64,000 nucleotides of DNA, from positions 320,001-384,000 of the forward strand of contig CAVVYZ010000001.1 in the NCBI GenBank assembly GCA_963752595.1, read 5' to 3'. The position numbers were made by a program, and so were the translations under genes. Source of the stretch: an uncultured delta proteobacterium (GTDB taxonomy: Bacteria > Desulfobacterota > Desulfomonilia > UBA1062). Numbering within the stretch: the stretch's first letter is position 1; every line of letters starts with the position of its first letter. Shown in pieces: positions 1 through 64,000 of this stretch. Below the pieces are notes generated by a model. That model worked only from the letters and a program-made list of their open reading frames with translations, was not told the origin of the DNA and made no database searches.

Positions 1-106
1 CCTCTTCCATATGATTGCACTCATAAAGAGACTTCTCCAGCTCAGAGATACGCCGGCGTGCATCGGACAACTCTCTTTTGAGCCGTTCCACGGTCTCTTT
101 TCTCAT
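1..106 (-). CDS. 5' end of a gene running off the window; coiled-coil N-terminus typical of PAS-domain signalling proteins
   Basis: GGGAGG RBS, then ATG at 106. Translates MRKETVERLKRELSDARRRISELEKSLYECNHMEE and stays open to the window edge. Confidence 0.55.
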   Translation of the reverse strand, partial: MRKETVERLKRELSDARRRISELEKSLYECNHMEE

Positions 107-384
107 GGAATACCTCCCATACTGATATCATTAAATACTTCATTAATTATTATAACCGTTCAGTTAGTAATGGCAATTATTCCCCATGTCAATAGCCGGA
201 GCAGCGAGCAGGACCGGGCTATTGGGGCACCTGTATTTTTCATGATGACGGCGGTTGCCTGCAGCAGCATTTTTACCACACCGATATAAAAAATACTTAC
301 AAGCCCCAGGGATTATCGGGAGCATAGATTAAAAAATAGACGCGGGGGAAGCAGCTGCTTCCCCCGGATTATTTGAGATGCCCT

Positions 385-937
385 TTGTCGTCGGTCTTGG
401 CCCGGCCGTCCTCGGTGTCGTTGGACATCACTGGAGCAAAGGCCCGTTGTCCTGATGTCGTTGGAAAAGACTTGCGCGTTGGCCTCCACAACCTGGGCCA
501 TGGCTTCCTTCTGGACAATGGTGAACCCGTACTTGCCGGTAAATTCGGTCCACAGCTCGACCCAGATTTCCTTGCCGTCCTTGATACTTGAAGGTTTCCT
601 TGTTCCTGTCGGCGCCGACGATGGTGCCGCCGATTTTCTGGACCGCATTCTCGTAGTTGCGGCGGATCTGGAGCTCGCTTGGTTTCTGTTTGGCATCACT
701 GTTCGGGTAGAAGGTGATCTTATAGAACTTTCCCTCGACCGAGGTGGTCTTCCCCTTTCCGCTTACGAAATTATAGTCGTCGAACTGCCTCTGATCGCAG
801 TTGTAGGCCCAGGATTCCGGCATCTTGGAAAAGAGCGTAAAGTCCTTGCATTTGGCATTGTCCGTCTGTGCAGCATAAAGGCTGGTTGCCATAAGGAGAA
901 GCAATATGCTCCCCGCAATCGCAGTGATTTTTTTCAT
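385..937 (-). pseudogene. OmpA-family exported protein, frameshifted and internally deleted
   Basis: Signal peptide MKKITAIAGSILLLLMATSLYA. Frameshift near 585 (continues KDGKEIWVELWTEFTGKYGFTIVQKEAM). After NDIRTTG the sequence jumps to FAPVMSNDTEDGRAK, the end of an OmpA C-terminal domain. Confidence 0.65.
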
Positions 938-962
938 GGTCTTCCTCCTCTGGGTTGTTTCT

Positions 963-1345
963 TTAGAATTTGGCCTTGACGAAGTTTTCCAGGATCTCGA
1001 CAGCTGCAGCCCGCGCAGCCTCCCGGCTTATGGATCCGTCGATGTTGACGGTGATCTTGGTGGAATCGGTATGTGCGACACCGATGAGCCATGCCGAGGG
1101 CTTTGATTGTTTGAACTCTTCGGAACAGTCTGTGTAGTAGTCAAATACATGATCGTGCCGCCCTTGACCTTTTCTGTCCTGATCGGGTTCATACTCACGA
1201 GTTTGGAGTTGGGGCCGCGATCCTGATCCCCCTCCTTGCCCCGAAGGTTCTCGAACTTATGTTTTTCATTCTGAATCGTCTGCTGCTCCCCGAATCAACC
1301 TGCATTTTGAGGATGAAACCGTCGCCAGTGTAACGCTGCACATCA
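963..1345 (-). pseudogene. 3' remnant of a hypothetical gene
   Basis: Protein-like segments joined across frameshifts (MNPIRTEKVKGGTIMY/DYYTDCSEEFK...AAAVEILENFVKAKF*) ending at TAA 963-965. No start codon; 5' limit is approximate. Confidence 0.35.
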
Positions 1346-1414
1346 AACGTGGTGTGCACGGTGCCTTCAGTAAGAAGTGGAATTATTGACAAGGGCAAAA
1401 CCCAATTAATCCCC

Positions 1415-2302
1415 TTATCCGTCCTGAGAAGGCCGCTCCTGCTTCGGTCCGGTTCGGCCGGGGAAGAAGGCAAGGATCGGCCCGGGAATAAGATCCGAAG
1501 CCCTGCGGGTGAGCAGCCGCGTGACCGTTGACAGGACCTTCCTGGGAAGGTGCCTTGCAAACACCAGGTAGAAGATCTTGTTGACCAGGCCCGGCACATA
1601 GAGCTCCTCTCCCTTCATGAATGCCTCGACTCCCTGGCGCGTGACCTCTTCGATGCTCATGAAGGAGATCTTCATCGGGATGTAGTCGCTGGGAATGCTT
1701 GCATCTTCGATGAGATGGGTCTTCGTGAACGCAGGGTTGAGCGTGGAGATCACGACCCTGCTTCTCCCCGGCAGCTCTTCGCGCAAGGCCTCGGTCAGGC
1801 TCTGGGTGAAGGCCTTGGTCGCTGCATAGAGGGCCAGCGTGGGCACGGGCTGAAAGGCGGACACCGAGGATACGTTCAGGATGCCGCCTTCATTGCGTTC
1901 GATCATGGCAGGCAGGAAGAGGCGGCTCAGCTTCGCATATGCCATGCAGTTGAGCAGAAGCATGCTCTGGAGGCGATCCAGAGGCATGTCCCGATAATTT
2001 CCGAACCAGCATATCCCGGCATTGTTTACGAGTACATGTATGTCCGCTCCCTCGCCGGCTACCATGGCATGGAGCCTTTCAGGGCCGTCCGGGTCGGTGA
2101 GATCCGCACAGAAGGTCCATGTCTTTATCCCATAGGTATTGCTGAGTCCTTCAGCGCACTTTACCAGGTTTTCTTCTTCTCTCGGATGGTCTGCCAGAAA
2201 AAGGTTGGCCCCTTCACGGGCAAAGCACTCCGCCAGCCCTTTCCCGATGCCCATGGACGAGCCGGTTATGAGTACGTTTTTCCCCTTCACCTGAAGCTTC
2301 AT
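1415..2302 (-). CDS. Short-chain dehydrogenase/reductase (SDR)
   Basis: TGSSMGIG Rossmann motif, NNAG, and YAATK catalytic YxxxK. Confidence 0.92.
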   Translation of the reverse strand: MKLQVKGKNVLITGSSMGIGKGLAECFAREGANLFLADHPREEENLVKCAEGLSNTYGIKTWTFCADLTDPDGPERLHAMVAGEGADIHVLVNNAGICWFGNYRDMPLDRLQSMLLLNCMAYAKLSRLFLPAMIERNEGGILNVSSVSAFQPVPTLALYAATKAFTQSLTEALREELPGRSRVVISTLNPAFTKTHLIEDASIPSDYIPMKISFMSIEEVTRQGVEAFMKGEELYVPGLVNKIFYLVFARHLPRKVLSTVTRLLTRRASDLIPGPILAFFPGRTGPKQERPSQDG

Positions 2303-2339
2303 GCTGCCTCCCTTTCATGAAAAAAATAACACGGATCTT

Positions 2340-3295
2340 TTACCGTTTGAGCCCGGACTCCTTCACGTGCCGGGCAAAGTTATCAAAGGCTTCTCTGGTA
2401 GTGTACCTGAAGCGATAACCGAGCTCTCCCTTCACCTTGGCGTTGCTTGCGATCCAGGGAAAACGGATCATGTTCAGGCATGGGCTGGGGAACTCGGTCA
2501 TGAAGGTGACCCGTAAGTGCCACATGAGATTATTCAGGGGCCACAGGAGCCATACCGGTAGTTTAAGGACATAGCCTCCGAGGATGCGCACCATCTCTTC
2601 AAAATTCATGGTGCCGTCTGCTGCAAGGTTGTAGATGCCCGCTTTCTTTTCCTTAAGCAGGAGTACATGAGCTCCACGAGATCGTCCTCATGGATAAACT
2701 GGAAGGGTGCAGTTTTGAGCGGCATGATGCAGATCTTTTTGCAGAGGTGCCGGGCCAGGGGGTTGGTGAACCCTGGTCCGCAGACGAAACAGGGGCGGAC
2801 GGTAATCAGGCGGATCTCCGGGTGCTCTTTCTCGAACTGGAACGTCCACTGCCCCAGCTCCCGCTTGTTTTTTGCATAGGTGAAGTCTTCGTTCCCCTTA
2901 AGCGGACTCTCCTCGGTCAGGAGCGTCGGGTTGTCGGGATGGAAGCCGTAGGCCGTGGTCGAGGAGCAGTCGAGAATCTCCCTCACCCCGTATCGGGCAG
3001 CCGTATTCATGACATTCTTCGTCCCGTTTATATTGATGTCCTCCATCAGTGCGACATCATGGATGGGGGGCAGGATGTATGCCGTATGGATAACGCAGTC
3101 GATGTCACTTCCCTCGAACACCGGTTTCAGATCATCCCGGACGTCGCACCTGATGAATGTGAACTTGGGCGAGCCGCCCGAAGGCGGCCTGATGTCGATC
3201 CCGGTGATACGCTCCACCTCGGGCCTTGACTGGAAGAACGACACCAGCTTCTGCCCGAAATAGCCCGAAGCCCCTGTGATGAGGATATACTTCAT
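2340..3295 (-). CDS. NAD-dependent epimerase/dehydratase (extended SDR), frameshifted near 2662
   Basis: TGASGYFG, YAKNK, FIHEDD. Restoring one base gives ...LLKEKKAGIYNLAADGTMNFEEMV, joining ORFs 2606-3295 and 2340-2609. Confidence 0.8.
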
Positions 3296-3362
3296 GGGAA
3301 TTCCCCAATTTATCCAATATATGCATCCTGCTTAAAAAAGCCATAGTTCATTCAGCCGGTGC

Positions 3363-5816
3363 TCACTCGATCCAGGTCACCTTGGGAAGCTCGCGGTCTA
3401 CGGGCTTGTCCGTGGGCACTGCCGGGTATCCGAGCGTCAGGACTGCACCGACCTTATCGTACGGCCATTCGATCCCGAGCCTCTTGTGGAATTTACTTTT
3501 TGTGCGCGGGTCGAGGTTCAGGGCATTGGATACGAATCCCACATAACAGGTACCCAGCCCCAGCGAATGAGCTGCGAGAACCATGTTCTGCCCGCAGATC
3601 CCTATCCCGAGGTCAGGCTCCGAGATATGGAGGTGGTGCTTCAGGAGGAATATGGCGGCCGGCGCATTGAAGAAGGCGTCAAGCCGGCCTTCGCCGAATT
3701 TGGGCGTGATGAGGGCCTGGATGGCACACATGGGCCGCTGGTCGATGGAGTTGGGCTTGATGAAGGCGAGCGATTTCTTGAGTGCGGTCCTCGCCACGCC
3801 CTTGCCCTGGTAGAGCTTCGTGAAGAGGCCGAGGAAGCCGACGGTGGCGGTAGAAAGCTCATCCAGGAGCTTCCTGTCGGTCACGACCACGAATTTCCAG
3901 CCCTGGCAGTTTCCTGCCGATGGTGCGAACCTTCCCGCTTCCAGAACCCGGTGGATCATCTCTCTGGGAACCGCGTCCGGCTTGTAGACCCGTAACGATC
4001 TGCGGCTGTAGATCACTTTCTCCACATCCGTGAGCTGTGACTGTATCTCGGAGAAGGGGAGGGGATTGTCCAGCATGAGCGGGTTCGGTATGCCTTTGCC
4101 GGTCTCGGGATAGTCGAAGTCGTAAGCCCATCTCCCCTTGTCCACCCGGTAGAAGTTGGGGAAGGAGAGAGCGCCCTGCGGGCAGATCGCCTCGCAGCTG
4201 TGGCATGCGATGCAGATTTTTCCGAAATAGGGCATGCCCGTGAATTTGGGCTCTTGCAGCCCGCATCCGAGGCAGCGGCTGCTCTCCGTGCCTGCCTGCT
4301 CAGGATTCAAGGGTTGTGCGACCTCTGCATCGGGATGCTCGAACCTCTTTGCCGCATCCAGATTCTTTGCCTCGTTCCGTTCCGCCTTTTTCCGGTCATT
4401 GAGCGGGACATCCCCGTAGGATATCTCCTTTTTCTCGGGAAGCCCTATGTGGCTGCCGTTCATGAACGCATCTATGGCCAGGGCGGCCTTCATGCCGGAG
4501 CCGATGGCCTCGGAGACCAGGCCGGGGCCCTGGGCGGCATCTCCGCCCCCGAAGATCCCCTCGTGCGGGGTGCGGCCCATGGCATCCACACCGATCCAGG
4601 ACGATCCGAGAACTTTCTCGAATCCCTGGCCGGCAAGCTCCTGCCCGACAGAGGCAATTACCGTGTCGATGTCCGTATCGAACTCACTCCCCTGAACCGG
4701 GACCGGCCTCGGCCTTCCCGAATCGTCGGGATCTCCGAGCTCCATCCTGAGGCTGGTGAGCTTTGCCTTTCCATCTGCAGAGAACCTGACCGGGGCGCAC
4801 AGGTATGCGATCTTTACGCCTTCGTCCCGGGCAGCTTGAATCTCATCCGGGTGGGCGGGCATCTGGGCTTCGGCCCTGCGGTAGAAGACGGTCACCTCCG
4901 AGCCTGTCCTGCGGGCGGAGCGGGCTGCATCGATGGCCGTATTTCCTCCGCCGATCACTGCGACCCTCTTTCCGAGCTTCAGGGGCTTGTTTTCCTTAAC
5001 CGACCTGAGGAAGGCAAGTCCGGAAAAAACCCTTTCAGCCTCCTCGCCGGGGATACCAAGTGCCGTGCCGTTCTGGGCGCCCGGCGCCACATACACTGCA
5101 CTGTATTCCTTCTTCAGCTTGTCCAGATTGATGTCTCTGCCCACGGTGACGCCCATCTTCATGGTGACGCCGAGGTCGACGATCCGTCCGATCTCCTTGT
5201 CCACAACGTTTTCGGGCAGCCGGTAGAGGGGAATTGCGTGTGCGAGCATGCCGCCCGGCTTATCTGCAGAATCGAGCACGGTCACCCGGTACCCCATCCC
5301 GGCGAGGTGGTAGGCGCAGGACAGGCCTGACGGGCCCGAACCTACCACGGCGACATGTTCCTTTCTGATCTTTGCAGGCTTTTCGAACTTCAGCCCCCGG
5401 GCGAGGCCATAGTCTCCCACGGTCCGTTCGATGCCATGGACGTTAACCGCACTGTCCACTCCCAGGCGGTTGCACGACCCTTCGCAGGGATGCGGGCAGA
5501 CTCTGCCCGTAACGGCGGGAAAAGGATTTGTTCGGGTGATGATCTTCCAGGCGTCTTCGAGGGTGCCCCCTGAAGAGAGGACCTGAAGATACCCGCGGAT
5601 ATCCGTTCCCGCAGGGCAGTGATAGGAGCAGGACGGCTGCTGCTTTTGCGATGCTTCTTTTCTGGGCGTCATCTCCAGGGTCTGACAGGGGCACTGCTTG
5701 ATGCACACGCCGCAACCGATGCACTTGTCGCCGTCAACCGTTATGGAAAACGGGCGTGTGGTGACCGGGGGATCGTTCAGATACCGGAATTTGCTCGACT
5801 CGAAATCTTGCGACAT
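3363..5816 (-). CDS. Fusion oxidoreductase: split 2x[4Fe-4S] ferredoxin + GltD/SudA-like FAD/NAD(P)H module + nitroreductase domain
   Basis: AGGAGG RBS before ATG 5816. Motifs: CIGCGVCIKQCP; CSYHCP, TGRVCPHPCEGSC, GSGPSG, GGGNTAID; CIACHSCEAICP; RRSLR...APSAGNCQGW...LAAHSLGLGTC. Confidence 0.85.
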   Translation of the reverse strand: MSQDFESSKFRYLNDPPVTTRPFSITVDGDKCIGCGVCIKQCPCQTLEMTPRKEASQKQQPSCSYHCPAGTDIRGYLQVLSSGGTLEDAWKIITRTNPFPAVTGRVCPHPCEGSCNRLGVDSAVNVHGIERTVGDYGLARGLKFEKPAKIRKEHVAVVGSGPSGLSCAYHLAGMGYRVTVLDSADKPGGMLAHAIPLYRLPENVVDKEIGRIVDLGVTMKMGVTVGRDINLDKLKKEYSAVYVAPGAQNGTALGIPGEEAERVFSGLAFLRSVKENKPLKLGKRVAVIGGGNTAIDAARSARRTGSEVTVFYRRAEAQMPAHPDEIQAARDEGVKIAYLCAPVRFSADGKAKLTSLRMELGDPDDSGRPRPVPVQGSEFDTDIDTVIASVGQELAGQGFEKVLGSSWIGVDAMGRTPHEGIFGGGDAAQGPGLVSEAIGSGMKAALAIDAFMNGSHIGLPEKKEISYGDVPLNDRKKAERNEAKNLDAAKRFEHPDAEVAQPLNPEQAGTESSRCLGCGLQEPKFTGMPYFGKICIACHSCEAICPQGALSFPNFYRVDKGRWAYDFDYPETGKGIPNPLMLDNPLPFSEIQSQLTDVEKVIYSRRSLRVYKPDAVPREMIHRVLEAGRFAPSAGNCQGWKFVVVTDRKLLDELSTATVGFLGLFTKLYQGKGVARTALKKSLAFIKPNSIDQRPMCAIQALITPKFGEGRLDAFFNAPAAIFLLKHHLHISEPDLGIGICGQNMVLAAHSLGLGTCYVGFVSNALNLDPRTKSKFHKRLGIEWPYDKVGAVLTLGYPAVPTDKPVDRELPKVTWIE

Positions 5817-5839
5817 TGACATTACCTCCTTTTTTAACT

Positions 5840-7078
5840 TCAGACCCTTTCCAGGAGATGGATCGTCATGGAAGCCTCTTCCACTCCCAGGTTGCCGCCG
5901 CCGTTCTCGGTGAGGCCGATCCTCGCTCCCTGGACCTGGCGTTTCCCGGCCTCTCCCCTGAGCTGCGTTACCACCTCGTAGAACTGGGCGAGCCCGGACG
6001 CACCGATGGGATGTCCCCGGCATTCCAGGCCGCCGCTCGTGTTCACCGGGATCTTCCCGCCAAGGACAGTTGCTCCGGATTCAGCGAGGATTCCTCCTTC
6101 ACCCGGCGCACAGAAGCCCATGGCCTCATACTGGTGCAGCTCGCCGTAGGCAGTGGCGTCGTGAAGCTCGGCAAGATCGATGTCATCCGGCCCGAGGCCG
6201 GCGATCTCGTAGGCCTGTTTCGAGAGCCTCTCACCGATATCGATGCCATCGATGTCGCGGTCGGTCCCCGAGCCCAGCACCGAGGCCATGATCCGGACAG
6301 GCCGGCTATTTTTGAGCTTCTTCAGGTAATTCTCCGAGCAGATGATGGCGGCAGCCGCACCGTCTCCTATAGGCGCGCACATGGGCACGGTCAGCGGATA
6401 GGTTACGGGCCGGGCGTTCATGACCTCGTCTACGGTCATGGTTTCCTGGTATTGCGCCTTGGGGTTCAGCGACCCATGAAAGTGGTTCTTGGAGCAGATC
6501 ACTGCGAGCTGCTGCTTTGTCGATCCGTACTTCTTCATATGCCATCTGGCACCCATGGCATAGGCATCCATGAAAATGCTCCTGCCCTCGCCGGGAGGCG
6601 TTTCGCCGGCAGGCAGTTTGAAGTCGAGCTTCTTGTTGAGCTCCATGAACATGTTGATGTGCTGCTCGAAGTTCTCCACGTCCATGCACGTGGCATAGGC
6701 GCTGAATGACATTGCCTTGTTCTCATGGGTGATCTTTTCCGAGCCCATGGCCAGCACCACATCGTACATCCCGGACCTGACGGCCGTATATCCCAGGTGG
6801 AAGGCGGTCGAGGCACCTGCGCATGCATTCTCGCAGTTTACGATGGGGATGCCCCTGATCCCCGCATCCCAGAGCATGACCTCGCCCCGTATGGAATGCT
6901 GGTTCGCGAACATGCCCCAGAAGGTATTGGACACATAGGCCGCCTGGATGTCCTTCCGGGCGAGCCCTGCATCGGCCAGTACCAGGTCCACGGCTTCCTT
7001 GGCCATACCTCTTACCGATCCGCTGAGATACTTGCCGAACCGGGTCATGCCGACGCCGATAACGTATACATTACTCAT
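5840..7078 (-). CDS. Thiolase family protein (SCP2-thiolase/lipid-transfer type)
   Basis: GVGMTRFGK, NACAGAS (catalytic Cys region), ELHDA, GHPIGASG. Confidence 0.88.
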   Translation of the reverse strand: MSNVYVIGVGMTRFGKYLSGSVRGMAKEAVDLVLADAGLARKDIQAAYVSNTFWGMFANQHSIRGEVMLWDAGIRGIPIVNCENACAGASTAFHLGYTAVRSGMYDVVLAMGSEKITHENKAMSFSAYATCMDVENFEQHINMFMELNKKLDFKLPAGETPPGEGRSIFMDAYAMGARWHMKKYGSTKQQLAVICSKNHFHGSLNPKAQYQETMTVDEVMNARPVTYPLTVPMCAPIGDGAAAAIICSENYLKKLKNSRPVRIMASVLGSGTDRDIDGIDIGERLSKQAYEIAGLGPDDIDLAELHDATAYGELHQYEAMGFCAPGEGGILAESGATVLGGKIPVNTSGGLECRGHPIGASGLAQFYEVVTQLRGEAGKRQVQGARIGLTENGGGNLGVEEASMTIHLLERV

Positions 7079-7160
7079 GCATAACTCCTTTGTTGTGATG
7101 GATTGATGCAACACTCCCGTACGAATGGCCCCGAGGGGGCTTTCCCCTGATCAGCCATAC

Positions 7161-8426
7161 TCAGTAGGGTTTCTCCCCGAAGAGTATCTCGTGGCCGATG
7201 GCGAGGCCTAAGGTCTCGTTGGAACCGTCCTCGATCCTGGTCGAGGTGATATCCCGGAAGAGCTTCTCGATGACGTACTCCTTGGATAGCCCGTTTCCGC
7301 CGAATATCTGCAGCGCCTGCTGCGCCACCTCGAAGGCCATGCGCGAGCAGAACACCTTGGACGCCATGGAATAGGTGGTATGCGGCGGGAAGCTCCAGAG
7401 ATTGTAGTTCATGACGTTCCGGGAGAGCTGCCTGGAGGCTTCGATATTGATAAACATGTCTGAGAGCCTTCTCATGACGTCCTGGTGCTTGCAGAGGAGC
7501 TTTCCTCCCTGGACCCTTTCCTTGGTGTAGGACAGCGTCTCCTCGAAGGCAGCCCTGGCGCCTCCGAGGCACATGATGGCCATGTGGGCGTTCGCCGCTC
7601 CCAGGACCAGGTCGGTCATCTGCTCATAGGCGCTTGCATCGCAGATGATCCGTTCCTTCGGGACCCGGACGTCGTCAAAGTAGAGTTCTCCCTGGGGAAG
7701 ATCCCGCTGGCCGATTTTATCAAGGGCTTTTCCCCTCGAGACCCCCGGTACCGTGAGGTCGGCGATGGCGATACCCCCGCCTGCGAGACCCATGGATGAA
7801 TCGGTGCCGAAGAACAGGAGCGCCGTGGATGCCGTGGTGCCGTTTGATACCCAGGCAGCCTTCTGACCGTTGAGTATCCAGTCGTCTCCATCCTTTCTAC
7901 CCACGAGCTGGTGGCTGATCTTGGGGTTGTGGAAATGGGGCTGATACGGTGTGAGCATGTCAGAGCCGTGCTCGGGCTCTGTGATGGCCCAGCACCCGAG
8001 GAGCGAGCAGTCCCGGTCGGCCACGTAGGGCCTGATGACCATATCCTCGAGCTCGGGATAGTCTGAAAGGATCATCGAGGTAAAGAACGAGGGAAAGACA
8101 TCCACGCCGCACGCAACGGCAAGCCCTATGCTCCCTGCAGCCATCTCTTCAAAGAAGATGTGGAGACCCAGGGGGTCGAGCCCGATGCCGCCCATCTCCT
8201 CGGGGATGAATATGGTGTGGTAGCCGAGCTCGTGCATCTTTCTCATGCACGACCAGTACGGCGAGCCTTGCTTGGCCACATCCACTGCGCTCATCTTGTC
8301 GAGCTCGATGGATGCCGGCCTCACGACCTCTGAGGCGAACTTTCTGACCGACTTCTTCAATGCCTCGTGGTCTTCGTTCAAACTGATCTGGTCTGAAACC
8401 TGCAAATCAACAAAATCATATGCCAT
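7161..8426 (-). CDS. Acyl-CoA dehydrogenase
   Basis: WAITEPEHGSD, LNGQKAWVSNG, QIFGGNG, EKLFRD. Confidence 0.93.
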   Translation of the reverse strand: MAYDFVDLQVSDQISLNEDHEALKKSVRKFASEVVRPASIELDKMSAVDVAKQGSPYWSCMRKMHELGYHTIFIPEEMGGIGLDPLGLHIFFEEMAAGSIGLAVACGVDVFPSFFTSMILSDYPELEDMVIRPYVADRDCSLLGCWAITEPEHGSDMLTPYQPHFHNPKISHQLVGRKDGDDWILNGQKAAWVSNGTTASTALLFFGTDSSMGLAGGGIAIADLTVPGVSRGKALDKIGQRDLPQGELYFDDVRVPKERIICDASAYEQMTDLVLGAANAHMAIMCLGGARAAFEETLSYTKERVQGGKLLCKHQDVMRRLSDMFINIEASRQLSRNVMNYNLWSFPPHTTYSMASKVFCSRMAFEVAQQALQIFGGNGLSKEYVIEKLFRDITSTRIEDGSNETLGLAIGHEILFGEKPY

Positions 8427-8464
8427 GGTATCCGCTCCTTATTGTGTGGTGATGCAGCCCTTCG

Positions 8465-10063
8465 TTACATGCGAAAGACATTGGATGCGCCCTTGCTGAA
8501 CTCGTCGCGCAGAACACGGTCGAGGTTCTTTTCCGATGCGGTTTTGGGAATTTCGGCCACCACCTGGAGAAACTGGGGGATGAAGCTCTTCTCCAGTACC
8601 CGGCCGAGATCGGCAGCAACCTTTCTATGGTCGATTGCCATCCCTGTAGCCGGCACGATGGCGGCGACGATGTCGCTCTCGCCCGGTGCCCCTGACTCGG
8701 CGGGTATCCCGTATACGCAGACGTCGGTTATTTCGGGGAGATCAGCCAGCGCCTTCTCGACATACTCGGGCAGGATGAAATCACCATGACGCCTCAGGCC
8801 GCCACCCTTTCTGTAGTCGAAGAACAGCCAGCCGTCCTTGTCCTTGTGGCACATGTCGCCCGTTCTGAGCACGCCTCCGCGGGTCTTCTCCTCCGAGGCC
8901 TTCTTCTTGCCCAGGTACTCCACCTCCACCTTGCCCTGCTTCTGGGCTACCACGAGCTCGCCGATCTCACCCGGCTCGCACTCGGAATCGTCATCCCGCA
9001 CGATCCTCGTATCCATGACCCCTTCGATGGGTTTGCCGAAAGACCCGATAGGCCCGGTTCCCGGTGCGTTGTGTGCAAAGCCCCCCTCAACGGCTCCGTA
9101 CCATTCGTGAATCTTCACATCGAAGCGGTTCTCGAAGTCCTCCCAGATACTCATGGGAGTGCCTGCGCTCAGGACCTTGCGGACCGGGTTGTCTGCATCT
9201 TCCGGATTTCTCGGCTCGCTGTAGATGCCCATCATCATGCCTCCCAGAAGCGAGAACGACGTGCAGCCGTATTTTCTGCATATGTCCCACAGCCTGCTCT
9301 TGGTGAACTTGCGGCTGATGACCGAGGGGATGTTCAGTACGAGGGAAGGCACCAGGGTCACGGACTGGGCATTGCCGTGGGTCAGGGATAGGCCGGTATA
9401 GAGCTTGTCTTCCGCGGTGTACTGCCAGATGAACTGGGCGAGCATCGTGAACATGGGAAGCCTGCCGCCCTTTATGACCACACCCTTGGGGTCGCCCGTG
9501 GTCCCCGAGGTGTAGATGACCTCGAAGGGTATGTTCACCTCTTTGTTGACAGCATCGGGCAGCCCGCGATCAGGACCATCGAGTATCTCGTTGAAGGAGG
9601 GATATTTCTCCGGGGCAGCCTTTCCAAAGCCTTCCTTTGATAAGACGCCGATCACATTCACATCCGGAAGTTGGGACAAAGACTTCTCCACATCGTCCAT
9701 GAATTCGGCAGTGAATATGATGCCCTTGGAATTGGAATCCCTGATCTGATAGCTGAGCTTGCTCCCCTTGGAGCGCGGATCGATGGGCACCACGACGGCC
9801 CCGGTAATGGATGCCGCAAGCATAGTATAGAGAAATTCCGGGTGGTTGCGCATGACGAGGCTGAAACGGTCGCCTTTGCCGATGCCTGCCTTCTGCAGGC
9901 CACGTGCTGCCTTGCAGCTCTTCAGGAACAGATCGCCGTACGTGACGACCTCATCTGCCAGGCCTTCTCCGTTCTCGAAGGTAACGATCTGCAAATCGGG
10001 AAACGCCTCGGCCTTTGCCCGGATCTCGTCCCAGAACAAACCGGCTGTACACTCTTCAGACAT
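8465..10063 (-). CDS. AMP-forming acyl-CoA synthetase (CaiC-like)
   Basis: YTSGTTGDPKG, YGAVEG, RTGD, IPKTASEK. Confidence 0.92.
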   Translation of the reverse strand: MSEECTAGLFWDEIRAKAEAFPDLQIVTFENGEGLADEVVTYGDLFLKSCKAARGLQKAGIGKGDRFSLVMRNHPEFLYTMLAASITGAVVVPIDPRSKGSKLSYQIRDSNSKGIIFTAEFMDDVEKSLSQLPDVNVIGVLSKEGFGKAAPEKYPSFNEILDGPDRGLPDAVNKEVNIPFEVIYTSGTTGDPKGVVIKGGRLPMFTMLAQFIWQYTAEDKLYTGLSLTHGNAQSVTLVPSLVLNIPSVISRKFTKSRLWDICRKYGCTSFSLLGGMMMGIYSEPRNPEDADNPVRKVLSAGTPMSIWEDFENRFDVKIHEWYGAVEGGFAHNAPGTGPIGSFGKPIEGVMDTRIVRDDDSECEPGEIGELVVAQKQGKVEVEYLGKKKASEEKTRGGVLRTGDMCHKDKDGWLFFDYRKGGGLRRHGDFILPEYVEKALADLPEITDVCVYGIPAESGAPGESDIVAAIVPATGMAIDHRKVAADLGRVLEKSFIPQFLQVVAEIPKTASEKNLDRVLRDEFSKGASNVFRM

Positions 10064-10118
10064 ACGACCTCCTTGTTTCTTGGTGTTGGAAAATGTATGG
10101 AAAGCTCTGATGCAGGCC

Positions 10119-10502
10119 CTAGATGCCGTGTTTTTTCATGTACTCCGGGTACATCTCATATGCGGGCTTCAACATCGGCAGGAGCTTCATGACCTTGGCG
10201 ATATTCCCTTTTGACCTGATCTGCCTTTTCGCGAGCGCGATGGGCAGGTTGAGCTCTTTTTTCCAGAAAGCATGACACGTATCTCCGGAGAGCTGCATGG
10301 TGATGTCTGCCTTCAGGTTCTGCTCCCCGAATTCGATGCCGTCCGGGCCTACCCAGAGCACTGCGGCCGGGTCGGAGATCTCGAACTTCAGCTGGATGGA
10401 TGCGTTCTTCACCGCACTGTTGAAATCCGGCCTTTCATACAGTGCCTTCCAGAAGCCGCCCAGGACCTCGTACAGGTTATCCGTATTCTTGAATACCGCC
10501 AT
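10119..10502 (-). CDS. SCP2 sterol/lipid-binding domain protein
   Basis: 127 aa with SCP2-like C-terminus LNLPIALAKRQIRSKGNIAKVMKL; first gene of a lipid operon. Confidence 0.75.
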   Translation of the reverse strand: MAVFKNTDNLYEVLGGFWKALYERPDFNSAVKNASIQLKFEISDPAAVLWVGPDGIEFGEQNLKADITMQLSGDTCHAFWKKELNLPIALAKRQIRSKGNIAKVMKLLPMLKPAYEMYPEYMKKHGI

Positions 10503-10590
10503 GATAAACCCCCTTTGATGTGTAAATGACTTATTGTCTTACAATTTTAGTGCTGGCCCCGAGGGTAATATGGGCGGGATTTTGAAACAA

Positions 10591-10716
10591 TGTGAGGCGG
10601 GGTCAATTATGTTGTGACTTTCGGACAAGCAGGACGGCCGGGCTCGCTTTTCAAGCTGTGAAGGGGTTTTCCCCGAGGGTGGCCCAAAATAACAATGAAA
10701 ATGTCCTTATTACATA
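10591..10716. promoter_or_regulatory. Two divergent tandem direct-repeat pairs (TGNCC-N7-ACA, 22-bp period); putative AraC-family operators
   Basis: Minus strand: TGTCCGAAAGTCACA (10627-10613) and TGACCCCGCCTCACA (10605-10591). Plus strand: TGGCCCAAAATAACA (10680-10694) and TGTCCTTATTACATA (10702-10716). Confidence 0.55.
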
Positions 10717-10909
10717 ATACCGGGAGCTCGATTATGATATAAAAGAAGAAATGTAGAATGTGATATCATTGGTTGATATTTCCAAAAATGGATCAGGCAT
10801 TTAAGGAGTAATAGAGGGCCCTTTTCATGAGAAGCAGGGCAGGAGAGGAGAAGAATGTGATATCCTTCGGCAATAAGCGGCCACTCTCAAGCTGCCCGGG
10901 TATTCTCGG

Positions 10910-11980
10910 ATGAACGGGGTATCTATGGTAAAACAGCCGTCATATCAGAATACGATTCATGTCAGGACCGGGAACACTCTACCCCTCTTTCGCTCTATCT
11001 ACACGGTAACCATCCTGGCCGATTATGCCAAGGCACAGGGGATCAACATAGAGAGATTGCTTGCCGGCAGCGGGATACGGGTCCAGGATCTGTATGACGA
11101 TAAAATATTCATTACCCCCAATCAGGAATTCAAGGTCTTCAGAAAAGCCATTGAAATGATCCCTGAGCCGAGGCTCGGGTTACAGATAGGCAGGCATTAT
11201 AACGTCAGCGCGAACGGCAAGGTGGCAATCCCTGCAATGTTCTGCGACACCTTTCTGGATGCGATACGGATGATGTACCGTTACATCGAGCTCACCTTGT
11301 CGCTCTTCCAGTATGAGCTAAGCGTAAAAGACGATCTTGCATGCATGACCATGAAAGACCTCACTGACTTCGGTGATCTCCGCCGCTTCATCTATGAAAG
11401 AGAGCTGGTGTCGGTCTATCTGATGAGCAACGGCATACTCGGGGTCCCCCTGGTCTTGAAAGAAATGAGATTGACCTATCCCCGGCCGGAGCATGCTTCT
11501 ACGTATCAGGAGATCTTTCATTGTCCGGTATCGTTCGGCGCGGATGAGAATCAGATCTTCTTTGACCGCAGTTACCTGTCCATGCCTCTGCCCATGGCGA
11601 ATGCACTTGCACGCCAGGCGTATGAGAAAGAATGCAAAAAGATGCACACCCGCCTGAAAGAGCAGGGCACCACCCTGGATAAGATCCGGCAGGAGCTGCA
11701 ATTCCCGGATGAAGGGTTTCCTTCTTTCGAGCAGCTTGCCCGCCGCATGAACTTTTCTCCCAGGACGCTCAGGCGGCACCTCATTGCAGAGGGTACATCA
11801 TACAAGAATCTGTTGAACGAGATCCGGAAAGAGAAGGCTATCGAGCTCCTGAATACCACGAAATTCCCCATAGAAAGGATTGCCGTCGAACTCGGCTACA
11901 GCGATGTGCCCAACTTCTACCATGCATTCAAGAGCTGGACCGGAACTACACCCATGAACTACCGGAAAATGAAACAGTAA
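10910..11980 (+). CDS. AraC-family transcriptional regulator (OruR/SphR-like N-terminal domain)
   Basis: C-terminal double HTH LARRMNFSPRTLRRHL...IAVELGYSDVPNFYHAFKSWTGTTP; FHCPVSFG motif. Start may be 10925. Confidence 0.92.
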   Translation: MNGVSMVKQPSYQNTIHVRTGNTLPLFRSIYTVTILADYAKAQGINIERLLAGSGIRVQDLYDDKIFITPNQEFKVFRKAIEMIPEPRLGLQIGRHYNVSANGKVAIPAMFCDTFLDAIRMMYRYIELTLSLFQYELSVKDDLACMTMKDLTDFGDLRRFIYERELVSVYLMSNGILGVPLVLKEMRLTYPRPEHASTYQEIFHCPVSFGADENQIFFDRSYLSMPLPMANALARQAYEKECKKMHTRLKEQGTTLDKIRQELQFPDEGFPSFEQLARRMNFSPRTLRRHLIAEGTSYKNLLNEIRKEKAIELLNTTKFPIERIAVELGYSDVPNFYHAFKSWTGTTPMNYRKMKQ

Positions 11981-12152
11981 CGTGAACTCCGTCGGTCATT
12001 GTCCGGATGGCCCTTCGTCCAGCGCTCATGAACATCCATATCTTTTTCTGACGGAAATCGGCGTAAATCGTATAGTTTAAACAAGGGAATGGAGGTAAGT
12101 AGAATTGGGAACGGGTCCCGGATCGCCAACCGTTTCTCGTCCGGAAGGAAGC

Positions 12153-12488
12153 ATGATTAAAAATTGTGGACGTATCGGGTTCGGTGTTTTTCTGTTTGCC
12201 TCTGCTGCATTCGCTCAGAATGCAGCAGATATGAAGGGACCCCTGCACACGGGAGTTGAAGTTATGGCTGCTGCCGGCCCATTAAGCGGCAGCAGCATCA
12301 GTCCTGCACCGTCCACCGGCGCAGGATTCGCCAAGCTTTCGGGGCTGAAAAAACTTGAATACCTCGGGCTTCAGTATGTCCCGATCAGCGACGCAAGCAT
12401 GCCCGTCATTGGGAGGAACACGAACCTGAAGAATCAGACCCTGTCTTTCACGAGGGTGTCCGATGCAGGCCTGCCGCTTGATCCGTAA
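12153..12488 (+). pseudogene. Truncated exported leucine-rich-repeat protein remnant
   Basis: Signal peptide (...LFASAAFAQ) followed by only about two LRR units (LSGLKKLEYLGLQYVPISDASM; NLKNQTLSFTRVSDAGL), then stop. Confidence 0.45.
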
Positions 12489-12737
12489 TCCGGGAACGGA
12501 CAGGCTGTACCGTGATTGCTGTTCAGCGGGGCGGCACGACTATGACCAAGCCCAATCCGGACATCGTCATGAGAAGGGATGGCGAGTCGTTCGTCATCGG
12601 GACCTATGATGCTGAACACGTATTCCTGCATAAATTCAACACCTGACAACACCCAGGGAATTCATGTATAGTGACCGTTAAATTCCGAGAAAACAGCCTG
12701 CGATATATACACACGGCCGGTATGGAGGAGAAGAGGT

Positions 12738-14111
12738 ATGAAAAGCATCATCACGAAAATCAATGCGCTTGCGCGGTATCACAACGAGGTGTCGCCGGAA
12801 CTGGTGAAGGCAAAGGACATCAAGCTCGGCCTGAGGAATTCCGACGGGTCGGGCGTTGTGGTGGGAATCACCTCGAAAGGCACCGTCATCGGGTATGAGA
12901 GGGTTCCCCGGAAAGACGGGCAGGGATTCGAGTTCAGGCCGGTCCCGGGCAGGCTCATTTACTGCGGGTATGATGCCATTGAGCTCGCCAGAAGCATCCA
13001 TGCCGAAAACCGGTTCGGGTTTGAAGAGGTGGCATACCTTCTCCTGACAGGCGAGCTTCCCTGCCCCGAAGACCTGGAGACTTTCACCGACATCCTCGCC
13101 AGGAAGAGGGCGTTGACAAAGCTCGAACGCGGCATCCTCATGCAGGAGGCCCAGAACGAGAACCAGATGTTCGCCCTGCATGCGGTCATCTCGCACTTGA
13201 GCAGGTGCGACCCCAACCCGGTGTCCACCGAGATCGAAGACGTGATCGAAAACTGCATCGCTCTCACCGCGAAGTTTCCCACCATCGTGGCCTATAATTA
13301 CAATGTCACCCGCTATCGCAACGGGGAAGACCTGTTCATGGTCAGGCCCGATCCGAAACTGTCCATGGCCGAGAACTTCCTGTACATGCTCAAGGGCAGG
13401 AAGCCCTTGCGGGAAGAGGCACTCCTCTTCGACCTCTCGCTCATGCTCCATGCAGAGCACGGCGGCGGAAACAACTCCACCTTTGCCGTGCGCACCGTGT
13501 CTTCCAGCGGCGCAAATACCTACATGGCCATCTGTGCCGGCATCGCGTCCTTAAGCGGCCACCTCCACGGCGGGGCTAACGAGGCCGTCATGATGATGTT
13601 GCAATCCATAAAGAAGAACGTGAAAAACTGGGAGAGCCCCAAACAGGTGAGGTCCTACCTGGCGAAGATCCTCGACAAAAAGGCCTACGACCGCGCCGGT
13701 AAGATCTACGGCATGGGGCACGCGGTATATACGCTCTCGGACCCGAGGTGCGGCATCCTGAAGGGCAAGGCGCTCGAGCTTGCAGTGAAGAAGGAGCAGA
13801 TCCAGGAGCTTCAGCTCATGGACCTCGTGGCCGAGATCGCGGCCGAGCTCATCATGGAGAGAAAAGGCCAGATCGTCTCCCCCAACGTGGATTACTACTC
13901 CGGCTTCGTCTACAAGATCCTCGGCATCCCCCTCGACCTCTTCACCCCGATCTTTGCCATGGCCAGGGTTGCGGGGTGGTCTGCCCACAGGATCGAGCAG
14001 ATCATCCAGGCAAAGCTCATCCGGCCGGCCTATATCACCTCTCTGCCGCAGGAGTTCTCATATGTCCCTCTGGACGTACGGCAGCCGGAGACCGAAGAAA
14101 AATCAGCTTGA
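12738..14111 (+). CDS. gltA: Citrate synthase
   Basis: HAEHGGGNNSTF, LHGGANE, GMGHAVY, DPR, PNVDYYSG. Confidence 0.93.
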   Translation: MKSIITKINALARYHNEVSPELVKAKDIKLGLRNSDGSGVVVGITSKGTVIGYERVPRKDGQGFEFRPVPGRLIYCGYDAIELARSIHAENRFGFEEVAYLLLTGELPCPEDLETFTDILARKRALTKLERGILMQEAQNENQMFALHAVISHLSRCDPNPVSTEIEDVIENCIALTAKFPTIVAYNYNVTRYRNGEDLFMVRPDPKLSMAENFLYMLKGRKPLREEALLFDLSLMLHAEHGGGNNSTFAVRTVSSSGANTYMAICAGIASLSGHLHGGANEAVMMMLQSIKKNVKNWESPKQVRSYLAKILDKKAYDRAGKIYGMGHAVYTLSDPRCGILKGKALELAVKKEQIQELQLMDLVAEIAAELIMERKGQIVSPNVDYYSGFVYKILGIPLDLFTPIFAMARVAGWSAHRIEQIIQAKLIRPAYITSLPQEFSYVPLDVRQPETEEKSA

Positions 14112-14142
14112 GGGCAGGGCCCGGATACACGGTTTTTTGCGG

Positions 14143-14171
14143 TTGACACAAGCCCGCAGGCTTTCTATAGT
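14143..14171 (+). promoter_or_regulatory. sigma70-type promoter for the helicase gene
   Basis: TTGACA (14143-48), 17-bp spacer, TATAGT (14166-71). Confidence 0.7.
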
Positions 14172-14257
14172 CATGCATAACGAAACGGGAGGGCTCAGGA
14201 GTAAGAGGGTTGAGGGGCTCTCCCTTGTTTTTCATCCGTAGAAGGACAGCACGCCCT

Positions 14258-16627
14258 ATGGCCCACCTTACTTTATCCGAATGGATCAAACGCGCGGAGA
14301 ACAACCCGCGGTTCCAGGAGAACGTCAGGGCATGGAAGCACATCGAAGCCGGGGAGGCAGTATATTCGCCGTATCCCGGATGGGTGGACGAGCGGATCCG
14401 AACGGTCCTGAGGGCGCGGGGCGTGGGAAGCCTCTACAGCCACCAGGCTAAGGCAGTTGATCTCATCCGGAAGGGTAGGGACGTTGTGCTTGTCACGCCT
14501 ACCGCAAGCGGCAAGACCCTGTGTTACAACCTACCCGTGCTCCAGAAGATTCTCGAAGACGGCGAGAACCGGGCTCTCTACATGTTTCCCACCAAGGCCC
14601 TCGCCCAGGACCAGATGCACGAGGTGCACAGCCTCATCACCGACATGAAGGCCGACATCAGGACCTTCACCTATGACGGCGACACGCCGGACGACGCCCG
14701 GCAGGCCATCCGCAAGCAGGGGCACGTGGTCATCACCAATCCTGACATGCTCCATGCCGGCATCCTGCCGCACCATACCAAGTGGCAGAAGCTCTTCTCC
14801 AACCTTGCCTATGTCGTGATCGACGAGCTGCACGTCTACCGGGGCGTGTTCGGCAGCCACCTGACGAACGTGCTCAGGCGCCTGAAGCGGATCTGCAGCT
14901 TTTACGGCGCGAACCCGGTGTTCATCTGCTGCTCGGCCACGGTTGCAAACCCCAAAGAGCACGCAGAAAAACTCCTGGAAAGGGAGATGATGCTCATCGA
15001 CAAGAGCGGGGCGCCCACGGCTGCCAAGACCTTCATCCTCTACAACCCGCCCATCGTGAACCGGGAGCTGGGCATCCGCCAGTCCGCGCTCACGCCGGTG
15101 AGGACCATCGCGGGCGAGCTCATAAAAAACCACATCCAGACCATCGTGTTCACGACGAGCAGGCTCAATGTCGAGGTGATCACCAAGTACCTCAAGGACA
15201 TGTTCAAGGGCGGCAAGCCCGTGGACGACCGTTTCGTCACCGGCTACCGGGGCGGCTACCTGCCGAAGCTCCGCCGCGACATCGAGCGGGGATTAAGGGA
15301 ACGCGAGGTCATGGGCGTGGTGAGCACGAATGCGCTGGAGCTGGGCATCGATATCGGCGCACTGGAAGCCTGCATCATGGCAGGCTACCCCGGCTCCATC
15401 GCGAGCACCTGGCAGCAGGCGGGCCGCGCCGGAAGGCGCAACGGCCACAGTCTGGCCGTGCTCATCGCCCGGAGCACGCCCATGGACCAGTTCATCGTGG
15501 AGAACACCGACTACTTCTTTTCCCGCTCGCCCGAGCACTGTCGGGTCAACCCGGACAATCTCCTCATCCTTCTGCACCACATCAAGAGCGCGGCCTTCGA
15601 GCTGCCCTTCGAGAAGGGCGAGCACTTCGGCGCCGAAGACCTGGAAGAGATCCTCGGGTATCTTGAAGAAAAGGGCGTGCTCCACCGCGTGGAAGACCGC
15701 TGGCACTGGGCTGCGGAGAGCTACCCCGCCGACGAGGTGAGCCTGCGCACGGTCAACCCCGAGAACGTGGTGGTGGTGGATACCACTGATGCATCCTCCC
15801 ACCGCATCATCGCGGAGGTGGACTGGGACGGCGCGTTCACTACGGTCCACGACGGCGCGATCTACATGGTGGAGTCGCAGCAGTACCACGTGGACAAGCT
15901 CGATCTCGAGCGCAACAAGGCCTATGTGCACAAGGTGGATTCCGACTACTACACCGATGCCATGACCTACACCAACGTGCGCGTCCTCGATGAGTTCGGC
16001 GTGAAGAAGTCGGGCGGTATCATGGCGGAGCACGGCGAGGTCCAGGTGGTGCGCAAGATCGTCGGATACAAGAAGATCAAGTTCTACACCTCCGAGAACG
16101 TGGGCTACGGCGACGTGAACCTGCCCGAGCGGCAGATGCACACCACAAGCTACTGGTTTACCATCCCCTGGGACAAGCTCCTGACACTTAACTTCCGGAG
16201 GGAGGAGATCATCGACGGCCTCCTCGGCCTCTCCTACAGCCTGCACCACCTGGCCGCCATCCTGCTCATGGCCGATATCCGCGACCTCGACCGCTGCATC
16301 GGCGACAAGAGCGGCCAGTGGTACGTCCGCCACGGCAAGGACAGGCGCATCATCACCACGGCCCCGGGCGAGGTCGCCGACAGCGATACGGTCATGATAG
16401 ATGCCTATGATCCAACGGTGTTCATCTTCGATGCGTATCCGGGCGGGATAGGCTTCTCCGAGCTGCTCTTCGACCAGCACGCCACGCTCCTCAACCTGGC
16501 TGGAAACCTCATCCGCTCCTGCCCCTGCGAGCATGGATGCCCCATGTGCGTAGGCCCCGTCCTCGACGTAGGCCCTGCCGCCAAGGATGCGGCCATGGCG
16601 ATCCTCGACCTCATCCGTCAGGGTTAG
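14258..16627 (+). CDS. mrfA: DEAH-box helicase with DUF1998 (MrfA/YprA/Hrq1/SftH family)
   Basis: TPTASGKT, DELH, SAT, NALELGIDIG, QQAGRAGR, DAYPGGIG and C-terminal CPCEHGCPMC. Confidence 0.9.
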   Translation: MAHLTLSEWIKRAENNPRFQENVRAWKHIEAGEAVYSPYPGWVDERIRTVLRARGVGSLYSHQAKAVDLIRKGRDVVLVTPTASGKTLCYNLPVLQKILEDGENRALYMFPTKALAQDQMHEVHSLITDMKADIRTFTYDGDTPDDARQAIRKQGHVVITNPDMLHAGILPHHTKWQKLFSNLAYVVIDELHVYRGVFGSHLTNVLRRLKRICSFYGANPVFICCSATVANPKEHAEKLLEREMMLIDKSGAPTAAKTFILYNPPIVNRELGIRQSALTPVRTIAGELIKNHIQTIVFTTSRLNVEVITKYLKDMFKGGKPVDDRFVTGYRGGYLPKLRRDIERGLREREVMGVVSTNALELGIDIGALEACIMAGYPGSIASTWQQAGRAGRRNGHSLAVLIARSTPMDQFIVENTDYFFSRSPEHCRVNPDNLLILLHHIKSAAFELPFEKGEHFGAEDLEEILGYLEEKGVLHRVEDRWHWAAESYPADEVSLRTVNPENVVVVDTTDASSHRIIAEVDWDGAFTTVHDGAIYMVESQQYHVDKLDLERNKAYVHKVDSDYYTDAMTYTNVRVLDEFGVKKSGGIMAEHGEVQVVRKIVGYKKIKFYTSENVGYGDVNLPERQMHTTSYWFTIPWDKLLTLNFRREEIIDGLLGLSYSLHHLAAILLMADIRDLDRCIGDKSGQWYVRHGKDRRIITTAPGEVADSDTVMIDAYDPTVFIFDAYPGGIGFSELLFDQHATLLNLAGNLIRSCPCEHGCPMCVGPVLDVGPAAKDAAMAILDLIRQG

Positions 16628-16634
16628 GCCTGCT

Positions 16635-17687
16635 TTACATGAAGTTGGACAGCTTGAACATGGTCAGGAAGGGCAGCGTGGGGAGCATCTCCCTGTGGGC
16701 GCCGAAGGTCTTGATCTCGGTGCCGCCGAAGCGCGATTTGGTGAAGTACAGGCCCTGGAAGTTGAATATCCGGTTGCCGTACCTGAAAAGGAGGCGGTTT
16801 ATTTTCTTCTGGAGGAACGACTCACAGGGCATGTCGCGGTCGTCCACCTTCAGGGGGCAGAGGCCGATGTTCAGGTTCTTCACGCCTTCCTGCTTGAACA
16901 CCTCCATGGCGTGGGCCATGAGCGGGTAGAAGATGCCCGGTTTGAATCTGGTGCTGAAGCGGGAGATGTTGGGCACGTAGCCGGTAATCCGGTTGTCCTC
17001 ATAGATGGGGTCGAAATAGATGAACCCGATGAGCTCACCGTTTAGATGCGCGGAGAACTTCCTCGTCTCCTCCTGGTACTCCATGTCCATGGGACGGATG
17101 AGGAAGCCGATCTCGCGGTTCCTGACCTTGCGGGTCTTCAGCCACTCACGCGTCAGGCGCCTGCACTCTTCGTGCGTGCACTTCTCGCTGATAATGACGC
17201 CTTCCTTTATGGCATGGTTCACCGATGTCCTCAGGATCTGCTTTTTCTTACCCTTGAGGTCCCAGTTTTCGAGATCCAGCATGATCTCGATGCCGAACTG
17301 GGTGGCATAGAGGCCGAATCTTTTATGGATCAGCTCGGCCACATCCTGGGAGAGCTGGACAAAGGTCGTATGTTTGTGATCCTTGAGGAGATCCCTGAGC
17401 AGGAACTCCCGGTCTTTAACCGCGCACACCGGGTCGGCGATGGTGAGCCTTTTGCCCCACTTTTCCCGGAAGGCGATGAAGCCGATGTCCGGGACGTCGA
17501 AGTAGTGCATATCGGGCTGGAGCGTCGAGAACGACATGCAGTGGCTGCCGTACTTGCGCAGGAACGCGAGCCTCTCTTCCAGGGAAAAGAGATCGACCCC
17601 TCCCCTCATCCTGGAGCGGAAAGGGTCGATGGAAACAACGTTATCCGGTGTTTCGGCGAGCGGTTTCAGATATGCTACCGTACCCAT
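16635..17687 (-). CDS. Stand-alone DUF2156 (MprF/LPG synthase C-terminal-like) tRNA-dependent aminoacyltransferase domain protein
   Basis: ADPVC, LENWDLKGKKKQILRTSVN, FKQEG...LNIGLCPL, FNFQGLYFTKSRF resemble MprF synthase-domain motifs (GDPVG...FNFQGLRxFKxKF). No TM/flippase domain. Confidence 0.75.
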   Translation of the reverse strand: MGTVAYLKPLAETPDNVVSIDPFRSRMRGGVDLFSLEERLAFLRKYGSHCMSFSTLQPDMHYFDVPDIGFIAFREKWGKRLTIADPVCAVKDREFLLRDLLKDHKHTTFVQLSQDVAELIHKRFGLYATQFGIEIMLDLENWDLKGKKKQILRTSVNHAIKEGVIISEKCTHEECRRLTREWLKTRKVRNREIGFLIRPMDMEYQEETRKFSAHLNGELIGFIYFDPIYEDNRITGYVPNISRFSTRFKPGIFYPLMAHAMEVFKQEGVKNLNIGLCPLKVDDRDMPCESFLQKKINRLLFRYGNRIFNFQGLYFTKSRFGGTEIKTFGAHREMLPTLPFLTMFKLSNFM

Positions 17688-17713
17688 ATATGCGCACTCC
17701 TTTTTTCAAAGAC

Positions 17714-19321
17714 TCAACGGTTCTTTCCCAGGCGCTCGTGGCTCGTGACCCAGTCGAGCGACGCGATTGCGCCGGCCAACGAGATCTCTCCTGCCGTTGC
17801 CGCAGCGGTCACGATCTCTGCGAACTTCAAGGCCTTGCCCTGACCATAGCACCCCAGCGACTCAAGGCACTCCCGCTGGGTGGGAAGCCCGGTGCCTCCT
17901 CCGTAGGTCGCAACGATCAGCGCGGGGAGCGTCAATGACCCATAGAAGTCGCCCTCGGGGGTGACCTCGGTGCAGACCATGCCGGAAGACGACTCGGACA
18001 CGTTGGCCACGTCCTGGCCCGTTGCCATGAAGATGGCTGCCAGGGCATTTGCCGCATGGAGTCCGTTGCTCACGGCACCTCCCATGAAGGCGCCGAGCTG
18101 GCATGCCCTGCAGAGGTAGTCGAGCGTCACGGGGTCCACCCTCATATGCTGGATCATGACCTCCCGCGGGATGCGGATCTCGCCGATGACCCGCTTGCCC
18201 CGGGTAGTGAGGTTGTTGATGAAGGAAGCCTTTTTGTCGGTGGAAATGTTGCCGTCCATGTAGAAGTGCCGGACCGTGTCCATCTGGGAGAGGATCCAGT
18301 TGCAGGCCGTGTAGGTGCACATGCTCACCATGTTCTGGCCCGCGGCATCGCCGGTGAAGTAGTTGAAGCGCAGGTATACGAGCCTGCTCGCCATGTAGCG
18401 GTCGATGCTGAGCAGCTTCGCCACCTTTGAGGCGGATTCGGCGCGCTGCCTGATCTCGTTCATGTGCGCATCGATCCAGAGCATGAAGTCCCGGCCTTCC
18501 CGGGCCGAGTCAAAGGCAAAGGCAGGGGAACGCTGCATGCGGTCCTCGATCACGGTGACCTTGACGCCCCCGCACATGTTGATGAGCTTCATTCCCCGGT
18601 TGTAGGATGCTACCAGGGTCCCTTCGCTCGTGCACATGGGGATGAGGAACTCGCCTTTCGCGTGCTCGCCGTTGACCAGGAGCGGGCCGGCAAAACCCAG
18701 CGGGATCTGTGCCACGCCGGTGAAGTTCTCGATATTGCCCTTGGTGACGACAGGGTCGAAGGAGTACTGCTTCACGTGGTTGAGAAGCGAGCCGGTGTAT
18801 TCCTCCACAAAATCCTGCCGCTGACGGACGATGTCCATGTTGTAGTTATCCAGCTTGTCGTACGGCATCTTCTTCCGGCTTGCCCTCGTCTCGATGACCG
18901 AATCTTTGGCCTCCAGGGCAAGCGATCCGTACAGGTCGGTGTCCAAGGAGATGCTGATGCTGTGCTCTACGCTTTTTGTCAGAGAGACCGAGCCCACATG
19001 GAATTCGACGTCCTCGCCCATGGGGAAGAGAAGGGGCCGTTCCGGGCCGATCTCGTCAGCCTTCAGGCACACCCCGCCGCTTCGCATGAGAATGTTTGAC
19101 AAAGGGATTTCGAGGCCGTTGATGGATATGCCCGGAAGCCCGATGATGAGGGCGTCCTTCATGGGGTTCTTCATGGCAAAGGACACGCCGTCTTCGAGAT
19201 TCTTCAGACTCCCGATGGAATAGATCTTCTTCATGATGAGCGGGGTTATGACGATATGGCTCCCGGCATCGGTTGCCTTGCGGACCAGCACGAGCCCTGG
19301 CTCTTTCGGAACATTTCCCAT
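17714..19321 (-). CDS. Class I HMG-CoA reductase-like protein with an extra N-terminal domain of about 150 aa
   Basis: ENFTG, PMCTSEGTLVASYNRG, TGDAAGQNM, DKK, ATGQDVAN, GGGTGLPTQ, GEISL and C-terminal catalytic His (HERLG). Start at 19321 or 19369. Confidence 0.88.
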   Translation of the reverse strand: MGNVPKEPGLVLVRKATDAGSHIVITPLIMKKIYSIGSLKNLEDGVSFAMKNPMKDALIIGLPGISINGLEIPLSNILMRSGGVCLKADEIGPERPLLFPMGEDVEFHVGSVSLTKSVEHSISISLDTDLYGSLALEAKDSVIETRASRKKMPYDKLDNYNMDIVRQRQDFVEEYTGSLLNHVKQYSFDPVVTKGNIENFTGVAQIPLGFAGPLLVNGEHAKGEFLIPMCTSEGTLVASYNRGMKLINMCGGVKVTVIEDRMQRSPAFAFDSAREGRDFMLWIDAHMNEIRQRAESASKVAKLLSIDRYMASRLVYLRFNYFTGDAAGQNMVSMCTYTACNWILSQMDTVRHFYMDGNISTDKKASFINNLTTRGKRVIGEIRIPREVMIQHMRVDPVTLDYLCRACQLGAFMGGAVSNGLHAANALAAIFMATGQDVANVSESSSGMVCTEVTPEGDFYGSLTLPALIVATYGGGTGLPTQRECLESLGCYGQGKALKFAEIVTAAATAGEISLAGAIASLDWVTSHERLGKNR

Positions 19322-19409
19322 AGGAACATCCTTTCTTTGGAAACTTATAGGATAATTACAGCCGGACATACCGTTTCAATTGAGGGTAAGCAGGCCGAAG
19401 AAAATATTT

Positions 19410-19425
19410 AACAAGAATCATGCCA
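19410..19425 (-). promoter_or_regulatory. sigma54-like -24/-12 element upstream of the HMGR-DUF2156 operon
   Basis: TGGCATGATTCTTGTT (GG-N10-GT, against consensus GG-N10-GC). Confidence 0.4.
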
Positions 19426-19720
19426 GGGATGGGGGGCCGGTAATGGGCCGATTACCTCATGTAAATACAGTACCTAACGATAACTAGTGTGATAAGACGA
19501 ACGTGCTATGATATGTTCATGAGCATTTATTTTCCCTTTTTGGGAACTATATTTCTTTTTGTGTAGCGATAGGGCAGTAATTGATTGCCAATACAGGCAC
19601 TTAGGGGAGCATAAACCATACGCCATCCTTTAGGCGAGCTTCGGTGCTGTCCAGCCTTCACCCCGCAGATGGGGGGGCAGCGCCATGGACATCGCCGTAT
19701 AAAACCCGGTCTTTCATCTC

Positions 19721-20302
19721 TTATTGGTCTTCGACCTTCACAAGCTTTTTCCCCAGCTCCTCGGCTGCTTCCATGACCGCCGCGTTCTTCCCGATCTCGC
19801 CTGCCTTCATGGCGCTGCCGTAGACAAAGCCCACGATCTTTGAGCCCACATAGGCATAGGCATCCTGGAAGGTCCTCAGGGCATTGACGCAGCCCGAGTC
19901 AAAAGGATCCTCTCCGCCATAGGACATGGCGATGGCGATCCTCTTGTTTGAAAACGGGTCTTCCGCATAGGCGGGGAAAGCAAAGGAGCGGTCCATCCAG
20001 ATCTTGGTCTGGGCGGACATGGTAAACCAGTAGACAGGGCTTGCAATGACCCAGGCATCGGCCTCGATCATCTTCGGGTAGAGGTCCTGCATCTCGTCGT
20101 CGGTTGCGCACCCTGTGCTGCCCGGCCCCTGGCATGCATAGCACGACTTGCAGGGCTCAATCTTCATGCCGTGGAGGAAGACGGTCGTCACCTGCGCCCC
20201 TTCCGACTGAGCGCCTTTGGCGATTTGTCCGGCCAGAAGCGCGCTGTTACCATCTTTTCTCGGGCTGCCAAGCAGGACCAGGACTTTCTTTTTACTCTTC
20301 AT
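19721..20302 (-). CDS. Iron-sulfur flavoprotein (Isf)/flavodoxin-like FMN reductase
   Basis: GSPRKDGNS, CKSCYAC...C, ASPVYW. Confidence 0.87.
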   Translation of the reverse strand: MKSKKKVLVLLGSPRKDGNSALLAGQIAKGAQSEGAQVTTVFLHGMKIEPCKSCYACQGPGSTGCATDDEMQDLYPKMIEADAWVIASPVYWFTMSAQTKIWMDRSFAFPAYAEDPFSNKRIAIAMSYGGEDPFDSGCVNALRTFQDAYAYVGSKIVGFVYGSAMKAGEIGKNAAVMEAAEELGKKLVKVEDQ

Positions 20303-20335
20303 TGTTCAAAGCTCCTTATAGAGTAGTAATAGAGT

Positions 20336-21421
20336 CTATTTATACCTGCTGAAGTCCACGCCCCTCATGCGGCTCCTCTCATCGGACCAGTCATTTTCGG
20401 TGACAGGCGGGATTACCCTTTCTTCGGGGCTCTTATGGATAAGCCGGATGGCTTCAGCCGGGCAGGTGGTAACGCACAGGCCGCACCCGATGCACCGCTT
20501 CCGGGTCACCGTGTAGGTGCCGTCCGTCTCGGCAATAGCCTGTACCTGGCAGCGCTCGTCCGCACAGAGGCCGCAGCCCAAGCACAGCTCCTGGTCGATC
20601 TCGGCATGGTAGTGAGAGTTGATCACGTCTCCTGCCGGGATGCCCAGCTCGTTGATGGAACGAAGCGGCCCGCAGCAGCACTTGCAGCAGTTGCAGATAT
20701 AGAACCGGCCGTTCTGGACGTTGCTCGTGAGATGTACGAGACCGAGCTCCTCGGTCTTTTTCAGCAGTGCATATGCCTCTTCCTTCGTGATCACCCGGCC
20801 GATGGGCGAGTGGTCGAAAATGCCGGGCACCGGTGCCATGGCGAGGCAAACTTCCAGCGGCCTGTCGCATGGCTTGCCGAGCAGTGCGCGCTCTTTCTTG
20901 CAGATACATTCGTTCACCATGAATGCCTTGTTCTGCTCGATCAGGGCCGAGACCCTCTCGAAGGGCAGGCTCTCATGCCGGACCGTGATGGTCTCCTCGA
21001 TGGGAAGCGTCTGCATGAGCTGGGGTTTCCGGGTGAAGAAGTCGCGGGCAAAATCAGTCCCGTATTCTTCGTTCAGTTCTGCAAGTTCTTTGTCGATGCG
21101 GCCGAGCTGGAATTCAAAGACACCGAACACCCAGGGCAGCATCTTGAAAAGCCAGGTGTCTCCCAGCTGGATGGCGAAGAGCTGCCCCTTTCTGCCCATG
21201 GAGATGAGCTTGTACTCGAGGCTTTCCACCGGCCTGCCCGTGCGTTCCGAAACCTGGGGAGCGGTTTCGAAGCTCATCCGCATGTCGCAGAAAAGCTCGG
21301 CCTCGTCGGGCTCGAAGATCTTTTTGAGGATCCTGATCTCGACGCCGCTTTCCGTGGAAGGGAACCCATTGGGCAGGGTATCAAGGACCTTTGCCAGCCG
21401 CCTGTATATCTCATCGCTCAT
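20336..21421 (-). CDS. 4Fe-4S dicluster protein (CNCCxCCC family)
   Basis: ECIC...C...C, ICNCCKCCC, CLGCGLCADERC, CIGCGLCVTTCP. Confidence 0.85.
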   Translation of the reverse strand: MSDEIYRRLAKVLDTLPNGFPSTESGVEIRILKKIFEPDEAELFCDMRMSFETAPQVSERTGRPVESLEYKLISMGRKGQLFAIQLGDTWLFKMLPWVFGVFEFQLGRIDKELAELNEEYGTDFARDFFTRKPQLMQTLPIEETITVRHESLPFERVSALIEQNKAFMVNECICKKERALLGKPCDRPLEVCLAMAPVPGIFDHSPIGRVITKEEAYALLKKTEELGLVHLTSNVQNGRFYICNCCKCCCGPLRSINELGIPAGDVINSHYHAEIDQELCLGCGLCADERCQVQAIAETDGTYTVTRKRCIGCGLCVTTCPAEAIRLIHKSPEERVIPPVTENDWSDERSRMRGVDFSRYK

Positions 21422-21639
21422 GCATGCACCTCCGTGAACAAAAGCATACTCCTAGACGCATCCGGGAGGAAGTTTCCGGACATTGAGTTTTATTGATCTT
21501 TCCCCTATATATGAGACCCTATATCTAGGACAACTGTTTTCCTTACCCGAAAATGATGACCCATTTTTGGATATTGGGATTCAAGGGATGAAACGCTATA
21601 GATATCTGTAAGGAATTCACAGGGAGAAGGAGAGGTATC

Positions 21640-22014
21640 ATGGATGCGACCAATAAAAACAAAGAGCGCACGTGGACCATGCTCTGCCACCTGTCGGCGC
21701 TGATCGTGCTCCTGGGCATACCGTTCGGGAACATTTTAGGGCCTTTCATCGTGTGGCTCTTCAAGAAAAACGAGTACCCCGCCGTAGACATGCAGGGCAG
21801 GGAATCCATGAACTTTCAGATGTCCATGACGATTTATGCCGGAATCGCCCTCATCCTTGCCATAGTGCTCACTCCGGTCCTGATCGGGTTCGTCTTCTAC
21901 CCCGTAGTGGGGATCATAGCCCTTGCGGACATCATCCTGACGATCATCGCAACTGTTAAGGCAAGCGATACCATCCCTTACCATTACCCGCTCACCATCA
22001 GGGTAATAAATTAA
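21640..22014 (+). CDS. DUF4870 membrane protein
   Basis: MLCHLS...GPFIVWL...GRESMNFQ...YHYPLTIR; AGGAGAGG RBS. Confidence 0.85.
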   Translation: MDATNKNKERTWTMLCHLSALIVLLGIPFGNILGPFIVWLFKKNEYPAVDMQGRESMNFQMSMTIYAGIALILAIVLTPVLIGFVFYPVVGIIALADIILTIIATVKASDTIPYHYPLTIRVIN

Positions 22015-22083
22015 AATCGGTAAGATGCATGCAATGCAGTGCCGGTGTGACAGAGAAAGGCGCCGACCGCCTGTCTATGCCGG

Positions 22084-25068
22084 TTACGCTGCATCGAGCA
22101 CGTACCTGATCTTTTCGGTCAGGGCCTGGATGGAGAACGGCTTATGGATGAAGTGTACGCCCTTTTCAAGAATGCCGTGGTGAGCGATCACGTTGCCGGT
22201 ATACCCTGACATGTAGAGGACCTTCATGTCCGGGTAATGCTTCCTGATGCGCTCATAGAGCTGCTTGCCGTTCATTCCCGGCATGATGACATCGGTGAGC
22301 ATGAGGTGGATGGGACCATCTTTGCGTTCGAGAATCTCGATGAATTCTTCCGCAGTTGCTGCAGTAATGATATGATATCCGTGTTTCCGGAGGATCTCGC
22401 AGGTGAGGTCTCTTACCCCCTCGTCATCCTCTGCCACGATAATGGTTTCTTTGCCGTGTTTGCCTTTTCCGATGTCCGCCTTGTCGGGGATTCTCTCAAT
22501 CTCGCCTTCCACTCTCGGCAGGTAAATCTTGAAGGTAGAGCCTATGCCGGGCTCGCTGTAGACCGTAATATGTCCTTTGTGCTGAAGCACGATCCCGTAC
22601 ACCGTGGCCAGGCCCAGGCCAGTGCCTTTGCCGCGGTCCTTGGTGGTGAAGAAGGGCTCGAACATGTGGCCAAGGGTCTTTTTGTCCATGCCCGTGCCGT
22701 TATCGCTGAAGCACAGTATGACATACTCGCCGGGCTTTGTTCCCTGGTGTGACGCCGAATACGCCTCGTCCAGAACGATCACAGAGGTCTCGATGGTGAT
22801 TGCCCCGCCGCCCGGCATCGCATCCTGTGCATTCAGGGCAAGGTTCAGGATAATCTGGCCGATCTGGGATGTATCGATCTGGACTCCGGATACGGCTTGG
22901 CCGGTCATGATCCTGATCTCGATATCCTCCCTGATGGTTCTCCTGACCATCTTGCTGTAGCTCTCGATCACCTCGTTCAAATCCACGGTTTTCATGTCGA
23001 GCACCTGCTTGCTGCCGAAGGCGAGAAGCTGTTTGGTAAGATTTCTCGCCCTGTCTGCTGCAGACAGGATCTGGAAGAGGCCGTGATAATGGGGGTCGTC
23101 TTCCGCCATGCTCTGGAGAATCATCTCCGCATATCCGAGTATGGGTGCGAGCATGTTGTTGAGGTCGTGGGCAACTCCTCCCGCAAGCTGCCCGATAACC
23201 TCCATCTTCTGTGCATGCCTCAGCTGGCCTTCCATCCTGATCTCATCCGAGATGTCCCGGGCCATGCTGATGAGCGCGACCGGGCTGCCCTTCCGGTCCT
23301 TCAAGATAAAGGCGGTCGTCAGTGCCGTGAATACTGTGCCGTCTTTCCTCAGGTGGCCCATTTTCGTGGTATCACCCCCAAGCAGCTTCACCTGCCCGAT
23401 GAAAGGGGTAACCTCGCCCTGATACTGGCTTTCGCTGTGGAAGATGTTTAAGTGCTTTCCCTTGAGCTCGTCCGGGGTATATCCGTGCATCCTGGCCCAG
23501 GCAGGATTTGCATAGGTAACTATGCCGTCTAGGTCGGTCATGGCGATGCCGTCATGCGACTGCTCGATGGTCTCGCCCTGGCGCAGGAGTATCTCTTCGG
23601 ATTGCTTGCGCTCGGTGATGTCCCGGATGCATTCGATTGCACCGGCTACGTTCCCCGAGCTGTCGTAGAGCTTTGCAGCTACGGACCAGAGATATGCCCC
23701 CTTATTCCCGTAGAGTTTCGGGGCAAAGGTTTCCACGAACAACTTGTCGCCGATCTTATGGAGAAGGTCGTACCTCTTGAATATCTCTTCCCCCGGCGAA
23801 AGCAGCAGATCCAGGAGGAGGGGCTGCGCTTCCCCATAAAAGGGGACGGCATATGCATAGTCTCCTTTGCCGATGATTTCTTCCTTACGAACGCCGGTCA
23901 TGTCTTCTATGGCATGGTTCCAGGCAATGACTTTCCCTTCGGCGCCGACGGCAAAGGTTGGGTCCGGAAGGAAATCGATGATATCGGACATCCTTTGCTC
24001 GGATTCTTTGAGGGTGTGCTCCCGCTCGACAAGCTTTCCGATCAGGGAGCTGAACTCCCGTGAAAGGGTGCCGAGCTCGTCGCTCCGGGTAATCAGGTGA
24101 TCTTCTACCCGGTCAGCCCCCTTGCCTATGGCGAGGATATTGTTGGTGAGCTTTGTCACCGGTCTCAGGATCAGGAACTGGAGGAGTCCTCCGGCAACGA
24201 TCAGGAGAGCGATTCCCCCCCCGAGGATGAACATGAGTCCATATGCATAGGCTCGTGCTCCTTTTGCCATAATCTCTCGAGGGATGGATGCCCTGAGCAC
24301 GAAGGCCGGGCTGCCTCCGATATCCTCTATGAGCGAGTAGGCAATGAGCTTGTATATCCCTTCTTCTTCAAGGATCACCTTTCCGGCTGGAGGGATAACC
24401 GTGCCGGAGCCCGAGTGGCCGTATTTATTCGAATCCGAACTGTAGCCGCTCAGCTCGATATTCACCTGGTCTGCGATCTGCACGATCACATCCTGATTGA
24501 GGAACCGCCCCATGAGGATGGCGCCCCTGCTCGGGCCTTTGACCTCAGAGGTCAGAATCGGGTTCGAGGAGATCATCAGGGGGCCGTATGCGGTTTGGAT
24601 GATCCCCGTAGTCGATCTGTTCTCGTCACGCTGGGAGATGAGCTTGGAAAACACGTCCGGTCTGAGCTCGATGGAGAGGTCGAGAGGGATTTCCCTCCCG
24701 GTTTTCAGATCATAGGTTTTCCCCCCTACGAGGTTGCCTTTCAGGTTATAGATATGGATAAGGTTGAGCTTCTGGTCCCTGAAAATCTCCCACTGCAGGT
24801 TGGCATCCTGGAATTTTGAATTTCCGTCCCGGACGAACCGGTAGGTATCATCCCAGGCAGCCCAGTCGTGGACGAACCTGTCCAGGAGGCCCAGTTCGCG
24901 GTTGAGGGCAGCCGTGCAGCGGTTCATGTCCTTTTCCGCGTCCATCCTGTCGAGATCGATGAAGCTCTGGAGAATCACGAGCCGGAAAACGACGTAGTAT
25001 GAGAATGTCACTGTAAGTACAACGGAGACAAGGATGATGAGTATCTTTCCCTTAAGCTGCATCTTCAC
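22084..25068 (-). CDS. Hybrid sensor kinase CHASE4-HAMP-PAS-PAS-HisKA-HATPase-REC
   Basis: DWAAWDDTY (CHASE4), DELGTL (HAMP), two PAS/PAC domains, [33 protein letters not shown]. Confidence 0.92.
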
Positions 25069-25329
25069 TTTCCAATGAATGAACTGTTCGTGCCGTAAAA
25101 CATCTGTTGTGAAATCTCTGCCCTTTCCTGCAGGTTGCGCAGGAAGACCGTGCGTTCCCCATACTACCTTTCGGATTATGAGAGAGAAATCTTCAATAAT
25201 CAGTGAGACTATTCAATATCTTGGGTTTGCTGTCCCGGAGGTGATGCACGCAAAGGGAACAGGAAGGGCTTGACAGGCAGGCCAAGCTCGATCCATTGTC
25301 TATATCGACCATTTTCCAATGTAACGATC

Positions 25330-26631
25330 ATGAGCGTAAAAGACCGATTGAAACGCCTGACAGGGGAGGTTAAGCAACCTCTGCAAGAAGTCTCCCAGCA
25401 AGAGATTATCAGCGAGCTGCGGAAAAAAATCGATACCATCATGACCCGGAGGGCGTCCTATCCCCAGCAGACGGTCACCTGCCGGCCGAAGGCCATACGG
25501 GCGCTTCACGAAGCGATAACCGGCGAGGAGGTAGCCAATGCCCATGGGAAGTGCTACTTCAGCCGCACCACCTATCACGCCCAGTCCTGCCACGGCTGTT
25601 ACCGGATCGCAGAGCTGACCCTGGCCGATATGGAGGCCGCGGCCATCCTCGCCGGGCATCCCGGAATAGGCTCCATGAACATCAGCGATGCCCTGTTCCT
25701 GGATACCGAGACAACTGGGCTTGCCGGAGGAACCGGCACCTTTGCCTTCCTCATAGGGATCGGGTGGTTCGAGGGCGAAGACTTCGTCGTATGCCAGCTC
25801 TTTGCCCGGGATTACCATGAGGAGGCCTCGATGCTGACCCTGCTCCGGGAGATTGCACAGGACAAGCGCTTCCTCGTGACCTTTAACGGCAGGGCCTTCG
25901 ACATGACGCTGCTTTCCGCGAGGTTCATCCTCAACAGGCTTAACAATCCCTTCATCGACATGCCCCACCTCGACCTGCTTTTTCCCAGCAGGCGCATCCT
26001 CGGGCACCGGCTCGAAAACAGCAGGCTCGTAACCCTCGAAAGCGAGATCCTGGGCCTCGTCCGCACCGGAGACGTACCCGGTTTCGAGATCCCAAGGCGG
26101 TATTTCGACTGGCTTCAAAGCCGGGACGCATCGCTCCTGGAGGATGTGTTCCAGCACAACCGGCTCGATATCGTGTCCATGGCAGCGCTCGTATCCCATC
26201 TTTCGGTCCTCCTCACCGGCGGATGCGACCGGCAGGATCTGCACCATGCCGATCTCCTGGCCGCTGCGAGGCTCCATCTCCACCAGGGAAGCTTTGAATC
26301 GGGCCTGGATATGCTCCGGTCCTTGATGGTCTCTCCCGACCCGCTCATAGCCCGTGATGCCAGGGTGGCCCTCTCGCTGGCGCATAAGCGCAGAGGCCTG
26401 TGGAAACAAGCGGTGAGCGTATGGGAGGAAATGATAGCAAGCGATCCTCACGACCTCTTTGCTGCGGAAGAGCTTGCCAAGTGGCTGGAGCACCGGGCGT
26501 ATGATTATTCCCGGGCAATCGGCATCGTGACGGCAGTGCTTTCCGGCCGCAAGGCTTTATCCCGGGACGAGAGGGAAGGCCTGTCCTATCGCCTCGTACG
26601 GCTGAGAAGGAAGAGCGGTGAAGCGCTATAA
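25330..26631 (+). CDS. mrfB: RNase H-like/DEDD exonuclease with C-terminal TPRs (MrfB/YprB family)
   Basis: FLDTETTGLAGGTG, VTFNGRAFD, HLDLL, HNRLD, followed by a TPR-like helical tail (EELAKWLEHR). Confidence 0.85.
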   Translation: MSVKDRLKRLTGEVKQPLQEVSQQEIISELRKKIDTIMTRRASYPQQTVTCRPKAIRALHEAITGEEVANAHGKCYFSRTTYHAQSCHGCYRIAELTLADMEAAAILAGHPGIGSMNISDALFLDTETTGLAGGTGTFAFLIGIGWFEGEDFVVCQLFARDYHEEASMLTLLREIAQDKRFLVTFNGRAFDMTLLSARFILNRLNNPFIDMPHLDLLFPSRRILGHRLENSRLVTLESEILGLVRTGDVPGFEIPRRYFDWLQSRDASLLEDVFQHNRLDIVSMAALVSHLSVLLTGGCDRQDLHHADLLAAARLHLHQGSFESGLDMLRSLMVSPDPLIARDARVALSLAHKRRGLWKQAVSVWEEMIASDPHDLFAAEELAKWLEHRAYDYSRAIGIVTAVLSGRKALSRDEREGLSYRLVRLRRKSGEAL

Positions 26632-26789
26632 AGCCGGCGCGGCTCCTTGTATGAAAATGATTTCTGACTGGTCTTATTTCTTTTCACATTTTCCCCACAA
26701 AAGGTTTCATGATATAAGAATCTGAAAACTGTTTTTAATTTTATGGATTTTACGATTTCCATTACGTAGTGTTAAGGGAGGATTCTTGT

Positions 26790-28925
26790 ATGGCAGGCCC
26801 AGAAAACCATCTCCATGAACGTCTTCGTGTGCTGGCGTATAACCTCTGGTGGACGTGGCATCCCGAGGTCATCAGCCTCTTCACCGACCTGGACCCGCAT
26901 CTCTGGCGGCAGGTCGAGCACAATCCCATTGCCTTTCTCAACCGGATCACCCCGGAGCAGATCGAGGACCGGGCCTCCGAGCTGGTGCTTCACAGCCGTA
27001 TCAACTATGCCTTCAGGCGTCTCAACGAGTATATGGAACCGGAGAAGACATGGGGCAATGTCCATGGCGGCAACCTCAACAACCGCCCGGTGATCTATTT
27101 CTCGGCCGAGTTCGGCCTTCATGAATCCTTGCCCGTCTACTCCGGCGGCCTGGGCATACTTGCCGGCGACCATCTGAAGAGCGCATCCGATCTGGGCGTG
27201 CCGCTCATCGGCATCGGGCTCCTGTACCGGCAGGGCTATTTCAGCCAGCGACTGAATAAAGACGGCTGGCAGGAAGAGGACTACAAGAATCTCGACATCA
27301 ACAACCAGCCGTTGAAGCTTGTTGCAGGCCCGGATGGAAAGCCCCTTATTATCCGGATCGACACCCGTACGACGCCTCTGCTCGCACAGGTCTGGCAGCT
27401 CCAGGTAGGCCGCGTCCGCCTGATGCTTCTCGACGCAAATATCGAGGGCAATTCCAACGAAGACCGCGATCTCACCTCCCGTCTCTATGGAGGCGACATC
27501 AAACTGCGCATCCGGCAGGAGCTGCTCCTGGGCATCGGCGGTGCGCGAATCCTGCAGGCACTGAACATTTTCCCCGGGGTGCTGCACCTGAACGAGGGGC
27601 ACAGTGCATTTGCCATTCTCGAAGAGATCAGGCGCACCATGGAATATGACGATATCCCGTTCCATCGGGCGCTCAGGCGCATATCTCTCTACACCGTCTT
27701 TACCACGCACACCCCTGTGGAGGCAGGCCATGACCGGTTTCCGTCCAATCTGGTGGAGGAGCATCTCGGCGTTTTCCGGGAGAGGCTCGGCTTGAACCAT
27801 GACGATTTCATGGCCCTGGGCAGGGTCAACCCTCAGGACAGGACCGAGACCTTCTGCATGACGGTCCTTGCACTCAGGGGCTCCCGCAGGGCCAACGGCG
27901 TTTCTGCAATTCACGGGCACGTGAGCCGCCTCATGTGGAAGAACCTCTGGCCCGGCAGGACCGAGGGGGAAGTACCTATCGGTCACATCACGAACGGCGT
28001 CCATGTCCTTTCCTGGCTTGCGCCCCAGATGCACCAGCTCTTCCAGACCCGTCTCGGTCAGGACTGGCCTACCCGCATGGTGCACTCCGATGTATGGGAG
28101 AATATGGATGATATCGACGACGGCGAGCTGTGGGAGACCCACCAGAGCTTGAAAATGCGGCTCATCCGTTTTGTGCGGCGGCGGCTGCACCAGCAGGCAG
28201 AGCGTCTCGGAAAGCGGGAAACCATAAAGCAGATCGAGCGGATCCTGGACCCTGAAATCCTCACCATCGGATGCGCCCGAAGGTTTGCGACATACAAAAG
28301 GAGCGATCTCATCCTTTCGCAGCCGGAACTCCTGGAAAAGCTCATCAATGATCCGAAAAGGCCCTTCCAGATCATTTTTGCAGGCAAGGCCCACCCCAGG
28401 GACGATCAGGGCAAGGCTCTGTTACAGCGTATCGCACAACTCAGCTGTGACAAGACCTTCAGGCGCAGGGTCGTTTTCGTGGAGGACTATGACTATAATG
28501 TGGCCCGCCACCTCGTGCAGGGAGTGGATGTTTGGCTGAACACCCCCAGGAGGCCTCTGGAGGCCTGCGGTACGAGCGGCCAGAAGGTTGTCCTCAACGG
28601 CGGCTTGAACCTTTCTGTGCTCGACGGCTGGTGGAACGAGGCATATGACGGCCGGAACGGCTTTGCCATAGGCCACGGCGGCATGCATAACAATCCGGAT
28701 GTCCAGTTCAAGCGGGATGCAGAATACCTTTACAAAACCCTCGAAGAGGAAGTGATCCCCCTTTATTACAAGCGGGACACCCAGGGCATCCCCTCCCTGT
28801 GGGTCGAGCGGATGAAGCATGCCATGAGGAGCCTCGGCTGGCGCTTCATCGCGGACCGTATGGTCAAGGATTATGCCGAGCGTTTCTACCTCCCCGCAGC
28901 AAGTTCTACATCTACGGAGGTCTAA
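26790..28925 (+). CDS. glgP: Alpha-glucan (glycogen) phosphorylase
   Basis: YFSAEFG, YSGGLG, HLNEGH, ARRFATYKR, EACGTSGQK (PLP lysine). Confidence 0.95.
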   Translation: MAGPENHLHERLRVLAYNLWWTWHPEVISLFTDLDPHLWRQVEHNPIAFLNRITPEQIEDRASELVLHSRINYAFRRLNEYMEPEKTWGNVHGGNLNNRPVIYFSAEFGLHESLPVYSGGLGILAGDHLKSASDLGVPLIGIGLLYRQGYFSQRLNKDGWQEEDYKNLDINNQPLKLVAGPDGKPLIIRIDTRTTPLLAQVWQLQVGRVRLMLLDANIEGNSNEDRDLTSRLYGGDIKLRIRQELLLGIGGARILQALNIFPGVLHLNEGHSAFAILEEIRRTMEYDDIPFHRALRRISLYTVFTTHTPVEAGHDRFPSNLVEEHLGVFRERLGLNHDDFMALGRVNPQDRTETFCMTVLALRGSRRANGVSAIHGHVSRLMWKNLWPGRTEGEVPIGHITNGVHVLSWLAPQMHQLFQTRLGQDWPTRMVHSDVWENMDDIDDGELWETHQSLKMRLIRFVRRRLHQQAERLGKRETIKQIERILDPEILTIGCARRFATYKRSDLILSQPELLEKLINDPKRPFQIIFAGKAHPRDDQGKALLQRIAQLSCDKTFRRRVVFVEDYDYNVARHLVQGVDVWLNTPRRPLEACGTSGQKVVLNGGLNLSVLDGWWNEAYDGRNGFAIGHGGMHNNPDVQFKRDAEYLYKTLEEEVIPLYYKRDTQGIPSLWVERMKHAMRSLGWRFIADRMVKDYAERFYLPAASSTSTEV

Positions 28926-29372
28926 ATAGGTCCGAAGTGGCGTACCGGATCATGAGCTCCCATAATTGTCCCGCCTGAACGGAGGCCAGGCAATCGCACC
29001 CTGGAAAGCACTGCCGCTGCCCTATCCGGTGCAAAGTGATAAAATTCAGTCCGAGGAGATACGCTCATGGGCGTGAATCTCATGGCACCCATGGACCTTA
29101 CACCTAACAGGGAATCAGGAAAGAGAAACTATATGTATATCCGGGCGTATTTGCCAAGTGTTCGGACTTCTTTTCCCGCTTCGTCCACATTGTTTCCGCT
29201 CAGGCCCGCTGAAGGTGGCTATTCTTTGAAAACATGATTTTTTTCTCCAGTGCAGAGGAATATCGGGCTATGCGGGCCGGCCGGTTCGGCTTTTACTCCG
29301 ACCCGTATTCCTTTTTGTATAACAAACGTTATTATTATAAAATGAAGTAATCCTTAAGAGGAGGATGTACCC

Positions 29373-30641
29373 ATGACTTACTGGTTTCAGGATCCGGGGA
29401 TCAAGTCCCTGCTCCCACTCGCCACTTCAACATCCATCAAGGGTCTGGCAACGTTTTTCAACATGCCGGCACTGGTGATCGGAGCGAATTCCCTGGCAGA
29501 GGCGTTCATGCCTCAGCCTTCGATCATCGATATTTTCACCACGCGCTGCACCACGAAGAGGAGCTTCTTCGTCACCGACGAGTTCAGCGAACGGTTTGCG
29601 AATAAGGCAGTGATGGTGCTCCAGGGGGCGGGTTTTACCACATGCATCTGGAACAAGGCCTTACCCGAGGCGCCCATCGACAATGTGAAGGAATGCGCTT
29701 CTGCGATGACCAAATTCGAGCCGGACATGATCTTCGCCGTGGGAGGGGGCTCGGTCATCGACACTGCCAAGGCCGCATGGGTTCTCTATGAGCGGCCCGA
29801 TATCACCGATCTGGGGCAGGTCCACCCGCTGGGGCTGCTCGGGCTGCGCAAGAAGGCCGGCCTCACCGTGGTGCCGACCACGAGCGGAACAGGCTCCGAG
29901 TGCACCATGGCAGCCGTGCTCCACGATCCCCAAACTCATCGCAAAATTCCCATTGCCAACGGCGACCTGTTCCCGGACCTCGCGATCCTGGACCCGGAAT
30001 TCACCGTGAGCATGCCTCCGAAGCTCACGGCAGGCACGGGCCTCGATGCCCTGGCGCATGCCGTCGACGGGATCATGACCCCTGCCTCAAACGACATCAC
30101 GGACGCCATGGGGCTGCGCGCCATAAAACTGGTCTTTCAGTACCTGCCGCGTGCGTTCCGCAACGGCAAGGACCGCGAGGCACGGTTCAGGATGCACATC
30201 GCTGCAACCATGGCAGGGGCCTGCTTCGGCCAGAACAGCTGCGCCTTGACCCACGGGTTCGGCCATGCCGTGGGCGGCCTCTTCGGCATCCACCACGGGA
30301 TCTCGGTGGGCATTTTCATCCCGTACGCCCTGCAGTTTTACCGGCCCGTCACGGAAAAGTTCCTGGACATCTGCGAGGTGCTCAAGCTCGAAGGAAGATC
30401 CACAGACGAGCAGTTTGCAGGGCTCGTACGCTCTATGAAAGGGATCCTCACGGAGCTCGATGTGCCCCTTTCCTTCAAAGGGCTGGGCATTTCAGAGGAT
30501 GATTTCAACAGCAAGATGGAAGAGATGGTGACGTTCGCCATCGAGGACATCGACACCTTCTTCAGCCCCCGGCCTATAACCAGGGCTGAGAGCGAGAAGA
30601 TCCTGCAGTGTGCATACCACGGGCAGGACATTGATTTTTAA
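29373..30641 (+). CDS. Iron-containing alcohol dehydrogenase
   Basis: GGGSVIDTAK, PTTSGTGSE, DALAHA, HGFGH, HG. Confidence 0.92.
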   Translation: MTYWFQDPGIKSLLPLATSTSIKGLATFFNMPALVIGANSLAEAFMPQPSIIDIFTTRCTTKRSFFVTDEFSERFANKAVMVLQGAGFTTCIWNKALPEAPIDNVKECASAMTKFEPDMIFAVGGGSVIDTAKAAWVLYERPDITDLGQVHPLGLLGLRKKAGLTVVPTTSGTGSECTMAAVLHDPQTHRKIPIANGDLFPDLAILDPEFTVSMPPKLTAGTGLDALAHAVDGIMTPASNDITDAMGLRAIKLVFQYLPRAFRNGKDREARFRMHIAATMAGACFGQNSCALTHGFGHAVGGLFGIHHGISVGIFIPYALQFYRPVTEKFLDICEVLKLEGRSTDEQFAGLVRSMKGILTELDVPLSFKGLGISEDDFNSKMEEMVTFAIEDIDTFFSPRPITRAESEKILQCAYHGQDIDF

Positions 30642-30656
30642 GGGAGGTTGCAAGAC

Positions 30657-32490
30657 ATGTACGGATACCACGGACGTTTTCTGAAAGTGGATTTGGATAC
30701 GCTGACGAGTGAAGACATGCCCATCTCCGAGGATGTGTACCGGAAATATATCGGCGGAGCGACTCTGGCTGCACACCTCATCTACCCCTATGTGAAGAAA
30801 GGTATGGACCCTCTTGCGCCATCGAGCCCGCTGGTCTTCGCCACCGGGCCATTCACCCTCACCTCCATACCCATGGTGAGCAGGTATGCCGTGGCAGGCA
30901 TATCGCCGCTCACGGGCTGGTGGGGAGAAGCGACGAGCGGCGGCGCCTTCCCGTTCAGGCTCAAAGGGGCAGGGTATGACGGAATCCTCATCACCGGCCG
31001 CTCGGACAAGCCGGTGTATCTCTTCATCGACAAAGGCAAGGCTGAGTTCCGGGACGCTTCATCAATCTGGGGTAAAGGACACCTACGAGGTCCAGACTCT
31101 GCTTAAAGAACAGATCGGCCGGGCCGGGCTCGGCATGGCGAGCATCGGGAAGGCGGGCGAGCAGATGGTCAAGACAGCCGCCATCCAGAACGATGCAGGC
31201 CGGTCGGCAGGCCGCTGCGGGCTTGGCGCGCTGATGGGCTCGAAGAACCTCAAAGCCGTGGTCGTGTCGGGCAACATGCGGCCCGAACTCGCCGATCCTC
31301 CCCAGGTGACCGGGCTCGCAAAGGAGGCGCATGCGACCATCAAGCAGAATTTCATCACCATTGCCTATAAAGAATACGGCACGCTCCTGTATTCCGACAT
31401 GGCCATGACGCTCGCCGATGTCCCGGCCAAGTATTTCACCAAGAGCGTGTTCCCGGTTGAAAAGGTCACGGGCCAGACGTTGCGGCAGAAGTACCTGGTG
31501 GAGAACTATGCCTGTGCAGGATGCCCTATCGGGTGCGGCAGGGTGGTGACGGACCTGAAGACAGGCAAGACCATCGACGGCCCCGAGTATGAGACGACCA
31601 TGGCGTTCGGGCCCTTGTGCATGAACTTCGACTTCGATTCCATCATTGCATGCAACCATCTCTGCAACACGCACGGCATCGATACCATCGCTGCAGGAGT
31701 CTCCATAGCATACGCCATGTACCTCTATGAAAGAGGGGCTATTACCAAGGAAATGGCAGGCATGGAGATCAAGTGGGGAGATGCCGAAGCCATCGTGAAG
31801 CTGGTGGAGATGATCATCAAGGGCGAAGGGATCGGCAAGCTGCTTTCCCGTGGCACGCTTGCCATGGCCAGGGAGCTCGGCCGCGACGAGGGAGAGGCGG
31901 CACAGGTCAAGGGCATGGAGCTCCCCATGCACGACCCCAGGGCGTTCCACGGCATGGCCGTCTCGTATGCGACCGGCCCTCGGGGTGCCTGCCACCTGAA
32001 GGGGGACTATTACACCGTGGAGCTCGGCACGGCAGTGCCCGAATACATGATCCTGCCGGGCGAACGGCTCTCTTCCGTAGGCAAGGGAGAGAGCGCGGCC
32101 AAATACCAGAGCTTCAAGGACCTCTACGACTCGTTCGCGCTGTGCAAATTCTCGCCGCTTACCGCAACGCAGATCTGCCGGATCATGAAGGCAATTACAG
32201 GCTGGGATGTCACGCCTGAAGAGATCCTCACCACCGGAGACCGCTCCATCAACCTGAAAAGGGCCATCAGCAACAAGCTCGGCCTCACCAGGGAGCAGGA
32301 CAAGATCCCGAAGATCTGCCTGGAACCCCTGAAGGAGGGAAGCACGGCAGGAATCTCACCGGACATGGATCTCCTGCTGCACGACTATTATGCCTACCGC
32401 AAGTGGGACTGGGACACCGGCAAGCCGACACGGAAAAAGCTCGACGAACTCGGGTTGAATGAAGTCGCCGGTGATTTGTACGGCTCGTGA
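30657..32490 (+). CDS. aor: Aldehyde:ferredoxin oxidoreductase (W/Mo-pterin), frameshifted at about 31074-31076
   Basis: SPLTG, GRCGLGALMGSKNLK, CAGCPIGC, GPEYET, GIDTI, HDPR, RGACH. One extra A splits SIWGK/DTYEV. Confidence 0.88.
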
Positions 32491-32844
32491 GAGGGCAAAG
32501 AAGAATGATAAGCTCATAAAGGCCCGGGCATCAAGGCGGGAATCTCCCCCGCCTGATACTCGGAGGGGGAAAATGAAGGGCGCTTCCCTGCTTGCCCATG
32601 GCCGGCATCAGGAATAAATTTCGAGGATCGGAAACGGCCGGGGGTTTTCTTTTTCTTCAGCCAAGATGCATAATCAAATCGGATATCTCATTTTTATCGA
32701 TTTCCAACCAATGTCAGTATTTTTAAGATTTTGTTGATATTTATCTCTTTTCCTCGATATAGTGCATCATTGTATAAGGGTTATGAAACACAAAGAAGAC
32801 CGGCCCGCTATAAAAACGGCCGGCTCAGCAAAGGAGAGGCATCA

Positions 32845-33222
32845 GTGGAAAACCCGAACCCGTGTCTGACGTGCGGGGCATGTTGTGCATTTTTCCGGGC
32901 ATCATTCTATTGGGCAGAGGCCGATGACACGACGCCGGGAGGCGTACCCGCCCATTTGACCAGGAAGCTCAATGACTTCAGGAGGGTCATGATCGGGATG
33001 GAAGGCAGTACCCCCCGGTGTATCGCCCTTGAAGGAAACATAGGAGAAAAGGTCCGGTGCAGCATTTATGAGAACCGTTCATCCGTGTGCCGGGCTTTCG
33101 ATGCCTCGTGGATAAACGACACGCCCAATGAACGGTGCGACAAGGCCAGGGCTGCCTGGGGATTGCCGCCGCTGGAAGAAGATTCCTGGAGAATACCCGG
33201 CAGCATGCCCAAGGTCGCCTGA
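32845..33222 (+). CDS. YkgJ-family cysteine-cluster protein
   Basis: CLTCGACC...RCIAL...[12 protein letters not shown]...C; AAGGAG RBS with GTG start. Confidence 0.85.
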
Positions 33223-33285
33223 CCGCCTCGACCGGAGAAGATCTCGCCGGTACCTCGAAGAACGGAAGCGCTGCAGCAGAAGAAC

Positions 33286-34484
33286 CTATCCGGGCAATGT
33301 CAGTGCTTTTGCCATATTTCCTCCGAGCCGGATGCACTCCTCGAGCTGGTCCTCATCGGCCGAGCACTTTGCTTCGACCACGGGCTCGATGAGTTCCCAG
33401 GAGCTCTTTTCCGCAAAGGCCCTTAAATTTTTCACTGCGCCCCGGTCCATCCGTACGAGCCGAAGATCCCCAGCTTCCGGTCTTTCAAACCTTTTTCTTC
33501 CAGGAGTTCCACGAGATATCTCATAGGCGGGAACAGACCCATCTCGTAGGTGCAGCTTCCGAGAATGATTCCCTTGTACTGCCAGGCATCCCTGATGATG
33601 TATGAAGGACTGGTGCGGGAGACGTCGTGCATCCTGATTGTTTTTGCGCCTTCCGAGGCAAGGCCGCGTGCGACTGCTTCAGCCATTTTCAGGGTATTCC
33701 CGTACATGGAGGCATAGACAAGGACAATGCCCTGCTCAGCCGTATACCTGCTCCAGAGATCATACTTACCGATGACATACCCGGGTGACTTTCTCCAGAC
33801 CGGACCGTGGGTGGTTGCGATAATACCGATATCGAGGTCCTTGAGTTTAGCGATAGCTTTCTGCACCATGGGACTGAACTTCCCGATGATATTGGAAAAA
33901 TATCGCAGGAGCTCCCCATCGAAGTCCGATGTATTGATCTCGTCATCGAAAAGGCCGCCATCGAGGGTTTTGAACCCGCCGAAGGCATCGCCGGAAAAGA
34001 GCACCCTGGCGGTCGGGTCATAGGTCATCATGGTCTCCGGCCAGTGGACCATGGGAGTGATGACAAAGGAAAGGGTGCGGCTTCCGAGGCGTAAGGTATC
34101 GCCGTCCGAGACGAGCGTGGTATCCGACGCGATGCCATAGAAGTCTTTCAGGAATTCCAGGGTTTTTTTGTTCCCCACGATGTTCATGCCGGGGAACAGT
34201 CCTTTCAGCACCGGTATTGCTCCCGAGTGGTCAGGCTCTATATGGTTGATGATGAGGTAATCGATGTTTCTGCCCGCAGGCAGGGTTTTTCGTATGTTTT
34301 CCACATACTGAGCCAGGTGTGTCTTCTTGACGGTATCGATAAGAGCGGTCTTTTCGTCCATGATCAGGTATGAGTTGTACGAGATGCCTTCGGGCAGAGG
34401 CCACATGGCTTCAAAAAGATCCGTTTCACGGTCATTGACGCCTATCCACGATATATCCTGGGCGATCTCGATCGGATTAATCAT
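33286..34484 (-). CDS. fprA: Flavodiiron protein (FprA family), frameshifted near 33440
   Basis: YNSYLI, HIEPDH, HWPE, FSGDAFG, HG, SMYGNT, GSYGW. Restoring one G gives GGAVKNLRAFAEK...GNMAKALTLPG* with stop at 33286-88. Confidence 0.85.
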
Positions 34485-34538
34485 GCATCACCTCCGTAAT
34501 CGAAACTGTTTTCCTATCTCATTGGGCGGGCACACCGC

Positions 34539-35879
34539 TCAGATCACGCTCAAGAGCTGAATATCGCACACATTCGTGTTCGTAGGGCCGGTAATGAAGA
34601 GCCCGCCTGCCTGTTTAAAAAACCCGTAGGAATCATTCTCTGCAAGATATTGCCCTGCATCCATACCTGATTCAACAGCGGCCTTGTATACCTCCGGGGT
34701 GACGATCGCGCCGGTTGCATCCGTGGGGCCGTCGTTCCCGTCGGTGCCCGCTGAAAGGAAGCACACCCCTTCCATCCCCTTGTTTTCCAGGAAATCGATG
34801 AGAAACGAGAGGGCCATTTCCTGGTTTCTGCCGCCCCGGCCTTTCCCCCTGACGGTCACGGTCGTCTCCCCTCCGGCTACGATCAGGGCGGGTTTAGAGA
34901 AGTCCGAGGCATTCCGGAGCATGTCCTTTGCCAGGGCGCTGAAGAACTTGGCAACCTCGCGCGCCTCCCCTGTAAGGGAAGATGTGATGAAGTATGCATG
35001 GTATCCGAGGGTCTCGCCATAATCTCTGGCTGTCCTGCACGCCTGGGTATTGTTTCCCAGGATGATGTTCGTCACCCGTTCGAATACCGGATCGCCCAGC
35101 TTGGGTGTCTCGGGGATGCTTCCTTTTTTCCCGGATTCGAGGAGTGCTATGACCGATGCTGGAAGCCGGTCTCTGATCCGGTACCTTTCTGCGATACGTA
35201 AGGCCTGGGCATAGGTCGTATCGTCCGCAGCGGTTATGCCCGAGGCTATCGTTTCGGGCCTGTCGCCGACCACATCGGAAAGGATGAGGTTGATCATCCT
35301 GGCAGGATGCGCAATACGCGCAAATTGTCCGCCCTTTACCCGGGAAATATGTTTCCTGATGCAGTTGACCTCTTGGATGGCTGCACCGCACTCGAGCAGG
35401 GTTCTTGTTGCATCCTGCAAATCCGTCAGCGTGATGCCTTCCCTGGGAAGGCTGAAAAGGGCTGATCCCCCTCCGGAAACGAGATTGATGATAAGGGTTT
35501 TTTCATCGGCCTTCATCGCCAGCTCAAAAAGGACTTCCGCCCCGCGGATGCTCCGTTCATCCGGGATCGGGTGGCCTGCCTCCATTACCCTGATCCGCTT
35601 GAGATCTTCGGCCTGTCCGACCCTTGTGATGACCGCACCCTGGGTAACCCTTTCCTTGAGGATTTCCTCCACGGCCTGTGCCATTTTTATCGAAGCCTTG
35701 CCCATGCCCAGGACAATGATGCTCCGATATGACTTCAGGTCCTCATGCAGTCTGCCGTGTACCGAGTCGATGGTGAGGATATCCCCCTGGATTTTCATGG
35801 CATCCTTAATCATCGAATAGGGGTCGACACGCTCCAGAGCTTTGAAAAATATCGAGCACAAATCATTCATCGGGTCCAT
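34539..35879 (-). CDS. Glycerate 2-kinase (DUF4147/MOFRL)
   Basis: GKAS, AGHPIPD, SGGGSAL, GGETTV, GGRNQE, GTDGNDG, TNTNVCD. Confidence 0.9.
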   Translation of the reverse strand: MDPMNDLCSIFFKALERVDPYSMIKDAMKIQGDILTIDSVHGRLHEDLKSYRSIIVLGMGKASIKMAQAVEEILKERVTQGAVITRVGQAEDLKRIRVMEAGHPIPDERSIRGAEVLFELAMKADEKTLIINLVSGGGSALFSLPREGITLTDLQDATRTLLECGAAIQEVNCIRKHISRVKGGQFARIAHPARMINLILSDVVGDRPETIASGITAADDTTYAQALRIAERYRIRDRLPASVIALLESGKKGSIPETPKLGDPVFERVTNIILGNNTQACRTARDYGETLGYHAYFITSSLTGEAREVAKFFSALAKDMLRNASDFSKPALIVAGGETTVTVRGKGRGGRNQEMALSFLIDFLENKGMEGVCFLSAGTDGNDGPTDATGAIVTPEVYKAAVESGMDAGQYLAENDSYGFFKQAGGLFITGPTNTNVCDIQLLSVI

Positions 35880-36150
35880 GAGTTTACCCTTTAAGGGCGA
35901 AATGTTTGCGGGTGCACCTGTCTTTTTTTACTCTTGATGAAAACCAATGCAGCAATATGATTCTTTTATGATAGAGACCTTGGATATTCAAGTACCTTCC
36001 GAAGATAATTCACGGCGCAGGGCGATGAGTCTGTTAATGAGAAGCCTTTTTTTGCTGTGAGAAATCTGGTAACAATGCCTAAAGATCAGGGGGGAATACA
36101 AAGAACATTGCTTGCTTCCGGCTAAGGCAAAGGATGGAGGAGTCTTGCGA

Positions 36151-37029
36151 ATGCAGACGAGTGAATCTACCGTGCGGACCAACGGGATAGACATTGCCTT
36201 TGATACCTTCGGTGACAAGAGCTGTGAGCCTATGGTCCTCATCATGGGCCTAAGCTCCCAGATGATCATCTGGGAAGACGATTTCTGCACCAGGCTGGCA
36301 GCCAGGGGATATTGGGTGGTCAGGTTCGACAACCGGGACGTGGGGAACTCCACGAGACTCGATATGCTCGGCATGCCGAGATTCAAGGATATCATCAAGG
36401 GAATGGGAACCGGCATGCCGTATACCCTCAATGACATGGCAGATGACACCCTTGGTCTGCTGGAGGCGCTCCATATCCCTTCCGCCCATATCGTGGGCGC
36501 TTCCATGGGCGGCATGATCGCGCAGATACTTGCCATGGATCATCCCGAGCGGGTGCGCACGCTTACTATCATCATGTCCTCCACGGGCAATCCCCTCCTT
36601 CCTCCTCCGAAGCCGGAGGCTGTCCAATACCTGTTACGGCCTTTTCCCACGCAGAGAGACGAATATATCGAGCATTTCATCAAGATGTGGAAGATATTGA
36701 ACGGAGGCGAGTTGCCAATGGAGGAAGAACGTCTGCAGGAATTGGCAGAGCGCACCTTTGAACGAGGGGTATCTCCTGTTGCCAGCGCCCGCCAGCTTGC
36801 GGCGATCTTTGCATCGGGAAGCAGGAAGGATAGGCTTGCATCTCTTCATATCCCGACACTCGTTATCCACGGGGAAAACGATCCCCTGCTTCCTCTCGAA
36901 TGCGGCCTCGACGTTGCAAAGAGTATCCCCGGTTCCAAGCTCAAAGTTATCCCGGGAATGGGGCATGCCCTGCCGCCCGCTGTCTGGGATGAAGTCATCG
37001 AGGCAATTGCCGGACATGCACAACCCTGA
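36151..37029 (+). CDS. Alpha/beta hydrolase
   Basis: FDNRDVG, GASMGG nucleophile elbow, HGENDPL, GMGH. Confidence 0.9.
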   Translation: MQTSESTVRTNGIDIAFDTFGDKSCEPMVLIMGLSSQMIIWEDDFCTRLAARGYWVVRFDNRDVGNSTRLDMLGMPRFKDIIKGMGTGMPYTLNDMADDTLGLLEALHIPSAHIVGASMGGMIAQILAMDHPERVRTLTIIMSSTGNPLLPPPKPEAVQYLLRPFPTQRDEYIEHFIKMWKILNGGELPMEEERLQELAERTFERGVSPVASARQLAAIFASGSRKDRLASLHIPTLVIHGENDPLLPLECGLDVAKSIPGSKLKVIPGMGHALPPAVWDEVIEAIAGHAQP

Positions 37030-37080
37030 AGACACATAATAAGTCGGAGGTCTTGATTCAGCACGGGATTTTTCCTATCT

Positions 37081-37176
37081 AATGAAGCATCTCCTGTCCT
37101 GTATCCTCTCCCCGGGGCACCCGCGAAACGGGTTGGGAGAGGAAGAAGGAGTAAACCCCTTAAGCCAAGCTTAAGG
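37081..37176 (+). repeat. REP-like palindromic element, copy 1
   Basis: TCCTCTCC...GGAGAGGA stem with an inner hairpin, plus CCTTAAGC-CAA-GCTTAAGG. Inverted match to 42969-43058. Confidence 0.7.
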
Positions 37177-37225
37177 CGGATTATTTGATTGAAAAGGAAA
37201 ACGAGAAAGGCAAGAGGGATAAGCT

Positions 37226-37735
37226 ATGGGAAAAATACGCAGTACCCTGGATATCGTCATGGATCGGACAAGGAATCTGAGCATGACCCAGGAAGAAAGG
37301 AACAATCTTAAATACAAGGAGCTCGCCGACTCGGCCAAGGCATGGGTTCGGAAATACCTTGATAATAAAATGACCCTGGACGATGTGGACTCGAAGCTCA
37401 AAGATGCCGGGGAAGACCGGCCGGAGCTGATGAAGCTGCTGAAAGCGGAATTCATCCGGGAGATCCGGATCGGAGAGGAAAACGTAAAAATTCCGGATGC
37501 CCTCCATGCCATCTGGGGCATCAGCAGGGATCTGATCATGCAGCGTATTGACGGCGAGCGGGCAAAGCTCCAGAGTCAGGCTGCCGGACAGATCGTCGCC
37601 TTGAAGGAAGGGTTTGAACGGCAGGGAATCAGGGGCAACTCGGTCGTTCCCAACCTGTCCACGAGCAAATCCTGGCAGGATACGGCCATGCAGGCCCAGC
37701 ATCACCTGACTGAGGAGTTGGAATCCCTTTTATAG
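37226..37735 (+). CDS. Hypothetical helical protein
   Basis: 169-aa ORF with GAGGG RBS. N-terminus MGKIRSTLDIVMDRT resembles a family of deltaproteobacterial hypotheticals as I recall them. Confidence 0.7.
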   Translation: MGKIRSTLDIVMDRTRNLSMTQEERNNLKYKELADSAKAWVRKYLDNKMTLDDVDSKLKDAGEDRPELMKLLKAEFIREIRIGEENVKIPDALHAIWGISRDLIMQRIDGERAKLQSQAAGQIVALKEGFERQGIRGNSVVPNLSTSKSWQDTAMQAQHHLTEELESLL

Positions 37736-38377
37736 ATACCTGAACCATTGGTCCTCGATGATCCTGTAGTTCTCCCGGACAGATTCGGCCCCTATGATAA
37801 CTCCGCCGTGGCCGCTGAGGACGTATTCGACATCGAGATTCATGATCTTCTTGATGCTCTGTTTAAGCTGCTCCCCGCTTCCTCCGGGCAGATCTGTCCG
37901 GCCGATCCCCTGCGGGAAAACGAGGTCTCCGGTAAACAGGGCCTTCTTTGCAGGCCAGTACAGGCAGATCGAGCCCGGGGTATGCCCCGGTGTTTCTATG
38001 ACTTCGAACTGATCGTCGCCTAAGGCAAGATCTCCGGATTTGAGGAAGAAGTCCGGCTCCGGGATCTTGTAATATTTTCCGGCGAGTTCCACGATGTAGT
38101 CATAATCCACGAGGCTCATGGTGAACCGGGTAGGGCTCTTCAGGAGCGTCACCGCTTCAAGATGGTCGGGATGTCCGTGCGTTACCAGCGCAATATCAAT
38201 CTTGCCAGGCGTGACCCCCAGCATAGCCAGCCCTTTCTGGACATGGCCGAAGAGGTGGGCATGTCCAGGATCAATGAGGATCTTTTTCGATGAATCGATA
38301 AAGAAAGAGTTGCAGTTATTCTGTGTGTAATCTTCCCAGATAAACGCGGTAAGACCATCAAATATTTTTACCAGCAT
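37730..38377 (-). CDS. MBL-fold metallo-hydrolase
   Basis: THGHPDH, TPGHTPGS, FTGD, GRTDLPGG, GHG. Confidence 0.9.
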   Translation of the reverse strand: MLVKIFDGLTAFIWEDYTQNNCNSFFIDSSKKILIDPGHAHLFGHVQKGLAMLGVTPGKIDIALVTHGHPDHLEAVTLLKSPTRFTMSLVDYDYIVELAGKYYKIPEPDFFLKSGDLALGDDQFEVIETPGHTPGSICLYWPAKKALFTGDLVFPQGIGRTDLPGGSGEQLKQSIKKIMNLDVEYVLSGHGGVIIGAESVRENYRIIEDQWFRYL

Positions 38378-38469
38378 CTGGTATCCTTCCCGGGGATGAT
38401 GGTTCGGCAAGTGCCTGTCGAATCGATCCATCCCCGTACTTGTTTATTATATTATTCCGTAGGCCGGAC

Positions 38470-39048
38470 TTATACCTGGCCTTTCAGCCCGATCGCCTCT
38501 GCTGCTTCCCGCATGCCCATAATGGTGTCTTCGACGAGGCCGACTACATCAACCCCGAGCATCTGGGAGCCCTTGACAATGACGGACCGATCGACCCCTG
38601 CAGCAAACGCAGGCGATTTCCATTTTTTCATCACTGACTTCGCATTGAGGTCCAGCACGCTCTTGGACGGGCGGACAAGGGCGCTCGCAGCAACGAGACC
38701 GGTAAGCTCGTCAATGGCATACAAGGTCTTCTCGATCCTGCTGTGAGGCTCGACATCAGAGCACATCCCGAAGCCGTGCGAAACTACTGCGCGGACATAC
38801 TCATCGGGCCAGCCGTGCTGCTCCAAGATCTCTTTTGTTTTGGAGCAGTGCTGGTCAGGGTATTGCTCATAATCGAGATCATGGACAAGACCGATGATTC
38901 CCCATTTCTCTTCATCCTCACCTAATTTTCTGGCAAAGTACCGCATTACCGCCTCTACGGCGTATGCATGCTTGAGCAGGTTGTCTGATTTTGTATACTC
39001 TTGCAGGAGCTTGAGTGCATCTTCACGACCCGGAGCAGTTTTAGCCAT
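38470..39048 (-). CDS. HDIG-domain metal-dependent phosphohydrolase
   Basis: KH...GLVHDLDYE...H...SH...DELTG, FAAGVDR. Confidence 0.88.
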   Translation of the reverse strand: MAKTAPGREDALKLLQEYTKSDNLLKHAYAVEAVMRYFARKLGEDEEKWGIIGLVHDLDYEQYPDQHCSKTKEILEQHGWPDEYVRAVVSHGFGMCSDVEPHSRIEKTLYAIDELTGLVAASALVRPSKSVLDLNAKSVMKKWKSPAFAAGVDRSVIVKGSQMLGVDVVGLVEDTIMGMREAAEAIGLKGQV

Positions 39049-39478
39049 GGTACCCCCTCCTCATATTATTTATTCAGGTTTCTTGTTTATATAGGGTTAT
39101 ATAGTGGTTTCAAGTTAAAATTTCCCGTGCCTTGCGTTTAATAAATATTATTTCCCCGGGACCTTTTTTAGGGGTGGTTTCGGCTCATACAATCAAAAGG
39201 GACTGTTGCCAAAAAAGCAATGTCGGGAAAAGCCCGGGAGAACCGTCTCAGGCTGAGATCCTGCTGTCAATTTAGGAGAATCCGATTGAAGAAAGATAAA
39301 GGAAAGCGTCTCTGGTTATAAAAGTGTGCATCAAACCTAAGTTTCTCATAAAAAGGGCAAAAATCTCCTTAAAATGAGAAAAAGAATTCACATAAGGGAA
39401 GGGGAAGGGCACTTGGAAAATTTCAAGCATCGATTATACATATGCAATATGACAGGAAATGCATCGGGATATTTCCTT

Positions 39479-39494
39479 TGGCATGGCTCTTGTA
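39479..39494 (+). promoter_or_regulatory. sigma54-like -24/-12 element
   Basis: TGGCATGGCTCTTGTA, 70 bp upstream of ATG 39564. Confidence 0.4.
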
Positions 39495-39563
39495 TCATTC
39501 AAACACGCTTCCCTGTTAGGAAATCACCTATGAAATATCTTTATTACGTAACAGGAGGAAACT

Positions 39564-39908
39564 ATGAGGACACCAATTTTGGGGGTTGCCGCCATTATAG
39601 GCATTGTGGCCGTTACCCTGTTTTTCATTACGACACAGGAGAGTGAAGCACGGATTTCCCAATCGGACATATCATCATCCTACCACCGGTATAAGCTACA
39701 GTATTCCTATAACGGAAAGATCTGGCACGATCTCATTACCATAGAAAACGGAGAACTCTCCAAGAACATGACGTACTTGAGAAGGGGTAATAAATTTCCC
39801 CTGCTCAGGTACTGGTATACGTACATCGATGAAGCAGGGGAACGCAGAGCCGTTTCCATCCCCCTTACGGTGGAAAACCCTCCTGAGGAAAAAGGCCGCC
39901 ACGCCTGA
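39564..39908 (+). CDS. Hypothetical exported/membrane-anchored protein
   Basis: AGGAGG RBS; N-terminal hydrophobic helix. Confidence 0.65.
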   Translation: MRTPILGVAAIIGIVAVTLFFITTQESEARISQSDISSSYHRYKLQYSYNGKIWHDLITIENGELSKNMTYLRRGNKFPLLRYWYTYIDEAGERRAVSIPLTVENPPEEKGRHA

Positions 39909-39937
39909 AGCATCTTACAAAGGAGTACTGCCCCGCA

Positions 39938-41161
39938 TCATTCGATGATTTCGATATCCAACGCAAACTTTGACAGCGGCTCGCATCCGTCTTTGCCGAT
40001 GAGGATAGGATTTTCGTACCGGAAGCCGATATTCTCCTGGGGGCAGGCGTACTGAAGTGCGCAGATGACGATCTCGTTTTCCTGGTAGATGTGCTCGGGA
40101 TTGGTCCAGTAGGGGAGCGGCCCGTCGTTCATACCGATCCTCCATTCATCCCCCACCATCCCGATGCCGTGCTCGAATCCCGGGACCATATACTCTGCAA
40201 ACCCTCTTGTTTCCGCAAAGTCCATCATCTGCTCCGCAATACTCACGGGCGATATGCCTGCCCGGTAGGTTTTCAGGGTAAGCGATACGATATCGATAAA
40301 ATTCCGGGCGTGCAGGAGGCGGCGGTCTGTTGCGGTGCCGAGGAGATAGTTGTGTGCATGGTCGCCCAGGCTGAGCTTGAACATGGCATGGATATCCACC
40401 ATGAGGGCTTCACCGTAGATAAGTTTCCTTGTGGTTGCAGGTGTGCAGGCTCCCCCGGCAAGGCCTGTCCGGTATCCGCTCGCGATCTCGTTGCCGCCGG
40501 TAAAAGACCATTCCCAGACACTCCCTGCTCTTCGCATGGCCAGTGCTGCAATCCCTGCGATCTCCGTCTCGGTCATGCCTTTCCATCCGCCGTGGGATAT
40601 GGCCTCTTTCACCGCTTCATGGCCGCAATCCACAATCCGGGAAGCCTCCCTGAACCGGTTGATGATGCCCTGGTCCTTGATCAGAGACAAGCCATCGATG
40701 ATGTGGTGGCTGTTTACGAACTCGAACCCCGATAACGCCGATCGGAAGCTCTCATACTCGTAATAGGTAAGGTTGCCTTCGGGAAGATAATTGGACATGC
40801 CGCTCTCGAAGCCGATGCGTCCTTTTGTGAGCCCGAGACTATCCAATATGAAATCGGTTATCTGCGTGATCTGGTCCATTCCGCCCACGGGCGCATATCC
40901 CAGGACATGGTCCTCATCCAGCCATGACTCGTCCGCAACCCGGGCAGCATCGATGACAAAGGTGAATACCGTGGGCAGGCCTTCCGCAGGTATCACGACG
41001 TAAGATCTCCAGGGACAGAAGGCATCCGTTACCCACGACAGCGTGCGCAAGCGCGAACCCAGGTAGACATCGATATTTTCCCGGGCCATTATGGCCTGGA
41101 TCTGTATGACTCTCCCAGGGCAGTCGATACCATACGGGTCGTTCAGGGTATGTATTGTCAT
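39938..41161 (-). CDS. M24 (Xaa-Pro peptidase/creatinase) fold protein, divergent
   Basis: Creatinase-like N-domain, LIKD..I, GMTETEIA, VD...GD, HGIG, GFRYEN. Confidence 0.8.
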   Translation of the reverse strand: MTIHTLNDPYGIDCPGRVIQIQAIMARENIDVYLGSRLRTLSWVTDAFCPWRSYVVIPAEGLPTVFTFVIDAARVADESWLDEDHVLGYAPVGGMDQITQITDFILDSLGLTKGRIGFESGMSNYLPEGNLTYYEYESFRSALSGFEFVNSHHIIDGLSLIKDQGIINRFREASRIVDCGHEAVKEAISHGGWKGMTETEIAGIAALAMRRAGSVWEWSFTGGNEIASGYRTGLAGGACTPATTRKLIYGEALMVDIHAMFKLSLGDHAHNYLLGTATDRRLLHARNFIDIVSLTLKTYRAGISPVSIAEQMMDFAETRGFAEYMVPGFEHGIGMVGDEWRIGMNDGPLPYWTNPEHIYQENEIVICALQYACPQENIGFRYENPILIGKDGCEPLSKFALDIEIIE

Positions 41162-41173
41162 CGTGCCTCCTGT

Positions 41174-41575
41174 TCAGTAGAGTGCTGGGATCCCGGCCAT
41201 AACCTTGTTGATCCGGTCGGCCAGAGACGCGAGCTTGAGCGCTTTGACCATATTGCCCTTAACTTTCAGCTTGCCGCTCATGAGCGCCCGCTGGGATGAC
41301 ATGAGCCCCTGGGTGACTTGTGCAAAGAGATCATAGTTCCCGCTGATGACGAATTCTGCCTGGCGGGAGCCTGCATCCTCGAGGGCTACCTCGGTGATGT
41401 TCCCTTCCTTGCACTGAAAGTAGAGGCACCGATCCTTCCCGTCCGGGCAGTTCAGATAGTTGAACGATACCGAGGTGGTGACGTATTTCATCTTCTCGGG
41501 GCTCAACAATTCCTTCAGGCGCTTTTCCACCTCGTCACGCCATGCCGTGCTCAGGTACATGAGCTTCTCTGTCAT
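41174..41575 (-). CDS. SCP2 sterol/lipid-binding domain protein
   Basis: ALMSGKLKVKGNMVKALK; GAGGAGG RBS before ATG 41575. Confidence 0.85.
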   Translation of the reverse strand: MTEKLMYLSTAWRDEVEKRLKELLSPEKMKYVTTSVSFNYLNCPDGKDRCLYFQCKEGNITEVALEDAGSRQAEFVISGNYDLFAQVTQGLMSSQRALMSGKLKVKGNMVKALKLASLADRINKVMAGIPALY

Positions 41576-41884
41576 CGCTCCCTCCTCTTCTCTGACCATA
41601 GGTTCATGCTCGGAACGGCCGGTCTTTCTAATGCCAATGATCAGTAACAAATAAATACCATACAGCTCTTCGGCCAACAATGAAAAAATGAACAAAAAGT
41701 TAATTGATTCACAAACTGACATCTGCCGGGACGCAGTTCTGATCAGGTATGGGCACATGGTAAAATGGGTTGATGCCTTGAGTTTATTCGGTGACAGGTG
41801 ATTCAGTCCCGGCTCTGGCTCGGGAGATGCAGAAAGAATCAGGCTACGCTGCCGGCAACCTGCCGGCAGCGTAGAGGCAGGCTT

Positions 41885-42856
41885 TTATTTCCCGTTGCTC
41901 GAGTGGTCCTGGGAGTCGGATCTGGGGTCTTTCAGTGTTCCCTGCAGGAAAGAGGTATAGATGTGTGCCGTCTCTTTCGGGATTTCGAGCATGGGCATAT
42001 GCCCGCAGTCTCTGAAAATGACGGTTTTGATCTGAGGAATTCCCTTTTCAAAGACACTGACGGTCGAGATGTGGATTATCCTGTCCTTATCACCCCAGAA
42101 GAGAAGGACCGGCATGGTGAGGTTTTCGAAGTAGTTGGCGATGTCCAGCCTGTTTTCCCAGACATCGTTCCATAATTTTTGATTGAACTCACTGCGCTCC
42201 ATGTACTTCTCGGCCAGTACTGTGCGGGCGGGCCAGGGCATGAAAGGCTGCTTGTGAAATCCGTACGTCAGCAATTCGTCAAACTCGGCCTTTGTTTTGG
42301 GAACAAGGGGATTTACCCCGCGCATCAAGGCAAGCTCGCGGTCGCTCGGCTGGGGAGACTTGGCGCCGGCAGGATCGATAAGGCAGAGCGACAGCACCTT
42401 TCCCGGGTGGTCCGAGCTGTAGAGAGTGCCCACATATCCGCCCATGGAATTTCCCACCAGGTGAAAACGATCTAAATGCAGTGCAGTTACCGTATCGGCA
42501 AAGCCATCGGTGATGTAATCGATCGAATAGGTTGTCTTGAGATCCCTGGCATTGTCACCGTGCCCCGGGAGATCGACTGCGATAATGCGGTACTCTCTGG
42601 GGATATACCGTGCAAACCTGACCCAGTTGTCCTTATCTGCACCAAAACCGTGCAGCATCATAATCGTCTCTCCAGAACCCGGGCGTTCAAGGTAGGAAAC
42701 GGGAAGCTTGCCTACCTGAATGGTCTTCGGTTCGAGCTTTGAGAGCTTCCGCTCCAGGGAAAGGCCTGAATCGAAAAGAGACTGTCTGAACCCGGCGCAC
42801 CCGCAAAGAGATACTATTACGCACAGGGCAATAAACGTGCAGATCCTTCTACGCAT
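41885..42856 (-). CDS. Lipoprotein alpha/beta hydrolase (lipase/monoacylglycerol-lipase-like)
   Basis: Lipobox-like SLCGC, HGFGADKDNW, GNSMGG, WGDKD, CGH. Confidence 0.88.
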   Translation of the reverse strand: MRRRICTFIALCVIVSLCGCAGFRQSLFDSGLSLERKLSKLEPKTIQVGKLPVSYLERPGSGETIMMLHGFGADKDNWVRFARYIPREYRIIAVDLPGHGDNARDLKTTYSIDYITDGFADTVTALHLDRFHLVGNSMGGYVGTLYSSDHPGKVLSLCLIDPAGAKSPQPSDRELALMRGVNPLVPKTKAEFDELLTYGFHKQPFMPWPARTVLAEKYMERSEFNQKLWNDVWENRLDIANYFENLTMPVLLFWGDKDRIIHISTVSVFEKGIPQIKTVIFRDCGHMPMLEIPKETAHIYTSFLQGTLKDPRSDSQDHSSNGK

Positions 42857-42968
42857 GATGACCTCCTCAATCGAAAAACATGGTTATCATATCAGATTAC
42901 AGAGCTTTTGATATTTTTTCCAGAGCTAAATGCTTAAAGTTCCACCAGGAATTCATTCAGATGATACT

Positions 42969-43058
42969 CCTTAAGCTTGGCTTAAGGGGTTCCCACTTTT
43001 TCCTCTCCACTCGGGGAGAGGATACAGGAGAGGGGGCTTGCTTAAGGGGTACTTCATT
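42969..43058 (-). repeat. REP-like palindromic element, copy 2 (inverted relative to copy 1)
   Basis: CCTTAAGCTTGGCTTAAGGGGT (42969-90) is the reverse complement of 37155-76. CGGGGAGAGGATACAGGA (43012-29) is the reverse complement of 37097-114. Confidence 0.7.
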
Positions 43059-43106
43059 GCAATGAGGGAGGAGCTATCGCCCGGTTCCCACTGTGAAACA
43101 TAACTG

Positions 43107-43754
43107 TCAGATAGATTTAAGGATTTGCTTCAGGAAAGGGCTGATCTCTTCGAGGGCGGCATGGTATTTCCCTCCGTACGAATGTCCAGGCCAGATGGTC
43201 GTATCTCCGGGAAACTTGAGTATCCGCTCAATGCTTTTCCTGATGGCCCCGAGATTCCCGCCCGGGATGTCTGTCCGTCCGATGCCCTCAACGAATACCG
43301 TATCTCCGGTTATGAGATTCCCGGGCCAGGAGAGGCAGATCGATCCAGGAGAGTGCCCGGGAGTATGGAGTACCCTGATGGATGTTTTGCCGAGAAGGAG
43401 GTCTTCTCCTTCGGAAAGTATAAAGGATATCTTCGGGGGTATCCGTGCAGTAAACACTGCTGCCAGTGACGAATTGGCGATCCTCTGGAAAAGCCCTCCT
43501 TCGTCGTTATGGGCCAGGATGGGCACTCTGCCGGAAAAAAGGTGGTTGCCCATAGTGTGGTCCGGATGGATGTGGGTATTGATAACTGCCTTGATATTCA
43601 GGGTGTCTATGTCAATCTGAGAGCGCATATCGGCCGGGGGGTCGATGACGAAACACTCGGAGGACTCGCTGTCCGTAATGATATAGCTCAGCAGGGCGAA
43701 TGAAGTGCTTGCGATCTGTCGGATATCCAGCATCCTGATGCGGCCTCTATTCAT
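43107..43754 (-). CDS. MBL-fold metallo-hydrolase (glyoxalase II-like)
   Basis: THIHPDH, TPGHSPGS, TGD, GRTD, PGH. Confidence 0.88.
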   Translation of the reverse strand: MNRGRIRMLDIRQIASTSFALLSYIITDSESSECFVIDPPADMRSQIDIDTLNIKAVINTHIHPDHTMGNHLFSGRVPILAHNDEGGLFQRIANSSLAAVFTARIPPKISFILSEGEDLLLGKTSIRVLHTPGHSPGSICLSWPGNLITGDTVFVEGIGRTDIPGGNLGAIRKSIERILKFPGDTTIWPGHSYGGKYHAALEEISPFLKQILKSI

Positions 43755-44256
43755 CCCTCGTGGAGGAGATGATCCTGTGGAACACCGGCATCAGAAGCGT
43801 TGCGAGCACAGTGCTCCCGGCTGCCTGGAGGATGTTTGCAGGCAGCTCCGCCAGAGCCGCTTTCTGGTCGTACATGATCGTCTCGGCCACGAAGTAGCCG
43901 AGGACCATCCACGCCGTTGCCAGGATGAAACACAAGACGAGCTTGACCGTTATCCTGTCCCTGCGCACCAGGAGGACGCTTACCGCGGCTGTTACGATCA
44001 GAGCTTCGATCCCTTTGATCAGCAACGTCCACAAGGCCCACTGGGGATAGCCTCCCAGGATATCGGCCAGAGCAGACCCGATGCCCCCTGCGATAAATCC
44101 TCCCACTGGGCCGAAAAAGAGGGCGGCCATGAGAACCATGCTGTCGCCGAGATTCAGATATCCGTTCGTCTGGGGGATGGGAACGCGCACGATCATGGTG
44201 GAAACGGCAACAAGTGCGATGAAGAGTGCCAGAAGCGCAAAATCGCGAATCTTCAT
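43747..44256 (-). CDS. ECF transporter S component
   Basis: GYLNLGD, GIGSALAD, IKGIE; 5-6 TM helices. Confidence 0.88.
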   Translation of the reverse strand: MKIRDFALLALFIALVAVSTMIVRVPIPQTNGYLNLGDSMVLMAALFFGPVGGFIAGGIGSALADILGGYPQWALWTLLIKGIEALIVTAAVSVLLVRRDRITVKLVLCFILATAWMVLGYFVAETIMYDQKAALAELPANILQAAGSTVLATLLMPVFHRIISSTRDE

Positions 44257-44258
44257 TC

Positions 44259-45656
44259 TTAAGCCTCCATATACGCCAAGGCCTTTTTCAGCCGGGGGAT
44301 TACCCGTTCTTTGCCCAAGGTCGAGATGATCTCGAATATCCCCGGGGACACGGTCTTGCCGGTCAGGGCAATCCTCATGGGCTGGGCCATGACCTTGAAT
44401 TTCATTCCCGTCTCATCAAGGATAGCTTTGACTGCTTCCTCAGCCTGCGTTTTCTGCGAAAGATCGATCTTTTCAAAACGGTCTATGAGCGACCTGAAGA
44501 CACCTGCAAGCTCCGGCTTGAAGAATCCGGACTTGAGCTCTTCTGGAGGCTCTTTCTCCATGAAGTAGAAGTCGCCGAATTCGATGATCTCTTCGAGTGT
44601 CTTTGTCCGCTCCCTGACGTCCTGGACAACCTTTTCCAGGTATGCATGATCGGGCACCTCATACCCCTTGGCCCTGATGAAATCGGGAATAAGGCCTGCT
44701 ATCCTGTCAGGATCGCCGGTCTTGATATAGTGATGGTTGAGCCAGAGGAGTTTCTCCGGGTTGAATACCGCAGCGCTCCTGCCCACATCGTGGATGTCGA
44801 AGAACGATATGAGCTCGTCGCGGGTAAAGATCTCCTGATCCCCGTGGGACCAGGAAAGCCTGACCAGATAATTGACCAGCGCCTCAGGGAGGTATCCCAT
44901 ATCTTTGTATGCCGTGACCGAGGTGGCCCCGTGGCGCTTGGAAAGGCGGGTTTTGTCCGATCCCAGGATCATCGGCACATGGGCGAAGACCGGGATGTCG
45001 AATCCGAGTGCTGCGTAGAGCTGGACCTGCCTCGGCGTATTGTTCACGTGGTCGTCTCCCCTGATGACATGGGTGATGTTCATGTCGGCGTCGTCGATGA
45101 CCACGGTCAGGTTGTAAGTAGGCATGCCGTCCGACCTGATGAGGATGAGATCGTCGAGCTCGGAATTGTCAACCGTTATCCTGCCCTTGATCATGTCGTC
45201 AAACGAGGTAACGCCGGAGGGGGGCAGGTTGAAGCGCACCACCCTTCCCGGGCCCGGGCCGAGGCCTTTGCTCCTGCAGGTACCGTCATATTTCGGTTTT
45301 CCGCCCTTTCCCAGCGCGATCTTTCTCCGCTCTTCAAGCTCCTCAGGGGTGCATTCGCACCAGTAGGCCTTACCCTCGTCAAGGAGCTTATTTACATAGG
45401 ACCGGTAGAGGTCCAGGCGCTCCGACTGATAGAAAGGCCCCTCGTCCCAGTCGAGGCCGAGCCACTCCATGGCGTCGAGGATCTGGCGGCTCGATTCGTC
45501 CGTTGAGCGCTGGGCATCGGTGTCTTCTACCCTCAGGATAAAGGTGCCGCCTGTGTGCCTGGCATAGAGCCATGCGAAGAGTGCCGTACGGGCTCCGCCG
45601 ATGTGGAGGTACCCGGTCGGCGAAGGGGCGAATCGCGTTCTTACGTTTTTTGTCAT
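44259..45656 (-). CDS. gltX: Glutamate--tRNA ligase
   Basis: RFAPSPTGYLHIGG, IRGDDH, RLSKRHG. Confidence 0.96.
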   Translation of the reverse strand: MTKNVRTRFAPSPTGYLHIGGARTALFAWLYARHTGGTFILRVEDTDAQRSTDESSRQILDAMEWLGLDWDEGPFYQSERLDLYRSYVNKLLDEGKAYWCECTPEELEERRKIALGKGGKPKYDGTCRSKGLGPGPGRVVRFNLPPSGVTSFDDMIKGRITVDNSELDDLILIRSDGMPTYNLTVVIDDADMNITHVIRGDDHVNNTPRQVQLYAALGFDIPVFAHVPMILGSDKTRLSKRHGATSVTAYKDMGYLPEALVNYLVRLSWSHGDQEIFTRDELISFFDIHDVGRSAAVFNPEKLLWLNHHYIKTGDPDRIAGLIPDFIRAKGYEVPDHAYLEKVVQDVRERTKTLEEIIEFGDFYFMEKEPPEELKSGFFKPELAGVFRSLIDRFEKIDLSQKTQAEEAVKAILDETGMKFKVMAQPMRIALTGKTVSPGIFEIISTLGKERVIPRLKKALAYMEA

Positions 45657-47578
45657 ATCTGCCTCTGTATCGTGGATTTGATGTAATTGAGCAGGCCGCC
45701 TTCTTTCAGGATTTCCCGCTCCCTGTCCGTTACCTGGACCAGGCAGTCGAGCTTCTGCCCGCTTCCGGTCTCCCGAACCTCGATGCCTTCCTTGCCTTCC
45801 AGGGCCAGCAGGATACCGGAAATCCTGATCCGTGCGCCCTTACCCAGGAGCACATAGGCCTTTTCGCCGATAGTGACGGGCAGTATCCCGAAGTTGATGA
45901 GATTCGACCGGTGGATCCGTGCAAAGGACCTGGCGAGGACGGCTTTGATGCCGAGGTACATGGGCGCCAGCGCGGCGTGCTCCCGTGATGAGCCCTGGCC
46001 GTAATTCTCCCGGGCAAGGATGCATCCCGACCCGGCCTTCTTCGCATGAGCGGAAAAGTCAGGGTCGATGCCGAAGAATACATACCGGGAGATGGCTTCG
46101 ATATTCGACCTTAAGGGAAGGATCTTTGCGCCTGCCGGCATGATATCGTCAGTGGTGATGTTGTCCTGAAGCTTGAGCAGGACCTCGAGTTCGAGACTGT
46201 CTTCCATGGGCCCGCGCTTGGGCAGGGGCCTGATATTCGGCCCCCTGACGATCTCCGCCTTCACCCCTTGGGGGTCGGGAGGGATGATCATGGAGTCATT
46301 GAGAGAAAACCTCTTCGGCAGCTTGACCTGCGGGTAGCTGCCCAGCTCCTCCGGATGGACGAAGCAGCCTTTCAGAGCGCACGCAACAGCGACTTCCGGC
46401 GAGGTGAGGTAAACGCCTGCACTCTCGGTACCGGATCTCCCGAAGAAGTTCCGGTTGAAGGTCCTTACCGATACAGCATCCGTTTTCGGTGACTGCCCCA
46501 TGCCGATGCATGGGCCGCATGCGCTCTCCAGGATTCGGGCACCCGACGCGATGATATCCGTCAGCGATCCGTTCCCGGCAAGCATGGAGAGCACCTGGCG
46601 GGAGCCCGGAGCGATGCCGAAGCTTACATCCGGGTGAATCTTTTTGCCTTTGAGAACCGAGGCAACCGTCATAAGGTCCTTGAGCGAAGAGTTCGTACAG
46701 GAGCCGATGAGCACCTGATCGACCTTTTTGCCTTTGAGGTCACGTACAGGGACCACTTTGTCCGGGCTGTGCGGGCATGCAGCCATGGGTTCGACTGTTG
46801 CAAGGTCGATCTCCATGACTTCGTCGTATACGGCATTCCTGTCGGCAGTGAGGCGCTTCCAGTCGTGCTTTCTTCCCTGGGCAGCAAGAAAACTCCTGGT
46901 GATCTCATCGCTCGGGAAGATGGATGTCGTTGCCCCGAGCTCGGCGCCCATATTGGTGATCGTCGCCCGCTCCGGCACGCTTAAGCTCTTTACCCCTTCT
47001 CCCGTGTATTCGAATATTTTTCCTACACCGCCCTTGACCGTTACCCTCCTAAGGACTTCGAGGATGATGTCCTTGGCGCTTACCCATTTCCGGAGCCGGG
47101 AGGTAAGGATGACACCCACAACCTTGGGCTTCGGGATGGAAAAGGGCATGCCTGCCATGGCCGAAGCGACATCAAGGCCGCCTGCGCCGATGGCCAGCAT
47201 CCCGATACCGCCTGCAGTCGGGGTATGGCTGTCCGATCCGAGCAGCGTCTTGCCGGGCATCCCGAACCTTTCCAGGTGCACCTGGTGGCAGATCCCGTTG
47301 CCCGGCCGGGAAAAGTAGATGCCGTACTTGCGGGCCACATCCTGGAGAAACCGGTGGTCATCGGCATTCTCGAACCCCGACTGGAGGGTGTTGTGGTCAA
47401 CATAACTCACCGAAAGCTCGGTCTTCACCTTCTCGATACCGATGGCCTCGAATTCCAGATACGCCATGGTCCCGGTCGCATCCTGGGTCAGGGTCTGGTC
47501 TATTTTCAGCGTGTACTCCCGATCGTTCTGTTCGACCAGATGCGCTTCGATTATTTTCCGTGTGAGTGTCTTTGCCAT
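45653..47578 (-). CDS. Aconitate hydratase (short, Aquifex-like type)
   Basis: QDATG, GSDSHT, GSCTN, CGPCIG, RTFNRNF, NYGQGSSREHA. Confidence 0.9.
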   Translation of the reverse strand: MAKTLTRKIIEAHLVEQNDREYTLKIDQTLTQDATGTMAYLEFEAIGIEKVKTELSVSYVDHNTLQSGFENADDHRFLQDVARKYGIYFSRPGNGICHQVHLERFGMPGKTLLGSDSHTPTAGGIGMLAIGAGGLDVASAMAGMPFSIPKPKVVGVILTSRLRKWVSAKDIILEVLRRVTVKGGVGKIFEYTGEGVKSLSVPERATITNMGAELGATTSIFPSDEITRSFLAAQGRKHDWKRLTADRNAVYDEVMEIDLATVEPMAACPHSPDKVVPVRDLKGKKVDQVLIGSCTNSSLKDLMTVASVLKGKKIHPDVSFGIAPGSRQVLSMLAGNGSLTDIIASGARILESACGPCIGMGQSPKTDAVSVRTFNRNFFGRSGTESAGVYLTSPEVAVACALKGCFVHPEELGSYPQVKLPKRFSLNDSMIIPPDPQGVKAEIVRGPNIRPLPKRGPMEDSLELEVLLKLQDNITTDDIMPAGAKILPLRSNIEAISRYVFFGIDPDFSAHAKKAGSGCILARENYGQGSSREHAALAPMYLGIKAVLARSFARIHRSNLINFGILPVTIGEKAYVLLGKGARIRISGILLALEGKEGIEVRETGSGQKLDCLVQVTDREREILKEGGLLNYIKSTIQRQI

Positions 47579-47820
47579 TTCAGCTCCCGACTCTATAGTG
47601 TTCCCTCTCTCTAATGGATGAACAACGTTTAAGTCAAGACCCCCTCATGGAATTTTCCTCTTGTCATTATGGTACGGGAAACTATTGCCGGGAATATGGA
47701 TGCTTAGTGGTTGAAAGCATTCGGTTCATAAAACAGAATGATAGATAATTGTTAAAGATATCCTCACCAGGCAACCGATAATGGATACGAGAATAGATTC
47801 AATGCGAATAGGGGGAGTGC

Positions 47821-49368
47821 ATGGGTGACAAAAGGCTGATGGGCGAAATCCTGGTAGAGCTGGGCCTCATCGATGAATACAGACTCAGGCATGCGCTGGA
47901 GACCGCGAAGCGAGAGGGAATAAAGCTCGGAGAGGCCCTTATACGGTTGGCCTATCTCGGCGAGGACCAGATCCTGGATATTCTGAAAAACCTGACGAGC
48001 GTTCCGACGCTCAACATGAGGCAGACCGTTATAAAAAAGGATGTCCAGACGATCATGCCCCCTGACCGGATGAGGGTGATGAAGGTTCTCCCCATCGAGG
48101 TGAATGACAAGGTTGCCACGGTGGCTTTTGCCGACCCCCTGAATTATATGGTTGTCGAGAACGTCAAATTCATCATCAACAAGGACGTTGTCCCGATGCT
48201 GGCGACGCAGTTTCAGATTGACGATATCCTCGATCATCTGGACCGGCTCGGCTACGGGACCAAGCAGCTTACACTCTCAACGGTAAGGAGGAGTATTTCC
48301 ACCGTTACGGTCAATGAGATGAAGCCTTCGAATATGATAAGGCTCCTGGACGCCCCCGAAAGTACAGACCTTCATATCTCTCTGGGAACTGCACCGGCCG
48401 TCAGAGCCGGTGGTGTATTCAAACGGAGCAACCTGCCGATCGTAACACCCGGCATGATGTATGAGTTCGTCAAAGAGGTGCTTCCAGAGGAGCATATGCA
48501 GGAGCTCGAGGACAAGAAACAGGTAGAATTCACCTACCTGAAGCCCGGCATCGGCAGATACCGTGTGAACATCTATTACCAGAAGGGTGGGGAAATCGCA
48601 GTGGCGATAAAAAAACTGGTGGAGGATATCCCGTCTGCAGCATCACTGGGCCTGCCCGAATCACTCATCTCTTTGCTGGACAGAAGGGGGCTCCTCGTGG
48701 TGAGCTCTGCACGGGGGCAGGGTAAGGATACGACTATAGCGGCACTGGTCGACCATATCAACTCCACGAAGAGCTGCAACATCATTACCTTTGAGGATCC
48801 CATCGAGTACATTCACCATCATAAAATGTCCAATGTGAATCAGCGTGAGCTGGGAAGGGATACCGACAAGAATCTCGAGGAGGTCTTTGATCGCGTCACC
48901 AAGCACGACCCGGATGTTCTCATAATCTCCCACATCAAGGAAAAGTTCATGATGGAAGCCGCTGTCCTTGCAGCTCAGAAGGGCATCCTCGTGATCGTGG
49001 GTCTCTCTGCAATCGATGTGTTCAGCGCTATAGAGCAGATCATAACGACACTCTCAGATGATTACATGAAGATGCTCTTCTCCCGTTCCCTGCTCGCCGC
49101 CTTTGCGCAGAGGCTCATATGGTCCAAAGGCTCGAAAAAGAGGGTCCTGGCTTGGGAGCATCTCCTGGCAACGCCGAGAATCCAGAAGTATATCAGGGAT
49201 GACAAGGTATACTATATTAAAGGCCAGGCACCGTCGTTACGGGGCGAGTATTTCCCTATCGAGGAGAGCCTTGCAAGGTCGGTAAAAAAAGGCCTGATAA
49301 GTGAGGATTCCCTCAGGACGGAATCCTGGGTAAATCAAGATGTAATCAAGGCTTATCTCGAGCGGTAA
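47821..49368 (+). CDS. MshEN/T2SSE_N domain fused to a PilT-like ATPase domain with degenerate catalytic motifs
   Basis: MGEILVELGLI...KLGEALIRL; AFADPLN; TDLHIS, GRYRVNIY, TFEDPIEY, QRELGRD. Walker A is SARGQGKDTT and Walker B is DPDVLIISH. Confidence 0.8.
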   Translation: MGDKRLMGEILVELGLIDEYRLRHALETAKREGIKLGEALIRLAYLGEDQILDILKNLTSVPTLNMRQTVIKKDVQTIMPPDRMRVMKVLPIEVNDKVATVAFADPLNYMVVENVKFIINKDVVPMLATQFQIDDILDHLDRLGYGTKQLTLSTVRRSISTVTVNEMKPSNMIRLLDAPESTDLHISLGTAPAVRAGGVFKRSNLPIVTPGMMYEFVKEVLPEEHMQELEDKKQVEFTYLKPGIGRYRVNIYYQKGGEIAVAIKKLVEDIPSAASLGLPESLISLLDRRGLLVVSSARGQGKDTTIAALVDHINSTKSCNIITFEDPIEYIHHHKMSNVNQRELGRDTDKNLEEVFDRVTKHDPDVLIISHIKEKFMMEAAVLAAQKGILVIVGLSAIDVFSAIEQIITTLSDDYMKMLFSRSLLAAFAQRLIWSKGSKKRVLAWEHLLATPRIQKYIRDDKVYYIKGQAPSLRGEYFPIEESLARSVKKGLISEDSLRTESWVNQDVIKAYLER

Positions 49369-49518
49369 CCCGAGAAGATTCCATGGGTATACGGTAAGAA
49401 ACGAGGGCTCATTCACCACAAATTTTTGCTTGCATCGCAAATTCCAATAGTGTATTTAATGAACCATGATTCAGAATAATTCTCTGAATTCATAATAAAA
49501 AACTCTAAGGAGTGTGGG

Positions 49519-49881
49519 ATGAGCAGATTAATGACCTTTGTTTCTGTTGCCTTTATGGTGTTCGCAGTATCCAGTGTTGCTTTTGCTGCCGATGGAGCAG
49601 CAGCAGGGTATACGGATTGGGCTAAGGTAATCTTCGTCGCAGTATCGGTCATCGCAGCAGGCCTCTGCATGGGTCTTGGTACCGTGGGTCCAGGCCTCGG
49701 AATGGGTCAGGCAACTGCAGGTGCGAGCGAGGCAGTCGGCCGCAATCCTGAAGCTCAGGGTAAAATCATGCTTACCATGATGGTTGGTCTTGCTATGACA
49801 GAGTCCATCGCAATCTACGCCCTCGTTGTAACCCTTATCATCCTCTACGCAAACCCCTTCAAAGCAATTATAATGGGTTAG
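49519..49881 (+). CDS. atpE: F0F1 ATP synthase subunit c
   Basis: [17 protein letters not shown] loop, [13 protein letters not shown]. Confidence 0.93.
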
Positions 49882-50078
49882 GAAAAGCGGTATCGATGAT
49901 CTCAAAGGAGCCTACATACATCAGTGCACTATTTTTGCTTCAACGAAATGGTGCGAGTGGGGGGTACGCGGCTCGCATTGCTTTGGGATTCCAGATGAAT
50001 AGTTTTTCTTAGGTGATAAGATGAACATGGTGGGTTATCGCTACACAAGCGGTTGCATAAGACGTTCAGGAGATTGAT

Positions 50079-51386
50079 ATGGACCAGGAAGCAAAAACTA
50101 ATTTTAGTTTTGCCAGTATTGCCGTAAGCTTTTTCATCCTCATCGTGCTTCCCCTTACTATCACCGGTGTCATTATCAGCAAGGGGGTTGTCAAGGTGGG
50201 CGAGGAGGCGACACAGGCAAACTTGCGCATTCTCGACGATAGTCAGAAGCTGTCGATAGGAGGGCGTGCTCAGAATATAGCGGATGCAGTCGCTCAGTTC
50301 CTCTCCGACACGGAAAAGGACATCCGGATAGCTTCGATACTTCCTCGGGATGAGAACGCATACACCACCTTTCTCAGATCCAACAGCAGAGGTGTCGTCA
50401 ACGCATCCAATGTCGGGATCGTGAAAATACCCGTTCCCGTATTCAGGGAGATCGCCTTCTTGAACAAAACAGGGATGGAAGTGCTGAAGGTCACTGCCCA
50501 GGGCGTGGCTCCGAAAGAGAATTTGCGTGACATGTCCAATCCGGCCAACGGAGAATTTGGATCCGAAGACTACTTCCAGATGGCCAAGGTTATGGCCCCA
50601 GGTGAATTCTACATGGGTCCGGTGGTCGGCCGCCATGTGAACAAAGCCGAATTCGACGGCGGAAAGAGATTTGACGGCATTATCCGGATGGCAGCCCCGG
50701 TATTCGATTCTCAGGGGTTTGCAGGAGTTGTCGAACTTGCTTTAAACGTAGTACATATAAGTGAATTTACAGATCATATCATACCTACGGAACCCGGGAT
50801 GGTTTATGCCCAGGTTAATCCGGAGAACATGGATTATTCGTTCATGGTAGATCGGAACGGAAATATCATTGCTCATCCCAGCGATTACCTTATCCCGGGG
50901 CTGGATCAGAATATGAAGCCGGTTCCGGTTTTGGATGAGCAGAATTATAAAGAGCTTTCCCAGGCCGGCGAGGGCGGCATGAACATACTGAAGATGGGAT
51001 TCCTCGACGAGAACCTTCCCAAGATTCATGCACTCGCCGCTGAAGGCAAAGCCGGATCATTAACCTATACCGTTGATGACAAGCGGATCTTCATGGCTTA
51101 TGCACCCATCCCCTTCTATGGCAACGGATATGCCAAGCCGCAGGGGTTCGGTTGGGTCGGGATGATGGTTGATATCGATAAATATCATCACTTGAGCCAG
51201 GAAAGGGTCAAGGAGATCCAGGATAAGGTTCAGAGATGGCAGAAGTCCAGTATCGTTGTGGTATTCGTATCACTCATCCTCCTCTTTGCCATAGCACTGA
51301 TACTTGCAAGAGGGCTCTACAGATCCATTCAGAGCGCACGACGTGCCGAAGAATCAAGGCCTCGTAAGGACGACGACGAAGATTAG
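50079..51386 (+). CDS. Membrane-anchored Cache-domain protein with no cytoplasmic output domain
   Basis: TM, then EDYFQ...YMGPV...MAAPVF..GVV, YSFMVDRNGNIIAHP, AYAPI..GW, second TM, then a charged tail of about 24 aa. Confidence 0.75.
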   Translation: MDQEAKTNFSFASIAVSFFILIVLPLTITGVIISKGVVKVGEEATQANLRILDDSQKLSIGGRAQNIADAVAQFLSDTEKDIRIASILPRDENAYTTFLRSNSRGVVNASNVGIVKIPVPVFREIAFLNKTGMEVLKVTAQGVAPKENLRDMSNPANGEFGSEDYFQMAKVMAPGEFYMGPVVGRHVNKAEFDGGKRFDGIIRMAAPVFDSQGFAGVVELALNVVHISEFTDHIIPTEPGMVYAQVNPENMDYSFMVDRNGNIIAHPSDYLIPGLDQNMKPVPVLDEQNYKELSQAGEGGMNILKMGFLDENLPKIHALAAEGKAGSLTYTVDDKRIFMAYAPIPFYGNGYAKPQGFGWVGMMVDIDKYHHLSQERVKEIQDKVQRWQKSSIVVVFVSLILLFAIALILARGLYRSIQSARRAEESRPRKDDDED

Positions 51387-51420
51387 CTTAAACGTCTTCA
51401 TCTGAAACGTAACGACTCGA

Positions 51421-51457
51421 AAGAGATGGCGGTAAACAAAACCGCCATCTCTTTTTT
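51421..51457 (+). terminator. Intrinsic terminator
   Basis: AAGAGATGGCGGT-AAACAAA-ACCGCCATCTCTT followed by a T-run. Confidence 0.85.
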
Positions 51458-51633
51458 ATTCAGTAATGAGACATCCCGCGGACCCCTCATATGAGACCTG
51501 GAATTTTCCAGTAAAGTAAATTGCTAGTAAAAATAATAGAATATATTAATTTTATTGCTTGCCGTATTATTGACATGCCTATGAAATTCTGATTTAGTAC
51601 ATCAGCTTAATAGACTTAGGGAGGCAGCATTTC

Positions 51634-52209
51634 ATGGAGTATCTACTGTTGATTGTCAGTGCAGCGCTCGTGAACAACTTCGTCCTCTCCCGCTTTTTAG
51701 GTATCTGCCCTTTTATCGGAGTATCGAAAAGCACGGATACGGCGATCGGCATGAGCATGGCGGTAGTGTTCGTCATTGCCCTTGCATCCCTTGTCACCTG
51801 GCTGATCAACCATACTCTGCTGGTGCCCAACGGGCTCGAATATCTCCAGACCATCGTATTCATACTTGTCATCGCTTCCCTGGTTCAGCTTGTTGAGATG
51901 ATCATCCAGAAGGTGAGCATGCCGCTTTACCAGGCCCTGGGCATCTATCTGCCCTTGATCACGACCAACTGCGCAGTGCTTGGTGTTGCCATTCTGAACA
52001 TCAACCTCAAATATGATTTACTGCAATCGGTTATTTTCGGAACAGGTTCTGCAGTGGGTTTCGGACTTGCTTTGACCATCTTTGCCGGTATGCGGGAAGA
52101 GATGGATCTCAATAACATTCCCAAGGCTTTCCAGGGAACGCCCATTGCCCTCATCACAGCAGGGATTCTTTCTCTGGCATTCATGGGATTTTCAGGTCTG
52201 GTGAAGTAA
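51634..52209 (+). CDS. rnfA: Rnf complex subunit A
   Basis: [26 protein letters not shown]. Confidence 0.95.
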
Positions 52210-52210
52210 G

Positions 52211-53185
52211 ATGATTACTGCAGCTTTGGTAGTAGGCGGAATCGGGGCAGTATGTGCCCTTATCCTCGGGATATCGTTGGTAACCTTTGCCGTCAAGATG
52301 GACCCCAGGGAAAAAGAGGTCATGGACAGGCTCCCCGGTGCGAATTGCGGTGCATGCGGATATGCCGGCTGTGCTGCCTTTGCCCATGAACTTACCTCAA
52401 ACGCTGACACGCCGATGACATGCCCTGCAGTGAATGCACAAGCCCTGCAGTCCATTGCCGAAGCACTCGGCAGAGAGCTCGGAGGCGTCTCCCAGGTGAT
52501 TGCATGCGTGCGTTGCAAGGGCGGCAAGGCAGAGACCACGGCGCGATATACATACGTCGGCCCAAGGGATTGCCGTTCGGCCCAGCTCATCGCAGGCGGA
52601 TCGAAAGGATGTCAATACGGATGCCTTGGCATGGGCAGCTGCGTTGCTGTATGCCCCTTTGGTGCCATAACTATGGGTGAAGACGGGCTTCCTCATGTGA
52701 TCGCCGATAAGTGCACCGGGTGCGGGAAATGTGTTGGAGCATGTCCACGGATGATCATCGGGCTTGTTCCCAAATCAAGTAACTACTCCGTCGGCTGCAT
52801 ATCCAAGGACGCAGCCAAGGATATGAAGAAATCCTGCCAGGCCGGCTGCATAAAATGCGGGATCTGTGCCGATGTCTGCCCCTTTGAAGCGATCATCGTC
52901 TCAAAAGACAAAGCAGCCGAGATCGACCAGGACAAGTGTCGCCGGTGCGGATTGTGCGTAAGCGTATGCCCCACGGGGGTCATCACTGCACAAAGAACAT
53001 CTGAAAAGGTACGGATTTTGCCGGAGAAGTGCAAAGGATGCGGAATCTGCGAGCAGGTATGCCCTGCCGAGGCTGTCTCCGGTAAACCCAAAGAGCCGTA
53101 TGTCGTGAATGAGGGGAAATGCATCGGCTGCGGCTTGTGCATCGAAAAATGCCCGGCGGACGCCATAGAAAGGAAGCTCGCATGA
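52211..53185 (+). CDS. rnfB: Rnf complex subunit B (polyferredoxin type)
   Basis: LPGANCGACGYAGC plus six ferredoxin-type Cys motifs. Confidence 0.93.
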   Translation: MITAALVVGGIGAVCALILGISLVTFAVKMDPREKEVMDRLPGANCGACGYAGCAAFAHELTSNADTPMTCPAVNAQALQSIAEALGRELGGVSQVIACVRCKGGKAETTARYTYVGPRDCRSAQLIAGGSKGCQYGCLGMGSCVAVCPFGAITMGEDGLPHVIADKCTGCGKCVGACPRMIIGLVPKSSNYSVGCISKDAAKDMKKSCQAGCIKCGICADVCPFEAIIVSKDKAAEIDQDKCRRCGLCVSVCPTGVITAQRTSEKVRILPEKCKGCGICEQVCPAEAVSGKPKEPYVVNEGKCIGCGLCIEKCPADAIERKLA

Positions 53186-54501
53186 GATCATTCAAAGGCG
53201 GTGTTCATCCCCCTGAAGAGAAGGACCTTGTCAAAGACAGCGCGGTCGTGAACTTCCCCTTGAGCTCCCTGTACTATGTGCTTCTTCAGCAGCACCTGGG
53301 CGCACCGTCAAAGCCGATTGTCAAGGTAGGTGAAACCATAAAAAAAGGGCAGGCACTTTCCGAGCCCTCGGGCTTCGTGTCGGCCTCTGTTCATGCTCCT
53401 ACTTCAGGCAAGATCAAGGAAATTGCCCGGATGGTTCACCCGGTGACAGGACTCTTCGGGCCCTGCATCGTTATCGAGGCGGACGGCCACGACGAATGGC
53501 TGGAGGGTTTGCCGGCCGTGCGGGACCCGTTTGCCATGACACGCGATGACCTCCTGGAAGCGGTCCGGTCTGCGGGCATCGTGGGTATGGGCGGTGCAAC
53601 CTTCCCCACCCATGTGAAGCTCTCCCCGCCCAAGGATAAGATCATCGATACCTTTATCGTCAACGGTGTCGAATGCGAGCCTTACCTCTCTTCGGACCAC
53701 CGTCTCATGATTGAAGAGCCTGACCGGGTCTTGAAGGGAACCAGTGTCGCCATGAGGATCCTGGGTCTTGAAAAGGCATATCTTGCGATTGAGGCGAACA
53801 AACCCGACGCTTTACGGGCCATGGAGCAGAAGGCTCCCCCTGAAATTCAGGTCGTATCGCTGAAGGTGAAGTATCCCCAGGGTGCTGAAAAGCAGCTCAT
53901 CAAAGCCCTCACCAACCGCGAGGTACCGACGGGCAGCTTGCCCATGGACGTGGGAACGGTCGTCCAGAATGCTGGGACCTGTGCAGCGATCTGGGACGCC
54001 TGCAGCGCGGGTATTCCACTGATCGAGCGCATTACCTCCGTGACCGGTCGCGGGATTGCACAGCCCAGGAATATCCGGGTGAGGGTAGGGACGCTGCTCA
54101 AGGAGGTCATAGACTTCTGCGGAGGCGCAGAAGATGCTTCCAAGATCATATTCGGCGGGCCCATGATGGGTATCGCCCAGTTCACGAGCGAGATCCCTAT
54201 CATGAAAGGGACTTCCGGAGTTCTTGTCCTGACCGAAAAAGACACTGATATTTCCGAATACTCCGCCTGCATCTCATGCGGCAGATGTGTCGAAGCATGT
54301 CCCATGGGCCTTATCCCTTCGATCTTAAGCAAGCTCGGCGAAAAAGATCAATGGCAGAGGGCAATGGGGAATGACCTGATGGATTGCATTGAATGTGGAT
54401 GCTGCACCTATGTGTGCCCGGCGAGAAGGCCCATCGTCCACTTTATTAAACATCTGAAGGCGCTCTCCCGCTTGGCGAGTGCCAAGAGCAAAGGGGCATG
54501 A
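53182..54501 (+). CDS. rnfC: Rnf complex subunit C
   Basis: FKGGVHP, GMGGATFPT, ECEPY, YPQGAEK, two [4Fe-4S] motifs. Confidence 0.95.
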   Translation: MRSFKGGVHPPEEKDLVKDSAVVNFPLSSLYYVLLQQHLGAPSKPIVKVGETIKKGQALSEPSGFVSASVHAPTSGKIKEIARMVHPVTGLFGPCIVIEADGHDEWLEGLPAVRDPFAMTRDDLLEAVRSAGIVGMGGATFPTHVKLSPPKDKIIDTFIVNGVECEPYLSSDHRLMIEEPDRVLKGTSVAMRILGLEKAYLAIEANKPDALRAMEQKAPPEIQVVSLKVKYPQGAEKQLIKALTNREVPTGSLPMDVGTVVQNAGTCAAIWDACSAGIPLIERITSVTGRGIAQPRNIRVRVGTLLKEVIDFCGGAEDASKIIFGGPMMGIAQFTSEIPIMKGTSGVLVLTEKDTDISEYSACISCGRCVEACPMGLIPSILSKLGEKDQWQRAMGNDLMDCIECGCCTYVCPARRPIVHFIKHLKALSRLASAKSKGA

Positions 54502-54502
54502 G

Positions 54503-55483
54503 ATGAAGGATATATACGTTTCGAGCTCTCCACATGTCCATTCACCGGAGGACATACCCTGGATCATGCGGCAGGTCATCTATGCCCTGATGCCAGGTGC
54601 TTTGATCGGGGTATACTTCTTCGGTTTTCCAGCCATAAAGGTCATCGCCGTAACAATGGTATCGTGCGTTGGGGTCGAGGCGGTGTGGCAAAGGATCTCG
54701 AAGCAGAAAAACACAGTGAACGACTGGTCTGCTGCCCTGACCGGCCTGCTTCTCGCCATGAACCTCCCTTCCGGCTCCCCTTGGTGGCTGGCAGTGATCG
54801 GCTCGGCGGTGGCCATCATCTTCGGCAAACAGGTATACGGCGGGCTTGGGAATAATCCCTTCAACCCTGCCCTGGTTGCACGGGTATTCCTCCTGATCTC
54901 TTTCCCTGTTGCCATGACGACCTGGCCTAAGCCGCGGTCGTTTTTTTCTGAACCTTCCGATGTAGTGACAAGCGCTACTCCGCTCGGTGCGCTGAAGACG
55001 GCCATCTTCGAGCATCACTCCGTAACGGCAGCACCGCATCTCAATCTCATGGACCCGTTCCTTGGAAACATAGGGGGGTCGCTGGGAGAGATCTCTGCAC
55101 TTGCACTGATCCTGGGAGGGGTCTACCTCATCGTCCGGAAGATCATCACCTGGCACATCCCTGTTTCATATCTGGGGAGCGTAGCCCTGTTCACGGGAAT
55201 TCTCTGGGGCATCAACCCCGGCATCTATGCAAGTCCATCCTTCCACCTGGTTACCGGTGGTTTGATGCTGGGGGCCTTCTTCATGGCAACCGACATGGTG
55301 ACTACACCCATTACCAATATGGGCAAGCTTGTTTTCGGCATAGGGTGCGGGGCCGTTACGGTCATCATCCGGATCTGGGGAGGGTATCCCGAGGGGGTGT
55401 CATTTGCCATACTCATCATGAATGCCCTTGTCCCGCTGATAAACAGGGCCACGCGGCCCGTGAAATACGGAGCAATAAAATGA
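54503..55483 (+). CDS. rnfD: Rnf complex subunit D
   Basis: SSSPH, GGLGNNPFNPA, SATPL (FMN site), FMATD. Confidence 0.95.
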   Translation: MKDIYVSSSPHVHSPEDIPWIMRQVIYALMPGALIGVYFFGFPAIKVIAVTMVSCVGVEAVWQRISKQKNTVNDWSAALTGLLLAMNLPSGSPWWLAVIGSAVAIIFGKQVYGGLGNNPFNPALVARVFLLISFPVAMTTWPKPRSFFSEPSDVVTSATPLGALKTAIFEHHSVTAAPHLNLMDPFLGNIGGSLGEISALALILGGVYLIVRKIITWHIPVSYLGSVALFTGILWGINPGIYASPSFHLVTGGLMLGAFFMATDMVTTPITNMGKLVFGIGCGAVTVIIRIWGGYPEGVSFAILIMNALVPLINRATRPVKYGAIK

Positions 55484-56055
55484 AGGAGATAATCAGACTC
55501 GTGGGAGTCCTGACGACTGTATGTGTCCTGGCCGGGCTATCCCTTGCGTATGTGAACGAAAAGACCAAAGAGCCGAGGGCGTATCAGGACAGATTGAAAC
55601 TGCTCAGCTCGCTCAACATGGTATTGCCGCAGCATGACAACGATCCGGATAAGGACTCCGTTACGGTAGGCGGCACGACTTATTATATTTCGAAGGCGAA
55701 TGGCGGGGTCAACGGGATCGCTTTCGAGACTTCATCCGATAAGGGGTACGCAGGCCTGATCAGGGTTATGGTCGGCGTCAAGCCTGACGGAGAGATCCTG
55801 TCGGTAGGCATCATAGATCAGAAAGAAACCCCCGGGCTCGGCTCGAAGATTACCGAAGGATGGTTTACCGACCAATACAAGGGAAAGTCGCTCGAAAATG
55901 CCCAGTGGAAGGTAAAGAAAGACGGCGGTGATTTCGACCAGATCTCCGGTGCCACTATCTCGCCAAGGGCCGTAACAGGTGCGGTGAAGAACGGTCTCGA
56001 GAATTACCAGAAAAACAAGGAGCAGATACTGGGAGGCAGCAATGTCGTTCAATAG
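55480..56055 (+). CDS. rnfG: Rnf complex subunit G
   Basis: GYAG, ETPGLG, ISGATIS (FMN site). Confidence 0.94.
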   Translation: MKEIIRLVGVLTTVCVLAGLSLAYVNEKTKEPRAYQDRLKLLSSLNMVLPQHDNDPDKDSVTVGGTTYYISKANGGVNGIAFETSSDKGYAGLIRVMVGVKPDGEILSVGIIDQKETPGLGSKITEGWFTDQYKGKSLENAQWKVKKDGGDFDQISGATISPRAVTGAVKNGLENYQKNKEQILGGSNVVQ

Positions 56056-56629
56056 CGAGTTGATCAAGGGAATCTGGAAAGAAAACCCTCTCTTTGTGAT
56101 AGTCTTAGGCACCTGTCCTACTTTGGCTGTTTCCACCAGCATGGAAAACGGCATCGGCATGGGCATCGCTGCGACATTCGTGCTCGTATGCTCGAATATC
56201 GTGGTTTCAGCGGTCCGGAAATATGTCCCGGACAGTGTACGCATAGCAGTATACATCATTATCATTGCTTCTTTCGTAACCGTTGTGGATCTCGTCATGA
56301 GCGCCTATTTCAGGACCCTCTATAATGCTTTGGGGATCTTTATCCCTCTGATCGTGGTGAATTGCATCATCCTCGGAAGGGCAGAGGCCTTTGCATCGAG
56401 GAACTCGATTTCCATGTCCATTGCCGACGGTATAGGAATGGGGGGAGGTTTTACCCTGGCACTCCTTATGATCGGCAGTGTCAGGGAACTCCTGGGGAAC
56501 GGATCACTCTTCGGACATCACCTTTTCGGCAGCAGCTATATCCCGATTCTCGTCATGATACTTCCTCCCGGTGCTTTTCTCACGTACGGGGCGCTTACCG
56601 CTGTAGTAAATTCCTTGAAAAAGAGATAA
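56042..56629 (+). CDS. rnfE: Rnf complex subunit E
   Basis: LGTCPTLAVS, IPLIVVNC, LPPGAF. Confidence 0.95.
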   Translation: MSFNSELIKGIWKENPLFVIVLGTCPTLAVSTSMENGIGMGIAATFVLVCSNIVVSAVRKYVPDSVRIAVYIIIIASFVTVVDLVMSAYFRTLYNALGIFIPLIVVNCIILGRAEAFASRNSISMSIADGIGMGGGFTLALLMIGSVRELLGNGSLFGHHLFGSSYIPILVMILPPGAFLTYGALTAVVNSLKKR

Positions 56630-56672
56630 TGCATTGACAAAGATTTTTCTTTTCTATTGAATTGGAGAGATT

Positions 56673-57521
56673 ATGATTGCGGAGATTTTAGAAAAACAAC
56701 AGCTGTCCAAAGGTGTATTCAGAATAGTCCTCTCCGGACCGAAGATCGCAAGGAAGCGAAAAGCCGGCCAATTTGTCGTGATACGGATTAACGAACAGGG
56801 CGAGAGGATACCGCTCACAATCGCAGATGCGGATCCTGACAAAGGAACAGTCACCATCATATTTCAGATGGTGGGGAAATCCACGAGGCACCTTGCGGAT
56901 CTCAACGTCGGCGATACGATTCTCGACCTCGTCGGTCCCCTTGGGAAACCTACCCGTGTCGAAAATTTCGGAACTGTTGCCTGTATAGGCGGCGGGATCG
57001 GGATAGCACCACTCTACCCCATAACCCAGGCTATGAAGGCTGCTGGGAATCATGTCATATCCATCATCGGCGCACGGACAAAAGAAGTCCTCATCATGGA
57101 AGACCAGATGAAAGCCGTATCTGACGAGATGATTGCAACAACGGATGACGGGTCCTATGGATTCAAAGGTTTTGTCAGCCAGGCCCTCGAAGAGAAGTTT
57201 CTGCTGCCCGGAAAGAAGGTCGATCTCGTGGTGGCCATCGGGCCGGTCCCGATGATGAGGTCGGTGTGCGATGTTACCAGAAAATATGATGTTCCCACGG
57301 TCGTATCCTTGAACTCGATTATGGTGGACGCTACGGGAATGTGCGGAGCGTGCAGGGTGAGCGTCGGCGGGAAGACCCAGTTCGTCTGCGTAGACGGTCC
57401 GGAATTCGATGGGCACCAGGTAGATTTTAAACAGCTCATGGACAGGCTTTGTATCTATCTCGGCGACGAAAAGCAAAGCATTGATCACTACTGCTCGTGT
57501 ACACGGCAGGTATCGGGATAA
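56673..57521 (+). CDS. nfnA: Electron-bifurcating transhydrogenase small subunit NfnA (SudB-like)
   Basis: GERIPLT, GPLG, MVDATGMCGACRV, CVDGPEF. Confidence 0.92.
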   Translation: MIAEILEKQQLSKGVFRIVLSGPKIARKRKAGQFVVIRINEQGERIPLTIADADPDKGTVTIIFQMVGKSTRHLADLNVGDTILDLVGPLGKPTRVENFGTVACIGGGIGIAPLYPITQAMKAAGNHVISIIGARTKEVLIMEDQMKAVSDEMIATTDDGSYGFKGFVSQALEEKFLLPGKKVDLVVAIGPVPMMRSVCDVTRKYDVPTVVSLNSIMVDATGMCGACRVSVGGKTQFVCVDGPEFDGHQVDFKQLMDRLCIYLGDEKQSIDHYCSCTRQVSG

Positions 57522-57526
57522 GCACC

Positions 57527-58930
57527 ATGGAAATGAAAGACAGGCTCAAGATTCTCCGGCAGCCGATGCCGGAGCAGGCTCCAAAGGTTCGCGCAAGGAA
57601 TTTCGACGAGGTTCCACTCGGCTATAAGCCTGATACTGCCAAAGTAGAGGCATTGCGCTGCATCCAGTGTAAGAACCGCCCGTGCGTTGAAGGATGCCCG
57701 GTTGAAATCGATATCCCTGCTTTCATCGCACTTGTCGCTGAAGACAAGTTCGTTGAAGCAGCGAAGAAGATCAAGGAAACGAATGCCCTGCCTGCAGTAT
57801 GCGGGCGCGTATGTCCCCAGGAGGTCCAGTGCGAGATGAAGTGCGTACGGGGCAAAAAGGGCGAGCCCGTAGCCATCGGAAGGCTCGAACGGTTTGTCGC
57901 TGATAACGAGCGGGCAGCAGGCGAGGTATCGATCCCCAAGATTCCTGCAAAGACAGGGAAGAGAATCGCCATAGTCGGTTCCGGGCCCGCCGGGCTTACG
58001 GTGGCGGGCGATCTCGTTCAGTTCGGACATGACGTGACCATCTTCGAGGCGCTTCATGCACCGGGCGGCGTTCTCGTATATGGAATCCCCGAGTTCAGGC
58101 TGCCTAAGGCAATCGTTGCGGCAGAGGTCGACTACCTCAAAAAGATGGGGGTAAAGATCGAGACATCCTATGTTATAGGAAAGCTCGATACGGTCGATGA
58201 TCTTTTCGAAGAAGGATATGATGCGGTATTTATCGGGACCGGGGCAGGCCTGCCCACCTTCATGAACATCCCGGGAGAAAATCTCAACGGCGTGTACTCG
58301 GCCAATGAGTACCTTACCCGTTCAAACCTCATGAAGGCATACCGATTCCCCGAATATGACACACCCATTGTCCGGGGCAAAAACGTGGCAGTCGTCGGCG
58401 GCGGAAACGTGGCCATGGATTCTGCACGTACTGCCATGAGGCTCGGCGCGGACAATGTCTACCTCATTTATCGAAGGTCACGGGTAGAGATGCCGGCTCG
58501 GTCAGAAGAGATCCACCATGCCGAGGAAGAGGGGATTCAGATTCACCTCCTTACGAACCCGATCCGTTATATCGGTAATGACAAGGGATGGGTTGTGGGT
58601 GTAGAATGTTTAAAAATGGAATTGGGAGAGCCTGATGATTCCGGGCGTAGAAGGCCTGTACCCATGAAGGGGAGCGAGTTCGTCATCGATATCGATACCG
58701 TGGTTGTGGCAATCGGAGCAGGTTCGAACCCCCTGGTCCAGAGCACGACGCCTGGTCTGGAAACGAACAAATGGAATTACATCATTGCAGATGAGGAAAC
58801 CGGTCAGACCTCCCGGGAGGGCGTATTTGCAGGTGGTGACATCGTCACGGGTGCAGCCACGGTCATCCTCGCCATGGGTGCCGGCAGAAAGGCAGCCAGG
58901 GCAATCCATAAGTATGTAATGTCAAAGTAA
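57527..58930 (+). CDS. nfnB: Electron-bifurcating transhydrogenase large subunit NfnB (SudA/GltD-like)
   Basis: RCIQCKNRPCVEGCP, CGRVCPQEVQCE, GSGPAG, GGGNVAMD, GAATVILAMG. Confidence 0.92.
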   Translation: MEMKDRLKILRQPMPEQAPKVRARNFDEVPLGYKPDTAKVEALRCIQCKNRPCVEGCPVEIDIPAFIALVAEDKFVEAAKKIKETNALPAVCGRVCPQEVQCEMKCVRGKKGEPVAIGRLERFVADNERAAGEVSIPKIPAKTGKRIAIVGSGPAGLTVAGDLVQFGHDVTIFEALHAPGGVLVYGIPEFRLPKAIVAAEVDYLKKMGVKIETSYVIGKLDTVDDLFEEGYDAVFIGTGAGLPTFMNIPGENLNGVYSANEYLTRSNLMKAYRFPEYDTPIVRGKNVAVVGGGNVAMDSARTAMRLGADNVYLIYRRSRVEMPARSEEIHHAEEEGIQIHLLTNPIRYIGNDKGWVVGVECLKMELGEPDDSGRRRPVPMKGSEFVIDIDTVVVAIGAGSNPLVQSTTPGLETNKWNYIIADEETGQTSREGVFAGGDIVTGAATVILAMGAGRKAARAIHKYVMSK

Positions 58931-58951
58931 TATACAACGATAGGAGACGAT

Positions 58952-59317
58952 ATGACCCTTGCTGAGATTAAAAAAATCCTCGATGCTGATGTGATTGTCG
59001 GCGAAGAAATGCTGAGCATGGAAGTCAACACCGGATTTGCTGCAGATCTGATGAGTGATGTGCTCGCATTTGCAAAAGAAGGGTCGATCCTCCTGACAGG
59101 GCTTACCAATCCGCTGGTCGTCCGGACAGCGGAGACGCTCGACTTGAGGGCCATCATCTTTGTGAGGGGGAAAAGGCCTTCTCCTGAAGCCATGAAGCTT
59201 GCCCAGGAAAAGAGCATTCCCCTGCTCGGGACAAAGTATATCCTGTTCGAATCCTGCGGGAGGCTTTTCGCTTCAGGCATGAGGGGTTCAATCCAGAGGG
59301 TAGGTGAGGGCTCGTAG
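58952..59317 (+). CDS. DRTGG-domain protein
   Basis: AADLMSDVLA, LLTGLTN, FVRGK. Confidence 0.85.
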   Translation: MTLAEIKKILDADVIVGEEMLSMEVNTGFAADLMSDVLAFAKEGSILLTGLTNPLVVRTAETLDLRAIIFVRGKRPSPEAMKLAQEKSIPLLGTKYILFESCGRLFASGMRGSIQRVGEGS

Positions 59318-59471
59318 GCTTCATGGAAAAAATATCCCCCCAAAAGGTAGATGTCGACGTTTTTTGCAGAGTGAGGGTGACGAATATATTCAACTTTTCT
59401 GTAACAATTGTTGCAAATTCAAGTTTAAGTTGATATATATTTGAGTCGATAATGTATATAAGAGGTAAGAT

Positions 59472-59780
59472 ATGGCTGGTGCAACCGATATATCTTCAAT
59501 CCTGTCGCAGGCAGGAAGGATTGAGAAGATAAACCAGAACTCGTTTGTGCAGTCCGAGGTGGCCAGACAAATCCTCACCGAAGACGAAGCCAAGCAGAGG
59601 CTTCGGAAGAACAGGGAAGTAAACGAATCCGACAAACCTCACGATATAGCCACTAAGGACCGTGAACACCGCAGGCAGAAAGAGCAGAAAAAATCACATC
59701 AGGAAGGTCTTGAAAAGGATAATCCCGAAGGCGGCACCCAGGAGACCGGTAAGAGGCATATCATAGATGTTGTGGTATAG
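59472..59780 (+). CDS. Hypothetical charged protein (C-terminal IDVVV), flagellar-cluster-like
   Basis: GAGG RBS; 102 aa; co-oriented with the fliK/flhB-like genes. Confidence 0.65.
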   Translation: MAGATDISSILSQAGRIEKINQNSFVQSEVARQILTEDEAKQRLRKNREVNESDKPHDIATKDREHRRQKEQKKSHQEGLEKDNPEGGTQETGKRHIIDVVV

Positions 59781-59796
59781 GTTCAGGACTTAAACG

Positions 59797-60240
59797 ATGT
59801 GGTTTCAATCTCTTGATCCGACAAAGATCCTGCTCCTGATCCAGTTTGTCGTTCAGGCAGTTCTCCTGGGCATCGTCATATACTTCATTCTCGTTGATAA
59901 GAAAAAGAACCTCCCAACTGAAGTCCTCGACGAACTTAAAGGCGTATTGCAGGAGACCCAGCATCTTTCCGACAACTTCCGTGACCAGATCCAGGCCAAG
60001 GTCGATATCGTCAAGGTGGCCATGAACGAACTCGATGATAAAATCCGTGAAGCCAGGCTGCTGATGGAAGGACTGGAGAAGACAGCGGTGAATACGAAGC
60101 AGACGAGAGACTATACCCAAACGGACGTGGTCAGATTGTATAAAGGGGGTTTCGATCCGGTCGATATCTCCCAGATTACCGGTATCCCCGTTGGCGAGAT
60201 CCAGCTCATGGTCAAGATAACCAATGGGGATAATGCCTAA
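59797..60240 (+). CDS. TM-coiled coil-HTH protein (DUF6115/DUF2802-like)
   Basis: N-terminal TM, coiled coil, C-terminal LYKGG...ISQITGIPVGEIQLM. Confidence 0.65.
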   Translation: MWFQSLDPTKILLLIQFVVQAVLLGIVIYFILVDKKKNLPTEVLDELKGVLQETQHLSDNFRDQIQAKVDIVKVAMNELDDKIREARLLMEGLEKTAVNTKQTRDYTQTDVVRLYKGGFDPVDISQITGIPVGEIQLMVKITNGDNA

Positions 60241-60245
60241 AAACA

Positions 60246-61016
60246 ATGCAGATAAACCCTGCACTGGCTCGATTGGGCAGCATCGTCTTAACAGAAAACA
60301 TTCCCTCTATCTCCATTGGCAGGTCCGTGATCGCAACAGTGCTTTCAGCGCCGAAAGGGGGATCGGTTCTTGTTTCCATGTTCGGGAAGCGCCTGTTTGT
60401 GGAAACCACGATGTCCCTGCAGAAAGGCCAGGTGCTCAACCTGAAGGTTCATGCAGTAACTCCGAAAATAATCCTCAAGCCGTCCCCGGAGGAAGTCGAG
60501 AGTAAAAATTCTCCCATGAGAGAACTCGGCAGTATGCTGAGCCGGATCGCCGGGAAATTCGGGGAGAAACCGGTCAGTTCGTTTCTCGTCCAGGAAATCA
60601 CACGGAAGTTGTCTTCCCGGGGAGCGGATGACGGACCATCGGCTCAATTCGTCACATCGGTCCTGGATCAGATATACCAGTATCCCCAGGCCCTTGCATA
60701 TCTTCTCATCCCCCTGGTGGATGGAGATTCAGGCTCCGGTGCGAAAGTATCGATCGAAAAGGAAGATGACGCCTATATCCTTCATTTCGATATCGATACC
60801 GAGAACCTGGGAAATATTGAATGCAGGGCATGCATGAACAAAGGCAGCGGCATAGATGTGGAGATCAAGACCCCGTCTTTGGAGATCGCCGATTTTCTTA
60901 AAAGCGGTATCCACGAGCTGAAGGAAAGTCTCGAACCTTTCGGTGTCCGTTCTATCGAGGTGGTGCGAGCACGCTTAAGCAAGGCCTCTCGCAAGGAGGT
61001 CGATGTCCTCGTATGA
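60246..61016 (+). CDS. FliK C-terminal-domain-like protein
   Basis: LHFDIDTENLGNIE...LKESL...EVDVLV; directly upstream of a FlhB-C-like gene. Confidence 0.6.
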   Translation: MQINPALARLGSIVLTENIPSISIGRSVIATVLSAPKGGSVLVSMFGKRLFVETTMSLQKGQVLNLKVHAVTPKIILKPSPEEVESKNSPMRELGSMLSRIAGKFGEKPVSSFLVQEITRKLSSRGADDGPSAQFVTSVLDQIYQYPQALAYLLIPLVDGDSGSGAKVSIEKEDDAYILHFDIDTENLGNIECRACMNKGSGIDVEIKTPSLEIADFLKSGIHELKESLEPFGVRSIEVVRARLSKASRKEVDVLV

Positions 61017-61286
61017 AAAAAGGAACATGATAAGGCCGTAGCGCTGAAATATGAGCGGGGCAAGGACCCCGCACCAAAGGTGACAGCCAAGGGAAGCGGT
61101 ACTGTTGCTGAAAAGATCCTCGCCATTGCCAAGGAGAACAATATCCCCATCAGGCAGGACAAGACGCTTCTCGATGCACTCTATAAGCTCGATATCAATG
61201 AAGAAATACCCGAAGAGCTCTACAGGGTCATTGCCGAGATTCTGGCCTTTATCTACCGGATGAACCGGTCTAAAGCCCCGAAATAA
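61013..61286 (+). CDS. FlhB C-terminal-like (EscU/YscU/YlqH-type) protein, frameshifted in an A6 run at 61016-61021
   Basis: Removing one A gives MKKEHDKAVALKYERGKDPAPKVTAKG...AEKILAIAKENNIPI...IPEELYRVIAEILAFIY. Confidence 0.8.
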
Positions 61287-61732
61287 ACCCCAGGTTCATC
61301 CGGAATGCTAAGGAATTCTTGATGCATTGTCTCTCAACGGGCCAATTCTACGGCAATGGGTGAGATGACTATAAATATAGATGTATCTCCGCTTTATCGG
61401 TAATCACCGCTCTGACCTTTTATGCAATTCGTTCAGCGCCTTGTAAAAAGCAATGTCGCTGTTCGTTCAAGTCACAGCTTTTGATCCGAAGGGAAGGGAA
61501 TTCTTTCAAAAACAATAAACAGTTGAACTTAAACGATGAGATTACATCTGATAAGACATCGAAATATTTGCACTTAATAACGCAGGGCACTGGTCTCTTG
61601 GAATACCAAGATTACGGTATTTAAGATTATTTTAATGAAAGAATTCAGTAACTAGATGTTGACCTAGAGTATGGGCTATGTTATACATTATTTATAAAAA
61701 ATGAGTCTTCATTCAAAAATAAGGTGTGCCAA

Positions 61733-64000
61733 GTGATTAAAGACAGCGAAAAGATCGGCGCAATAATGGTTGTCGGTTCGGGTATCGCAGGAATCCAGGC
61801 ATCACTCGATCTGGCAAATTCGGGCATGAAAGTATATCTCGTTGATAACGGGATCAGCATCGGCGGGGTCATGGCCCAGCTCGACAAGACATTCCCCACG
61901 AACGACTGTTCGGCGTGCATCCTCTCTCCGAAGCTCGTGGAAGTCGGGCGGCATCCCAACGTACAGATCCTCACCCGCCGAACCGTACAGTCTGTGGAGG
62001 GAGAGCCCGGCAAGTTCAAGGTCAAACTCCTCAAGGCCCCCCGGTACGTCGACTTGAGCAAGTGTACGGGCTGCGGCGACTGTGCGAATGTCTGTCCTGT
62101 CACCGTTCCTTCGGACTTCAACGAGAACCTGGGCGACCGCAAGGCGACCTACCGCCACTTCCCCCAGGCCATACCGAGCGGGTTCGCCATCGACAAGATC
62201 GGCACCTCGCCCTGTAAGGCGGCCTGTCCCACGCACATCAGCGTGCAGGGCTATGTTGCCCTGATCCAGACAGGCAAGTACCAGGATGCTCTGAAGCTCA
62301 TCAAGAAAGACAATCCCTTCCCGGCTGTGTGCGGCCGAGTATGCAATCATCCATGCGAGACCGCTTGCCAGCGCGCCAAGGTGGACGAGTCTGTCGACAT
62401 CATGCACCTCAAACGCTTCGTGGCAGACCTCGATCTCAATGCCGAAACCCGCTATGTGCCGGAAGAGAAGGAAAAGAAGGGCAAGACCGTGGGTGTCGTG
62501 GGAGCAGGCCCGGCCGGCTTGACCGCTGCCTACTACCTTGCTGCCGAAGGCTACGATGTCACGGTGTACGAAGCAGCCCCGATCCCCGGCGGCTGGCTCA
62601 CTCTGGGGATCCCGAGTACCGTCTGCCCCGGGACATCATCAAGGCCGAGATCAAGGTCATCGAAGACCTGGGCGTGAAGATCGTCTGCAACACCAAGATC
62701 GGCAAGGACATATCCTTTGAAGATCTGACGCAAGAAGCACGACGCCGTGTTCCTCGGCTGCGGAACCCATATCAGCACCAAGCTCGACATCCCCGGCGAA
62801 GATATGCAGGGCGTCATCCACGGTATCGATTACCTGAAGCGGATGAACCTGGGCGAAAAGATCTTCCTGGGTGACAAGGTTGCGGTCATCGGCGGCGGTA
62901 ACGTTGCCATGGACGCGGTCCGTACGGCAGTCCGTAACGGCTCGAAGGACGTATTCATCCTGTACCGCAGGTCCCGCGCAGAAATGCCTGCTGCAAAAGA
63001 AGAGATCGAAGAGGCCGAGGAAGAAGGAATCAAGATGAACTTCCTGGTCGCCCCGGTGCGCGTTGTGGGCGAGAACGGCAAGGTAACGGGTATCGAGTGC
63101 CAGGCGCATGGAGCTCGGCGAGCCCGATGCATCAGGCAGGCGCCGGCCGGTTCCGGTAAAGGGCTCCGAGTTCATCATCGAGTGCGACTCCATCGTTCCG
63201 GCCATCGGCCAGTCCGCTGATCTCGCGTTCCTGCCCAAGGACAGCGGCATCACCATCAGCAAGTGGCGCACCATCGACGTCGAGCCGTTCACCTTCGCCA
63301 CGGGCATGCCCGGCGTGTTCGCCGGCGGCGATGCCATGACCGGTGCTGCCACCGTGGTCGAGGCGGTCAATGCCGGCAAAGAGGCTGCCATCTCCATCAA
63401 CCGGTACCTCTCGAATGTCGATGTGAAGGAAGGCAGGGTAAAGTACTGGACCAAGGGTCTGGCAGATAAAGACATTACCGGCGTATCCGATGACCTGGGC
63501 GGCGCTGGTCGCTTCCAAACTGCACGTCCGTCTCGCGGAGAAAGACGAGAAGGACTTGAGAGACGTAGTAAAGGCCCCACGGGTTCATATGAAGCATCTC
63601 GACCCCAATGTGCGCAGAACTCACTTCAACGAAGTCATCAACGGCATGAGCGAAGAGGATGCCAAGACAGAGGCCGACCGGTGCTTGAGCTGCGGCATCT
63701 GCTCCGAATGCTACCAGTGCGTGGATGCCTGTATTGCCAAGGCCATCAATCACGACGACACCTACGAGATGGAGACCGTCGAGGTCGGCGCCGTCATCGC
63801 GGCTCCCGGCTTCGAAACCTTTGACGCAGGACTCCGCGGCGAGTACGGTTTCGGTACCTATGCCAACGTGGTCACCTCCATCCAGTTCGAGCGAATCCTC
63901 TCGGCATCCGGTCCGTATTTCGGCCATGTCCAGAGGCTTTCGGACCATAAAGAACCCAAGAAGGTCGCATTCATCCAGTGCGTGGGATCCCGCGACACCA
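61733..64000 (+). CDS. hdrA: HdrA-like (HdrL-type) flavoprotein with an inserted NAD(P)H-binding GltD module; several frameshifts; runs off the window
   Basis: GSGIAG, MAQLDKTFPTNDCSAC, CTGCGDCANVCP, PCKAACP/CGRVCNHPCE, GAGPAG, GGGNVAMD, RCLSCGICSECYQCVDAC, EYGFG, FIQCVGSRD. Confidence 0.85.

Follow-up and report, generated by a model that had tools for sequence, protein, structure and literature searches.

In the window analysed here, a stretch of 64,000 nucleotides from an uncultured delta proteobacterium, a gene with the fold of class I HMG-CoA reductase (HMGR) stands next to a gene for a stand-alone DUF2156 protein (Table 1). This raises the question of which compound a reductase and a predicted aminoacyl-tRNA transferase could form together. 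An earlier note on this DNA had suggested a reduce-then-aminoacylate pathway, with mevalonate, an isoprenoid or another acyl-CoA-derived alcohol as acceptor.

Table 1. Features of the two-gene unit and its flanks (positions in the window)
Feature	Position	Strand	Remarks
Sigma-70-like consensus match upstream of gene 1	19352..19379	-	1 found vs 1.3 expected, at chance
FcrA-type fatty acyl-CoA reductase gene (gene 1; class I HMGR fold; N-terminal Lad/PF25653)	17714..19321	-	535 aa; likely assignment from Pfam and residues
PF25653 match (probable Lad domain) in gene 1	18896..19237	-	Residues 45-158 of 551-aa ORF
Intergenic gap with AAGGAG ribosome-binding site	17688..17713	-	26 bp
Stand-alone DUF2156 (PF09924) double-GNAT protein, predicted aminoacyl-tRNA transferase (gene 2)	16635..17687	-	350 aa

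The two-gene unit and its reductase

The ORF coordinates and the gap sequence confirmed the two-gene unit, its 26-bp gap and its AAGGAG ribosome-binding site. The longest ORF of gene 1 covers 17714-19369 on the minus strand (551 aa), its reading frame being open back to 19369. The ATG at 19321 is the likely start, because AAGGA lies upstream of it and most full-length homologues have 535 aa. Scans of the locus for promoters and terminators gave nothing above chance level, and GC3 is 0.83 in both genes. The source genome is 84% complete and 6.8% contaminated, and named relatives carry the taxon names Desulfomonilia or Deltaproteobacteria. A second copy of the pair is located in the same genome at C2:95634-98377 and is 61% and 59% identical to the window pair. 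Pfam matches also mark a fatty-acyl catabolic cluster near the window pair, at 5840-11980 (thiolase-like, acyl-CoA dehydrogenase, AMP-binding ligase, SCP2, AraC regulator), which is not among the recurring neighbours in relatives.

Gene 1 matches PF00368 (E 2e-117) and, at its N terminus, PF25653 (E 2e-19). Judging from its position and size in the protein, PF25653 is probably the Lad domain, which stands at the N terminus of part of the FcrA family and is described as a putative carrier of long alkyl chains (PMC11948995). FcrA reduces fatty acyl-CoA and derives from HMGR (Grossi et al. 2025; PMC11948995). Pb-FcrA uses NADPH to reduce fatty acyl-CoA by four electrons and leaves HMG-CoA unreduced, and the substrate range of FcrA is given as fatty acyl-CoA with chains of at least C14, NADPH being the reductant (PMC11948995). 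The catalytic residues E233, K363, D437 and H528 are kept in gene 1, but its HMG-binding pocket is altered, with D356, C407 and W524 at the positions of human S684, K735 and L862. An acid in place of S684, a small residue in place of K735 and a bulky residue in place of L862 are the marks described for FcrA (PMC11948995, where the lysine is printed as Lys795 and is taken here as K735), and in HMGR, K735 is salt-bridged to the carboxylate of HMG (PMC9500038). All of the 53 distinct reductases examined next to DUF2156 genes follow this pattern, with D/E for S684, W for L862 and a small residue for K735; they all keep the catalytic K691, D767 and H866, and 52 keep E559, the remaining one being truncated. 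A Streptomyces HMGR inside a mevalonate cluster retains S, K and L at the three pocket positions, and the HMGR of locus L210 is also canonical. Gene 1 scores 332 bits against the TIGR00533 cut-off of 442 bits. Since every sequence feature given for FcrA is present in gene 1, it is probably a member of this family (PMC11948995), and it is likely to convert long-chain fatty acyl-CoA into the corresponding fatty alcohol. Thus, the description of gene 1 in the earlier note as a class I HMGR homologue with intact catalytic motifs holds for the catalytic E/K/D/H, but the HMG pocket is lost.

The search of the source genome for the rest of a mevalonate pathway (PF01154 and PF00288 only; genome 84% complete) revealed none: HMG-CoA synthase had no match, while DXR, and with it MEP genes, is present. 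The single GHMP kinase found is presumably IspE, as judged from a sequence motif. With no HMG-CoA synthase match, K735 lost and the HMG pocket altered, a mevalonate role of gene 1 was rejected. Mevalonate or an isoprenoid can hardly be the substrate of a protein with FcrA features, since the FcrA tested reduces fatty acyl-CoA and not HMG-CoA (PMC11948995). That gene 1 is nevertheless a true HMG-CoA reductase, so that the product would be an aminoacyl-mevalonate or an isoprenoid ester, is highly improbable: the PF00368 match, the intact catalytic residues and the incompleteness of the genome speak for it, but the lysine that contacts the HMG carboxylate (PMC9500038) is lost in all 53 adjacent reductases.

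The DUF2156 protein and its gene neighbourhoods

Gene 2 matches PF09924 alone and has no membrane-spanning hydrophobic stretch (best 19-residue hydropathy 0.67). An N-terminal flippase domain of the MprF type was not found by Pfam, NCBIfam or hydropathy, in agreement with the earlier description of a soluble DUF2156 protein. Its structure model (pLDDT 83) matches 4v36 in Foldseek (E 6e-20, TM 0.70), and its PDB sequence matches are aminoacyl-phosphatidylglycerol synthase (aaPGS) domains. Model and alignment place a basic helix between the two lobes of a double-GNAT fold, a stated feature of DUF2156 aminoacyl-tRNA transferases (PMC7334510). None of 237 close homologues deviates in this helix (K147, R153) or in R243, the counterpart of R742, and 236 of them have Asn where the D-x-x-R motif of aaPGS has Asp. 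In a pocket mapped by hand with an inferred alignment offset, T179, N240 and R243 take the positions of S684, D739 and R742 of Bacillus licheniformis, and D739 is presumably an aminoacyl-pocket residue. S684 and R742 are named as such (PMC11630815). The specificity of DUF2156 proteins is not predictable from sequence (PMC8913301).

The DUF2156 subfamily is much wider than the source lineage, with 186 clusters at 50% identity at E below 1e-30; no relative was found on viral contigs. A scan of 21 longer members showed fusions to alpha/beta hydrolases in three and to a cholesterol-oxidase-like GMC domain in one; distant members with fusions of these kinds are P0303, P0348, P0386 and P0355. DUF2156 genes of ∼32% identity lie on alphaproteobacterial plasmids (L110, L111), in both loci divergent from an NAD(P)/FAD-dependent oxidoreductase. 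The source genome itself encodes a further stand-alone PF09924 protein of another type (C9:177695-178600) and an MprF-like gene at C9:184900-186742 (L003, L007), whose reading frame apparently breaks into two near the 3' end.

In 41 related genomes, which are kin rather than independent samples, PF00368 was matched in 15, giving 26 loci. Of these, 23 are FcrA-type, the other three being a 913-aa fusion, a more distant HMGR and a fragment, and a DUF2156 gene adjoins 22 of the 23. The pairing is not unique to the source genome, and by these counts and the second pair on C2, FcrA-DUF2156 adjacency is more than chance within Desulfobacterota. Broad DUF2156 alignments proved unsuitable as patterns for scanning loci. 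GTDB genomes were therefore scanned with the narrow alignment A1; of 95 relatives, the best 80 were kept and yielded 77 loci, all Desulfobacterota-like. In 51 of these 77, FcrA is encoded on the same strand within 400 bp, and the two genes are neighbours in both orders and in tandem arrays. A PF07993 thioester-reductase SDR takes the place of FcrA in 16 of the 77, and both reductases are adjacent in none. The SDR, with an example at L072:1567-2877, has 430-460 aa, and the thioester-reductase domain of MxaA is its best match in the PDB; SDR and FcrA are unrelated reductases in the same adjacent slot. SDR-linked and FcrA-linked DUF2156 proteins form two separate clades (FastTree, 73 dereplicated proteins of 97), and therefore the swap counts as one event and not as many. 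Both types occur together in some genomes. PF00368 is absent from five SDR-type genomes, in four of which the methyltransferase described below is encoded at another place. No reductase is adjacent in 10 of the 77 loci (best 80 of 95), of which four end at a contig edge beside the gene and about six are not explained by contig ends. In the same set, a HAD-IB phosphatase adjoins the pair in 21 of the 77, convergently and within one syntenic block. At L086, L098, L099, L105 and L106, a methyltransferase-DUF2156-FcrA block is joined to Pfa-type polyunsaturated fatty acid synthase genes with PfaA, PfaD or FabA domains, as seen in one domain-scanned representative of each cluster.

A sample of 401 Desulfobacterota genomes contained PF00368 matches in 27 and DUF2156 subfamily matches in 8. 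The methyltransferase is confined to the five strongest of the latter, all of which also encode a Lad-type FcrA; they belong to one family and are not independent evidence. A close FcrA-like gene without DUF2156 is found in genomes G124 and G185, and G020 has one FcrA and one DUF2156 gene on separate contigs. Plasmid matches showed no FcrA-DUF2156 pairing, and the HMGR-like plasmid loci read have other neighbours. On a Sinorhizobium plasmid (L112:3037-12733), an HMGR-like gene whose product has a strongly changed active site is surrounded by genes for acyl-CoA carboxylase, indolepyruvate oxidoreductase and MmgE/PrpD. A different FcrA-like gene (L237:2132-10437, G398:C19; E at S684, no K735, F at L862) is fused to a kinase-like domain and stands at the head of a lipid-type cluster that also contains PPDK_N/PEP-utiliser, UbiA, CDP-alcohol transferase, PS decarboxylase and CarS-like genes. 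Similar clusters occur in L204, L239 and L252, with DUF3419 near that of L239, and clusters of this type may build phospholipids from fatty alcohol.

The most constant partner of the DUF2156 gene is a methyltransferase and not a reductase. One SAM methyltransferase family is present in 37 of the 77 loci (best 80 of 95 GTDB matches), in 35 with FcrA and in one with SDR. In the source genome this class I methyltransferase (C2:94700-95359) precedes the second pair on C2 and is not beside the window pair; two more paralogues are located on C4 and C13. A further group of loci (best 80 of 212 metagenome matches, on contigs without taxonomy) encodes proteins 68-87% identical to one named Marinobacter adhaerens. 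Of these 80 Marinobacter-type loci, 79 carry the same methyltransferase, which the maps place directly upstream, and FcrA is found in none of the 80, a count that refers to the loci and not to whole genomes. A FarA-type gene (PF07993 and PF03015) lies within 7 kb in at least 31 of these 80 (12 whole, 19 cut by the locus edge), divergent on the opposite strand. It is 25% identical to the SDR over 191 residues, and its proximity may be plain synteny. The methyltransferase itself matches the PmtA HMM weakly (E 7e-5 to 3e-4) and 8ys9 with TM 0.74/0.76, at rank 22 among many similar class I methyltransferases; fold and Atlas searches gave the generic class I fold only.

Possible fates of the fatty alcohol

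We propose, with a probability of about 45%, that FcrA provides a fatty alcohol, that the DUF2156 protein esterifies a tRNA-borne amino acid onto it and that the methyltransferase then methylates. In the first step, known for the homologue Pb-FcrA and predicted for gene 1 from its residues, a long-chain fatty acyl-CoA would be reduced to the alcohol by NADPH with four electrons. Gene 2 would then move an amino acid from aminoacyl-tRNA to the alcohol, as suggested by family chemistry and gene context, to give an aminoacyl ester. The third step is the weakest: the partner methyltransferase, encoded with the second copy on C2 and not with the window copy, would methylate the predicted ester, and N-methylation of the amino group is a guess. 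The predicted product would be a single-chain cationic amphiphile. The earlier note is thus supported in part: its two-gene unit is conserved, and its reduce-then-aminoacylate logic holds for an acyl-CoA-derived alcohol other than mevalonate, with the aminoacylation step itself predicted. It does not mention the N-terminal Lad domain, the second copy of the pair, the methyltransferase or the SDR that can replace FcrA. A wider module of interchangeable FcrA, SDR or FarA reductase, tRNA-dependent DUF2156 transferase and methyltransferase, forming N-methylated amino-acid esters of fatty alcohols ("aminoacyl waxes", a class of bacterial lipids not met in the literature search) from Desulfobacterota to Marinobacter, is offered as a tentative and rather doubtful extension.

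A fatty alcohol as acceptor agrees with the pocket marks of the reductase, the presence of DXR without an HMG-CoA synthase match, the adjacency, the SDR in the reductase slot, the methyltransferase and FarA-type gene of the Marinobacter-type loci, the Pfa-type links, the ErgS precedent and the invariant basic helix and R243, and also with the lack of WS/DGAT. This wax synthase was detected in none of 25 family genomes, while 4 of 5 genomes of Desulfobacterales gave matches in the same search; the enzyme that usually consumes the alcohol was therefore not found. Evidence against this acceptor is provided by the 10 of 77 loci without a reductase (best 80 of 95), by FcrA without DUF2156 in G124 and G185, by the separate contigs of the two genes in G020, by the Desulfobacterales genome G431, in which an FcrA-DUF2156 locus and WS/DGAT occur together, by the single origin of the FcrA/SDR swap, by the methyltransferase being a more constant partner than the reductase, by the absence of FcrA from the Marinobacter-type loci (0 of 80, best 80 of 212), by the Asn in the D-x-x-R motif of 236 of 237 homologues and by an AGPS-like gene that could use the alcohol.

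The last point leads to the main rival. All 25 family genomes searched carry an AGPS-like gene, and the alcohol could instead be converted by an AGPS-like enzyme to alkylglycerol; DUF2156 would then aminoacylate the free glycerol hydroxyl of an ether lipid. In the source genome this gene stands beside a GlpD-like gene (C1:180750-184147, L261; E 7e-70 to Dictyostelium ADPS), ether-lipid roles are proposed for some FcrA (PMC11948995), and the HAD-IB phosphatase of 21 of the 77 loci (best 80 of 95) would fit. However, the AGPS-like gene does not track the FcrA-type genes, which occur in 14 of the 25 genomes, it is not a recurring neighbour in the 77 loci (best 80 of 95) or the 80 Marinobacter-type loci (best 80 of 212), and the HAD gene is convergent within its single syntenic block, so that we consider this route unlikely. 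It is distinctly unlikely that the genes are co-regulated and act separately, FcrA alcohols serving other uses while DUF2156 and methyltransferase modify PG or DAG. The nearest solved structures of gene 2 are indeed aaPG synthase domains, methyltransferase-DUF2156 pairs without FcrA exist and some DUF2156 copies stand alone; but two unrelated thioester reductases occupy the same adjacent slot, the catalytic domain of MprF expressed alone makes no aaPG in E. coli (PMC8131360), and the source genome has its own MprF-like gene on C9, though apparently split. Very unlikely, finally, is a reversion of DUF2156 to a CoA-dependent GNAT acyltransferase that replaces the wax synthase and joins acyl-CoA to the FcrA alcohol. 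While the missing WS/DGAT, the GNAT fold and the D-to-N change in D-x-x-R are consistent with it, the tRNA-binding basic helix and R243 are invariant, the DUF2156 proteins characterised in the papers cited here all use aminoacyl-tRNA (PMC8913301, PMC7334510) and the methyltransferase partner would lack an explanation.

Comparison with known systems

If an aminoacyl ester of a fatty alcohol is indeed formed, fatty alcohols would be a third acceptor class for tRNA-dependent lipid aminoacylation, after glycerolipids and sterols, and FcrA would have a use in bacteria without wax synthase, a gap left by the FcrA paper (PMC11948995). It would also be a biological route to cationic single-chain surfactants. 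The module is open to direct test, since FcrA homologues function in E. coli and the transferase is found, by record names, in the culturable genera Marinobacter, Hahella and Bermanella. No description of the FcrA-DUF2156 pairing was found in a literature search that was not exhaustive and had most subscription papers outside its reach. The main text of the FcrA paper does not mention DUF2156, MprF, tRNA or aminoacyl, and its supplement may show this gene context (PMC11948995).

The reductase shares with FcrA the Lad domain, the catalytic E/K/D/H, the acid at S684, the small residue at K735, Trp at L862 and a host in which no mevalonate pathway was found, but the partners described for FcrA are WS/DGAT, FadD, AGPS or PlsC-like genes (PMC11948995). 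Gene 2 resembles the MprF/aaPG synthases (4v36, 4v34, 7duw) in the PF09924 double-GNAT fold (TM ∼0.7, ∼20% identity), the basic helix and the R742 counterpart; it differs in lacking the flippase domain, in reaching 80 bits against 600 bits at the NCBIfam MprF cut-off and in its gene context. Fungal ErgS is likewise a free-standing DUF2156 protein; its acceptor is a neutral lipid alcohol, to which it passes an amino acid from tRNA (PMC8913301, PMC7334510), and it is thus a precedent for a soluble DUF2156 acting on such an acceptor (PMC8913301). The alpha/beta-hydrolase fusions of more distant subfamily members recall ErdH. However, ErgS/ErdS are fungal, use a sterol acceptor and have no dedicated reductase or methyltransferase partner (PMC8913301, PMC7334510). 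The wax-ester pathway (FarA, AcrB or FcrA with WS/DGAT) also reduces acyl-CoA to an alcohol that is then esterified, but WS/DGAT was not found in the family of the source genome, and the acyl donor proposed here is aminoacyl-tRNA. While FcrA itself is already known, the module would be a new variant of tRNA-dependent lipid aminoacylation with a predicted product.
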